Positions 1 through 64,000 of a stretch of DNA of 64,000 nt are shown here, one piece after another. The stretch lies in the NCBI GenBank assembly GCA_046563655.1, contig CM102289.1, positions 5,332,001 to 5,396,000 on the forward strand, written 5' to 3'. Under the pieces are notes generated by a model, which worked only from the letters and a program-made list of their open reading frames with translations, was not told where the DNA came from and searched no databases. Position 1 is the first letter of the stretch. Each line of letters begins with the position of its first letter. The translations under genes were made by a program, and so were the position numbers. This DNA comes from Yuukianura sp. NJ FZ-2021 (lineage: Eukaryota).

Positions 1-3000
1 AATTTGCTACACATTCTTGTTTGAGTCCATTAAATATTTTGTAGGAATAAAATTTCCTTTTGAAAGCCTACTAAATTTAAAAATAAAAAATTTCGTAAAA
101 TTTCTCATCAAAAACTAAAACATTTTTGTGTGTGGCGGATTTAGGTGCAATAGCCTTTGTGTAACATAAATAATAATTTTTTTTTCAATTTTACAAAATA
201 AAACACCCGCCTCCAATTAGTTTTAAAACTTAGTCAATAATAATACTCATTTGTTTTGTATAGCTTTTGTTTTCAGTTAATTTTTTTAAAATCATGATTT
301 GGTTAGTTAGGTTAAGTTTTAATTAACCTTACTAACCTCTTTAAAAAGCCAAGGTGAGACTGGGCGGCGGAGATTACTACACAACAAACGTAGGGGGGAA
401 AAGATGAAGTTTAGCAAATCGCTTTTGCGCCAATTTTGAAAACTTTTTTTTTTCAAAAACTGCACATGCGCAACCTAGCTAAATCTGCTCCATGCGTATG
501 CCTTTTTATTTGCACTGGGAAATTATTACATTTTTTTAAACTTTCTTTTCATCATGTCAAACCACCTTCGGAAAACTAACACCTTCTTGCACCACTCATT
601 GCAAAAACTTGTAATTAAATTAATAATTAAGTTTAAAGGTAATTAGTTAAATACTTTTTTTGTTTTAGCATGTTGTCAAGTTTTGATTTTGAGACTGCGT
701 AGTTAGTAAAACTTGTACAAGGAAGACAATTAAAACTACGAAAAAATTCTGTCATCATCAATTTTCAGTTTAGCATATTTTCATCTCAGATCACAAACAA
801 ATGACGTTTTTAGCCCGAGGAAATCAATTTTAATTGTAGTTAGTTAATTTTAATAAGGGTATTAAGCTATGATTTATTTAAATTTTCAACCGCTAAAATT
901 TTTGTTTTAAAGTTTTAGAACATCACCGACGTTTACGTTATTCTCATATTAATTTCTCACAATAACTTCTTTCCTTGCCATTCATTTTTTAGTTCTGATG
1001 TAGTAAGTTCTCTCCCAGTGCTGCGCAGGGGTGTTAATTTTCTCTACTGCGCATCTCCATTTCAAATCGTTCAAAAATTTGAAGAACCCACGTTCGCCAA
1101 CATTCCACTCCTCCATTGTTCCAAGAAACCCAATTGTTCAAGAATAAGCATTTTTGAAAAACTTGTGTCAATTTAAATACCGAATCGGGAAGTATGTATG
1201 AAACTTTTTTTCGTTACTAAAATTATTGATGATTTACTTTCAATATAAAATTTTTTGGAAACAAAATATACAAATCTCTACTAATTAAAAATAAATCCAA
1301 ATTGGATTTTTTCTTGAATTTCTATTTTTTCCATCTATTATTTTCGGTTGAGCAAAAAAGTGAATTTCAGTTTTATTATGTTTTTTCTTCCTTTCATTTT
1401 TATTGGAGTGGAGAGAGTGAGTGGGAAATAGGCCCTAAATTGCAATTTCCTTATTTAAAACAAAAAAAAGTATTGAAAATTTAAAGAAACTCAGTAAATT
1501 GTCTTTTCAATTTTCAAAAAACCGATTCTAAAAAAAACGTCATCAAAATTTAAAGCTTAAAGAATCAAGAAAGAATTTCGTGATTTTAAAAACCGCCATA
1601 AAAAATTTTCTCCTAATCAACTCATTTTTTTATCCTAATAACGTTTAGCGGGAAAAATAAGATTTTTTCGAAAATCGAATCAAATTCGATAAAAAATCGA
1701 ATTTGTATTTTTATTTCATGATATGAACAAGTCTAAGCCTGAAATTCTCCTTTTTCATTGTGTCTTCTCTACCCACGTGCAGTCTAACCATCAATCACAA
1801 AACAAAAAATGGCTACGAATTTGGTAGGTTTTTTTTTTTTGAAAACTTCGTATATTTCGTATAATGATTTTTCATGATTTTTTAGCTACCCCTCATTGTA
1901 CCAAACCCCTTTCATTTTTGATTACTCTCCCGTTTTCTTCAAGTGATTAAAATCTGTTTAATTAAATACTATGATTACTTTGACTATGTTAACTTTAAAT
2001 ACTTTTTTTTTGTAATTTTCATTCTTTTTTTCTGTATCACACTCAAAAATGCTAAATATATTCTTTTTTTAAAATGCGTCTATAACATTTAACCTTTTTA
2101 GGGGTAAAAATTTCGGCAGCGGATAAATAAAATTTGTATATTTCTAAAAACAAGTTAATTTGACAATTAATCATCACAAGGAGTTAAAACAATTAAATTT
2201 AAAATCCTTTGTTCATTTTTCAGAAAACCGCTTTAGCAAGGGTTTGCTTCTCTCAAGTGTTTAGGAACCCACGACGGCAACAATGGTTAATAATAGTGTA
2301 AATAGTTTTTGTCTAAACTATTCCTAGCGTATGCGCAGTCAAAATGCAAACAGGACGCTAAAAAGGTATTGGGTTAATACTTCATTTCAGAGAAAAAAAA
2401 TTCAAAAGTCTTCTGATTTAAATCGCCAAACTTTGACATGACTGATTTCTAGGAAGCAAGCAAGCCCGTATTCATTTTTCTAAAATTTTGAAGAAAAACC
2501 TAATTGTTTTCAACTTTTTAACGCTAATTTGTTTCATATGTCGAATTTAATTTAAACTCGTCCCCACTTTTGTACAAATGCCAAAACACTCGAGTATTTT
2601 TAGCCCGTCCATCTTTTTTTCTGCTTCAAAATGTCTCTCCACGAAGTTTTTAAAATTACGACCAACTTTACACAAAATTTTTTTACAGTCCGATTTGTGA
2701 TTCATTTCCGACGCGTCTAGAAAACTTTTTCAGTTTTCTAAAAGTTAACTCCTAAAATGTTTTGAGATGAGAAATTGAGATATTTTAAGAAGCTCCTAAA
2801 GTGTGTCACGTTTGAGAAGGGGTCATCGAGAGGTCAAGTTTTTGTCTAAATAAAAATTTCATGCAAGGTTCTAAAAATCTAAAATTTGTTTCTTGAAACG
2901 TTAAAAAAATGATGGAAATTCTATGCAATTTACTTTCTCTTTCTCCTAGACAATCAGAGTATCCTAGCCTAAGAATTTTGTTCAACGTGCAAGAATAAGA

Positions 3001-3957
3001 TTTTTCAAAAGTTTTAATTACTTTTTTTTAGGTAATTATTAAAAAAGCTGGGTATCTGTCCAAGCTTTTTCAAAGTAGAAGCGATCTCATCATCTTGTCT
3101 TGATTTTTTCTTCGTATCAAAAAGATGAGCAAATTTAATAAGTCAAAGGAGGGCGGGGCAAAGGTGGCGTTAAACTGTGGTCATTCTACAAAAGCAGTTT
3201 TTTCAAAAAGGGAAAATAGAAAAAATCCTTCTTATTTAAATGTTTGTCATTTTAAGAAAAACTGATGATCATGGAGAGATGTTTGTTTCAAAAAATATTT
3301 AAACTCCTAAAGCGCTTGCTCTCAAAAGTGTTCTTACATTTTAAACTAGAAAATGCAAAAAGTTTTTTTTCTTGAGAAAATTCTGATTTCAAACTTTCCT
3401 CCTCTTGTGTTAAAAGTTATTGCATAGATTCCATTGTATTGGCTTTTATTTCGTCATGTCAAATAGTTTTTAAAGAAGCGATTCCTTGCATGCAAAAGGT
3501 AAAACTTTGTTTTGCTTTAAATTATTCCTCTTAATAATTTTTTTTGAATACTTGACGGCTTTTACTTTTTAGAAAAATGCTGACTTTTCTTTCTTGTTCA
3601 AAACAAAATAAATCCCCGTTTCTGTTTTAAAATCTCCTCAATACAAAAAAGGAAAGAAAAATCTGATACATAAAAAAAAACGTTCCGTTACATTTTTAAG
3701 TAAAATCCAAACTATATTATGACAAAATAAGATCCTTAAATTATTTTTTTCCATTTCCATGTCTTCATATTAGCTGTTAAATAACTGTAGTTAATTAAAT
3801 TAAATTCACTGAGTTTGTTTCCATTATCATATCCATTTCAAAAGACAAAAAGAAAAGCTCCTTAAAATTAAATATAAATCGGAAGTTCTTTTTCAAAAAA
3901 ACAAAATTACGCTCTTTTTAAATGGAAAACTTCCGCTTTTTTTCAGTTCTGCTTGAT

Positions 3958-6900
3958 TCAGTCGCTGGGATAATCAAAAAATGGTGAGAACATGTTGTTT
4001 GCGTGTTTCCCTTCACCTTGATTCTGTTCCTTAGCATTGCTATTCCCCCCATTGTTGTTACCATTGAATCCATTGAGTGATGACAGGGATGACAGACTTC
4101 CACCTCCACTGCTGCTCGATCCCACCGTGTTTCCACCGATCCCACCATCACATCCACCGTCCAAGTGACCTCCAAGTCCAAGACCCGTCACAGACAGCAG
4201 ACTCGGGTAATCGAAGAAGGACGAGAACATGTTATTTCCTTCCGGTGAAACGTTCTCCTTCTGCCCACCAAATCCACCGCCATTTCCTCCGTTCAAAGAC
4301 GAAAGTGATGACAAGCTTCCACCTCCGCTGCTGCTCGATCCCACCGTGTCCACACCGCTTTCTCCAGATTCAATCGTGCCCAGTCCAAGGCCAGACACTG
4401 ACGACAAACTGCTACTCAAGGAGTTAATAGCACCCAGGCCGAGGCCAAAGTTCAATCCCAGTGCTTCGAGGCCCTGCAGTCCATTCTTGTAGAGATTCGC
4501 CAACAGATCAGTCTGGGAGGCTGTGAGGTCCTCTCCAAGTGCAGTCGTGTCCAATGGTAAGCTCCCAGTTCGAATTGCAATGTGAGCTTCAATCTCTCGT
4601 TTGGCCATTTGGACACTTTCTGGAAGGCCAGTCACTTCAAAGACAGGATCCTTGTCACGGGATGGGGTCACAATGTATGTGTGCGTTTGTTGCTGAATTC
4701 TCTTGATAGTCGCTCCTTTCGGTCCAACGACGAGTCCGACAACACGGTACGGAACACGAACTTGGATCGTAATTTGACCCGGAATTGGTGCCGGAGCACA
4801 CGTTGGTGAAATGGAGCCACCAGACGGCGATCCCAGAACTCCGGATCCTCCTTTGCGCGATGCTCGAATTTGCGTAAAGTGATCTGCTGCTGACAGAATC
4901 TCACGTTTTGCAAGTGCCACGTCCTCCTTACGTCCCGTGACAACAAATACTGGCTCCTCCCCTCGAACCGGAGTCTTGATATACGTGTTCGTCTTCGTTC
5001 GAAGGGCCTTGATCTTGCAGCCTAAACAAAAAGACACAAAGCAGAACAGTCTTTAGTTTCCTTGTAAATTAAATTGTCATATCATCTTCAAAACAATGGA
5101 CGCAAATTTTTCAATTTTCTTCTTGAGCATTAACGACTTCCGCCAAATTCAAATTCAAAAACTAGTTACTCCCTCCTCAATTTACAAAAGACATGCACAA
5201 AGTTGAAGCAACTATAACAATTCAAGTCCATTTTTCATTTTTATGTTCTGTCTGGGTGGGATTCGTGTCCACAGTTTCTGCTATCTATGAAAGCCAGTTA
5301 GCAACCTTCATTTCCAACTAAACTCAGATTCCAATTTGCCATTTCTAACGTCACTGTAGACTTCTCTTTTAAATCCTTGTTTGCATTAGCCCACACTCCT
5401 ATGACTTGCAAGCACTAAACCTTACATCATTTTCCTTTCAGTTCGTACGGGAAATGAATCATCACATCACCAGTAGGCAACTGCTACACTTTTCAAACAT
5501 ACAAAAAAGGCCTTGACTCGTAAAATCTCAGGCAAACCAAATTTAATATTCCAAAAGACAAAAACGCTCAAATCCATTTCCGAAAGAACTCACACTATTT
5601 ACCTCCAAAATCAGAAATTCAAATTCCATCGCTCATCTTCATCTTCTCAACTTCTGTTCAAAAATTCAAAAATTCTCTTCCGTACTCCCTTGAATGATGA
5701 TGACATATCCAAATTTAAATTTTAGCTAAATACAGCTACATTTCCAAGCCTCCCCAAAACGCTGTTCTGTTCAGCCTCACTAGTTGAAACCTAGAACATC
5801 TCCCGCATTGCCAAAAATGTCATTTTCCAAAATTAGAGGCAGCTACACAAGCTCTGCTTCATCCCCGTCTTCCTACTCATTTCTAAACAAAAGCTCAAAC
5901 TACATCTTCAAAAAACAAGTTCTCTAGTGTAGTCGTCCACATTTTAAGCTTCCAACACCCAAGTTCTAAAAGTTCCTCAACCATGTCACACTCTATGCTC
6001 ATCTGGATTCTTCCTAAAAATAAACTAAAATTACAAACTAACATTCAGCGTTTGTTAAATTCAGTTGTGCTACCGAGTACACAGTCACAACGAAACCTAC
6101 CAGACACGAAACAGCAACTTTCAATGTATTTTTTTCCCTGGAAGTGGATGACTAACAAAACCGTCCATTAGAATGTTTGCCCACAAATTTTGACAACGAT
6201 ATGACCAACACTTTCCCAAGTGATAACCTCACCATGTCAAACCTCACACTATCATCATCAATATGATGATGGTGAGAGGAAGTTCAATTACCAAAAACAG
6301 CTTCAAACACTCTACCAAAAAACGTTTTTTTTAACTTTGTACATAAATTTTAGACTCTAAACGCAGAATCTGGCACTGCTTTAAAAAATCCAGGAAACTA
6401 CAATCTTCATCTCTACATCTTCATCAGAGGCTCAAAAAATCTGGATTTCAAAGCACCTAAAAAACCGCATTTCCTCATCACCACTTAAAAATAGAATCTC
6501 CTTCACAGAGGGTTATTCACATTTACAAAAGTTGACTTTTCAGACAGAACCAGACACCACACTCATGCCACATTGCATTCACATGTTCAAATTTCCATTC
6601 AACATTTTAGTCAATTTGAAAAAAAAAATCTCGAAAGTGGCCTTTTCCATGTCTGTCTGAACATGAAATTTTCGTTCAAAATAGCCACTATTTCCAACAT
6701 TGTTTCCAAATCGCTCTCAATCTAAAAATTCCACAGCAAGTTTCCATTGTATTTTTCCGTCAAACATTGCAAGCGAAGTTTCTAAACCTCGAAATCCATG
6801 TGCCGCAGTTTTTTTTTCTACTTCCAACTAAACTCCAGGAAAAACAAAACCTCAAAAATTCTAGAAAACGAACCACAAAGTACAAAGTTCGTAACTACAA

Positions 6901-9900
6901 CTCACACCGCCACGTGAAATCCGTAAATTTCCGAATTCGTTTTGTCGCAAATAAAGAAAATTCCAAGGATAACAGAAAAAAAAGATGAGTAACGTCCTAC
7001 GACGTACGAGATGAAAGTTCGTTTTTAGCCTACATTAAAATAACATTTCCTATTATTTACTCCAACTAGTGTCGTCTTTCTGGCTATCATATCATTTCAT
7101 ACTTGGAAATTGCAGTTTGCATAAATGCTAATTTTGATATTACTTAGATGCGCATGCTCACTTTGACATGACCTCAACGTCAATCCTGCAATCTAATCTC
7201 CCATTACAACGACACGCTTTGTCAATAATACGACCCAGTACCCGCCAGTACATTACTTACTTTTCCATTTCCATTTCCATCAACATGTCAACCTACTTTT
7301 AGCAACTCTCAGCATTGCTAAATTGCAAACTGCCATGAAACTTGCAACTTGCAAGAAGCTGCACAGGCACACAACGACAGCGTTTGTTCAATAACTCAGA
7401 AACTTGTGACTGTTTCAAAATAAAGCACTTGAGCCAATTCAAACATTCCTGTAGTTCCTAAACACCAGTTTATCTTCACTTTCTGCAACTCATCACCAGG
7501 TTGACCTTTGACCTGCAGTTCACACCAACCAGCACAAGGTTCACCTACTTATGAATCAATGACCAAATGATTTACTAATTACCAAAAAAAAAGTGCAGGA
7601 TTTTGCAATTTCTCTTTTACCAAATGTCTTTTGAACTTATTTGGTAAAATGACCTTAAGATTAGTTCACTTTTTACAAAACGCTTCCTAAACGCACCAAA
7701 AAATTAGCAAATCGAGGCATTTCACATTAAGTTATGAAAAACTGTTGCAAAATAATAAGTTACTTTAATTGCACAATACAAATAAGGTGTCCCCCTCCTC
7801 CCATTGTCCTTTTGGCCAAAAATCAATTCCAATATATTCAATTAATTCTACATTAAAGTTTTTGATATCCCATCAACATCTTTTGCTACAATTTCCTTTA
7901 CATGGACATTTCCTCCACGCACAATCTGTTCATCTCATCTCCAACAATAAACACAATGCCAAATGCTACTAAAAACATTACAGTCCTCCGTAATTTTCCA
8001 CCTACACAATTTCTATAAAACGCAAATTAACTCTGACCTCTACAAATGTTAAACCAATTCAACAAACAAAAGATTTTAAAATTGAACGCCTTCCCGCCCA
8101 TTATCCATACACGTCGCCCAGACCCTGGCTTTTAGTCAGCAAATCTTTCATCTTGTCGATACTTCTTTTTCGAAATCTAAATCTTCCGCTATTGCCATTT
8201 CAATTGAAATGGGCGGCGGTAAATTTTGAATATGAATCATTTGCCATTCAAATCCATTCATATCCCGCGATTCTTTCGTGTCAAGTGGAGGTGTCTGACC
8301 GATGCTTCTGCATCTTACTGAGCTTTGCTTCTTGATTCTTCGCCACAAGCAAAAATATGAAAGCAAAAGAGAGGCAAGTTCAAACTAAAATTATTGTTGT
8401 CGAAAGTACCAGAGGCAATCGTTGCTTGTCCACGTGCCCCACGATACAATTCCCATAGTCTTGTACATGTCCGCTCAGAGGTCATGACCCCATCACTCAC
8501 TCGTCCTCTGTCTCATCTATCGTGACAAATAAACAACTCATCTCCGCTTGTCTTCTCTTGCCACAAATACATCTTTTCAAAATTGACTCCCAAATCTAAA
8601 ACTGTTCACCCCTTCATTCAAAAATCCACTCTCGACACAAAAAACATCAAAAACAAAATTTTTTAAACCAAATTCACACGCATTAAGCAATCTCGAAATC
8701 GAAAACCAAAACAGAAACAATTTTATTCTCAAACAGACTTCTGCTTTGAAGTTCCCATTTTCCCAGAAAAGCACAGAAAAACCTGCTTTTTACGTTTTCT
8801 GAAGCGTAGTTACTCCCTTCAAACCTGAACGAACTTGAAGTGAACGTGAAGTCAAATGAGTTCAAATTCACTTTAAGCCTCGTGCTCATCTATTCGTGTC
8901 CGTCCTCTCCCAAGTTCATCATCTTCCTAAGCTAAACTACAAAGTAATTTTACATAATCGTCCTCTCCTCCTTAACTTTTGAGCTAAAGCCTAACTTTTT
9001 TAAGTTGATCCCAAGAGAGTAGAGTGTTATTTAATCTAAATCCAACGTAGTTAGCTCACAGATGATGATGAGTTTCTAGTACGTGCAGAGTACCAAGTCC
9101 AACCAAGTAGTGAACTCTTCCCGTGTCAATGTTCTCTCCTGTTAATCTGTATCGAAATGATACATCCGCCCTTACCACCCCATGTCTCCGTCCATCCTCC
9201 ATTTTAATTCCGAAACACAAAGGACGCATAATCCTAAAATTCAAAAAATTTCTCATAACGGACACACTTCCTCCACTCCCTGACTTCAAACTTCAAAAAA
9301 TTTATCCCGCCCCCTCAAGTTTCATTAAATCAAATTCACTTTTAAAATCAACTTGTTTCAAATCGTAATTAAAAAGGCCTCCCTCCTCCATCCAGTCAGA
9401 ACATGACAGAAACAGGCAGAACTTGCCTATTATGCTGGAAGGAATTTTTTCTTTCTAGACCAGTTTTGTATCCAGGCAAAACTTAAAATCAAGACATGAA
9501 TCCGCGAACGTGTGAATGTCACTGGGGCAGTGACCCTACCTTTAAAATTACTCGCGCAAAAACTTCAAAGAGCCACAATCAAACTTTTCATCCACATGAT
9601 CTCAATGGTGTTTCTTTAAAAACGCATTCAACTTGCCATTATCCGTCATTATCAACACTCCAGTCACCATAAGTACAAACGAAAAAAACAAAAAGAACGC
9701 ATTGAAGATGATGTAGATGTTCCTTTGTTATTAACCTCCAAATAGCTCCATCATCTTCACATTCCAAAATACTGCTGAGACACCTTGAACAAAAGTGGCC
9801 TCGGAGCAAGGTGCTTGCACTCGTAACAAAAAAAAAAACTTTAAAACTTTGCTTTAGTATATTTTAAAACCATTTGAAAAACTTTATGCATCCAGTTTTA

Positions 9901-12900
9901 CTCTTTTTTCTTTCATAAGTTTCCAAAGTTGTGATCTGTTAGTGATGCATTCCTGGCTCTTTTCAAAATAAAATTTAAAAAAGCAGCGTCATTGTTCAAA
10001 CTTCAAAGAATTCAAAAAAGTTCAAAAAAGCCTCGGAGCTATCCATGCTTCTCAACAGCATAACATTTCTCCTCAAACACTTTGTCTTCATTCCATTCCA
10101 TAAATAATACAACTAGACTTTAACAAATTTTTATGAAGGTGTAGACGCTGCCAAACGCAGACTCTCAACCATTTCAAAATCAACCAACCATCAACTCCAA
10201 ATGGACCATTTGTGGACACATTTACAAAACAGTTTCCAACACCTACGTTCACTAAACAACCTACTGGAAGTCTCGTTAAGTTTCAAGTGCCCCTTAATTC
10301 ATTCTGGAATTCCCGCCATTCAATACACCTAACTTAGCCCTGTTAGCAACCAACTTTAAAATTTCATATAATTTACAATTTAAAATTTCCAAAACTGCAC
10401 CTTGTAAACTAATTTACCGCCACCACTAAAAAGCCTGAGATTCTGATTCTGATGCATGAGCAGAGCGTAATTCTGCTCCTGGCTAACCTTATTTGTTTGC
10501 TTTAACACTGGCTAAAGACAGGCTTCAGATGAAGTTATTGCCCTCAACAGATTTTAAACTTCAGTGCCTTAATACCACTCCAAATTCAACAAAAAACACT
10601 CATACACAAAAACGTTTTACTTTTTTTTTTCATTACATCGTTGTTCACGGAAAAACATACACTCCAAAATCATTTTCGCTTTTTTTTTTTCAAAGTTATC
10701 GACTTATGGGGGGAGATTTTACCCAAGAAAAAACGAATTGACGTTTTTTACAGTGCGCAGATTATTTTCTTTGAATTTGGTGCTAATCACTCCCACACAA
10801 TTTTAAAAATCAACAAACTCTCGAGTTTGTTGGTGTCTGCTTTTCCATGAAACAAAACTTTTATTAGTTACTCCCTCCACTCACTCCTATTTACACCAAA
10901 AATCCAAACTTAAAACTCCTTATGAAAAACAATACCAGCTCCTGCGTCACGGATTTTCATAAAAGCAAGGCCATGTGATCAGCGCGCATGTGCAGGGCCG
11001 TCACGTATTAAAATCGGGCCATATGCCTTCTTCTGCCTCCCCGTCATTCATTCTCGCCTTCCCCTGGCCATATACAGATCAAGTAACTAAAACGTTGGTA
11101 AAAATGCAGCTTTCGAATAGGAAAACACTGGTTTTCCAGGTGACCAAATTAGGTATTCGCCCTCCTGCCTCTCTCTAAACCATTACTCAGAGTTAAACAC
11201 ACTACGTAAATCTCATGGAAAATCATCCAACGTTTTATACAGCATCACGTATTGGTCTCGAAATCACCAACCACTCCATTGTAACATTCAAAACCATGCC
11301 AAAACTAAAACTAAACAAAACCAGTGACTAACAGCAGCCTCTGCTTCAGCCTCATGAATAATAAAATTAATCCAACATCACCACTATAAGCTTCAACCTT
11401 CTCTCCAATTTCACATGAATAAACACGAGTCAAAGGTTAAAGTGATTATCAAACACACTAAACATCAAAGGAGGCAATTTCGCCATTACTTAAGTCCAGT
11501 GTCAACTGCATTTAAATTTTTCACCTTCCCTCTCAAGACTGAATGCATCAAGAAAACAATAAAAGAAGAAACAAAGGACTTTGCAAATGGCCTTAAATCT
11601 AAATCTCAATTAATTTAAATCTCGTTTTCTCAATCCTTGTTATTGAACTTTTTTTTCCTTTATCTTTTTGGCGGACGTCAATCCCTAGGTTTTGTGAACT
11701 CTAAAATCTCAGTTCCATATCACGTCCCTCCTTAATTCAAACTTCAGCGGAGTGTTGTTTGGCTTACACTTTAGGCGCCAAAATGTAAACATCATCATCT
11801 TATGGATAGTTGACCTTTCACCTTTCTAGAATATTTGATGTTTGATGAGAAAAATAAATCTACAGAAAGTTGCAATTCCTCTCAAAGAATTTTCAAATCT
11901 CTGCCATTCCATATGACTCTTGATCTTGACAAGTTAATGGCCCTGGCCAAAAATAGATTTTTTTTAACCAGTTTTTTTTTCCAAGAAAGAAACTCTGAAA
12001 TTCTGAAATTCATCTCCGAACTTCTCCCACACGGAATTCGTATTTTTACAAACTCCCATGAAATTTTTAACAATGCTTTTCTAACGTCTTTTCTTTCCAT
12101 TGTCGTCACGCAGAACACAATTCTCAAAACTATGGAGGGAAAAAACTGCCACCGTCTTGTCCTTGAGCGAGGTCACGATTTGTCTACCACTGCAATGCAG
12201 TTTCAGCTCCTGATTCTACCATAGTATCTTCTCACAATGCACCAAAATACAGAAAGAAAAGGAGAAGGATGAATGACCTTCACCTCACATTCGACATTGG
12301 CCTGACTCATACAATTCATGAATACAAGTCAGTGTCTTCCTCCGAACGACAACAAAACTGATTGACAGGCACAAATAAAGTTACCCCAACCACTAATAAG
12401 TTTTGTTTATCAAACTTAAAAACTGTCACAATTTAAAAGTTAACTCAACAATTTAACCAACATGAGGACTAACATGTTCAAGTACATTCGAAGGCATTTG
12501 GTTTTTTAAAATATGAACATAGCTCGAGCCTGACCCCAATTCTTAAAAAAAGACCGGTTTCCAACTGGAGGGGTCCTTGAAGGGTCCCCCTACCTTTATG
12601 TTTTGTCTGGCTGCTAAATTAACAATGATTGTGAAACAACCTTTGTCCAATTCTGGGAACCGAATCCACAGCACTAATACTGGGCCAGTATCCAAGGGCC
12701 AAAGTTACAATAATGATAGCCTATTTCTATACTTCAAAGCTTCAGAAGTTTTTTCTTTGGGAGTCCTTGGACGAACGGAAAGAGAGTACTTAAGGGTCCC
12801 TTCCCTACCTTAAGAAAGCCTCTCATGTTACGTTGTTCACTGCAATAAAACCTAAAAATGTTCATAACCAGACGCTGGCTCTGGCTATTAAAATGTTCCT

Positions 12901-15235
12901 AGGGAGACTTATGTCCAATCCTCGAATCCTCACAAACATGCGCCATCCAGAACTCAACTTCGAGGTTTTTCGAAAAATCTTTTTTAGAATTCCAGCGTCG
13001 CAGAAGTTTTGGCTCCCACGCCGTTACAATTCCAAATTCATGTGTCCAAGCATGGCATGCGTCGTGGAAATAATGAAAAAGTTAAGGAATGATCTCTTGA
13101 TGGAACCTCACGAACTGAACAAAATCATCGACAATCGAATCGTGTCTTCTCGCTAGAAGGAATTTGAACTTGACGAAGAGCCTGTCAATGAACTTATGAA
13201 GGTGAGCCCTTGAACTCTTCCTTCCCTAGACGTTAACGCTCGAGTGCCCTTCTTAAGAATAGATCATTTTCCGTACCCTGCCTTCACACCTTGGATTCTA
13301 GAACAATCAAAAACAAACACAATGGATTGACCAGGTAAGTTAAGGGTGGTAAAGGACTTAACAAAGGAATAAGGCTCCAGCGAAGCGTTTTGTACGAAAA
13401 AGAATCTCAAAAGTCATGTTAAAAAATACAAGTACAGAATTTCATGTTAAAAAAAACTTCATGTTCAACTAAAAAAAAAGTAAACGTTTTCAAGGAGTCA
13501 GCCGGCATGCTATTGCTGCAGTTCCCAAGAAGCCAGAACCGCAGAGTCTTTGTCTTTCAAAAAACCTTTGTTTTCACATCCCATTGTAAAGTTAAATCAT
13601 CATTTTCGCCTCTAAACCTTGTCCTCTAACGTGTTTGTTCGTAGCAGATGATTTGAGTAATTAGATAAGGCAGAAAATCATCCAACGTTTACCATAAGGT
13701 AACACGATTGACTAGTTTTAGTCATACAGCAGATGAGTTACTGGAAAAATCCTAGCAAAAAAAAATGTAAAATTGACATGATGATGTTGAAACTTTTTTC
13801 CTCCTAAAATGATAAAGATGAGGCAATAACAAATCAATTCTTTGTTAGTTTGAATATGCGTGTGTAGTGTAATTCATATTTTTGAATTCTGGTTTTGAAA
13901 GTATAACACCCTACAGTTCACATGCAAACATAGTTTTTTGAATGTTACCAACTGCTTTTTGAATGTTAGCAGCAAGCTAGTCGTAGTAGCGTGGTGGCAT
14001 TTGGTCTCCCTTCCAGAACCAAAATTCGTTGGGAATCGCATGTGCCTTCTCCTCATCTGCTGGCTTGAGAAAGGAAAACCAGACAAAGGATCGATCGATA
14101 CAAGAATTTTGTACACACAAAAAACCGGCATCCCCGCCGCCGCTGCTGTGAACTCTGGCGGTGCCGGTGAGCGCTACGCTCATGTCAAAGACTCAGACCA
14201 TGCTCAGCTAAAAGTCTAAAGTATCGCGTTTACTCAAATACTAAAATACTGCGTGGCATCCGCCAACTGACATGATCATGATGATGCTGGATGTGGAGCA
14301 GCAGAGCTCTTCATGGATGGAACAAAGGACACCGTGGTCATACTACTTAGTAAATCGAAACTGCGGCTAAAATCGACTCGTTTCCGTTGTTGTTTCCCCA
14401 ATATTAACAAACAGGTCCGAAACAATGAGTGACTCATTATGAAAGTGCCTGATTATTTAGTCAAGAGTCGGCACGGAACGAAGAGTCGTCGATGAAAAAA
14501 AAAACTAAAGTTGCGTCAGAGGGTAATGGAACAAAGGAAGCCGATAAGGTAGTTTTAAAAGAGGAGCCAAAACTATCGTTTTTGCACGTACCCTGTTCAT
14601 ACCCTACGCTATTTTCGCTTTTTATGTTTTTGATTTCAAAATAGATGACATGGTTTTCCTATATACGGAATACGCGAGTACGACGCATCACGTTATGGTG
14701 AGTCTGACTCAGAGCATGCGCGACTGTTGTGAATTAGAAAATGCAAGCGTAAAAAACGTAAAAATTTCGTACCTTGACGGCCAACAATTTCTGCTACGTG
14801 TTCGGAACTTGGGACTGGAACGCATTCCGTCATGTTCTGACTCTTCTTGGGAGCAAAGACTCCAAATGCCGAGCGGAAAGTGTCATCGAGACTTGAGGAA
14901 CTGAGGAGACTGCTGTGATGACAAAGTCCTTGATTGTTTCCGAAGTGACCATTGTCCAGAAGCCCGCCATGATTATTGAGAAAGGAGAATGTGGGGCTGA
15001 GAGGTGATCCGATTCGGGCAGAGGTCATCAGCGATGAATTTGCGTTGGGAGATGAAGATGACTCGGCCGAAGTGAGTCCGAGCATGGACAGCTCGAGTGC
15101 CAGTTGAAGGGCTCGTTGGTCCTCGATAACTGATCCTGTTCCATTGTTGCTTGAAGTGACGACGTGGTCCATTATTGATGACGGTGATGACGAGGGAAGT
15201 ACGGAACTGTCGGCCCAACAGGTCACAGAGTTCAT
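3958..15235 (-). CDS. mex-3: MEX3-family KH-domain RNA-binding protein (2 exons: 15235-14773, 5021-3958; 9.75-kb intron)
   Basis: The exons join as ...[55 protein letters not shown]..., and KH2 reads [46 protein letters not shown]. Both are near-identical to MEX3 KH domains. N-terminal [16 protein letters not shown] motif present. Phase-1 GT (14772) and AG (5022) sites. Confidence 0.96.
4100..4350. repeat. In-frame tandem duplication (219-nt period) within mex-3 exon 2
   Basis: CACCTCC(A/G)CTGCTGCTCGATCCCACCGTGT occurs at 4101 and 4320. The protein repeats [20 protein letters not shown] and NNMFS.FFDYPS. The duplicated region extends beyond the coordinates given (about 3960-4400). Confidence 0.9.
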
Positions 15236-16115
15236 GTAGTTGTACTAGAGTCCGACCAGGACGAGAGCCAAAAGTCTACTGAACGTACGGCGGGAATTGA
15301 CTCTTGTCTTTATGTCTACTGGCTGTCACCCTTCCAGGAAAGTTCCTTTACAGCTACGCAGAGAGGAATGAAAAAGCGTCTCTCCCCTCAGCCAAGGATA
15401 AACGACGACTGAAAGCACAAACATTGGCTGCAATTTCTTTTGTTCTCAAATGTCGCTTGTGGTGAAGGTTTCCACATAACCGAAACGTCACCCACTAGTC
15501 CACCTCAAATTTAAGTTTAAGCGTAATTGGCATGCGTAAATTTACAACTTTTTAACTTAAATTAAATGTACCTAGGAATTCTAATAGTATGAGAAGCGTG
15601 TAGTTTATTTTATCTAACATTCTAATATGAATTTAACTACCAAAAACTGTGAAATTAATAATTTACTTAACACTTATTTATCTGCCCAATTGCGACTGCG
15701 ATGAGGTTTGGTGAGGCAGTTTAAAAAGTTTTACTGAAACCGAATGAGTCAACAACATTAATTTCAATTTTTCAACAAATGTTTATCTTTTCTTTCTAGT
15801 TTTGGCATAAGAAATTGTGAATAAGGTTAAAGTTCACCTATTATAAGTTAATTTGGTGCGATTTACTAATTGATTGACGAGCCTGGAGTGGACGGGACAA
15901 CCGTGCGACCCAATAGGTATCAATTACTCACTCACAAACTGATACGAACAGGATATCAAATCAAGTAAGGCCCAACTGATTACAGTTTGTTTACGCATTC
16001 ATTTGAGATTTCAAATTATTTATGGAGGAGCTGGAGCTTGAGTACTACTTTATTTTAGTGGATTTTATATAAAAACAGGATAATCGTTGATGAGTTAGTA
16101 GTTGTAAAGTGAGTC

Positions 16116-19092
16116 ATGCTTCCAGGTCCAACATTTTTTGTGGAAATGGACAGCAGTAATGGATCATTCGATCATCTGACAGGTGAAGAAGTAACATGCG
16201 AGACTGATGTAAGACCAACTTTCCTATCTTATGAGTTATGTTAACTTATTTTTGACTGAATTGTGCTAATGTTTGTTGTCTTCTACAGATGAAATTTGAA
16301 CAAGGCAAAGTGTCTCAAAAGTTTACAATCAACGACACCAAGAAGAAAGAGATTTTAATTCTTGGGAAGCTTTTCATTTCGGAGAACGTAAGAACAATAT
16401 TCAGTACACCAACTACCATAGTATGTACGCACTGATGTAACACGTTTGTTTCCATTTAGAAATTCGGACAATACATCGAGTGGAAACCTACTGAAGAAAG
16501 GCCAACTTCTCCTTTCGAATGTAGTCCCACTAAAGGCTTTGAAGTGAATTCCCATAAAGAGTGGGCACTGGTTCATGGAACAACACAGAAGATCGGATTC
16601 AAAGCTGGAAAAGACTCAGCTGGTTCGTAATTGAATTATTATTTCAGAGGCGACAGACGACCATTATTATACGGGTCTTTGTATTTGCAGATACAATCCA
16701 GTTCGTTCCTGATCCACGAATGAATGAATACCGTCGTCCGGTGAAAATAGAATTGGCCGAAGTTCGTTCGCTGTTGATTCCTTCAAAGGCTAAAGGGAAG
16801 GAGCTTATTCTCATTCTGCAAGATGGGACTTCTCACAACCCATTTATATTCGAGCGAGGCTCCGTCGAGAATTTTAAAGAAGCCATGGAGCGCTACGTTA
16901 CCATTAGCAGGTAATAGGTGAACAATGTTAAATTATGAAACTGGATGTTAATTCTGAGGCGATTTAAACTACCAGGACTCGGGACAAAGACTTATACTTG
17001 ATTACCCCCAAGAAACACCAACCAAGTTCTATTCCACAGCCGTCCATTGCTGAGCTGATTCTGCCAGAACAAGTTAACCAGCTGCTTGGTTTACTGAAGG
17101 ATGTGAGAAACGATCCTATGGCTGTTGCAAAGACTGGACTTGCTAAGCTAGCAGATTATACTGGTCAGTGTGTTTTTCTCATCTTAGTGCTTTAGAACAT
17201 GAAGAAATTGTTTAATTGTTGGCTTGTTGTTTACAGCGACTCAACTGAACGAGTATGCCGATCAACACCGGGGTGGATCCTCGCACAATTCCAGTCCCCG
17301 CATGACAAATCCATCGTCACCTTCCGCATCGTCATCACGCTACCCAACACACCAGTCATCTGATGGGCATGACGCCGATGCTGACTACGCAACCAATGAA
17401 GAAGGCTATGAAGTTATTTACAAGCCGGAGAAATCTAATGTTGACCTTCCTCCACGTCGTAAAACATTCCGAGGTCAACCTCTGAATCAAGAGCAGTGGC
17501 TCAATTATTTGGACAACGACGGGCGAGTCACAAACCTGGATGAAATTAAACAAATTGTTTTTCGTGGGGTAAGTTTGGTCCATCCATTGGTTCGTGTCTG
17601 ACATTGCTGTACTTTCTTGTTAGTATCGTGATTTTCTGCAGCGCATTGATATTCGTTATTTCTGGAATATTTTTAGGGAGTTGAATCCGCAATTCGAAAG
17701 CATGTTTGGGTGTTTCTGCTGGGTCTCTACGATGCCAGTTCCACATATGAAGAGCGTAAGGAGATATTCAAAGAGAAAACGTTTCGATACGAGACAATGA
17801 AGATGCAGTGGTCAACAATTGTGGAGGATCAGGAAGAACGGTTTCATGCATTTCGAGACTTCAAATCCTTGATTGGTAAGATTCCTAATGCGTAACTAAC
17901 TGTTTACTAGTTTACATTCTCTTCTTTCTCAACATCAGCTTTTTTATCTTGTTTGCAGAGAAAGATGTTACGAGAACAGATCGATGCCTTGAGTTTTTCA
18001 GTGGCGACAACAACGAGTGGCTTGAAGTCCTTCGTCGAATTCTCATGACGTACATGATGTACAACTTCAACTTGGGCTATGTCCAAGGCATGAGTGACAT
18101 TCTATCCCCCATATTGATGGAAGTTCAGGATGAGGTTTTGGCGTTTTGGCTATTTGCGAGGTTCATGGACACAATTGTAAGGAAACTGAGGACCTCATGT
18201 TGGTTCATCATCAATCTTGCTTCAAAAGTTTTACATGAGTTGCTAATCTTCTATTTCAGTACAAGAACTTTGAAATGAGTCAGGAGACAATGCAGCAACA
18301 GTTGCGTGATAGCTATACTCTTCTTCAGCTGGTTGATCCACGATTCAGTGCGTACCTGAATGCTTGTGATGCTGCTAACATGTATTTTGCTTTTCGCTGG
18401 CTCCTCATTCTGTTTAAGGTGAGTACTTAGGTTTAATAGGAGGGATATAAAGAGCCAAGAACCTTAACAATCAGTAGTTTGATAGTACAAAATTCTACTC
18501 GTGAATTGATTGTTTTCAGAGGGAGTTTTCGACAACGGACATTTTGCTTCTGTGGGAAGCTCTTTGGACACAATTACCTGGACCGAATTTTCACCTGTTC
18601 TTGGGATTGGCAATTTTGGACCAGCACAAGACAACTGTTATGGAAAACAAGTTTGGATTGAGCGAGATTTTGAGAGTGAGTAATAATGCTGAAAATAATT
18701 TTAACATCAAGCTGTACTTTTAAGCCTTTAAAATTAACAATTCTTAAATTGGTTTTTAGCATGTAAACGATTTGTCAATGAGGATTGACCTCGGCGAGTC
18801 GCTTTCCCTGGCAGAGTCAATGTACCTCCAGTTAGTGGAGGCTCAGGATAAGCTGCCGAATAACATCAGAGCAATTTTGGGATTACCACCGAAGGACGAA
18901 CCAAGTGAAGATATAAGTCCTGCCACTTCATCACCGACAGAAGGAGAGCCATTCAGAGGTCACACGACAACCGATTCCGTCCTGCTCTCAGACAGTGTCC
19001 TCAGATCTCCGAGTCCCTCTGCCCCCAGCCCAACCGTCGAAGAACAAAGTTTAGAACTCAACTGTGATCTCGGAATTAGCCAATTTATGTGA
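16116..19092 (+). CDS. TBC1D15: TBC1D15/TBC1D17-like Rab GTPase-activating protein (11 exons: 16116-16208, 16289-16387, 16460-16622, 16691-16910, 16976-17163, 17237-17568, 17677-17875, 17959-18176, 18260-18418, 18520-18675, 18760-19092)
   Basis: TBC catalytic motifs IEKDVTRTDR (R finger) and YVQGMSD (Q finger), plus IRKHVWVFLLG, FRWLLILFKREF and LWEALW. All introns are GT-AG with compatible phases. The start could instead be the in-frame ATG at 16146. Confidence 0.92.
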
Positions 19093-19656
19093 AAGTCACG
19101 CAAGTCCTCCATCGCTTTTACCTTTCAACTCGTTTTTAGTTCTGAAACGACATTTTAAATTGATGGAACATAAAATCGTGAACAGATTTTGCTTTAATAT
19201 TCATAAGGTAAATTAAGTGTACATACTACGGTATTATTCTTGGAACCGAAATTGTGGCTGTATCCAGTCTTTAATGAAAAGGGATGAAACTTGTCAGTTT
19301 CACATTCTAAAATCTCATTGTTCAAAGGTTTATAATAGTAGTAGTATAACGCTTTTCTTAGAAGAGCGTTTTCTAGTATCTGATCACAATTATACATACA
19401 CAATTCATAATCGTGTAGCTAATTAAGAAGTTGTCCGGTATCACACGTTGTGCCCAGGAAAATGTACCTTTGAAACTTCTGCAACCGATGAAATAAATTG
19501 AAATATTTCGTTCAAATTGCTTCCGTTAATTGTTATTGTTAATCGTAATGGAAAATTTAACGAAAAAGTCAGTCGTTAAGCGCGAAATACGATTTGAGAA
19601 TAGCTTAGGCTGAGGTAAGGCTTAACGAGTATCATTGTAACAAGCCTCTCGGCGTA

Positions 19657-19954
19657 GGCACTCCGCCGTTTTTGGTGGCTACAATTGGTAGCTACACTGT
19701 GCGGCAACTTATGTTGCTACTTTATGTTAGGTTACAGTGGCTACTTACGTTGCGATTCAGGCGTAGCCACCCACTGTAGCTACTAAAACTGGCAGAGTGG
19801 TAATGCCTGGAGGGCAAAATGACGATTAATTTTTACCTCAATCCACTTTTTGGCCACAATTGTTGATTATGCTAGGGTACTTTAGGTTAGGGCTGCAACA
19901 GTTACCACTCAGGCGCAACCGCTGTAGCCGCAAAAGATGGCCGGAGTGACTGCC
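19657..19954. mobile_element. Two tandem degenerate MITE-like units (~19657-19807 and ~19841-19954)
   Basis: The left end GGCACTCCGCCGTTTTTGGTGGCTACA is an imperfect inverted repeat of both TGTAGCTACTAAAACTGGCAGAGTGGTAATGCC (~19776-19807) and TGTAGCCGCAAAAGATGGCCGGAGTGACTGCC (~19923-19954). Each unit has a central TACTTTA(T/G)GTTAGG core. Confidence 0.55.
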
Positions 19955-20260
19955 TACATTGCGTGGGTACTTTATGGTAGGTAATCCTTACGACGCAGGT
20001 GAGTCGAGCGTGAGTCTAACTCCGGCTCCAATTTTAAGAAGGTAAACACCGAAAGATTACCCAGTTCATCTTCCATTCAGTGATTTCTCTAAATTTACGT
20101 TTCAGAAGATTGACAAAAGTTAAATTTGTTTTGCCACTTCATTCATTGCTGATCGACAATCGAATACTAGGTGTACTGTACTACTAGTTAGTACAAGCTG
20201 ATAAGTTAGTAGTTTAGTTTATCCGCTGTTCCGGACAGGAACTGGGATTCTGAAGCCAGC

Positions 20261-22795
20261 ATGTCACTGGAACATGGCAGTGAATTCGTAGAAGTCCTAC
20301 GATCCTTCTTTTTTGCTTACTTTCTAATAGCGCTTCCAATTTTTGTCTCCATTTCTCCATCATGTTTAGCTGCCACTGAATTTCCAGCATTTAGGCTTCA
20401 GCAATTTGATCTTCATGGTTCCTCATACGGTAATGGATTTCCATTATTTCAAATGCGATTTGTGTATGTTGCATTAAGTTAAATGTCGTTTTTGAATTTA
20501 CAGGAACCAGCGGCAGTATTCTTAATTACGAAACAAGAGTGTTACCGGGTTCGCAAATTGTGAGTTCCCCGAGAAGATGCTACCTTGTGAAGATGGTCGA
20601 CTTGACAATAGAAATGTACCGGAACTTACTCAAATACAGTGTCGCTGGTGTCGTGATTATAGTTCCATCAAAGATAAGCGCTCTGGAAGCAGAAGTTATT
20701 GAACAAATACAACATTTAGAGGAAGTCATGATTGAGGAAGCAACATCAGTGCCAGTCTACCTCATTCAAGAGAGTGAGGAGGTTCTAAAGGTCTACGAGA
20801 CGGTAACTGAAAGTGCTGAATCGCTTGGAGCAACTTCCTCTGCATTTCAGAGTAAGCCGTTTATTTGGAATTCGAAGGTGTGATGAACGGATTAGAAGAT
20901 TCCAACCATTGGTTTTGTTTTATAATAGCTCTCCTTCATCATGTCCATGGGAATGGAGTCCAACTCGTCACAGGTTCCACAATTGGAACTCCAAAAGTGA
21001 GATCAGATGCACAGGTCGTGAATATCCAAGGAGCCCTGATTGGTTCCAAAACGGACAGGAATTTTTCAATTCTAGTTACTGCTCATTATGATTCCATGAG
21101 TCCTGCCGCTGTAAGTAGACACTTTTCTATATGACTTTTGAAATATGGTCAATGTCTTTTATGTTTCTGATCTTGTCTTTCAATTCCACTGTAATCTAGG
21201 AAATGTCATTTGGTGCTGATTCAAACGGTTCCGGTGTCAGCTTGCTGATTGAATTGGCTCGTATTTTTTCACATCTTTACAATTCCCCCGGGTCAGGCTC
21301 AGCAAAGTTGTCATCTTGGACCGGCGGTGCTGGCAGCAACACACAAAAGTCACTCTTGTTCCTGCTGTCCGGTGCCGGACATTTTAACTACCATGGAACC
21401 CAGAAATACTTGGAAGATCAAATTGACTCGTCCGACAATAGTGACCTTCATGAGACTCGACTAGTCATTTGCCTTGACTCTCTTGCAGGAGCCAAAGATC
21501 AACTGTACATCCACGTCTCCCGATCCATTCGAGAAGGAACAATGCTGGAGAATTTTATTCAAGTGAGAAATATTTGTATACATTTAACACTCAGCTGTCG
21601 CAATCAATTTTGTTTTTATAAAAGCATCATTTTTAATCTGTAGAAGCTGAATGATGTGACAAAAAAGCTTTATCCAGAACTGAAAGTAGACGTAGTGCAA
21701 CGGAAAGTTCGTACCGAGAATCTACTGTCTTGGGAACATGAGAAGTTCCATTTGAAGAAAATTAATGCCATCACACTATCGTCTTACGAGGTATAACATT
21801 CTTAAAAATACTCCAGTGGTGTGACTTGGATTATGTTTATTATGTAAATTAATTGCTATTTTCAGAGTGCCGATAACATCAAGTCCAGTATCCTAGACAC
21901 AGGAGACGGAGTTGACATCAACGATTTGACGAAGAAGACTCACGCAATAGCCGAGGCGCTGGCTGCCAGTCTCTACAATGTTTCTGATATAGGAACTGCC
22001 TTCTCAGGATCTCTGGTAAGATGTACTCACGAAATGTGTTTTGCTTTGAGAGCAAAAGTTTTTCATCTTGCTTATTTGAATCCGATTAAAACTTTTCTTT
22101 GGTTTAGGGTATCTCCAAGGAATCCGTAGCCTCCACCTTGACATACTTAAGCGCAGAGCCGCGTTCTGCTCAGTTGCTGGCGTCAAAACAAAACAAGTTT
22201 GTTCAGTCACTACGCTCACTTCTTGCCAGGTATTTAACGACTTTCCAACGTTATCAGCTGAGCAGCAAATCTAAAGAAGATGTTCCCTATTCAATTATGC
22301 CTGTTTTATAGGTATACTCATGAAACGAGTCTCTTCATCATGAAACCGGATAAGAGAGACGCGAATTTGGTATTCTACGATACCACTGGCGGAACTATTT
22401 CTGCATACGAGTAAGTTTCGACGTCAACAAGCGCTTAGCTTAAAGGCTTTACTTGGACGCAACGCTGCTGGATCGTCGTTACGGATGAGATTACTTTAAA
22501 CTTGTATCACTCATGATGTATTCCTTTTCAGTGTGAAGCCAGCCATATTTGATCTCGTTTTGTCGGTTGTAATCGCTGTATACTTGGCCGTGATCTACAT
22601 ACTAATGAAGGTAAGTCTCGAAGTTCATATTGGATCAAAAGTAGTCAAATTGTACAATGTAATTTTGCATTTTAGCAATTTCCAGCCTTGTATTCATTGG
22701 CGGAAGACTTGTGGAAAGTAGATTCAACGAACACGTCAAATACAAATGGTTCATCGGCATCGAACCATGTTCAACGCCGTGAAAAGACGCAGTGA
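20261..22795 (+). CDS. NCLN: Nicalin (nicastrin-like, M28-fold ER membrane protein; 10 exons: 20261-20429, 20504-20851, 20929-21110, 21200-21562, 21644-21790, 21866-22015, 22108-22229, 22312-22410, 22532-22610, 22676-22795)
   Basis: Motifs EFPAFRLQQFDLHG, AHYDS, GADSNGSGVSLLIELARIFS, SGAGHFNYHGT, CLDSL, WEHEKF and VKPAIFDL, followed by a TM helix and a C-terminal REKTQ. Splice phases are consistent. Confidence 0.95.
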
Positions 22796-23254
22796 TGCTA
22801 CATGATTCCTATAAATTCAGACAGGCATTTCGTAGTCTTTGTTTAGCCAAATCTTATTCCATTTCCCAGCCATCACAAAATGTCTCTTGTCATAATATTT
22901 ACTTGTTTCAAAATGTTAATAAGTTTTGGACAAAAAAATTAAAACAAAAATGTGATTCAGGATTCTTTGATATTTTTGCGTGTGTGTGTCCTTTTCAGTT
23001 TTCTCGTTTTTGTGTTCCATGTGAAGGAAGACCATAGCACTTCTCGAGTTTTGGTGGGTTTGGATTCGATGCAGGATCGTTCTTGATGTCGGTTTCTACT
23101 GGCTTCCGACGACCAGGATCTTTGCACCCACAATACACATGAGGCTTGGGCTTCACTTTCTTCTCTTTGATTTTTCTGTAAGTTTTTCAAAATAATTTTG
23201 TTTTGAAAAATATTCTTAAAAATGCGAATTGTGAGTTTTAACTGTTTCGTTTTG

Positions 23255-24241
23255 TTACTTAGGGCGTGTTTTTGGCGGAGTAGGTGGAGGCGTGAATTCG
23301 AATTTTTGAGCTGTGGGGCCAAGAGCGAGTGTCTTCACTTCATTGACATCTTTGAGCTCAATGTCATTGTTAACTTCGTGTTCCCCAATTGAAGATTGAG
23401 TTTGCTTCCAGCCCTTGGGTGTATAAAAGTGTTTCAGTTTGAGCAACTCTTCGTTGACGAGGCGGTGAAGATCTTCGGGAGCCATCCGACGCATGCTGAA
23501 AAATTCTGTTGCGAATTTCACAGCATCTTTGGGCTGAGCTTTTAAGAGTTTTCTGGTAAAAGTTTTAAGATTTTTATATTGATTTGGACTGAAAGCATTT
23601 TTTGAAGTTTTTTGTTCCTTGCAGAAACTTACTTCATGAAAACGGACATGAGAGCGTCGACTTCAGGATGATGGTTTAAGTAGATGTAATTCTGACGCCG
23701 TATGTTCATCTAGAAACGTCAAAGATCAAATCAACTCTGAGGTCAATGACATTTTACAAAAGAATGTGACCGTGACCTTGAACTTCTCAAGTCCGTCCAG
23801 CCGACACTCTGGAATGACACATTGGTCGAAATCAGGCAGACCATGGGGATGCAACCAAGCAGCATTGTCGACCGTGTCGTTCATTGTCTTCTGCATTCGG
23901 AGGAGGAAGTCCAATCGGGCATCTTCTTCGAGCGCCTTCCTGTGATTAACAAACGTACCTTGGCTGACCTTTGCCACCGGGATCTTTAGAATCGGTGGTC
24001 CCTGCGCCTGCGCCTTCAGTTTTGCCTCGGCCTCATCAATCATTTCCTGTATATGCGCAGCCCTGGCCGGTGCCTCGTCCAACCACGGATGTTTTCCGTG
24101 CCATGCAACATGGCTGCTCTCTTCAGTCTCTTCAGTGGTTTCCAGTTCTGATTCCAGCTCCGATTCTTCGTCGAGTTCCAGCTCCTGTTCGATCTCCGGT
24201 TCTTTTCGCAATTCAAATCCATCTCCAGCGTTGAGGTCCAT
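23255..24241 (-). CDS. RIIAD1: RIIa (dimerization/docking) domain protein, RIIAD1-like (3 exons: 24241-23777, 23709-23633, 23552-23255)
   Basis: The spliced product contains LEKFK|MNIRRQNYIYLNHHPEVDALMSVFMK|KLLKAQPKDAVKFATEFFS, which matches the RIIAD1-type D/D pattern (YL..H.EV..L...F...LL...P.D...FA..FF). Acidic N-terminal extension. GT-AG introns in phase. Confidence 0.75.
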
Positions 24242-27200
24242 TTTTAGAACATTGGTTTTCTCTTTTGCTCAACTCGATTGTTGAAAAACAATTTTCCCGG
24301 TACGTACGACGTAAAACTTTTTTATTGAGCCAATATTTTCATTTTCGGTTTTGTGTTGTTACAAATGTAAAACATTTCCAGGCTTGTTGTTTTTGGAATT
24401 ACATGGCAACTATAAATGTGTGGATTAATTTTTTTGTCTTTATGTCTACGCATTTGTCTATGCTTGTTCAAACATTTAGTCAAGGTTGTTTCAATTACTG
24501 CTATAATTCAGTAGTAATTCAAACAGCCTTGGGTTCACTCCTTCATGGTCTTCCACTTTGATGTGACACGAAAGTGACAGTAACTACTGCAATTTGAAGA
24601 AAACATGAGCAGTGTGGTAATGAGACTCGTGATATCTAATAGCATTCACTTATGGCATTTTTAGAAAAGTTTTCTTGTTGAAAATTATCTGGGATTTTAA
24701 ACATTTCTTAAGCCTCACTTTCAGGATTTTGCAACTTTGGAAAAAGTATGCCGGGGGTTGATTTATGTTAGACAGGGAGAGGGTGAAAGGGGCGCAAGTC
24801 TCAGCTTTCCAGCGTCTTCCATGAACGTGACAAGTTCTGGAAACCCCGTTCCAGTGCTCTTTTGGTTTGGAAGTGCAGATTCCCTCGGTGGTGGTGGTGG
24901 GTTGTTGAGATTTTCGGGTTGGTGGTTTCGGTTTACTAGATTTTCTGGAAGAGAGACTTTCTGGAGCGGGAGTTTTTAGTAGCTGCGATGGGACGTCCCC
25001 GTGGAGAACCGCATCTCGGTCTGTCACACTCACTTTGAATTTGGAACTGATAACTACACGAAGCTCCTTGTTTTGCAAAACAAGCGACACATTGTAACTG
25101 CATAGTGTCTGAACTTTTATCTGATTTCGAACAATCTGAAAAGTCCTTTGGGATTTTGAAATTCGGAATCTCTAATTCTAAATTTTCACCTGATAGTAAC
25201 ATAAACTAGACGCTGGAAGAGCAAAGGCTGAAATTGTGTAAAAGAGACGCGTGTAAAAGCAGAAGGGTTTGGGCGGAAGGAGATGCAGACAAAGAGCAAC
25301 ACTTTCCCCTTCATTAGTTTCCAATTGTCACAAGTAGACTTCACACTTACTGTCGTTCTCCATCGCTACTCATCGCAAAACAACAACAAAAGTTACGCTG
25401 CATGAGACAACATACGTTATTTAAAGTAAACACCAGATTTGCAACAGGTAAGCACTCTATTTTATTTACTTTCACTAAAAAGCGTAGCATTTCCATAAAA
25501 AATGTGTTATATTAGTACATTTCCTTTAAACAAAACTTTTGGAAGTAAATTTTGAAAAAGAAAAACGAAACCTTCTGTATGCTGCGCAGTACAAACTTTA
25601 TGGCTGAGGAGATTTCCTGTATGTTTTCACCTGAGACAGGTAAAAGGGTAGGATTTGCGGGGTGGAAACAGGAGAAAGTAAGAACTACCTCACTTTGCTT
25701 CTTAACTTTCACCCTCATCCTCAATGTAAAATTGATCAAAATTTTGAAACTTTTTGAAAGTTGTTTTTTTCTTCTCTGAACTTTATCATAAAAAAGCTAA
25801 AACTGTGTTCGTCTGTGTTAATATTACCAGCATATTCTTGCTCTAAGGTTAGGAAGGTTAAGTTAAGCTGGGGTGAAATTTTAGTTGAGGATTTTCAGCT
25901 GGGATTTTTGGGACTTCGTATTTGTTGTTGCTTTTGTGTCTTTTTCATTCTAATTTGGGAAAGCAATCCATCAAGCTCTTGTTTGTGTCCCCCTACTCGT
26001 TTTTTGAAAGAATTTGAAATTTAGAAGGTGTTTTTTTATGTACGTTGCCGGAATAAGGAGAATGTTTCTCAGTTGTTTGATTTGGTTGAGGCTGAAGGAT
26101 GAATGACTCTTCAGGAGCATCTTAAACTGTCTTTTGGAACTCTCCCTTGTTTGTTGAAGCGAGAAAGGAGGTAGTAAAAGGGACGCTGGAAGTGCAACCG
26201 ATTTCGGTTTTGGAAGTGACACGAGGGCTGGAACAGGATACTTGACAAGCATTATTGGTTCCGAAGATGAAAAAGCATCTTGTACTTGGGGCAGGAATAA
26301 ACAAAAGAGGCAAGAAGAAACTTCACACTCTCAACAAGGTTTTCCAGAGTCAAGTTGAACCAAATTTTAAAATCGTATAAAAGTCAGGTTTTGTTGAAGC
26401 ATTCATCTTTTTCCTAATTTTTTCTAAACAGAACTTTTAGAAAAGTTTAGAACAGAAACAGAGGAAATCCAAACCCTGGTTTAAATTAGCTCAAAACACC
26501 ACAAGTGCTCCCATTTACAACCGCCTAAACCCCACCTTGTCATTGTCATTATCCTTCTCATCGTATTTTTTCCAGCGTCGACTGATTTTCAAAAGAAATT
26601 TTTCTGGACAATTCTAAAAAACATTAGTATTAAAATGTTAATGCAGAAATTTGAAAACTTTCAACCATTGGAAATTTCAATTCAAGCGAAATTTTCTTGG
26701 GAAAGTCAAATAGTTATTTCGGGCACTCATTTTTTTTTCTTGTAATTTTAAAAATGAATTTCGAATAATCATAAATTCTGACATCAATTTTTCACACTTA
26801 CGAATTAAAATGGTAGCGTTTTTTCAGAATTCAAATTCTCCCTCTCTCTTTCATGTCTATTTTGAGTTCTGCAAGATTTCAATTTTAGTGGGATGTTTCC
26901 AAAACCTCATTTATCCTCACCCTCAACATCCTGACAGTGATGGACGTAATTTAAGAGGCGGAACATCCCCAAAAGCATATTGCACTTTGCTTCAAAATCC
27001 CAAACTCTTTTTTGTATCTCGTTTTTTGAAAAAAGCAAATGAGCAATTCAAGTTGATTAGAATTTTGAAGAAAAAACCGCCCAGAAAGAGCCAAACATTC
27101 CCCAGCCACCTACGTAATCCGTGACAATTAAGACGGCGTGAAATATTTGTTTTGATAAACCTAACTGCTCCTTCTTCTTTGTTATTTTTGCCACCAATTC

Positions 27201-28175
27201 ATTTATCCTTGACACTACAGTGCGGAATGGGAAGCAGAAGCTGAAAGACGAAAAACAGCCAACATTTCTTCGACTGCTAACCAAGTCCCAAGTGAATCTC
27301 TCTCCAAATATTTTGATACTTTTCTACTTCTGTTTCAAAATCAAGACAAATGAACTGAGACGTTTGTATTGTTTTAGAAAAGTTTATTTTAAAAAAGGGC
27401 TTCAGCAGCCGTGTTCTCAGAAAAGCACTTGTAGCATCAAAGAAGAACCAGAAACGAAAGATTTTTGGTTCCAAAAATTCTACTTTGGGAAAGTCTCTCC
27501 AGAGATTTGAATTTTTTTAAATCTAAACTCGAGTTTTGGAACATCCCAAAAACGCATTTTGTTTGTCATTGTTTTCTAACAAGGAACCAAATGAAAGTTA
27601 ACGCACTGGAAGTAGTTAATTCTCAAACACCACAAACGTACAAAATTCTTTGGCAAAATGCCCCTCGCTTTCAACGGAAAACAAGGCATAAGATTTTTCG
27701 ACAAAAAAAATACTGTCGAAAAAAAACTTAACCCGGAGTACTTTTAGGAGAAATTTTTTGAATTTTGGCACAACGTAATTAGCCAAATTTGGAAATTTTG
27801 AATTTTTTAAACAACAAATTCTTCTCCTCATTGTGAATATTCCTTTTAAATTTTGCTTCAAAATTTCGAAGAGTTTGAATTCGTATTGTGAGCAGAGGGG
27901 AAAGTGCTCATTTGTCAAGTGATGAATTTATTGTTTGTTGAAAGCGTTTTTAATCACTTTCGGTCCATTAGAATAATTTGTGAAGTGGAAGCTCTTTGTA
28001 CAGCAGCGTGTGATTTATTATACATTTATATATTTTACGTTTGTTGAAATTTTGATTTCGTTGAAAAGTTTCTAAAGCAAAAACAAATGCGGAACACTTA
28101 ACTACATGTTGAATTTATATAAAAAGAATGTTTTTTTTTATTATTGCAGAAACTTGAAATGTCACACATCAAAAA

Positions 28176-31100
28176 ATGCTGTTTCAATCGAACTTTCCTA
28201 AGATGAGCATGACATCGTTGTCCGCTCGCGTCTGTCAGTCACTTTTACTCTTCGGAATTCTCCTCGTACCAGGTAAGATGGAAAACATTTTCTCAACTTT
28301 CAAAATTTCAAAATCTCTTATAAGACTTTATTTCTCTTCAACCGCGAAACTTCAACTACCAAACAGCTAACGCACTTTTGTTTGCTAAACACTGCAGTAA
28401 TAATGGGAAGGTGTGATGATGATCAGCGTCACGCCGTAGTTTGTTTGAATCACAAAACTTTTGATTGTCCTTCTCCCAAACTTTAACTCTGAAATGAACA
28501 AAGTTAAGGCAGAAAACAATAGGAGAAAGGGACAAAGGGCCCATTTAAGGTTTTGGAATCTACGTGATGACTTTTTTCTTCTTAGAACTAAGGGAGAGGG
28601 ATGCAAAGAAGGATGGAAGACGCATCCAAGAAGGGGGGAATAGTATATAGGAACGAATGTGGATAATCGAAGACGTTAAGATGTCAAATCGATACTGTGA
28701 TCTCAGCTGTAGACCTTGTTAAGTTTATGTAATGTAATCGCTGGAGAAAGGGGAGAAAGTTAAATAAGAATCCGTTCTTTCCCCTTATTCTCTCCATGTG
28801 CCCATAACTGTACAAGGACTGTTAGTGTTAGTGAGGGATTTGGAACATGATGGCATATGGGCTTAGGCTTCAACTTTTGCCACATGACTCCGAAAGGCTA
28901 GGGTTAGGTTAGGTTAGGCTACAGCATTCCAAAGAAAAAGAAAAATGGAAAGTGCAGAAGAGAAAGTGAGCGGCAGAACAGCTGCTGGAGGGGATATTAA
29001 GACAGAAGAAAAGTCAACGCAGAAACCAATCCGTCCATACGTCCGAACCAGCTTCGCTGGAACTTTTACTGGAGCACTGGAACCAAAGTGCATGTTAGTC
29101 CTATGCTTTTTTTTTGTTCTTTGGTCTCGTCAAATTGGTCTAATGTAACATAATGCAAGTAATGGTCAGGAAAAGTTTTTTTTTGGAAAAAGAGAAAAGG
29201 AGAGGTTTTTGGAATTGTCACTTGACCACTAGACTATAAGAAGTTGGCCGTTTTTGGCTACCCCGAACATGAACTTCCATGTGGTACAGGATACTCAATT
29301 TTTTTTGTTCTTAGTGTTCTGTACTTTTGACCACATGGAGTAGGAAGTAATGAATTGGAGTTTTGGCAAAGGAAAAAAGTACCGTAAAAGTTCAAGTTCA
29401 TACCCACGCCAGTTATCTTGTTTTAGAGTAGCTCCGAAGTCTGCATTGTACCAGGGGTGAAAATTATTTCTTTGGGTGGTTATGAAACGCTTTACGGTAA
29501 CTTTTTTTTGGAGGTTTGAACTTTTCAATTGATGGTGTTCACCAATTTTGAGTTCCATGTGTCAAGTGAAGGAGGGAGCAGATGATGCAGGGAACTTTTA
29601 CGTTAAAAAGTCTTGTCTCGGGGAACGCACAAAAATAAAGTTTTCTGACTGACTTTTTACTTAGAACATACGATTGTGTAGAGAAATGGCAACAGAAGCG
29701 AAAAGCAGCTTCTTTTTCCCTCTCTCGAATAAATTGGATCTTCGATTTTGAGATGATAACTTTCTCTCTAAAAAAACGGAAAGAAGAGTAAGAATGCGAT
29801 TTAGGCCCAATTAAGAACTTTTTCTCAGAAACTGGCGGGAACTAAACAACATTTTTCAACAGCTGAAACTGCATCGGACTTTTTTCTTGGAAAATCAAAA
29901 AACCGGAAAAGCCAATTTTTTAATTCCTGGCCAGGTTTTTAAGAGTGGAAATTTTCGAGAAAAGCGTTTCAAAAAGTGTTTTTGGAAATTTTTCTAAGAG
30001 TAATTGTAGAATCGTGCACCCCAACCTTAAGTTTGCAGTTGGTGGTGCACACACCCCCATGGGGGAAAGTGACTAATGGAGAAAGTGGAGGGTGGTGAAA
30101 GCAGAGAACGTAAGTCTTCATAAGCCACTTTCACAGTTGACTGAAAATAAGTTTTCACAAATGATTTTCCCTTCAAGAGAATCAAGGTGCACTATTAGGT
30201 TGTTCACTTCTTCCTCTGCTGAAGAAGAAAAAGTGAAGAACCTTCACTTTTTCATGCATTCACTTTCACTCTTTCTGGAAAAAGTGAAAGTCCCATTCAT
30301 TTAAATGGAACTGACTCTCTTCACTTTCTTATTATTATTCCTCAGACATTTATTCTTATTTCCCTTCAATAAACCCCCTTCTCCAAAGTCCTTTTTTCAA
30401 AAATGAAAAGGCTCTCAAGTGTGTAAATATGTTTCAATCACGGAACAAAATCCATTTCACTCAGTTTTGTTATCTCTTTCCCTCCACACACTGCTTCTTA
30501 TTTAAAAAAGAGTTTTCTTTAAAGTTTCTTTTTGAATGACAAAGTGACACCTCCAGAAAGTTAGAACAACTCCGCTATTTTTGTAATGCGCCTAAACTAT
30601 ATCTTTGTCATCAATTTAAATTCAACTTGTTTAAATTTTTAGAAAACTAAAAAAAGCGTTTTGGCTTTGAATAAGTATGTTGCGTTTTCTTTCCTGAGAG
30701 AGTGAAAATTCGTCTTCATCTTTTCTCATTTCCGCTTTCCCCTCCTCTCTGCCTGTTGGTTGCGATAAAATAGCATAAAGAAATGAACTTTCTCTTTTGA
30801 ACAATACAACCGCTTTGTTCCTTCTTTTTGGAGTGAAAATTCACTTTTGGAATTTAAATTTTGAATTTTCATGAAATTCTGAAATTCTTTTTCTTCAGTT
30901 AGCAAACCCGCCCTTGAATTTATTTGCCCAAATCTTTCTTTCTTCAATAGCTGGTTGTTGCAAGTTTGTGTCTCTTTCGGGAATCCCACCCGTTTTTGCT
31001 TCAATTTCGGTGCTAAAACACTAATAGTTATCAATAGCAAATGATTTTCTTAAATCAATTGAGAACTAGGCGAATCACCAGGATTAAGATCTGCGCAGTA

Positions 31101-34100
31101 AATCAATTGGGTAGGTTGATGCATCCAAATTGTGCACTGTAAATGGAAAATCATTACTGTTGAAAAATGATTTTAACTGATTAACTTTTTGCATAATTTT
31201 ACAATCACAGCCTGTAGTGAGATTGAATGAGTTTGGCTTGATGTAAATGTTTGGACACTTTAAGTAACGGGTTTACTGACGAATGTTTATGCAGAAAAAG
31301 TTCCAGTCCTCAACGTTGCAGTTGAATAATCTGTTTTGTAGCTGGTAATCAAAAACAGTGTGGTGACATCCAATTTGCAATTTCAAACCGATGGTTTGTT
31401 TTTGATTTGCTTCCAAACTCTTAAAAGAAAGAAGATTCTTTAAACTTTTTCTACTGAAGATACTTTCTTCCGTATACTTTGTGTTATTTTGAGTTTCTGG
31501 TCTTGAAGGACCTTACGGTTGACAAATTAGCGGAAATTTCAAACTACACAGTTTTGTCTGTTTATTTCGTTGCTTTAAGAATTTCTTTAAAAATGATATA
31601 AAACGGGTGAAAGTGAAATAACACTTGTCACTTCCATTTGTGTAAACAGGAGGATTTTCTTCTTTTCAAAAACTTACTTTTCCTTCCGCCACTCTTCCCC
31701 CTTCTCCCTGAATTTAAAGACTTTTTAAGGGAAGGATGGGAGGCCTTAAGTGTCACTTTGGGTTTTCCGCTCTCCAAATATTTGTTCATGTTTTTCAGAA
31801 AGTCAAAACCACAGTTTTGCATGGGACGCAGGAAGACGACTTTGTTCCTTTGTGGGCCCAACACTGTCATTTTCAAGTGATTCTCAAATTTAAGTGGACT
31901 ATCATCTCCAGTTTAGGTCACAAACAGCTTTCTTCGGAAATTTTGAAGTTTAAACTTCATTAAGAAACTGTTAAAAAGTTTAATTTTCTAAAATAACGAT
32001 CTGCTATGATGGACAAATAGCAGCTTTCACTTCCCTTGTTCCTCTTCTTTAAGTCTTTGATTTTGAAATTTGAAATGTACTGTTTGTATTTGACTTGAAA
32101 ATTTTGAAAATGAGTCAGTTTACGATTTGAAATTGGACTCCTTAATTGAATTCAATTGCTCAATTAAATGGTTCTCAAAAATCTTAAACTCTTTCTACTT
32201 TTCTAGTACTTCCGAACTAAAACTTTTCAAAATGGTTTCTCTTTGCCATTTATTGTCCATAACTTTTTAGAAGCTCAATTTTACTTTCGAATTTCCTCAA
32301 AATTCAGAAACCTAAAGCGGAAAACTTATGCAGACTCGGTTTAAAGCTAAAGCGTAAACTCAAACTTTTTTCAAAAATATAATTACTAGTAGTTATTTTC
32401 AGCAACTTTTTTTTTTATTTAATTTCACTGAATTTACTTTTAGCCCAATTTGTAAAAGAAATGAATTCTGTCACTTTTTACGTTAAAGTTTACCATGATT
32501 TTTGAACTTACACATTACCATATGAATTTTGAAGTACCGTAAATCGTCAAATAACGACTATTTTAATGTTCGATTACCGCGTTATGTTGAATTAACGTTG
32601 AATTTTTTAATCGAGGAAGCAGTGCATCCTTTGAATTTTTCTGTAACGGAATTCAGAATTCAGAATGTCAAGGCTTATATAAAAATGGGAATTATGAGGA
32701 GATTTCCGGTAAGTCATAAGCTTATTTTCTCTTCAGTAAAATCCCCATTAACTCCCCTCCCCTCCTTGACAAAGGTCCCATTTTGTGAAGTTCCTTAATG
32801 CACAAACCCCCGAGTGCTCCAGGGAGAAAATTGCCACTGAGAAGCTGCTTCTGGAAGGATCCGTCTAAGCCTCTGCTTTCTCCAGAGTTATTAGAGTGCT
32901 GGAGTAATTCTGGAGAGAACAGAGTCCCTTATAATAGGAACCTATTAGACATATTTACATACTCACTAGACCCCTTGTCTTAGAAAATAGGACCCTTACG
33001 CTAGGATTATTTCCACCAACAGCCAAGGAATCTATTTCTGAAAAGCACAAAAGTCACAAGTCAAACAATGGCTTGCTCCACCAAAGTTCCATTTCCAAAA
33101 TTCCGCCTTTCTCCAAGTGGCAAAGAGAAAGTTTTGTTGGAGAAAGTCTTGAGAATGGCTTCGGCTGAGCACCTATTTCCCGCGTCCATTCTTCTCTCCA
33201 GCGCCCTTTCTTCCCGCCACTTTTTGAACTTTCAAAAACGAAGGGAGGAACGCTTTCGGAGTTCTGGAAGGACTTTGGAGTAAGCATATGCACAAACGAG
33301 GGCCATGACGACCCATACTACAGTTACGGCTGAAGAGGTCATAAATCCCGGTTGTCCCAAAACCCTGGTGCTCATTCCACTTTCTCCCGCCGATTTCAAA
33401 ATCCAACTGGAAATGGAGTTGAGGGGGTTTGGATTTTTCGGGTTGGTTCAATTCCAGTTCAAATTGGCACTTGAACCTTGATGCAAAAAAGAATTGAGCT
33501 GAAGGTATAACCAAACTTTGAAACTGTTTGAACTGTTTTTGCTGTTCTGGTAGTTCGATGAGATTTGAATCAAGTGATGAAAATGCATCAAGAATGCACT
33601 GAACTTCCTTTTTGATTTTTCATTTTTTGAAGGTCCATATTTTATAATAAAACGAAATTGGAAAAATCCTTTACTGCCGCGGTTACCAAAAACGTGCATA
33701 ACGCACTTCAACTCCTGATAAAAACTATAAAAATAACTGCAGCAAGACAGGGCAAAATGCCTCCTCTCTTCCTCAATTTTGCTTAGAAAAAAAATACACC
33801 ATGACTCACAAGTCATCTCGGATCAGAATTATTTTAAAATTGTTTAAGTGTACAAAACAGGGTAGGCTTTTTTTCCAAATTCTGAATTTGAAGTTACGTA
33901 AGGACTAGGTTAACTTGCCCAGTGTTGGAGATGCGTTCCTGTGAGACCCACTTGATTTTGAAGTTTCCCTCTCCCAGGCCCTCACTCACTTTCTCTAATC
34001 TATTATTCCTAATGGACTCATAAAGAGTCCCCAGTCTCCACTCTCGTCTTTTATTTATGCGAAAACGAGTCACTCAGTTTTCAGTGAACCTCACGGTACA

Positions 34101-37100
34101 AAAAAAAACTCAAGCTTTGAATGTACATTGTATTTTTTATTCTTTTTGACCAGGAGCCACCTATGACCCCACATTTGACCTTCCTCTGCACAACGTCACG
34201 GCAAAACAAGGTAACTTTCACTTTTTTAAGAATCGGAGGAATGCGCAGCCGCTAAGGGAAGTGGCAATCTGATAAACAGAAAGCCATTTAACCCATTCAA
34301 TTTCCGTTCAATACTCATTCATTCTCCTAAATCTTAATAGGTACAGAGGTTTCCTTTACGTGCGTCGTCAATCATCTAGGAGACTTTAAGGTAAGGTTTC
34401 CTGGAATGGTACTTATTATGCCTTGCCACCGGTGGCAAGTCGGTGGTAAGCAAATTTGCTCCGTTTGGTACTCATGAAACCGGGAGCAAGTAGGATGGCA
34501 AGAGTATAGCAACTCTTGCCATCCTCCTTCTCTTTCTCCATTGAAACCTTTCTCCTAGCAGGAGATTTGGTACTTATGAAGAGCTTTGCTCCTCAGTAGC
34601 ATCGCAAATTCCGTGATATCTTTGCGGCTAGTCGAGACTAGCCGCAAAGTAGCGATTTGAACGATTATTAAAGATTATGATCCAAATACAGGCACAATTA
34701 AATCTACTAACGTATTCAAAATCATCCTAACCTCTCATACTCATATTATAAGCATATATTAAGCATGAAATCGTCATTCTTTAAACTGATTCTACTACTA
34801 CTAATGGAATCATATGACACACATATGGCTTCCTTTGAAAGATGGAAGTTAATGGCGTTTTAGGGTTCTTTACATAAGAACCCATTTAAATCACCCCGTT
34901 TTGATTAAAGTTTTACATTATGACACTTGCCATAGCCAATTCTACTTTATACTTGTCCTAAAATGTCACAGTAGGTGCAAAGGCATAAGAATTCATTAGT
35001 ATTTGTGTATTTATAAGTAATACGAATAATTGAAATGCTTTAAAAAGATAATTATCATGTGCACTTATTGTTCCAAAGAATGTGCCAACGAGTCTCAACC
35101 TTGTTGTCACACCCAGATTTTGAATTTGGTGAGGAGGGAAGGCACTCCACTCCTCCTCCCGTGTTAGTTTGGGGAAAACTCCCTCAACTTTGCCACCGAG
35201 AGAGAAAGTGTTTCGAGAGTACCAAATTCTCAAAGTCGCAGAGGAGTGGCGCAAGCTAATTTGCGATCGCAGATTTGTCACCGCTAATGATAGTTGTCGA
35301 TCCTGAACTTCAAAATTTTGAAAAAAAAAAAACTAGATTTATCCCAAAATTTAATTTTAGTTATGTTTGTAAAATGAAGCTGAAGTAGACAGGGGGTCCA
35401 TTGAGAAAGTGTTTTGTGTTTGGAGTGAAAGTCTGAATGAAATGGTTGTGAGTGAGAAGATGTCGTTTGGGGGATTTCCATTGTCCTTGCCTGTAGACAA
35501 ACTTCATTTTCCCAACCATTAAGCCAAGGTTCCCCCTGTCCCACCCGATTAGTCCCACCCTCTGTCTTCCATTTCTAATCCCACTAATACAACCATTCCG
35601 TAACCATGGATACGATGATTATACTCCTTTCCCGTCTTAACAACCACCAGAAACCATTACAATTATCCAGCTTCTTGCAAGCCACGAAGCGCAATTGCCA
35701 CATTGATTTGTATTCCACTACATTGGGCTTAAATTCATTCCAAAATGTACAGTATGATTCAAAAATTTATGCAATCGCTTTCTCTGTTGCCGTCCTCAAA
35801 ACTTAGATTAACGCAAAACGCCAAAACAAAACTTTTTTGAATTCTATCGAAAATTTGGAATTATTATGCAGAAAAAGTTGGCTCATAAAAATATTACTGA
35901 CGCTGGAGGCGAAACGGTAGCTAATAGGGCATGAAGCGGCTTGGGTCAAAACGGAAACAGGCAAGTACAGAGTAGAATGCGGATTCTAATGGAAAATCAA
36001 TGCACGGAAATCCTCTTTCCTGATCAAATTTAGCGCCCAGAGGAAGTGGGCAATAAAAATTGAATTAAAATAGCCATACAGTGCTTTGGTGGAACGAAAG
36101 AACAAAGGAAAGAGACTCGTGGGACTGGTTAGGTTAGTTTTAGGTTTAATAGGTTTATTAGGTTAATTAAACAGGCATTCTGTTCATGTCGTGACAAATG
36201 TATGTAAATTGGTCCCAAATCTAGAAGCTTTTTAAAGCTGGCTTGTCTACCCACTTAAAAAGGCTAATCAAAAAGACACTTTTCTCCCGCGAGTTTTTGA
36301 AAGTGAAAGCAGACGCTTCCGTGGTTTGTTCAAACAGGTTCTGTTCTTGTGTTCAAACAGGTGGCATGGATCAAGTCGGATGATAAGGTCATTCTGGCCT
36401 ACCACACAAACAAAGTGTCACACAATCCCAGGTACAATGTTTTTGCACATGCGCATGAGCATTTTTACTCATACTTAAGCATTTATGCTCATCATGTCCC
36501 GTTTTTCAGGTATCATGTAACACACAACGGGCACAATACGTGGACTCTGATTATCAAAAATGTTCAGAAAAGCGACAGTGGAGAGTTCATGTGTCAAATC
36601 AACACAAACCCCATGACCATGCAGGTAAAGTTTTGGCGGAATTTTCAAAAAGACAGGGTAAATTTGAAGTTTTTTGAATCTTTTTAAGGTCGGATGGTTA
36701 GAAGTTGTCGTACCAGCGGATATCATCGACGAGGAGACATCGGGCGACGTTGTCGTTGGGGAGGGACACTCTGCACTGCTACAATGCAAGGCAACGGGCT
36801 CCCCGCCTCCAAAAGTCCGCTGGAAGCGCCAAGACGGGCAACCGCTTCCTTTGAGCCGCGAACTTTTGAATCCGGGTGAAAAAGGTAACTTTTTTTTTTA
36901 AACAAAACTAAATTTTTTCATCCCTTGCCTATTGCGTGTGCTGGGGCTGTTGAACGCGGTTTGTGTGTTACTCAACTTGTAAACAAAATTTGAAATTTCC
37001 CTCTTTTGTAAATAGCCCCCAAACTCCCCTCATCTTTAAACTTCCGCTTCCGTCTCAATTTCCCCCCAGTAATTAAAAACTTTCGTAATTTTTCAGTTTC

Positions 37101-40100
37101 TAACTTGTTGTATGCGGAGCAGCTTTATTCAAAAAACCCTCTGTATGTTTATATTCAAGAAGCTTTTTTTCCTCCCTCTTTACTCAAGGATTAAATAAAC
37201 AACAGGCAGAAAGCTCGAGTTTATGAATTGGTTCCGCACAAAATTTCCCGCCCTCCAGGGAACGTTTTCATCTTTTCCCAAAATTCAAAATTCCCACAAA
37301 TAACCTCAAGGTATACATACAACGAACGCATTACGTTACGTACGGGCACTACTTTAAGTTTGACTTAAACCGTAGTTTCTTCATCCTCTTAATTTCCGTT
37401 GGGGTTGGCGGCACTTTTCAAAAATCTTTTCAAATCATCTTTGCCTGGCTTCTCTTTTTGAATGAATGGTGGTGAAAGTTATAATTCCCGCAAGGAGAGA
37501 GGTGAAAGTGGAAATCCGCTGAACTTTCCCCTGCTAAAAGTGTGATTCATTTCCTCTCCTTTTCAATTCTTGCCTCATTACACTCTTAGCAGCATTAAGT
37601 CAAACTAATCTGGCTCTTTTGCTGGGGAAAGTAAAGTCGTTTCCTACCAAAAAGCCCGTCTTTTGAGAAACCTTTTAAATTTAGAAGAGCGCGTTTTTTG
37701 AAAAGACTTTTCTCCGTCTCTCTCGTCACCTTTTATGAGTGAAAAGTGGAGAAAGTTAGTGGTGCAAAGACTTATTTTTCAAAATATTTTATAATTTGAC
37801 TTATGATTTTCACCACTTAAGGGCGTTGACAAGTAAAACTTAGAAAACTTAAATGAATGGGGTCCATGAAAGCAAAATTTTGAAATAAAAGAAAAAGTTT
37901 AAAAGGTGTTAGAAAAAAGTGGAGGTTCCAAAAGTCGAAAAACTTTTTCTGAAAACTTGTTTTCGCACGCCAAAATTTAAAAAAGGCTTCGCTTGAAGCG
38001 ATTTTTTGCTTTGGGGGAAGAATCGAGAAAAAGTAGAGCTTTTTATAAACGGTATTTACTGAAAATTTTTAAAAGTAAAAAAAACATTTAGAAAATGTTT
38101 CTACTTTTAAAAAAGTAAATAACTTTTCGTTTCGTGTATTGGAATAGATTGGTTAGTGAGATTTTTGCACGTTTCTTCCTCCGAAGTCCAATGTTTAATT
38201 TCCGTTGGAACGAACGTGCTTAGAAAGTACAAAAATAATTCTTTCCATTTTCTCACTTTCTCCCGCTTTTTCAAAAAAAGGTGAACAAAAATGTATCGCT
38301 TTTTGTTGTGAGTTTTTTTTTTCAGTTTGAAATACAGTGCTGTCATTGCCTTCTTGTTCAATTCCAACCTTTAAGATTCTATTTTATTAACTGCTTGTAG
38401 AAAATAGATAACTCTATTCACTATATTATTTGTGTCGGATATTCAGAAATTGAAAAAAAAAACTTTCTTTTTTAAATTAAAGAGCGGTATTTTTAAATTT
38501 CAAAAAATGTTGTCAGAGGAAGGAAATTTACTTTCCCTCAAACCCAAATGCACTCAAACTGTTCAACTGGAAATTCCTGGGAGTGATGGCGGGAAAAGTG
38601 GTTCCTTTCCAAAAAGTACCAAAATATGAAAAGTCTTAGCGGCCAGCTTTCAAAAAGCTTCCTCATCTTAAAGTGAAAGCAATGAAAGGAGAGAGTGCAT
38701 TTTTGGGACACAGGCGTTCCACTCCAGCAGAACTTTTCAAAAAAGGAAACCAAAAAGTTACGTGCTTTTAGCATACTTTAAGCTTTTTTCCAGAAAGAGC
38801 TTCAAAATTTTAAAAAAAGTTAAAGTACGAAAATAATTTTTAATTGACTTTTGATTTTTTCCCTTCTATACTAACTCCGGTAGCAGTTTCGCTCTGTTTT
38901 CTGCTGAGGTGTGCTCAGATTTCCGTTGCGTTCTGAGGAATAGTGTGACTGCTGTTGATCTCTGGATGACCTTAATGAAAAAGTGCGGAAATGAGTTTGA
39001 CCTTTCATAAAATCCAATCCTTAGGTCATGTTTCATATCGCTCATAAAAATTGTCCAAGGTTTAACTCCTGTGTGTCCAACCGAAACAACAGAAAGGCAC
39101 AAGGCCTTCAGAACTTGGTTTTCTCCTGCTTGTCCTGTCCTCGCTTTCTCTTCATCTCACCGATCCGAAAATGTCAGAGACGGGCACTGCTAAGAAAAGA
39201 AATCTCGTGAGAAATGCAGGAGAAAATTAATCTCAGCTTCAATTTATCCTTGTCAGCAACCGAATCTAGCTCCACTTTCTACTTTAGTTTTGAACCCGCC
39301 TTTCCCTCTCTCCTGGATTCAATTCTTCAGAGTCTTAGTTTATGAACAGACTCCAAATTCCGAGAAATTGTAAACCGTGCTTCGCAAGTCTCTCATTCTG
39401 AAAAAATAAGGTTATACTTGTACAGTGACCTTTCGGAACGCTTCTATGAGAAAAATAAGCTAATTTTTTTTAAATTCTCACCTCATGCCCAAGATTTAGC
39501 CTGTAAATTGTGAGGCTCCGTCTATAATGTCAGGAGTACTGAAAGCGACGCAGCGTGCTGACACTGTTGCCTCTCGTTGAAATGCATTCCTTTGCAATTT
39601 TTCCCGCCAAGAGAAATGAGCCTGACTGAAGGAAAGACTTCAATTCGTGACACAACGTGACTTGGGTTCGATTCCTGGAGCCGTTGAAGAAGGTTCATTA
39701 TTATTGATTGTCTGTCTATTCTTCCTGTTGGATTTTGGCAGAAGAGGAATCCGTGACAAACTCCTTAGCAAAAATCACAAAATACGACACCTACACGGAG
39801 ACATAAATTTTGAACGAATGACCAATCCTACCTTTTTTTTAAATATACATAAGATTTCATTTTTAGAAATTTTTTGAAATCTCCGAAATACGTGGTTGTT
39901 CACCGTTTGTACTGCCTGCCTGCAAAATAAATGAGATTTTGCGTTTAAGAGTTTCTACGTGTGCAAGATGCGTTTCTATTCTTAACTTATTCAATTCATC
40001 TTCCGGAAAAAACGCGCCAGCAAATGAAAAAAAGTGAAAGGTGAAATATGCATTTTATTTTGTATTCATTGGCTCTCAAAAGGACTTCCTCTTCCTCTGC

Positions 40101-43100
40101 TGGCTTTCACTAATAAGCTCATCCTCTGGATTTAACAAAACTTGAATTCCTCTACTACTTGAATTTAGAAAAGTTTTTTAGTTAAAAGTTTTTTTTTTCT
40201 TAACAGTTGTGGAATGGGAAGGAGAGACGCTTCCGCTTCGACCACTTACCAAATCTGACAACGGAGCATTCCTTTGCATTGCTTCGAACAATATTCCACC
40301 GTTGGTGAGCAAGAGGGTCATGGTCTACGTCCAATGTAAGTCACTCACATGCTGAAAAATACAGAGCATTTTTTGAAAAACTCAAAATTGGGGGAAAAGT
40401 TTTAACGTGAAAAGTCCACATACCTACTTTTAAAAAGTCGAGAAGTACCGCAGATTCCGTCAATTTTGATTTTGATTTTTTAAAATTCGCTCTGTGCATT
40501 GATCCCACTGCTAAATATTGCTTTACCGTCATTAATCCAAGCCTAAGGAAGATGTCAAAGTATCAATTAATAACCTTAGCGTTGGAGCTGAGCCAGATAC
40601 AACACAGATAGGATTGAATGGAGGGAGACTTTGAAATTTCTTTCCTGTCGTGAAAATTTTGAAACTTTTTAATGAATCTTGAAAATTTCCTAAGAAAAGG
40701 TTCGACAAGGATGATTCAATTAAAATTTCCCGGGTGAAAGTAGCTGTTGAACATCCTCCTTTTCCTGGTTCATCCCTTGTGTAAAGTCATTCAGAAGAGT
40801 GAAGAGGCGGAGATTGATTTTCCCTGAAGATTTTCAATAGAAGTGTGAGAAGATCAATTTAAGATGTAGCGTTCCAGATTAGACTTTTTGACACCTTCCA
40901 GGCGGATCCCTGGATATCCAAAAGGAGAGTTAGTGTGAAAGTTCTAATAAGAATTATTTCCGCCTCTTCCCATTAGCTTTCGGATCCTCCCGCCCATTAA
41001 AAGTCTCCCGTCTTAACTTTCTCCTTTCACTTTTTTCTCCAGTTAAACCATTAATCAAAGTGTCGAATCAACTGGTTGCTACTCCAGCGGAAATGAATGT
41101 CACACTTTTCTGTGACGTCGAGTCCGTTCCCAAGCCCTTCATTTCATGGACGACCAAAGAAGGTAAGTTCCAAAACAAAATGAAATATTTTTACCAGCTT
41201 TCATTTTCTTTGTATTTTTTTTAGCAAAACTTTTTGGTCACAATCCTTCTGTTTGTGTTGTTTGAAATTTTTGACCACAAGTAAAGAAAGGTTTATGAGG
41301 AAAACTGTCGGAAGCAGTTGGGTCGTAAACTGTTGAGAAAAGTATAGAAATTGCGGCGGCCAAGTTTGAACCATCAATTAAATTACAAGTTGTTTTACAT
41401 GCAGTGAAGTGGAAGATAGGAGGGCTACTTTTACTCTTGACGTGAAACCTTCATGTTCACCACGTTCACGTCGTTTGGCGGTGAAAGTGAACGTGAAAAG
41501 CGAAAGTTTGCAACTTTCACCCCGATCGAAAACGAGCCGAAAGGGAGAAAGTCAGACTTCATCCCCTGCCATTACACCTGGATTTCAGAAATTTCCTATA
41601 AAAATTTTGGCAATACGGAAAACTTTCATTTTGAGAATTCATGGAACAAAATTTTTTGAAAAATTTGTCATTAAGTACAAATAACATTCCTGTTCCGGAT
41701 GGATTGTTCAAAACTTGGAAAAATTCCTGAAAATATTTTGAATCGGTGCGATATTAACTTTTCGAAATATTTCTCGCTTATTCCAAATTTGTTGCGTGGG
41801 TGTATTGAAGTTGCGGAAATTGGTTGAGAATGCCCTTAACAACGGAAGAATTCTTGTGACTTTGAGATTGTGTCGAAGTGTACCTTGAAGATGATACTTT
41901 GTGCCAAAGTAATAACAAGGGAGGATAACGAGGAATCAAAAGTCTGTGACTCCATCACTTTCACTTCTTCCGAAGTCAATCCGAAAAAGTGGAGAAAATA
42001 AGAAAGTGATATCAATTTGACTCCAATTTCTTTTGGCGCCAAGATCTCAAGGGTAGGGCAAGAGACGAGTTTAGGAAATTGAAAAAAAACCGGGGTGGGA
42101 GAGAACACGGGCGGGGAATTTGATGAATCAAAGAAAATGTTCAACCAAAGAAACATGGAAAGAAAAATCACTCAATTTCTTCAACGCAAAAGAAGAATTC
42201 TGTTTCAGTTCTTGACACGAACCTGTTCGTAAAGAGGTCAAAGGTCACCTTGGTCGTACAAAGCAAATGTGGATTCTTAATTTTTACAAAAACATTTATT
42301 TAGAACAAGTTATGCAAAATTTCTGAATTCTTTCTCTCAATTTCCGAGTTAAATAAAATTAACCTAATTAATTTCAAAAAGAATAACCTAGCAACTAGAG
42401 CGGGTATTTTCAAAATTTGAAATTCTTGGAGCGACGCAGGTGGTTTTCCGCTTTTCTCCGTTTTCTTCGCGCCTTTTCACAAAGTGAAAACAATGAAATC
42501 TTAATTTCCTCATTTTATTCTCTCACCCTCTTCAAACTTTCCCCCGCCTGCTTTCCTCACTTCATACTTTATTTTCTAACGTAAGAGCTACAAAATGTTG
42601 CTAATTTCTCATAAAAAATCTGTTTAGTCAAAATCTTGAATTTTTAAAATCTAACTGCAGGCCTAACTTTTTTTAAAATTTTAAAGTTAAGAGAAAGTCA
42701 AGGTGTAAGGCTCCGCTTTCCCAAAATTTTCTTTCATCTCGATGTTATTTTCTCTGCGAGAAATGAATGGGGCGCGTGCCTTTGTTCAGGAATTTCGCCT
42801 CTCCTTGGATAATGGATAAATAAAAGTCGTTTTAAATTCTCAATGAGTAGTTTACACACGGTGCGGCGCGGCGCTTTTAAACTTCAAACGCTCCACGGTC
42901 ATTGGTGCTTAGCACAGCAGTCAACGTCTTTATAAAATTCAACGGTTTTCTGCCACTACCACTATACTAAATCCCTACTGGGTTACAATGGGTTCAGGCG
43001 AAGTGACTTTCTTTAATGAGAATTGTCTCAAATGGCCCCGCTTTCTCTTTCTTCTAGGTTGAAAAACGATTCAAAAACTTGGTAGTGCGCACCATATGCT

Positions 43101-44109
43101 TTACAGTCCAAATCACCCAGCAGTTTTGAAAATGCTAACTTTCTCTTTCAGTTTAAGAAAAGAGGAAAATAAATGTTATATTTGTTCAGGTCAATTGATC
43201 ATGCCCACGGAGTCCAAGTACTTGCTGAGCATGGAGACGCTGAATGACTACACTGTTAGAGCCAAACTTACCATTCTTCGACTCCATCCCGACGATTTTA
43301 CAGACTACAACTGTTCAGCACGAAACACACTCGGAGAAGATGGCGGAATTATTAAGCTCCAGCGTAAGTTTTCTCCCTTTGACTTTCTCGGACTATCCAA
43401 AACACGTAGAGATCAGAGGAGGCCTTTGAATTCCTTCAAAGAATTCATAACCTTTGTTCTACAGCGTCTCAAAAAAGAGCGCGTGGTTTTAATTAAAATG
43501 GATACAGTCCTTGTCCAGCCAAGGAGTTCTCGTCTGCGTGCCGTTTCTGGAAGCTGCAAAAAGAAAAGAGAAACTTTTCCAGAGTTTGACCACGGAGAAA
43601 GTCTTGATTAATCAAATTATTTTTGCTTGTTTTCTCCCCTGTACATTCTAGGAATCCCACCCCCTACCATAAAGACCACCACGACCCCAGCTACTCATCA
43701 TCAACTCAAGCATCAATCCAGGGAACACGACAGACAAGATGGGGTCAAAGGTCACGGGAAAGGTCACAGGGGAAAGGGGGGACGGGGTCGAGGTCACGGT
43801 AGAGGTCACCAGGGTCAGCATGAAGACCTGTACTACGACCATGAACTGGAGCAAGGAATGACGACAATCACTCCCATGGTGAACGGAGGTCAAGAATTGG
43901 GTGGTGCTCAGCAAGGGGTGGACAGGGGTGGGGGTCAAGGTCAAGAGCCACGCGGGGCTACAACCCCCTCCACACCTTGGGGAAGAAACAACTACTGGGG
44001 AAATAAAGTGGAGAAGAACAGTGGTGCTGGAAGTAGTGCTAATGTCAGATCAATGATCAAGGTCATGTTGACCTTGACCTCCACCTTTTACATGTTCAAA
44101 ATCATGTGA
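28176..44109 (+). CDS. Lachesin/DIP (IgLON-like) three-Ig-domain cell-surface protein, likely GPI-anchored (10 coding exons: 28176-28272, 34154-34210, 34341-34390, 36361-36431, 36510-36624, 36689-36884, 40207-40335, 41043-41162, 43190-43363, 43652-44109)
   Basis: Signal-peptide exon. Ig1: [17 protein letters not shown]...[25 protein letters not shown]. Ig2: [17 protein letters not shown]...[15 protein letters not shown]. Ig3: [15 protein letters not shown]...[15 protein letters not shown]. Then a low-complexity stalk and a hydrophobic C-terminus. All phases fit. A probable non-coding first exon ends at the CAG|GTAAG donor at 25447. Confidence 0.9.
34407..34649. repeat. Cluster of perfect palindromes/hairpins in intron 3 of the Ig gene
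   Basis: 18-bp palindrome at 34422-34439, 12-bp palindrome at 34449-34460, 14-bp stem with 6-nt loop at 34492-34525, and 14-bp stem with 2-nt loop at 34620-34649. TGGTACT(T/C)AT is repeated at 34407, 34466 and 34568. Confidence 0.85.
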
Positions 44110-44578
44110 CATAATATTTAAATGGCGGATTTTCTAGCTTTGAGTTATACCTTCTTCAAAAGTTTTTAGTCCTAGTTTTGACTTTTTAGAAAAGTTTTTT
44201 TTACTTTTGTTTAAAACAAGCCCTTATTGTTCGATTTTGCTCAAAACAGAATCCTACACTCAAAACTTGAATAGTTTTTTATTTATACAATCTCAAAAAA
44301 AAAATGTGGACAGGTCAGTTTAGAATTTATGGTAAACGTACGGTTTTCAAAAAAACGAAAAAAAAACAGCCCTCACATATCTGTAATTTCTTTTTAAGGA
44401 AGTGGTACGTTAGTTACTGGACAGCGAATTGGGGTAGTTTAGAAGATCAATTTTGACACAACATTGGATTTGTAATTACTCAATTACCCTTACCGTTGTA
44501 ATTACAATTTAAATAAACTGGAATTCCATTAACTTTTAGATAGAAGTAATTTATAACTAACATAACTTTCAAAATCTG

Positions 44579-45934
44579 CTAAACTTCAAATTCAGACATT
44601 TCTTTCGGTTTCTCTGTCCAACCAATCAGTAGCTCCCTCTTTATCTTCGTCCAATTCTTGACGTAGCTTGAATTCAATAATTTTGCGTCACAGTATTTTC
44701 CAGTTTCTGGAAATTCTAAGCCACAGAGTCGTGCAACTTCTTGGAACTTTTGAAATAACCGCCTCCGGCAAATGTCAACTTCTGCTGCGTGCGTTCCAAG
44801 CTGTCTTTTGGTGACACCTTGCTTGTAGCCATTGACACTCACTTGACCTCGCTTAGGGCCATGTCGCATGAAGTCTTCCACTGACCAGATAATACTTCCT
44901 GGAGCTGGATTTCCTCCTGGCGTACATCCTTCTTTCTTCTTGAACACGTTTAGTTGGCTTTGACCTATAGCTGGACAACGGTAGTTTTCAAAATCTGGAA
45001 TTTGATCTGGCTTGACCTCGAACCGCTCAAATACTGCTCTCTCCAATGCCTGCTTGTTGAATGGAACTTGACCTCCGATGGTAATGGACGCGAAACGCAC
45101 AGGGCTGGGAACGAGATGGCCCAAAAGTGCACCCTGTAATCCCAGCATGTTCCATTTGGCCAGCTTGTCACTGCAAGACATTGAGAGGGTAGGATCACCT
45201 TTCCCGGGCTTTACTCGACATCTTCCTGCTGCTTGAATGTTCTCATAAGTTTTAGCACCCGGAAAAAGTTTGGCTCCCGTTCTGTTACCACCAACTCCGT
45301 CAATGATAAAAGTAGTGCGTGATTCTGAAGAGTCTTCAGCTTCACCAATTTCGTCTGGTTCTGGAAGATTCAACTTTTGTTTCTTACAGGATGGCTCTTG
45401 ATCGGATAAAGTTCCTTCATCCTCTTCTGTTGCATCGGTGGAACTAAAAATACAAGAGTCGCCACATGGAAGTTGACTAATGAACAAATGAAAAGTAATT
45501 CCAGGTACCAGAACAAAAGTCATCAAGGAATCATTGTTGACCGGAGAAAAGTTTTTCATAAAAATTGAATCTGGAGAAGACTTGCAAGAAATAATGATTT
45601 GATCGTAGAGGTAGTTCAGCAATACACGTCTGGCTAAAACTTCGGCATGGGAGTCACTCAGCTTGTCACCTTTTGGACTCAACTCGGTGGCTCCCAGGCA
45701 CTTTGTGCCAGTACATATGGAAATAAGTTTTAGTGGAGGCGGCTCATTGCTGTTACACGGAGTTGTAGAGGCTTGTGCTTGAATAACGGCTGCCAAAGTT
45801 GTCCATTCTTTACCGTCTTCTAGAGGCTTCCCTTTCTTGGGCAAAACGTTATGGTAGTTAGAAAAAACGAGATTAGCAATTGAGTCATGAAGTTTTTGGT
45901 TTTGAGCAGAGACACTCTCACTTTCAGTCGTCAT
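44579..45934 (-). CDS. ADAT1: tRNA-specific adenosine deaminase 1 (A37 editing of tRNA-Ala); intronless
   Basis: N-terminal LPKKGKP..KEWTTLAAVI, CTGTKCLG, zinc/catalytic DSHAEVLARR, PCGD and SMSCSDKLAKWNMLGLQGALL. No dsRNA-binding domains, so ADAT1 rather than ADAR. The first ATG is at 45934; the ORF track's 45940 start is a TTG. Confidence 0.93.
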   Translation of the reverse strand: MTTESESVSAQNQKLHDSIANLVFSNYHNVLPKKGKPLEDGKEWTTLAAVIQAQASTTPCNSNEPPPLKLISICTGTKCLGATELSPKGDKLSDSHAEVLARRVLLNYLYDQIIISCKSSPDSIFMKNFSPVNNDSLMTFVLVPGITFHLFISQLPCGDSCIFSSTDATEEDEGTLSDQEPSCKKQKLNLPEPDEIGEAEDSSESRTTFIIDGVGGNRTGAKLFPGAKTYENIQAAGRCRVKPGKGDPTLSMSCSDKLAKWNMLGLQGALLGHLVPSPVRFASITIGGQVPFNKQALERAVFERFEVKPDQIPDFENYRCPAIGQSQLNVFKKKEGCTPGGNPAPGSIIWSVEDFMRHGPKRGQVSVNGYKQGVTKRQLGTHAAEVDICRRRLFQKFQEVARLCGLEFPETGKYCDAKLLNSSYVKNWTKIKRELLIGWTEKPKEMSEFEV

Positions 45935-47375
45935 TGTCAAACACTTTCTTCTTTCCTTGAAATGTAGTTAGCGCCACAGCTTGTCGTTTCTTGGCTTCCC
46001 AAGATGGGTGAAGTTTTTCCGCAGGTTGAACTGGAACGTCTGAAAAAAATAGTTGTTACGAATAAATTCATTCAAATAAGCAGGTTCCGATACAAATAAG
46101 TTCCCGCAGACCAACCTGGTTTTGGCCTTGATCCAACTGGAAATTGATTGGCACCAGACGAGCGAGAGTATTGTGATTTGTTGAAGTTTTTGTCTTTCCA
46201 ATTATCGGTACTTTTCGATCTTTTATCAAATCGTGGTGGCTTTGAAACAAGTTTCCCTTTACGGAATATAGGTTTTGATTCAACGGATGGATCCTTGGGA
46301 CGTCTCGCCTTCTCGACAGTTTTGGTCTCCTTGGCGGCTACAGGTTCGTCAACACCACCGAGAAAAAATGAACTCCTTGGTATTCGCTTTGGTGGAGCTG
46401 GTACTTCGCCTTCGTCTGTAGTTGTGCCGGCTTTGGGTTGATCAGCTGTTGTAGTACTTTCGTGGAGTTTTCGTTTCTTTGATTCTTTCGGTTCAGCCTC
46501 TTTATCCAAATCTGACAAATCTTTTAGAAGTTTTATGGTAAGAGCTCCTTCTACTTTGTTAATGGGAACTGGAGCTTTGGGAGTCTTCTTCGCTTTGGTA
46601 GATTTGGATAGTAGTGGGCCCGGTTTTACAGTTTCGGCTTCTGGATCAACTGTGTCAGAGTCCGGTAATTTTCCTTTCTTTGCTTCCGCTTTTAATTTCT
46701 CTTTCTTTTCTAGTTTCTTTGCAGTCAATTTTTGCTTGGCTTTGCTCTTTTCCAAAAGGACAGGAATTTGAAGAGCCCAGTGTGGATTTTGATTATGATA
46801 TTGTTTCACCGCCGACCGTATAGAAGGATGGTGACTGAGACGAGCTAAGGCTCTTGTTTTGCTTGTGATTTCTGGATTCTTAACGTGTTCCTCGTAGCTA
46901 AGTTTGTCTTGAAGCGCGAATATGGAAACCTCGTCCCTTCTCAGCCCCTACAATAAGATATTCATCCAACTTAAACTATAAAATCCAACATTATTTCATA
47001 TTGAGAAAAAGCTTTAAGATCTACCTTTAAAATGTTTATGTCTTCTACCAATCGGTCAGCCTTACGTTGTGCTTTCTGCACTTCACTCTCTTCTCCCTTA
47101 CGTTGACGTAGCTTGGCAATTTCTTTTGTCAATTTGTGGATTACCCGAACTCTTGATTGTTGAACCCATTTACGCATTGACACGATCTAAAAGTTTGCAA
47201 ATTATGTATTGAAATGCTACCATATTATTAACCCAATTCAGTGTCAAGAAACTTATGTAGTTAGAATTCCAGATAGCAAAAACTAACTCACATGATTATT
47301 CAGCTCTTCTTTTTTAGTCAGTTTATGTTGCTGAGAAGGATGCTTTGATTTAGAATCATGATGTTCCTGTTCCAT
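45924..47375 (-). CDS. SRFBP1: Serum response factor-binding protein 1 / BUD22-domain ribosome biogenesis factor (4 exons: 47375-47292, 47186-47025, 46947-46116, 46039-45924)
   Basis: N-terminal ELNNH|IVSMRKWVQQSRVRVIHKLTKEIAKLR, a lysine-rich middle, and C-terminal LHPSWEAKKRQAVALTTFQGKKKVFDNDD* (BUD22-type LHPSW...FQGKK..FD). Introns are in phase. Confidence 0.9.
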
Positions 47376-47852
47376 TACAATTCAAAATCAAACTAAATTT
47401 AGCCTCATAAACGATGACGTGAATGAGAATCAATTAAGTTACTCACTAATCGATTAGAAATTTCCGAACACAAACTTTTTGTTGTTACGCAGTTTACAGA
47501 AAGCAGCTGATAAAAACAAGCGTGTTGGAGTCCCAATGTAATTTTCGCGGGGCTATTTCTTGCATCCCGAATTTCAGTTTTAAATAGCGTTATGGGTTAA
47601 TTTGTTTCGAACAATAACAAAACTAATCAACAACATCAGTTAATTAATTAACTTACTCATTTATTCAACATTGGTCAAATTATTATACAATGAAGGTTAG
47701 CGGGTAACTTTGTTTTAAAATATATTTCTGAGTAACTACTATCCTTCACATAATTTTTTATACTTTTCCTTTATGTTTTAGTATACATAGACTTTGTTTT
47801 GTAAGTTTTCGCCAAAAGGTCAAGTTGAAGCTGCATAGCAATAGATTACAGC

Positions 47853-47981
47853 GGAAGCACGCCATTAGTTCAAATTTGAATTGGTTCAAGAGCTAAAATG
47901 GTATTTTAGGTTAGGTTATTGAACTAATTTTTTGAACCATTTGGTTTTGAACCAATTCAATTGAACCAATGGCATGAAACC
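47853..47981. mobile_element. 129-bp MITE with imperfect TIRs and 8-bp target-site duplication, in the galactokinase 3' region
   Basis: Left end GGAAGCACGCCATTAGTTCAAATTTGAATTGGTTCAA versus the reverse complement of the right end, GGTTTCATGCCATTGGTTCAATTGAATTGGTTCAA. Flanked by the direct repeat ATTACAGC at 47845-47852 and 47982-47989. Internal TTAGGTTAGGTTA. Confidence 0.8.
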
Positions 47982-48015
47982 ATTACAGCGCAGCGTTGAG
48001 GAAGTATAGAAGGTT

Positions 48016-49572
48016 CTAGAAAATATAGCTGGTTGCTTTCTTGCGATACTTTTCGTTAATTGCTTCTATCACTGTGTTTGCTTCAGCCGTTTGAACCTAG
48101 TTGAATTACAAGGAAAGTTATTAGACAAACAATTCTTGACCTTACATCAAACTCTGTTGTAGAAAACTTACAAGAACCACAATGCAGCCACCGAATCCTC
48201 CACCAGTCATGCGCGAACCAAGTACACCTTTTGCTTGCATTGTAATATCAACCAATTCGTCCAATTCTGGACAGGACACTTCGTACAAGTCACGAAGCGA
48301 CACATGACTTTGATACATCAGTCGACCGACGGCCTCCAAGTCATTGTCCACTAGCGCTTGGGCAGCTTTCTCACAACGCTCGATTTCCGTTACGACATGC
48401 AGAGCACGTTGGTAGGTCCGATCACCCAACTCGTTCCGTTTTTCTACAAACAAAACTTTAATAGTTCCTGCATGTTCTTTTCTTTCATCAATGTAATAAT
48501 GTATTTGGAATGTGGATTTAACTTACTGCGCAGGTCGGAAAGTGTCGCATCCCGTAGGCTTTTAACATTCAGGATTTTGGCAGCCGCTGAACAATCTTCT
48601 CTCCGTTTGGCATATTCCCCCGCCGCAAGCTCATGTTTCACGTTAGAGTTGACGACAATAAAAGACGTCGATGATGTTCCAGAACTTTTGAGGGGTATGA
48701 CCTTAGTGTCCAGTGACCTGCAGTCGATGAGGAGAGCCGAACTTTCTTCACTTGCGCTACAGATCAGTTGGTCCATGATCCCGCAGGGTACGCCGGCGAA
48801 TGTGTGTTCCGCTTTTTGACACAGAAGAGCCTTTTCATTCAACCTGAATCAGAAAAAGAACAAACTCATTAAACATTTCTAAACCAAACAGAGTCATGTT
48901 TGTACTGTCGCTTGTCTCACTTCAGTTTTGTTGTGGTCAAATGCTCCAGAAAGTTACATGTGGCCACTTCAAGAGAAGCACTGCTAGACAGTCCACCTCC
49001 AAGTGGAACTGTCGTAAGAACGCAAGCGTCAAATCCCGGAACAGTTCCTAAATCCAAAGAACAACGTGAACAAAGATTTATCCAATCTTTGCTAGTATGC
49101 AAATTATCCAATACGAGACAGAATTTGTTTTCTGTGAGGTGATACCTGGGAAATGTTCAATAACTCCTTTGACATAGTTGGCCCACTTTGGAGTTCCGGG
49201 TGACAACCGTTGCTTTTCGGTAGGAACTTTGAATTCAATTTTCTTTGGCTCATCAACGTCTGCGGCCAGCGTCATTAGCGTAATCTTGTCACTTCCATTC
49301 TTCCGTCCCACAACAACTGTCCATAGTGGAATTGCCTGAAACAGAAACAAAAACTTAGTAATTCAAAAAACCTCCGCGTTATGTTGAAATAATTTTTAAC
49401 TTTGAAAAATTACCATAGGTAAAACGAAACCATCGTTGTAGTCCGTATGTTCTCCAATGATATTAACACGACCAGTAGCAGCTCCAACCAATTCTGGTTC
49501 ACCACCTCCGAACTCTTGTACAAAAGCCGTTTTTGCTTTTGATACTAAATCCTTCAAAGGTATTATTTCCAT
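48016..49572 (-). CDS. GALK1: Galactokinase (GHMP kinase; 6 exons: 49572-49414, 49335-49146, 49047-48921, 48843-48527, 48443-48172, 48096-48016)
   Basis: Galactokinase signature [22 protein letters not shown], plus [50 protein letters not shown] and [12 protein letters not shown]. Confidence 0.96.
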
Positions 49573-50205
49573 GCTTTCTTGCTTTATTGAGACTTTTCTA
49601 TTTAAAAAAAAACTTGCCTTCTCCGGTAGCCTAAAATTCTATTCAATTTGGCTTGCTGCCAGCTCACAAAAACTTCCAAATGACAGTTATTGACAATTGA
49701 ACATCCAGAAAATGAGACCACAAACTACCCAGACACCATAAACGGCTTAAATTAGTCTAACAAACGGAACACACAAAACTCATTATCGTCCTAGTCAAAG
49801 TACTAGTACAAAAATAATTTCCCTTGTCCCTCGCCTCCCATGATTCCTGCCTCAATGTATTACAAAATCTATGCTAACATTTTAAGGCAAAAAAAAAAAT
49901 TCACTTCCACATCCCAACCCACTTGACATAGACAGATCTGCTTCAGAATTGGAAATGACCTCTGATAATGGCAAATCTAAAGTAAATCTATCTGTCCTCT
50001 CTTCTGACCGAGCCTCGTCAAAACTGTATAGAGAGGATTAATTTTTAATTGAATTATAAGCATTTAAATTGAATCAGGGTCAATCATAAAAATAATAAGC
50101 TGGGATTAACATAATAAACTTAGCCTTCCTGCTATGTACTATACTACTAATAATGTCATAACGTATCCAACGTATTTAGATTAGAATGGCATTAGAATGT
50201 TAGCG

Positions 50206-52615
50206 TCACCTTAAGCTTACTACAACAGTCTGCTTAGCATTTTCGGATGGCTCCAACTTATTTGATGATACGCCGAGGGCGGACACATCCGCCACCGAGG
50301 GAGGAGCCACCATGTCCGGCGCTTCGGAAGCGGTGAGAATCATTTCCAGAGAACCCTGTCATAAAATAGTTTAGGTTAAATAGATAAATAATTAAATATG
50401 ACTAATTTAATTTAAAATGATATGTGTGGCTGTTAAGTACCTTGAGTTCCATAAGATCAGTCATGTAAGAGACCTCACTCACAACTTGTTCAGTTAACTG
50501 AATAAACAAATCATCCACGACCTTGTCTTCCCCGATTTTACACGCATACATGTCTGAAAACAAATAACAATAAAAACGGATCTAATGAGTAGTAACAAAG
50601 ATGATATATTCTTACCAACGAGAACATGCGATACTTGCAAAAGAACACGCATAAACCTTGGTCGTCGAATGTGGCGAATCAAGAACTTGATAATTCTGAT
50701 CAAATGTTTGCCCTTCCTCCCAGCAAGTGCCTGCTTCAATCCATCACGCCTAAAAATGACTTTGATTTTCAATTTTCATGAAAACAAAATATGAAACAGA
50801 GACTGGCATTTTACTTACCTAATTAGTTCTTGAAACAATGCTACTGTGGTGCCAGGAAAACGGTAACAAAAAATATCACTCATGACACAATCCAGAGCCT
50901 TGGAATAGCGGAATTTACGGAGGTAATGGTCGTATTTCAGGTCCCCTGGAAAAAACAGAGTGGTGTCAGTCTTTGTCTTAGCAGAGGAACAGCGAACAGG
51001 TGATCCACTATACAATTCTTAACACAATTCTCACTTATTGCTCCCTCTTCCCGGATTCCAGCATCAGTGACAACAAAATCCGTAAATGTTTTTGCTTTTC
51101 TGCGTTTTACAACAGCGGCAGCAGCTTCCAGCTCCTTCACTGCTTTATCTTCTTCTTCCATTCTTGAAATTGCAATTATTCCGTCACTCATCCCAACTGC
51201 AACAGTTTTGTCACCGGGCTAAAAAGTGAAAAAAAAAACGATGTCGCCGTCGAGGTTTCAATGTGAGATATGAATGGACCCAAGTTTAAACAATTAGTAT
51301 TACTGCAATTGCTAAGCTGAGAATTGGCGAAGAGTAGTCGATTGTTTGAATGACTTCGAAGTTTGTCATTTCATAAATTTTGACATGCCTATCCAATGAG
51401 GCCGAAGCAAGTCGTTTATAATTTGAGGCAAATTGGAGTGATGTGATAGTCTTGTGATGTTGCGATATCTTTGAAAGTAACCTTCCACCAGCAAGGCAAT
51501 CCCAAATGCGAATTTCAGTACCACCTAAAAAGTAGCAACAACAACACAGATTACCAAGCATGTTACGTACTGGTTACTTAGGTACATCGACTCACTCGAA
51601 CGGAAGTAAATGCTTACCTGCAGTGAACAACAGTGAACCCGTTGGAGATGGCAAAATGGCTTCGACGGGCGAACCATGGTCGATGTTGAACAGTTCCCGG
51701 TGTTCTCGTTTGTCCCAAACACGAACAGTATGGTCGTAAGATCCGGAGAAGATGAGGTTAGGATTAGAATCTAGAGTGGCACCAGATCGAACGTAATCCT
51801 AAACAAAGACAGGTACGTTTTACGCATGACAAACATCGAAACACAGTTGAGTACTTACCGAGTGACCTTCAAAACGATGAATTAGAACTTCGCTAGGCAT
51901 GTCCCATTGGCCAACTATTTTGTCATCAGAAAAGCTAACAATTTGATTATCGGTTGGAAGAAACTGGCAGCGATGAACAGCCCTATGGAGTGTAAAAGAA
52001 CGTTAAACTGAAGTTGAGGACCAGAACCTCTGTCAAAGTCGTTTCATTAGTAAACTTTCGCTTACCGTTGATGTCCCTTGAAGACTCGAAGTAAATTTTT
52101 GGAAGAGACATCAAACAATTTAAGCGAAGCTTCTTCACTGCCGGCCAACAATAATCTGCCGTCCTTCCGAAATACACCTCCATAAGCAGCTTCTCTAAAT
52201 CGATTGTAATTTTTGTGTATCATCCTCGTAATTGGATGATACAGTTGTATCTATAAGTATAAAATACAACGTTATTCTATTCCTTTACGTCAGTTAACTT
52301 CACAAACAGAACTTACACGAGAAGAACATGTCACGGCCATAAAATGCGGTTCAACAGGACTTATGTCGATGTTATCAATTAAGTTTACTTCTTTTAATAG
52401 AATCGGTGCCTACAAACATATCAATAACAATTCGAAATTCACTTTATGCTCAGTGAATCACATATTTAGTTTATGTTATAATCGCAACGTGCAATCGTAT
52501 TGGAGAAAATATTTTAGCATGTACTTACGCTTAATTTCCTCCAGTACAACACATCAGCTGAAAGTGGTGCTGATTTCCTACTGAAAGGAGCCACGTATGT
52601 TTTCTTGAAGGACAT
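50206..52615 (-). CDS. UTP15: U3 snoRNA-associated protein 15 (WD40, SSU processome; 11 exons: 52615-52529, 52409-52317, 52250-52066, 51982-51859, 51798-51618, 51524-51304, 51218-51035, 50945-50819, 50749-50616, 50553-50441, 50355-50206)
   Basis: WD repeats FRKDGRLLLAG, GHSDYVRSG, SGSYDHTVRVWD, HHKTITSL and SASLDRHVKIY. UTP15 C-terminal motifs YDHYLRKFRYSKALD and ELIRRDGLKQALAGR. Phases are consistent. Confidence 0.93.
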
Positions 52616-53971
52616 CTTAGTTGTTGGATTAATCACTGATTAGCATATGAAACTACTAATTTAAACGAGAATTCACTGAAGACTGAACCACACTACTTTT
52701 TGACGTTTTATTATTATTTTTTACAAACAAACCCATGCATGCAATATGCAAATGAACACACGTGTAGGGTTAACCAAAAAGATTCCGGCTTCCCCGTTAT
52801 CCCCACGCTGTCATATTTGGGCGAAAACGATAAAGCCAAATAAATGACTTCATCGTAATTATTAAGTCAAATTAGTTAATTAGAAACGGAAACTTTATGT
52901 TCAAAATCAACTTTTAAATCCACTGATTTGCAGCAACTAATTATGGAGTTTCGATTACTTTTATAGTTATCGGTTCATGAATATAATTCATATAATAATT
53001 CATGACGGTTAATTAACAGTTTATGAATTTTCAACGAGCACAGGCGGGAAAACCCCGCAATTCAAAATCGGAACCTTATTTTTGTTGTTTGTATTTTTTT
53101 TTGGAGGCCAGAAGGAAAAATGAATTGTCGAATCAGCAACCATTTGCCACTGCATATTCCGATTGCTTCCAATAATTGCAATACCATGCATCATTCATTG
53201 TTAATTTTTAATATTAACTTATAGTATATGAGGGCATGGGCCTTTGACTAAAATAATTTGCTGTTTGATTCGAGAGGTCTGCTGATTCTGACAAATGAAA
53301 TTAAATTAAATCTTAAAATTGAATTTATTTAGAATAGTCCAAAAGTTTCAAAAGTTTAGGAATGCCATCTCTTTTGACTGGTGTTGTAGTGTTGACACCG
53401 AATGCAAAAATTGCAGTTTTGTGGTTTCCGAAAGGAATTTAGAAAACCCGCGCCCGCCTGCGGGCTATACATTATGGTAATTAAATTCTGAAATTTGAAG
53501 AACCAAGGAATTTAAAAAGTAAAGTGCTAAGAAAGCGAGGGAACAGAAGGACGCTTCTGCATCTGCTGGCCTTGGCTGATTGATTAATCAAGTAAATTAA
53601 ACCCTCTGACAAACAACAACAGATCAGATCACAGGTACGGGGTACAGCGACTGGCTAAACAGTAGTGTTTTTGTCATCTTTCTTGTCCTCTATCACATGT
53701 TGTAAACTTACTTTCACTAGACTTGGGCGGTTGGTCAATCTCAATGGTCAAGGCGTCGTAATCGTTCGGGTGATAAACCTCGTCTACTTGTTCTGCGTCA
53801 GAACTTCTGACGGCTGGTAATTTTACACGTAATTGTAAATTGTGCGTAAATCAGTGTGAAACCTACCATTGTTGTTAACTATAGGATAGGACAATGAAAC
53901 ATGGAAACTAACTCATTTTCTTATTTGTTGTGATGAAGGTAAAGATACAATAAACGACGGACACAGAAGAA

Positions 53972-55160
53972 ATGGACACGATGACAGAGATTGAAGAATT
54001 GGAAACCATAGACGTGGTAACTTACGTATAGCTTTTAACCTCGTATTTATTGTGTTCTATAAACTGATTTTTGTTACAGCTTGACCATGCGGACGACCTG
54101 CACATGGACATGGAGCCTACTCGTCAGCCAAGCGCCAGTCCCGGTACAAGTTCTGGAGCGAGTTCCAGTTCCACTTCCAGTGTGTTCCAAGAATCCGTAT
54201 CGAAGGCCATATCTGCTTCCTCGCCGAAAACAACATTGGACTCTATGAAAATAGCAGTAGTAAAACCGAAGGAACCTATGTGGTACGCATGTTCAACCTG
54301 TCACCGAGCGTTTACAGAGATCAATGCACTCAGAGAGCATATGAAACTAATGCATAAGATTACTCCAGGAAACCGCACCCTACATAATGGCGACAACACG
54401 TACGTCTCGGACTATTTCACGCTTACTTACGTTTTCCGGAGTTTATTTTTGTTTCTTCTGAATTTCAGGTTTATTACGGTTGGTGCCAAGACATTGGAAC
54501 TCAGTAAGGAAGTCCACATGAGGGAACGTCACCTCAACGTCCTAAAGTCCAAGATTCATGGGAAAGGCTTATTCAGTAGTCGTTTCATTCCCAAAGATGA
54601 AATTATTATTGAGTACACGGGGGAGGTGAATAATATTCTAATACACTTTTCACGTTTTTGAGTCATGTTCTATGTTTCCAATGTCTACGTAAACGTTGTA
54701 TTGTTTCAGTTTATAAGCAGAAATACTGCTTTGAGAAGGCAAAATGAGTACGACATAAACCGTATCGAGCACTACATCATGAAGGTCGGGAAAATTATAA
54801 TTGATGCTACTGTTACTGGAAATTGTTCCAAATACATCAACAACTCTTGTGATGTAAGTCAAAATCTTTCTCATCTGCACTGTACTTCCAATCCGTATAC
54901 AATCTATGTTCATTTATTTTTTTCAGCCTAATTGTAATGCCGAATTGATCGAAGTCCTCGGGAAAAACCGAGTGCTAGTCATGGCTGCTCGGAATATCAT
55001 GGCCGGTGAAGAGCTCACATACGATTATCAATTCACATCGGACGAACTCATTCCATGCAACTGTGGTGCAAAAAGTTGTAGACGATTTTTAAATTGTAAC
55101 GTCGACAAACTAAACTTGAACCAGCAACACATATCGGAACTCATCAAATCCTTAGACTAG
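53972..55160 (+). CDS. Small (~299 aa) C2H2 zinc finger + SET1/trithorax-type SET and post-SET protein (5 exons: 53972-54016, 54080-54399, 54469-54625, 54710-54853, 54927-55160)
   Basis: C2H2 finger YACSTCHRAFTEINALREHMKLMH. SET motifs SKIHGKGLF, IIEYTGE, IDATVTGNCSKYINNSCDPNC and GEELTYDYQF. Post-SET CNCGAKSCRRFLN. Confidence 0.88.
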
Positions 55161-55527
55161 GAAGTGACTAATCGTGATTCTCTTGGGTCGATTGTATTTA
55201 CGAAAAGTACGTTTTGAATTCCATTAGCCTTTGATACTTAATATTCCTTAACTAGAATAAGCACGTGACGTGTTCAATGATCTTTGTTAGAGTAATTTTA
55301 CTTTTTATAACTACCCATTTATTTTTGAACTGATTTACCACTACTAGTATTTATAACTTGTTCGACTGGAACAGTGAGATTAGTTAATTTAATTTAACTT
55401 TAAGGTTTCGCTCAACAATCAAACAAAACCATTTGCATTTTACACCTAAGTACTTCCACTTTTCCTTTTTGACTGACATAATTAAAACGCTTCAGTAAAA
55501 TTTTTACTTTAAAAGGATTCGATTAAT

Positions 55528-56730
55528 TTAAGTTTGGTTAGTTTCAACGTTAGTAGTATCAAGATCTAAATGAATTCTAATTGTTTCATCTTTGTCATTA
55601 TAGAAATCTCCAACGCCCATTCCCTTGTCCTCATCTTCCTCTTTGTCTGCTTCTGTTCTTGCGCAGAGCAAAATTCCCAACATGAAGAACAGCGCTAGAG
55701 TGCTGAAAGCCTAAAAAACATAAACTTTTTGTTGCTCTAAAGATTAAGTCAGAGGTCAAATGTCTTACAATTGCCAAAAATCTGAGGTCATATCGTTGAC
55801 ACTGGACGAGTTTTTGTTTTTTGGTGAGAACAATTAACGTGCGATTGGTTACGGCGTCAGCATTACTTCCCATTCGACAGCGTTTGAATACTTGCAGACT
55901 GTCGAGTTCCCAGTAGTTTTTGTCAGTTTCAGTCGTTCCTTGCAGGATCAGCAGAAGACTTGATGTGTAAGTGATGATCAATCCAAAATTGAGAAATCTT
56001 CCCTACGAAAAAATACAAATTTTGAAAATTGTCATGAATTTGTGACATTTTCGTATTTTACAATGTAATTTTTTTCTTCTACTTAAAAGTTGACGTACGA
56101 AATCGACTCTGTAGGTGGGGTGTCTCAACATGCAGTAATTGATAATATGAAGACAAATGACCAAGATGCAGTAGCCTTGAATCAGGAGCGAAATTTTGAA
56201 TTCTCGTCTGTCGCGAAACACAAATTCGGGTTTGAGCGTCACATTCACATTTGCTAAACATTGAAAACGAAATTAATTTTGAACAAACACAAAATCTTTT
56301 TAGACAAAAACTAAAATTTCGACATTTTACCGGGTTTGCTTTTAAATGCTTTAGAAATTGATTTGAACAAGGACGAATTTCGGTGGCGCAGTTCTGCATT
56401 CCAGACGAAGTCATCCCACTCAGCTACCAAAGATACCGCAAGGACAGTGGCCGTAAGTATCTACGAGAAATTGAAAAACTGAAAAGCAAATGGCGCCTAG
56501 TTTTCAGAAACTTGTAAATTTTAGGGCTTGAAGTCAACAGGAAGTGACGAATTTACCAGTGTGACCACTTGAGCCAGAACTGGTGAATGGAACTGCGCAA
56601 AACGCACTGTTCTTGCAAACGTCGGATGCCTGCGATAGCATGAGCGGAGACAACGAGTCTTTGTGACCTTATCTGCCGCTGGAGACTGCGATTGCGCAGA
56701 ACCAGAAACTGAAGCAATTTGTGACGACAT
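55528..56730 (-). CDS. Orphan four-transmembrane protein (~291 aa; 5 exons: 56730-56557, 56460-56331, 56253-56099, 56002-55769, 55710-55528)
   Basis: Five exons join stop-free through canonical GT-AG introns with matching phases. Four hydrophobic segments (VLAQVVTLILTATVLAVSLV; ISLLIQGYCILVICLHIINYC; FLNFGLIITYTSSLLLIL; FLAIAFSTLALFFMLGILLC) and an acidic tail. Confidence 0.75.
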
Positions 56731-57205
56731 GTTTTTCTGTCACGCACAGAAAGGTATCACGACCAACAAACGTCGAAAATAAAACAACAAAAACAAAATT
56801 TTGAAAAGTTTTGTACAAATCATACTTCGATAAGAGCTTCATATTTATTTGTTCATGCTCGATTTGGCGGGAATGTTTGCCATAGCGGTACGAAATGAAA
56901 TTATGTAAACACAGCGCAATTGCAAAACATGTTTTCATAATTTCGTGACCTCCGTGACCTTAAACTTATGACATTGTTGCGAAATATGTTGAACATTCAT
57001 ACCTAATGTGCTGGAGGTAAAGATGATTACTTTAGAGTTGCGTATGAATCATGAATGGACAGTTAATTGTTCTACTAATTACTGATGTTACTAATGTCGT
57101 GTCCAGTTAAATTCCAAGGATGAACAGAACTTATTTAAAGTTGAAACTTGTATGCAGTTCGTCATTTTTCTAAACACAAAGGTCAAAGGTCACCGTTTAA
57201 ATAGA

Positions 57206-58246
57206 ATGGCGTTAATCTGGATTTGTATCGTAGGAATGTTGGCGTTGACGGGAATACAAGGAGCAGAAATCAAGCTCAAATCAGATTCAATCTACCGATT
57301 GCAAAACAAAGAAGATACACGCGTGGTAATTAAATATGTTGTTTCAAAACTGATTTTTCAAACAAATTAATTCAAGCTTCTTTTTTTCCGACGGTTGCAG
57401 TATTTAACTGCTATTGGAGTTCAAAAAGCGAACGCAGAGAGTCCAATTGTCGTTGATACTTGGAGAGGAGCTGCTACACAAAAATGGAGACTCATCAGCA
57501 TCGATCCAAGTATCTTGAAATTCTCAACTTGTTTGAACAGTTTTTAAACGAATGCTTAAAATACAAACGATTTTATTGTTTTAGCGTTGTCGTTGATTCA
57601 ACTCCAGCCGACTTCGGACGAAACACATCTTTTATCAATTGACGCTGAAAATTCATCGCTAGTTGCACAATCCGTAAAAACAAAACAAGAACAAATCAGC
57701 TTCTCAAAATTAGAAAAAAGAGGGAGATGCAGCTCTTTTTAAATCTGGAAATTTTTGCAGGGACTGCGTTGGTACAATCGAATTGGAATTAGCAACAGCG
57801 TGCATCAGTGGACTGTGACTGCCGTTGAAGGCGGATATGTGCAGTTGCGAAATTACAAAAATGGGAAATGTCTCCAGAGCTTCGGGTAATTAGAAAAGCA
57901 CTTGACACTTTTGTTTGCACTTGACTCCTTGTGATCGCTGGCATTGTTCGCTTTGGCGGCTCTAAAGTTTACATTTCCGTACAATTTACGCCGAATCCAT
58001 AAATCTACTTAACCTAACAACTTCTGACGTAATTACTGACGCACAAAATTCAAAAATTGCTAGCCAACATCAATGTCTTGTGACCAAATATTTTGCTAAC
58101 TTTTTTAGTTTACCTGGTTAATTGATAGTTTCAAAATCTAAATGCGAGTATTTCATTTTCATGGTTTTTTTAGGAACGGGAAACAAGTTGGAATTTCAGC
58201 TTGTGTCAACTCCCTTCGGCAACAATGGCTTCTTGAAAAACTATAA
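57206..58246 (+). CDS. Secreted ricin-B-type (beta-trefoil) lectin-like protein, ~171 aa (5 exons: 57206-57325, 57401-57509, 57585-57673, 57761-57885, 58174-58246)
   Basis: Signal peptide MALIWICIVGMLALTGIQG. Three QxW-type repeats (TQKW, VHQW, RQQW) with YRLQN and VQLRNYKNGKCL starts. Introns are in phase. Confidence 0.78.
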
Positions 58247-59323
58247 ATAAGCGTTTTTAGAAAAAAAAACATAAGAAGGTTGGGGTTTCTTGTTGACCTT
58301 TGTTTTTTTCTTTGCTGAAAATTTTCCATTTCTCTAATAAAAAGAAACAAGTACGGGCCTATTCTTACACTAAAAAATAACTTTTGTTTTTAGTTATAAT
58401 TTTAGATTTCCGACAGTTTTCAGGCACAAGCAATTATAATCTGCATCTGCTTAAGGGTGTAATTTTTTGCGGTAAAAATTTCTCGGGTAATTTGTACTTA
58501 AATAAGTAAAATCCTGTGCAAACATTTTGACCACCGATAGAATTGTTCAAATCTTAATAATTAAGTCGGAAAAGAAACCAAGTTGATCGTCGTGACCTCC
58601 AGAAATGGAACTACTCGTGGGGTCACCACTTCTTGTAGAATTTGACTTTCTAAAAGTTAGTCGTTTCGTCACAATTGGTCACATGCTTGAAAGATAAAAC
58701 TACTTATTATTACCACCAGTACTCTAAATGTTTACGTAAATCATGAAGTCATAAACCTGTACTTCTAGTAATCTTAAGTACTTTTGATCTATTTGCGGCG
58801 TCCTACAAATCAAAAAAAAAGTTTTACGAAAGTGTTACGGCACGTTTGAATTTCGAAAAACGAAAAGGAAGTGCGGATTAAATCATTCCACTAGAGGTAA
58901 CACACCTACGTTTGCAAAAATCAAGTGCATCTTATCGCTTGTGATTTTTTGCAACACTCAAAATACAGACACTTGGCTTAAAAGAGTTCAAGCACACCGA
59001 TTCACCTCCTCTGTCATTCGCCTACGAGATTTCATCCGCCAAACACCAGACAAACTGCAGCGTCTACAGTTTGCGAAATTTTGCAAATTGGCAAATTCAC
59101 ATTCAATTTCAGGCGGCGTTTTTAGTAGCAAAGTGACAGTGGTTTTGCTAGAGCAGAGGTTAGGACGACATCGGATGGCACGACGCCTCTTGGCAATTCT
59201 CTTCTTCATCGCAGAAGCACTTGAACCAGGTTAACGCTGCGGTTAACGTTCGGCTAAAATCCGAGCCGAATTTGAAGCAATTTCATTGGTAACCAAAAAA
59301 TTTGAGGAATTTGGAGTCAAAAT

Positions 59324-61570
59324 ATGGCACCTCCAGTAGTCACCGACAGCAACAATTATGTTGTAATGAATATCCATGTCTTCAACATCTTTACTGGTAC
59401 TAACGGCACCAGTAGTGACGAAAAGGTCACGAGAGGTCAAGGAGAAGAGCTCAAGGTCAACAAGCAGAAAGAGTTTGAGGTCGAGGAGCCAAAGATGATC
59501 GGAAATCCGGATTCGTCGACGTATTTGCTGGAAATGGATGAAGCGTCGGAGAAGGAGAGTCACGAGGACGAAGATTCCGATGATAGTTGGGAAGATGAGG
59601 AAGGTCAAAGGTCAAGGTCAAGCTCAGTGGCATATGAATACCAACAGAAGGAAACGTTTTGGACCATTTTGAGACAAGTTTTGTTCCCATTTTTTCTGGC
59701 TGGATGTGGAACGGTGGGAGCGGGACTCATTTTGGACACTGTCACGGTAGGCAAATTTTTTTCATTCTTCTTAAGTTCAATGTACCTTTGTAATCTAAAA
59801 ATAGTCAATGCAAAAACAAGCAAATTCTTTGCAACAAAATTTGCGACTATTTTTCAGCCACGAGCAGTTTTTGCGAGAAAATGAATTTTATTAACAATAT
59901 TTTTATAAAATGAACAAATATGTGGTTTGTTTTTAGTTTTCGGAAGTTTTTCAAGAAGTGCCGGAAATTATCATCGTTGTGCCGGCACTGCTGGGTCTTA
60001 AGGGGAACATCGAAATGACCTTGGCTTCTAGACTGTCAACTGAAGCCAACATGGGAAGACTGGACAATTCAAGGTCAAAGTTTAGACACATTTTGGGAAA
60101 TATGTATCTTGTCCAGGTGAGATGAAATTAAATTTTGAAACGTTTTTTTTCTAAAAATTAAATATATTTAAAAATCTATCTTTTTCAGTTCCAAGGAATT
60201 TCGGTTGGATTGATTGCTTCTTTGTCTCCTTATTGGATGGGCAGTCCACTCCATAGTTGGCAACACGCTCTGCTTCTGTCAGCTAGCAGCGTCGTACGTG
60301 CATATAATTTATATTGGAAAATATATCTCATTATTTGTATAAAAGATGGATTTTGTTGAAATTCTAGGCGGCAACGAGTATCGCCAGTTTCTTTCTTGGG
60401 ATCTTGATGTCAACCATTGTGGTAATTTCGTACAAGTACGAAGTCAATCCAGACAACGTTGCCGCTCCACTGGCAGCTAGCATCGGCGACATTGTCACTC
60501 TCACGCTGTTCTTCATCATTTCATCGGTTATCTATGGAGAGAGAGGTAAACTTACTCGATCAGCCAAATTTGACCTTTCGTGACTTTAAGGTTGACCTTT
60601 CGAAATTTGACACGAATATATTTTTAGAACAATTTCCATGGTTGGCTCCAGCAATTCTTGCACTTTACTTGGCCAGTCTACCGGTTTGGTTCTGGCTAAC
60701 GTACAAATACGCCTTTAGCCGCAAGGTTCTGTTGGCGCCGTCAACATGGTTGCCAATTCTTGGAGCAATGATGGTCAGCAGGTGAGATCAAAGGTCAACC
60801 AAGTTAATTTTTAAAAATACAATCAAATTCTTAAATTTTCGTTTTTTTTCAGCTTTGCCGGCAAGATTTTCGATCACTCTGTGAAAATGTTCCAGAACAT
60901 TGCAGTGTTGCAGCCTGTGATGAACGGAGTCGGTGGCAACATCGCAGCAGTCCAAGCCAGTCGTATCTCAACCTACCTTCACTGCAATGGCAAACTGGAA
61001 ATGGCTGAAGAAAGCAAGAAAGTGGGCTGTGCCAATCCATTCACAACATTCTTCAAAGGTAGCAAAACGTCGGCAATGTTTTCACAATTTTAAAATTTTA
61101 AAAATTTTAAAATCGTTTTCCATTTTCAAAACAGGAATCCATGCCAAGTCGGCCTTTGCTCTTTTGTTTCTGCTGATTCCTGGCCACCTCCTGTTCGTCA
61201 CTGTCATTTGGTTCATCCATGCCGACTTTTGTGTCAGTGTCATCCTCATGACATTTTACATTTTGGCGGCAGTTGTACAGGTAAAATTTTGAAACTTATT
61301 AATTTAAAAAAATGTCAATTTCACAATTTTTACAATGTTTTGAAATTCCAGGTATCGATTTTGCTGTACTTGGCGGACATCTTGGTGCCATATTGCTGGA
61401 AGCAGGGCATTGACCCCGACAATGCTGCAATTCCTTGTCTAACATCCACAGGAGATTTTCTTGGAACGGCTTTTCTCGTCATCGCTTTTCAAATCACTTT
61501 TCTCATCCAGGGCGCTGTCAGCGATGACCATCTATCGCTTGTCATGAATCAGTTTAACGAAATTAACTAA
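59324..61570 (+). CDS. SLC41A: SLC41 / MgtE-like magnesium transporter (8 exons: 59324-59746, 59937-60116, 60189-60293, 60368-60545, 60628-60781, 60853-61058, 61135-61280, 61352-61570)
   Basis: Two MgtE repeats with PX6GN motifs ([40 protein letters not shown]) and P(D/A)..GD motifs ([30 protein letters not shown]). Confidence 0.95.
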
Positions 61571-61984
61571 ATTCAAATCAACTCAAACTAATTTCAAGAA
61601 TTTTCAAATTGGCAAATAAAATTGGCACATCTCTAAAAAAAAATCTACGTCAGCAATTCCCGAAATTTATTTCGGCCATGATATGAACAAACAGCCATGA
61701 GTAATGCCAAAAGTCTTTAGAAAATTAATGCGCTTAACTTGCCGTTCGAAGGTGATCGTCACACATAGTGGATCTTAATACTAGTAAGAGGTGCGACAAT
61801 AATGAGATGAAACTGCACTTTAAATTTTTTTGCAACAGCAATTTGCCTCCTCATCACAATTCAGCGCGTACCCCCTTGGAGAATTAATTTGCAATTTTTT
61901 GCAACTTCAGCAGCTTTATTTTAGGAAGTGACGCCAATGTTTTTGGCATCAGGAAACCCATTCCATCATTCCAGTTTCAGAAAA

Positions 61985-62020
61985 TATAAAGCTGCGCAGA
62001 AAACTGTTACAAATGTTAGT
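61985..62020 (+). promoter_or_regulatory. Candidate TATA + initiator core promoter of the Kazal gene
   Basis: TATAAA at 61985-61990 and an Inr-like TTAGT about 31-33 nt downstream (62016-62020), about 75 nt before the ATG. Confidence 0.4.
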
Positions 62021-62094
62021 GTGTTCAAGACGTTTGTAGCGTAACGTTCAAGAGACGCAAGACAATTTCATTTAAGTTCAGCTGAATTAAGAAA

Positions 62095-62417
62095 ATGAAG
62101 TCACTAGTTGTAGTTGTCGGCTGTCTGTTTATAATTGCTGTGTCGGATTTAACTCAGCTTGGACATGGCGGCGGCGCAGAAGCAGCCCCGGGCCCACCAA
62201 AAACAGAGCCCTGCATTTGCACTTCGATGGGACCACCAGTATGTGGAACGGATCGTGTCACTTATGACAATCACTGTAAACTCAAGTGTGCCATGGACAA
62301 GAATAAGAGTAACAAAAAACACGATTTTTTAATTGAAATACAATTTTTAAACCTGGTTAACCTAAGACAATCTTTTCAGAATTGAGAATGCAACGGCCTG
62401 GAAAATGTGGTCAGTAG
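62095..62417 (+). CDS. Secreted single-domain Kazal-type serine protease inhibitor, 83 aa (exons 62095-62308, 62380-62417)
   Basis: Signal peptide and the six-Cys Kazal pattern CICTSMGPPVCGTDRVTYDNHCKLKCAMDKNK|KLRMQRPGKC. Phase-1 intron. Confidence 0.92.
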
Positions 62418-62655
62418 AAGTGTGTCTGCCTTTCGGAAAACAAATCGAGAAGCCTTCGGTAACAGTGAAGCTGCACACTTCAGAAACTTTCACACGACAG
62501 ATTTTAGCAAAACTTTAATTCTAATTTTACGTTTACAAGTGTTTCATAGTTTTGAAGAGGCTTGAAAGTAAATACGTACCTCTTCAACGTACCATTATTT
62601 AGATGTTCCGTGTTAGTTAGTAATAGTGAATGGTAATGGTAATTAAATGAAGACG

Positions 62656-63683
62656 TTACTTGAATAACTTTCCTCCTTTCACCAAACTTTTCTTGGCAGT
62701 CTTCTTTGGAGTTTTCTCAACACCGAGAGCCTCTCTTGAATCATTGGAACCAGTACCATAGGCCTCATCGACCTCTTGGGACTGGAGCTTAATTGATTTC
62801 TTAAGGTTTGTGATCTAGGCCAAACAAAACAGTCATATGAAATGAAGTAAATGAATTCAATGTTGAGTTTAATTTGATTTCGAACCTCCTGTTCCAACAT
62901 TTCTTTGCGCTGATTCTTCTGTACTTTGGTAACATTGGCTCGATCGACTTGCGTTTGGAGAGAGGTAAGGACAGCTTCACAAGTATCGTACCAATTCTCA
63001 AGAGTGGCAACGATTGTTGGTATATTCTCTTTTCGGATGTCGCGCCCAATTGCTGTGTCAACTTCAAGTAAAGCTCGACGTTGATCCAACTTTCCTTGAA
63101 AAATTTCTGAAAAAAAGGAACAAATCCTAAGAGAATCCTAGTTTTGTTGAATGAGGAGACGGGCTTTACCGGAGTAAATTCCTTCGATTATGAGATCCTC
63201 GAGTTCTCGCAGATTGGTCATTCCGAGTTCTTGAAGCAAAGTGTCATACGGAATGCATTTGCCCTGTTCAGACAGCGTAATTATGGTTAAATGCTGAAGT
63301 TTCTTTGTCTGATTCACGGACAGTCCTGGTAACTGGTCCTTCTTTGCCATGTAATCTTTGTACGTGCCGTAAGAAAACATTTGCAACAGTTCCCAGTGAC
63401 TTCGAAACTGGTTGCCTTCCGCCAACTTCAAAAGAACAAATTCTCGTTAGTAACGTAATTATTAATAATGAATGAATAAAAAGTTCGTGAAAATTCAACC
63501 CTATACCTGTTGAACACTTGGAACTGCGCTTAATTCCGCAAACGTGTACACTCCATTGGCCTCCAGTGCTTGTTTGATGACCTCAGCAACTTCAGCTCCG
63601 CTCGCGGACTTAGCAAGAGCCACATAATGATCCAATGGGTTAACCGATGACTGGAACTTTGGGGTCAGCGTTTCACCGAACAT
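62656..63683 (-). CDS. COPS7: COP9 signalosome subunit 7 (PCI domain; 4 exons: 63683-63507, 63425-63170, 63106-62886, 62814-62656)
   Basis: Motifs NPLDHYVALAKSA, QALEANGVYTFAEL, LLQMFSYGTYKDY, KKLQHLTII, NLRELEDLIIEGIY and GKLDQRRALLEVDTAIGRD. Confidence 0.95.
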
Positions 63684-64000
63684 CTCCCTATGCTAATCAG
63701 CAACCTGATGAAATGAAATCTGTTGAGCTGACTATTATTTATTATGGTCGGTTTATTTTTATTTATAACTTTTTAAATCAAATTCCAGTTTTTTTTTCAA
63801 TTTGCAACCCAAGTTTTGTCTCGGAAAGTCTCTCAGCTGTTTTTGCGGCGGGACAAGCGGCTTCACAACAATATTCTAACACCCGCAATGCAGTTATGGT
63901 CCGTTTCTAAACGGGCAAAATCCAATGACCCAACAGCAACACCAAGCCATTCGATTCGTGGAACGTTTTTTAATTGCTTTTTTACAACTGTGAACTGTAT

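Follow-up and report, generated by a model that had tools for sequence, protein, structure and literature searches.

The stretch of DNA analysed here (the window; 64,000 nt) carries on its minus strand a homologue of the ribosome-assembly factor SRFBP1/BUD22 and, directly behind it, the gene of the tRNA-modifying enzyme ADAT1. The last 11 nt of the SRFBP1 reading frame are at the same time the first 11 nt of the ADAT1 frame. This overlap is conserved in a divergent relative, and in both species SRFBP1 has been purged of ATG triplets through a biased choice of codons. We propose that the two genes form a conserved dicistronic unit in which ADAT1 would be reached by ribosomes scanning through the AUG-purged SRFBP1, a reading to which we assign, from the sequence evidence, a probability of about 0.5.

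The ADAT1 coding sequence (44579..45934, minus strand) is intronless and uninterrupted over 451 codons plus the stop. Its product matches the Pfam profile A_deamin (PF02137) from end to end (profile positions 1-329 of 329; E 4e-74; 250.5 bits, cut-off 27) and is 43-50% identical to its best matches, one unnamed protein followed by three springtail ADAT1; from these matches we take the DNA to be springtail-like. H96-A97-E98, P156-C157-G158-D159 and S253-C254-S255-D256-K257 are invariant in all eight aligned springtail-like ADAT1 sequences, the window's included. We take these HAE, PCGD and SCSDK motifs to be the catalytic and zinc-binding ones (H96/E98, C157 and C254). Most of the named proteins among the best 120 matches are called tRNA-specific adenosine deaminase 1, the rest bearing generic names, and Pfam finds no double-stranded-RNA-binding domain in the protein; we therefore regard it as an ADAT1 orthologue rather than an ADAR or ADAD. 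The earlier note on this DNA had placed the next Met of the frame after the catalytic HAE motif. Indeed, the second Met is residue 126, past H96-A97-E98.

SRFBP1/BUD22 is encoded by four exons on the same strand. All three introns are GT-AG, and the spliced coding sequence of 1,194 nt is open over 397 codons, with the ADAT1 ATG at offset 1,183. Exon 1 (47292..47375) starts with the ATG at 47375-47373, comprises 28 codons and ends in phase 0 at a GTGAGT donor; a further ATG, out of frame, lies at 47359 and starts an ORF of 13 codons that ends at 47318. Exon 2 (47025..47186; 162 nt, 54 codons, phase 0) contains the final two ATGs ahead of an ATG-free stretch: that of the second in-frame Met, which is conserved, at 47177 (coding offset 93), and one out of frame at 47169 (offset 101). 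Exon 3 (46116..46947) has 832 nt and no ATG in any frame, and exon 4 (45924..46039) has 116 nt that encode ...AEKLHPSWEAKKRQAVALTTFQGKKKVFDNDD and the stop codon. Pfam was applied to single exons: exon 4 matched the C-terminal end of BUD22 with E 4e-8 at 33.4 bits, below the cut-off of 37 bits, and exon 3 alone gave no Pfam match. A profile of exon 3 finds the homologues P0123 (E 5e-47) and P0125 (E 7e-34), both of which carry PF09073 and the same C-terminal motif (..HPSWEA..F.GKK..FD..).

At the end of SRFBP1 the minus strand reads ...GTG TTT GAC AAT GAC GAC TGA, with the stop codon at 45926-45924. ADAT1 begins with ATG ACG ACT GAA (start codon 45934-45932) in the +1 frame relative to SRFBP1, and the two share ATGACGACTGA (45934-45924, 11 nt). 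Upstream of its ATG the ADAT1 frame is closed by a TAA (45968..45970), so that the stop-to-stop ORF begins at 45967. Both this TAA and the same-strand overlap had been described in the earlier note, and reading of the sequence bears them out. The acidic tail of SRFBP1 (..F-D/N-N-D-D-stop) readily yields an ATG in the +1 frame, as AAT-G or GAT-G is enough to create one. An ATG at this place is therefore cheap by itself; the conserved start of a whole enzyme is not.

The arrangement recurs in L001, a divergent metagenome contig of 2,827 nt that shares 52% (SRFBP1) and 60% (ADAT1) of its amino acids with the window, and in which only 47-51% of the identical residues are encoded by the same codon. 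L001 has the identical CAATGACGACTGA junction, with the overlap string ATGACGACTGA at 1758-1768, as well as the same intron phases and the same lengths of exon 2 (162 nt) and exon 4 (116 nt). The exon-4 part aligns at high identity (80% over the whole alignment, A5). The N-terminal part of its ADAT1 is intact, and its ADAT1-frame ORF opens at 1725, i.e. with a stop at the place equivalent to the window's TAA. The earlier note had suggested looking for the overlap in related genomes. Since an independently sampled contig has an identical junction string and a last exon that is likewise 116 nt long, we read the junction as more than a chance feature, and an assembly deletion at this site, which the note had considered, is ruled out. 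Compatible with the junction at the protein level are P0001 and P0004, in which an apparent +1-frame translation of the SRFBP1 tail precedes 'MTT' (phmmer aligned residues 36-47 of P0001 with 360-370 of P0004). P0004 is an annotation from Orchesella dallaii of 790 aa that joins SRFBP1 to the ADAT1 frame within the last SRFBP1 exon. It is probably a merged gene prediction, an error that the overlap invites from gene predictors.

Taken at face value, P0004 would argue for alternative cis-splicing of transcripts from one common promoter, in which exon 1 or 2 of SRFBP1 is joined to the AG at 45957-45956 and ADAT1 acquires a short N-terminal extension derived from SRFBP1, or a short leader ORF. Such a design would resemble the insect Su(var)3-9/eIF2-gamma locus, where 5' exons are shared. 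The branch-like CTAAC and the several AGs that the earlier note had seen ahead of the ADAT1 ATG are present: CTAAC (45971-45967) is followed by TACATTTCAAG/G, a candidate, weak 3' splice-site look-alike (45956..45971, minus strand), and the AGs lie at 45957-56, 45952-51, 45949-48 and 45945-44. The first of them coincides with a boundary between ADAT1-frame codons, and a junction with exon 1 or exon 2, both of phase 0, would therefore preserve the frame. L001 has CTGAC...TTCCAAG/G in the same register. Many genes share 5' exons according to the available part of the FlyBase data. However, the acceptor has an A at -3, no pyrimidine tract was seen in the sequence before the AGs at 45957-45944, and the motifs are dictated by conserved Leu-Thr-x-Phe-Gln-Gly codons. 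In addition, exon 3 would be intronic, which leaves its lack of ATGs unexplained, and the model that joins the two frames is itself probably an artefact of prediction. We consider this route quite unlikely.

The most conspicuous property of SRFBP1 is what its sequence avoids. In the window, four ATGs precede the ADAT1 ATG, all of them within the first 104 nt, and none follows in 1,079 nt. Codon-shuffled versions contain 10.8±2.3 ATGs, with four or fewer in 0.2% of 2,000 (first-order Markov expectation 9.5), and L001 has three (offsets 0, 81 and 370) compared with 7.9±2.0 in shuffles, three or fewer occurring in 1.0% of 5,000; AAA, TTA, CCC and GCC reach similar z values in this test, and the codon-shuffle null is therefore over-dispersed. 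Put differently, L001 shows one ATG in 1,075 nt where 10.0 are expected. Among the 64 trinucleotides, ATG is the most depleted in the window's SRFBP1 and ranks third in L001. Exon 3 alone has no ATG compared with 6.4±2.0 in codon shuffles (P<=0.001). Of the window's 13 ORFs with 150 codons or more, it is the only one depleted of ATG (P 0.15-0.99 for the other 12). The ADAT1 control behaves as expected, with 22 ATGs vs 20.6. The ATG-free run at 46072..46964 on the minus strand (893 nt) is the longest on either strand of the 64-kb window, the next longest being 471 nt, with the qualification that the ratio of maximal to mean gap ranks ATG only 4th of 64 trinucleotides on that strand, and that in other parts of the window some trinucleotides have relative gaps just as large. 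Taken together, we rate these depletion statistics as moderate. The SRFBP1 part of the Orchesella protein has two internal in-frame Met in the equivalent of exon 3 in addition to the conserved Met, so the purge is not universal among springtails.

The choice of synonymous codons provides a second line of evidence. Asn, Asp, His and Tyr codons (NAY) create an ATG when they end in T and the next codon starts with G, and we compared the frequency of T-ending codons in this position with that before all other codons. Before G, 1 of 8 NAY codons ends in T in the window and 1 of 11 in L001, as against 23 of 38 and 15 of 25 before other codons (one-sided Fisher P 0.017 and 0.005). Pooled, the counts are 2/19 vs 38/63 (P 1.1e-4), a value that is somewhat optimistic because the two sequences share ancestry. 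The same comparison within ADAT1 gives 17/31 vs 36/72 (P 0.75). Scanning 40S subunits that have to traverse SRFBP1 on their way to the ADAT1 AUG would be expected to leave just this trace, an avoidance of ATG in the SRFBP1 of both species and not in ADAT1. The pattern points to a dicistronic mRNA whose second ORF is reached by leaky scanning or reinitiation, not to coupling between stop and start codon.

If ADAT1 is reached by scanning, one mRNA would start at the SRFBP1 promoter, would probably end at the AATAAA at 44283 and would carry two ORFs, SRFBP1 with 397 codons and, in the +1 frame and sharing its final 11 nt, ADAT1 with 451. Translation would mostly begin at the SRFBP1 AUG. A smaller share of the 40S subunits would either leak past the few 5'-proximal AUGs or rescan after the 13-codon ORF at 47359, and would cross about 1.1 kb of SRFBP1 coding sequence selected to be AUG-free in every frame. 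The first AUG then met would be that of ADAT1 in its A(-3) context. We infer that both ORFs lie on one mRNA and that the purge exists for scanning ribosomes, which would be split between leaky scanning and reinitiation after the short ORF. Position -3 is occupied by A at the ADAT1 AUG (acaAUGa) and by U at the conserved second Met of SRFBP1, in the window as well as in L001. At the SRFBP1 AUG the two species share a G at +4 but differ at -3, where the window has G and L001 has C. By Kozak's general rule the window's SRFBP1 AUG is not weak. This context speaks against the scanning model, as do the two to four AUGs that would still have to be passed, a conserved in-frame Met among them. Folding of the junction region is no more structured than that of shuffled sequences (z +1.47 and -0.12 in the two species), a result that suits scanning.

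The main rival is an internal ADAT1 start, with two overlapping transcription units: ADAT1 would be transcribed from a site within SRFBP1, and the SRFBP1 mRNA would end inside or after ADAT1. A site in exon 4 or intron 3 would be close to the ATG; one far upstream, at about the beginning of exon 3, would produce a long, spliced, ATG-free leader. A separate ADAT1 mRNA of this second kind predicts the purge equally well, since a long leader starting between 46964 and 46116 would also select against ATGs in exon 3. Overlap of a 3' UTR with the 5' region of the next gene is moreover common in arthropods and, as far as the available FlyBase material goes, is not flagged there. A start near the ATG, on the other hand, leaves the 1-kb purge and the codon-choice bias unexplained, and one within intron 3 would put ATGs into the leader (one at 46071 in the window, five in intron 3 of L001). 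The window's purge also reaches back into exon 2 (offset 104), upstream of where a start site in exon 3 could lie; this extra stretch is too short to decide the matter. Polyadenylation signals bear on both readings. The minus strand from 47700 to 43800 contains just two AATAAA (47665 and 44283) and a single ATTAAA (46696). The first AATAAA past the SRFBP1 stop (44278..44283, minus strand) follows the ADAT1 stop by about 300 nt and is a candidate for a poly(A) signal common to both genes. The earlier note was correct that no AATAAA lies between the SRFBP1 stop and the end of ADAT1 (45924-44579), and ATTAAA is absent there too. As an argument for a shared transcript this absence is weaker than it seemed, because it is not conserved: L001 has an AATAAA at 2133, 375 nt into its ADAT1 coding sequence, which could end a monocistronic SRFBP1 mRNA. 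Within the window's ADAT1 the weak hexamer variants AGTAAA (45215) and ACTAAA (45734 and 44954) could serve two separate units likewise. On balance we find two units rather doubtful.

The mechanism put forward in the earlier note was termination-reinitiation, in which a 40S subunit would be held after the UGA at 45926-45924 and restart at the AUG 8 nt upstream. This geometry fits that of viruses. Both species also have a UGGGA in SRFBP1 exon 4 71 nt upstream of the stop (46001-45997 in the window), inside the 40-90 nt zone of TURBS motif 1. In a TURBS, UGGGA is presented by a structured element to helix 26 of 18S rRNA. In SRFBP1 no stable structure that would present it was found, the folding energy not being below that of shuffles. 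Nor can the presence of UGGGA count as evidence, since the Trp-Glu codons conserved in the C-terminal motif of BUD22 dictate it. Of 14 degenerate positions in the surrounding block AEKLHPSWEAKKRQA, 11 have identical codons in the two species, compared with 47-51% overall, but this value is nominal (P about 0.02) among 15 blocks, another of which reaches 9 of 12. Reinitiation after a long ORF is reportedly exceptional without a dedicated element (Poyry et al., 2007), and it does not predict avoidance of ATG 1 kb upstream. We regard it as unlikely. Of the earlier description of the locus as dicistronic and translationally coupled, the first part has indirect support, as the conserved overlap and the avoidance of ATG suggest that ADAT1 may be made from RNA that also carries SRFBP1. 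Coupling by termination-reinitiation has no specific support, because it leaves a 1-kb ATG-free cistron unpredicted and no stable local structure was found.

Other routes to ADAT1 appear highly improbable. A +1 frameshift fusion, made at or ahead of the SRFBP1 stop, would profit from the position of ADAT1 in the +1 frame, where skipping the U of UGA continues into ADAT1. Against it, we found no known shift site or stimulator and no local structure, in both the window and L001 a stop closes the ADAT1 frame 33 nt upstream, and a fusion has no need of an ATG purge. Spliced-leader trans-splicing, which would free a monocistronic ADAT1 mRNA, exists in some crustaceans (copepods and amphipods) and, according to the parts of the literature available to us, is absent from insects and known from no springtail. 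An acceptor upstream of the ADAT1 ATG would furthermore cut SRFBP1 before its stop, and it would lack a pyrimidine tract. An assembly error, the last of these routes, is contradicted by the identical junction in L001.

Scanning through SRFBP1 can be taken further, and we do so tentatively. The mRNA would be obligately dicistronic across deep springtail divergences, more than 1 kb of it would be AUG-purged, and a tuned fraction of 40S subunits would reach ADAT1, possibly through a short-ORF gate. The gate may be the short out-of-frame ORF beside the SRFBP1 start, which has 13 codons in the window and 26 in L001 and ends 31-35 nt before the conserved second Met. GCN4 and ATF4 respond to ternary-complex availability, and ADAT1 output would follow it in the same way. 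Such a gate would tie inosine-37 tRNA editing to ribosome production. Should the shared mRNA exist, the dosage of a tRNA-modifying enzyme would be tied to that of a ribosome-assembly factor, and the locus would represent a natural animal case of scanning across more than 1 kb of protein-coding sequence. Its evolutionary footprint would be readable as synonymous codons chosen against AUG, and arthropod dicistronic genes would be extended from Drosophila to springtails. The test of NAY codons before G may also offer an inexpensive way, independent of RNA data, to screen unannotated genomes for downstream cistrons that depend on scanning.

How does SRFBP1-ADAT1 compare with known systems? In viral termination-reinitiation only a few nt separate stop and start, as in the AUGucUGA of RHDV, RSV restarts up to 29 nt upstream of the stop codon, and TURBS motif 1 is found in the zone 40-90 nt upstream, according to the available text of PMC3542737. 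Calicivirus VP2 and influenza B BM2 share with SRFBP1-ADAT1 an AUG that abuts the stop of the preceding ORF or overlaps it, as well as a UGGGA 40-90 nt upstream. They differ in needing a structured TURBS and no AUG-free upstream ORF, whereas in SRFBP1 no structure was detected, the motif is forced by the protein, and the ORF is purged. Pre-mRNAs of nematode-type operons are cut into monocistronic mRNAs at intercistronic regions. Those genes, too, are co-directional, and they are transcribed together as we propose for SRFBP1 and ADAT1. The overlap of the latter two means that a single precursor could not release both. Green-algal bicistrons have a weak ORF 1 context, start codons under-represented before ORF 2 and a short distance between the ORFs, and mutagenesis has demonstrated leaky scanning (available excerpts of PMC11892635). 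SRFBP1-ADAT1 shares the under-representation of start codons; it belongs to another kingdom, its ORF 1 has 397 codons and the scan would exceed 1 kb.

Closer parallels come from Drosophila. The earlier note had called overlapping cellular coding sequences rare, which is a weaker claim for arthropods: the portion of the FlyBase data available comprises 159 dicistronic pairs, and for 18 gene pairs it records coding regions that overlap in different frames, most overlaps being shorter than 40 nt and 26 of the 36 genes lying on polycistronic transcripts. CG33649/DNApol-gamma35 ('OVERLAP 4 nt') has, like SRFBP1-ADAT1, a same-strand stop/start overlap of a few nt in different frames, and in its case the mRNA is dicistronic. 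For these pairs the same material describes a mechanism that is mostly unsettled, with an IRES suggested for many, and reports no ATG-purge analysis. Adat, Adat1 and CG16889 do not appear among the FlyBase polycistronic genes in six supplementary files. The nearest relatives in sequence signature are stoned (stnA/stnB) and CG9960/Snapin, in which the first cistron is AUG-deficient with a start context off consensus and the second cistron depends on leaky scanning, the shared transcripts and the mechanism having been demonstrated experimentally (Wall et al., 2005, as presented in the available parts of PMC11892635 and PMC4528330). As in these arthropod genes, two unrelated or loosely related proteins are encoded behind one another with an AUG-deficient first cistron. 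The Drosophila cistrons are separated by gaps of 52 nt and 18 nt instead of overlapping. SRFBP1-ADAT1, from springtails, would be a new gene pair and a new lineage for this known arthropod dicistronic type.

On the minus strand, SRFBP1, a ribosome-biogenesis factor of the BUD22 family (PF09073), is modelled as four exons (47375-47292, 47186-47025, 46947-46116 and 46039-45924) whose three introns are all GT-AG and which together give an open coding sequence of 397 codons. In the last exon, Pfam detects the C-terminus of BUD22 at E 4e-8, slightly below the cut-off, and homologues of exon 3 bear PF09073 as well as the same terminal motif ...HPSWEAKKRQ...F.GKK..FDD. The gene ends in ...GTG TTT GAC AAT GAC GAC TGA (stop 45926-45924), and the tRNA-editing gene ADAT1 begins with ATG ACG ACT GAA at 45934, one base off the SRFBP1 register. 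Rereading of the minus strand confirmed this 11-nt overlap and its coordinates as the earlier note had described them. From this ATG the ADAT1 ORF runs unbroken for 451 codons to 44579 and contains a full Pfam A_deamin domain (E 4e-74, profile 1-329 of 329); the catalytic His-Ala-Glu and the two Cys motifs are unchanged in all eight springtail-like ADAT1 proteins of an alignment. Because a TAA at 45970-45968 shuts the frame upstream and the next Met, residue 126, lies downstream of the His-Ala-Glu motif, 45934 is the sole start that yields a whole enzyme, as had been proposed. The closest named ADAT1 matches are from Folsomia candida (43%), Orchesella dallaii (43%) and Allacma fusca (40%), with Daphnia and spiders next, and the source of the window is therefore a springtail-like hexapod.

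The two genes belong to a group of four co-directional minus-strand genes within approximately 7 kb (44579-51573), which also includes a UTP15-like WD40 gene (UTP15_C 50497-50775, WD40 51289-51573) and a GHMP-kinase/galactokinase-like gene (48145-48522 and upstream). Of these, UTP15 and SRFBP1/BUD22 are small-subunit ribosome-biogenesis factors. Between 47700 and 43800, AATAAA occurs on the minus strand only at 47665 and 44283 and ATTAAA only at 46696, so that 44283 is indeed the first AATAAA past the SRFBP1 stop. The boundary between the kinase gene and SRFBP1 looks conventional, since the AATAAA at 47665 lies between them. On the plus strand, exons for immunoglobulin-like domains (ig/I-set 36307-36684, Ig_3 40934-21; approximately 36300-44100) form part of a gene whose 3' end and that of ADAT1 converge near 44100-44300.

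Scanning metagenomes with ADAT1 yielded a single further locus, the 2,827-nt contig L001, and no relative was found among the genome contigs and viral contigs scanned with the ADAT1 alignment. The SRFBP1 exons of L001 (72, 162, 820 and 116 nt) match those of the window in phase, the gene ends in ...TTC AAC AAT GAC GAC TGA, and the ADAT1 ORF begins at the same ATG within a junction string, CAATGACGACTGA, that is identical in both. The overlap is thus conserved between contigs whose proteins share 52% (SRFBP1) and 60% (ADAT1) amino-acid identity and which use the same codon at only 47-51% of identical residues. An assembly deletion at the junction, which the earlier note had considered, is excluded by this independent contig. 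In L001, ADAT1 carries a 69-nt GT-AG intron (2521-2589) after ...KWQMLG, where the window gene is continuous, so that one lineage must have lost the intron or the other gained it. Because L001 has this intron together with the same junction, we rejected the idea that the intronless window ADAT1 arose as a recent retrocopy behind SRFBP1.

Two related proteins are compatible with the overlap, although they are known from protein sequence alone. P0001, an unnamed ORF (50% identical), reads upstream of 'MTT' like a +1-frame translation of the SRFBP1 tail, and P0004, a 790-aa annotated protein of Orchesella dallaii, consists of SRFBP1 joined to ADAT1 via the same '...MTT' stretch. The public annotation of P0004 makes this link by a frame change within the last SRFBP1 exon. 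Most likely P0004 is a merged gene model owing to the tight junction. Apart from P0004 itself, none of the best 150 of the 4,040 representatives that match it spans both halves; Pfam found A_deamin only, and BUD22 in 0 of 10, in the ten long candidates including P0004, whose SRFBP1 half lies below BUD22 detection at E 0.01. We consider it very improbable that the arrangement reflects a +1 frameshift fusion, spliced-leader trans-splicing or an assembly error, even taking the three together; spliced-leader trans-splicing is reported to be absent from insects and is known in copepods and amphipods.

A coding region by itself has no reason to avoid out-of-frame ATG; leaders crossed by scanning 40S subunits do avoid it. 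The spliced SRFBP1 mRNA of the window holds four ATGs in any frame ahead of that of ADAT1, at offsets 0, 16, 93 and 101, and none over the 1,079 nt that follow the offset-101 ATG. Codon shuffles expect 10.8±2.3, with 0.2% of 2,000 reaching the observed value, and a first-order Markov model expects 9.5; the shuffle null is over-dispersed, and AAA, TTA, CCC and GCC give similar z values. SRFBP1 of L001 has three ATGs (offsets 0, 81 and 370) against a shuffle expectation of 7.9±2.0, with 1.0% of 5,000 shuffles reaching the observed value, and holds a single ATG over 1,075 nt where 10.0 would be expected; these results are not fully independent of those for the window because the species are related. 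ATG ranks first among the 64 trinucleotides for depletion in the window gene and third in L001. Exon 3 is the only depleted ORF of the 13 in the window with at least 150 codons (0 ATG versus 6.4±2.0); P ranges from 0.15 to 0.99 for the other 12, and ADAT1 has 22 ATGs versus 20.6 expected. No ATG-free genomic run in the window, on either strand, is longer than the one at 46964-46072 (893 nt), but the ratio of maximal to mean gap for this run ranks only fourth among the 64 trinucleotides on the same strand, and we dropped the run as a stand-alone statistic since other trinucleotides show comparable relative gaps.

Codon choice provides the most specific of these tests. A codon for Asn, Asp, His or Tyr (NAY) that ends in T creates an ATG when the next codon starts with G. 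In the window SRFBP1, NAY codons end in T in 1 of 8 cases before a G-starting codon and in 23 of 38 before other codons (one-sided Fisher P 0.017). The corresponding figures for L001 are 1/11 and 15/25 (P 0.005), and pooling the two gives P 1.1e-4. ADAT1, used as a control, shows no such bias (17/31 versus 36/72, P 0.75). At the protein level, P0121-P0125, which are homologues of exon 3, lack internal Met except for ORF-caller starts and intron read-through; P0004 of Orchesella has two in the equivalent region.

SRFBP1 avoids ATG as scanned leaders do, and ADAT1 does not. Most simply, 40S subunits would arrive at the ADAT1 AUG by scanning SRFBP1 exons 2/3-4 after removal of intron 3, which holds ATGs in both the window and L001. 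We therefore favour, with a probability of about 0.5, a presumably co-transcribed dicistronic SRFBP1-ADAT1 mRNA that is translated by leaky scanning. Most ribosomes would produce SRFBP1, while a minority would bypass the 5'-proximal AUGs and initiate at the next one, that of ADAT1, which has an A at -3 in both contigs. A further contribution may come from reinitiation downstream of a short ORF. In the window, a 13-codon out-of-frame ORF (47359-47318, A at -3) begins 16 nt into SRFBP1; in L001, a 26-codon out-of-frame ORF (244-324) has its ATG 31 nt upstream of the SRFBP1 AUG and reads across the latter, provided that this ATG lies in the leader. Both stop 31-35 nt upstream of a conserved second in-frame SRFBP1 Met (U at -3), and the short ORF beside the SRFBP1 start may represent a reinitiation gate. 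The sequences themselves show the gene structure and its conservation, the loss of ATG and the biased codon choice; co-transcription and the way ribosomes would divide between leaky scanning and reinitiation are inferred. A separate 44-codon minus-strand ORF (46071-45937) has its ATG in intron 3, ends with a TGA (45939-45937) that stops 2 nt short of the ADAT1 ATG, and would be present only in transcripts that retain or start within intron 3.

An ADAT1-specific transcription start inside SRFBP1 is possible, if clearly less probable. Placed near the ADAT1 ATG it leaves the purge unexplained, but a start close to where exon 3 begins, giving a spliced leader of approximately 900 nt, accounts for the purge as well as the dicistronic model does. 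An AATAAA at 2133 of L001, within ADAT1, could terminate a monocistronic SRFBP1 mRNA; because of this signal, the lack of an AATAAA between the SRFBP1 stop and the end of ADAT1, which the earlier note had pointed out, is a weak argument for a common transcript and was dropped.

Of the dicistronic, translationally coupled unit originally proposed, the shared RNA appears likely, whereas coupling of stop and start is not the mechanism we favour. Termination-reinitiation at the overlap seems unlikely to us. The stop/start geometry fits it, and both species have UGGGA, which forms the core of viral TURBS motif 1, at exactly 71 nt ahead of the SRFBP1 stop (window 46001-45997, L001 1691-1695), inside the TURBS zone described in PMC3542737. 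However, UGGGA is dictated by Trp-Glu codons, the purge is not accounted for, and the junction RNA shows no structure or IRES-like fold, its folding being no stronger than that of shuffles. Within the block containing UGGGA, AEKLHPSWEAKKRQA, the window and L001 agree in codon at 11 of 14 degenerate positions. Extra nucleotide-level constraint in exon 4 was considered and found unconvincing, with 19/28 same codons against the 47-51% background and 11/14 in the best of 15 blocks. Still less likely is an alternative splice that would join exon 1 or 2, both phase 0, to the AG at 45957-56, which follows a CTAAC, sits on an ADAT1 codon boundary and has a counterpart in L001 (CTGAC...CCAAG|G). This AG is a weak acceptor dictated by conserved codons, and exon 3 would be intronic, so that its purge would be left unexplained.

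We found no report in the literature that links ADAT1 with SRFBP1 or that deals with dicistronic nuclear genes of springtails; the springtail papers that came up concerned mostly mitochondrial genomes or unrelated topics, and one Su(var)3-9/eIF2-gamma. In the six FlyBase files searched, Drosophila Adat1 has 0 occurrences in the polycistronic list. The locus would therefore extend a known class, that of arthropod dicistronic pairs whose first cistron is poor in AUG, to a new lineage and gene pair. FlyBase gives 159 dicistronic pairs for D. melanogaster and 18 pairs of genes whose coding sequences overlap in different frames, mostly by <40 nt, such as the 4-nt overlap of CG33649/DNApol-gamma35; 26 of the 36 genes in these pairs are on polycistronic transcripts. 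The SRFBP1-ADAT1 pattern is that of Drosophila stoned and Snapin and of the green-algal bicistrons as described in PMC11892635. What sets the locus apart is how long a cistron has been purged, together with its conservation.
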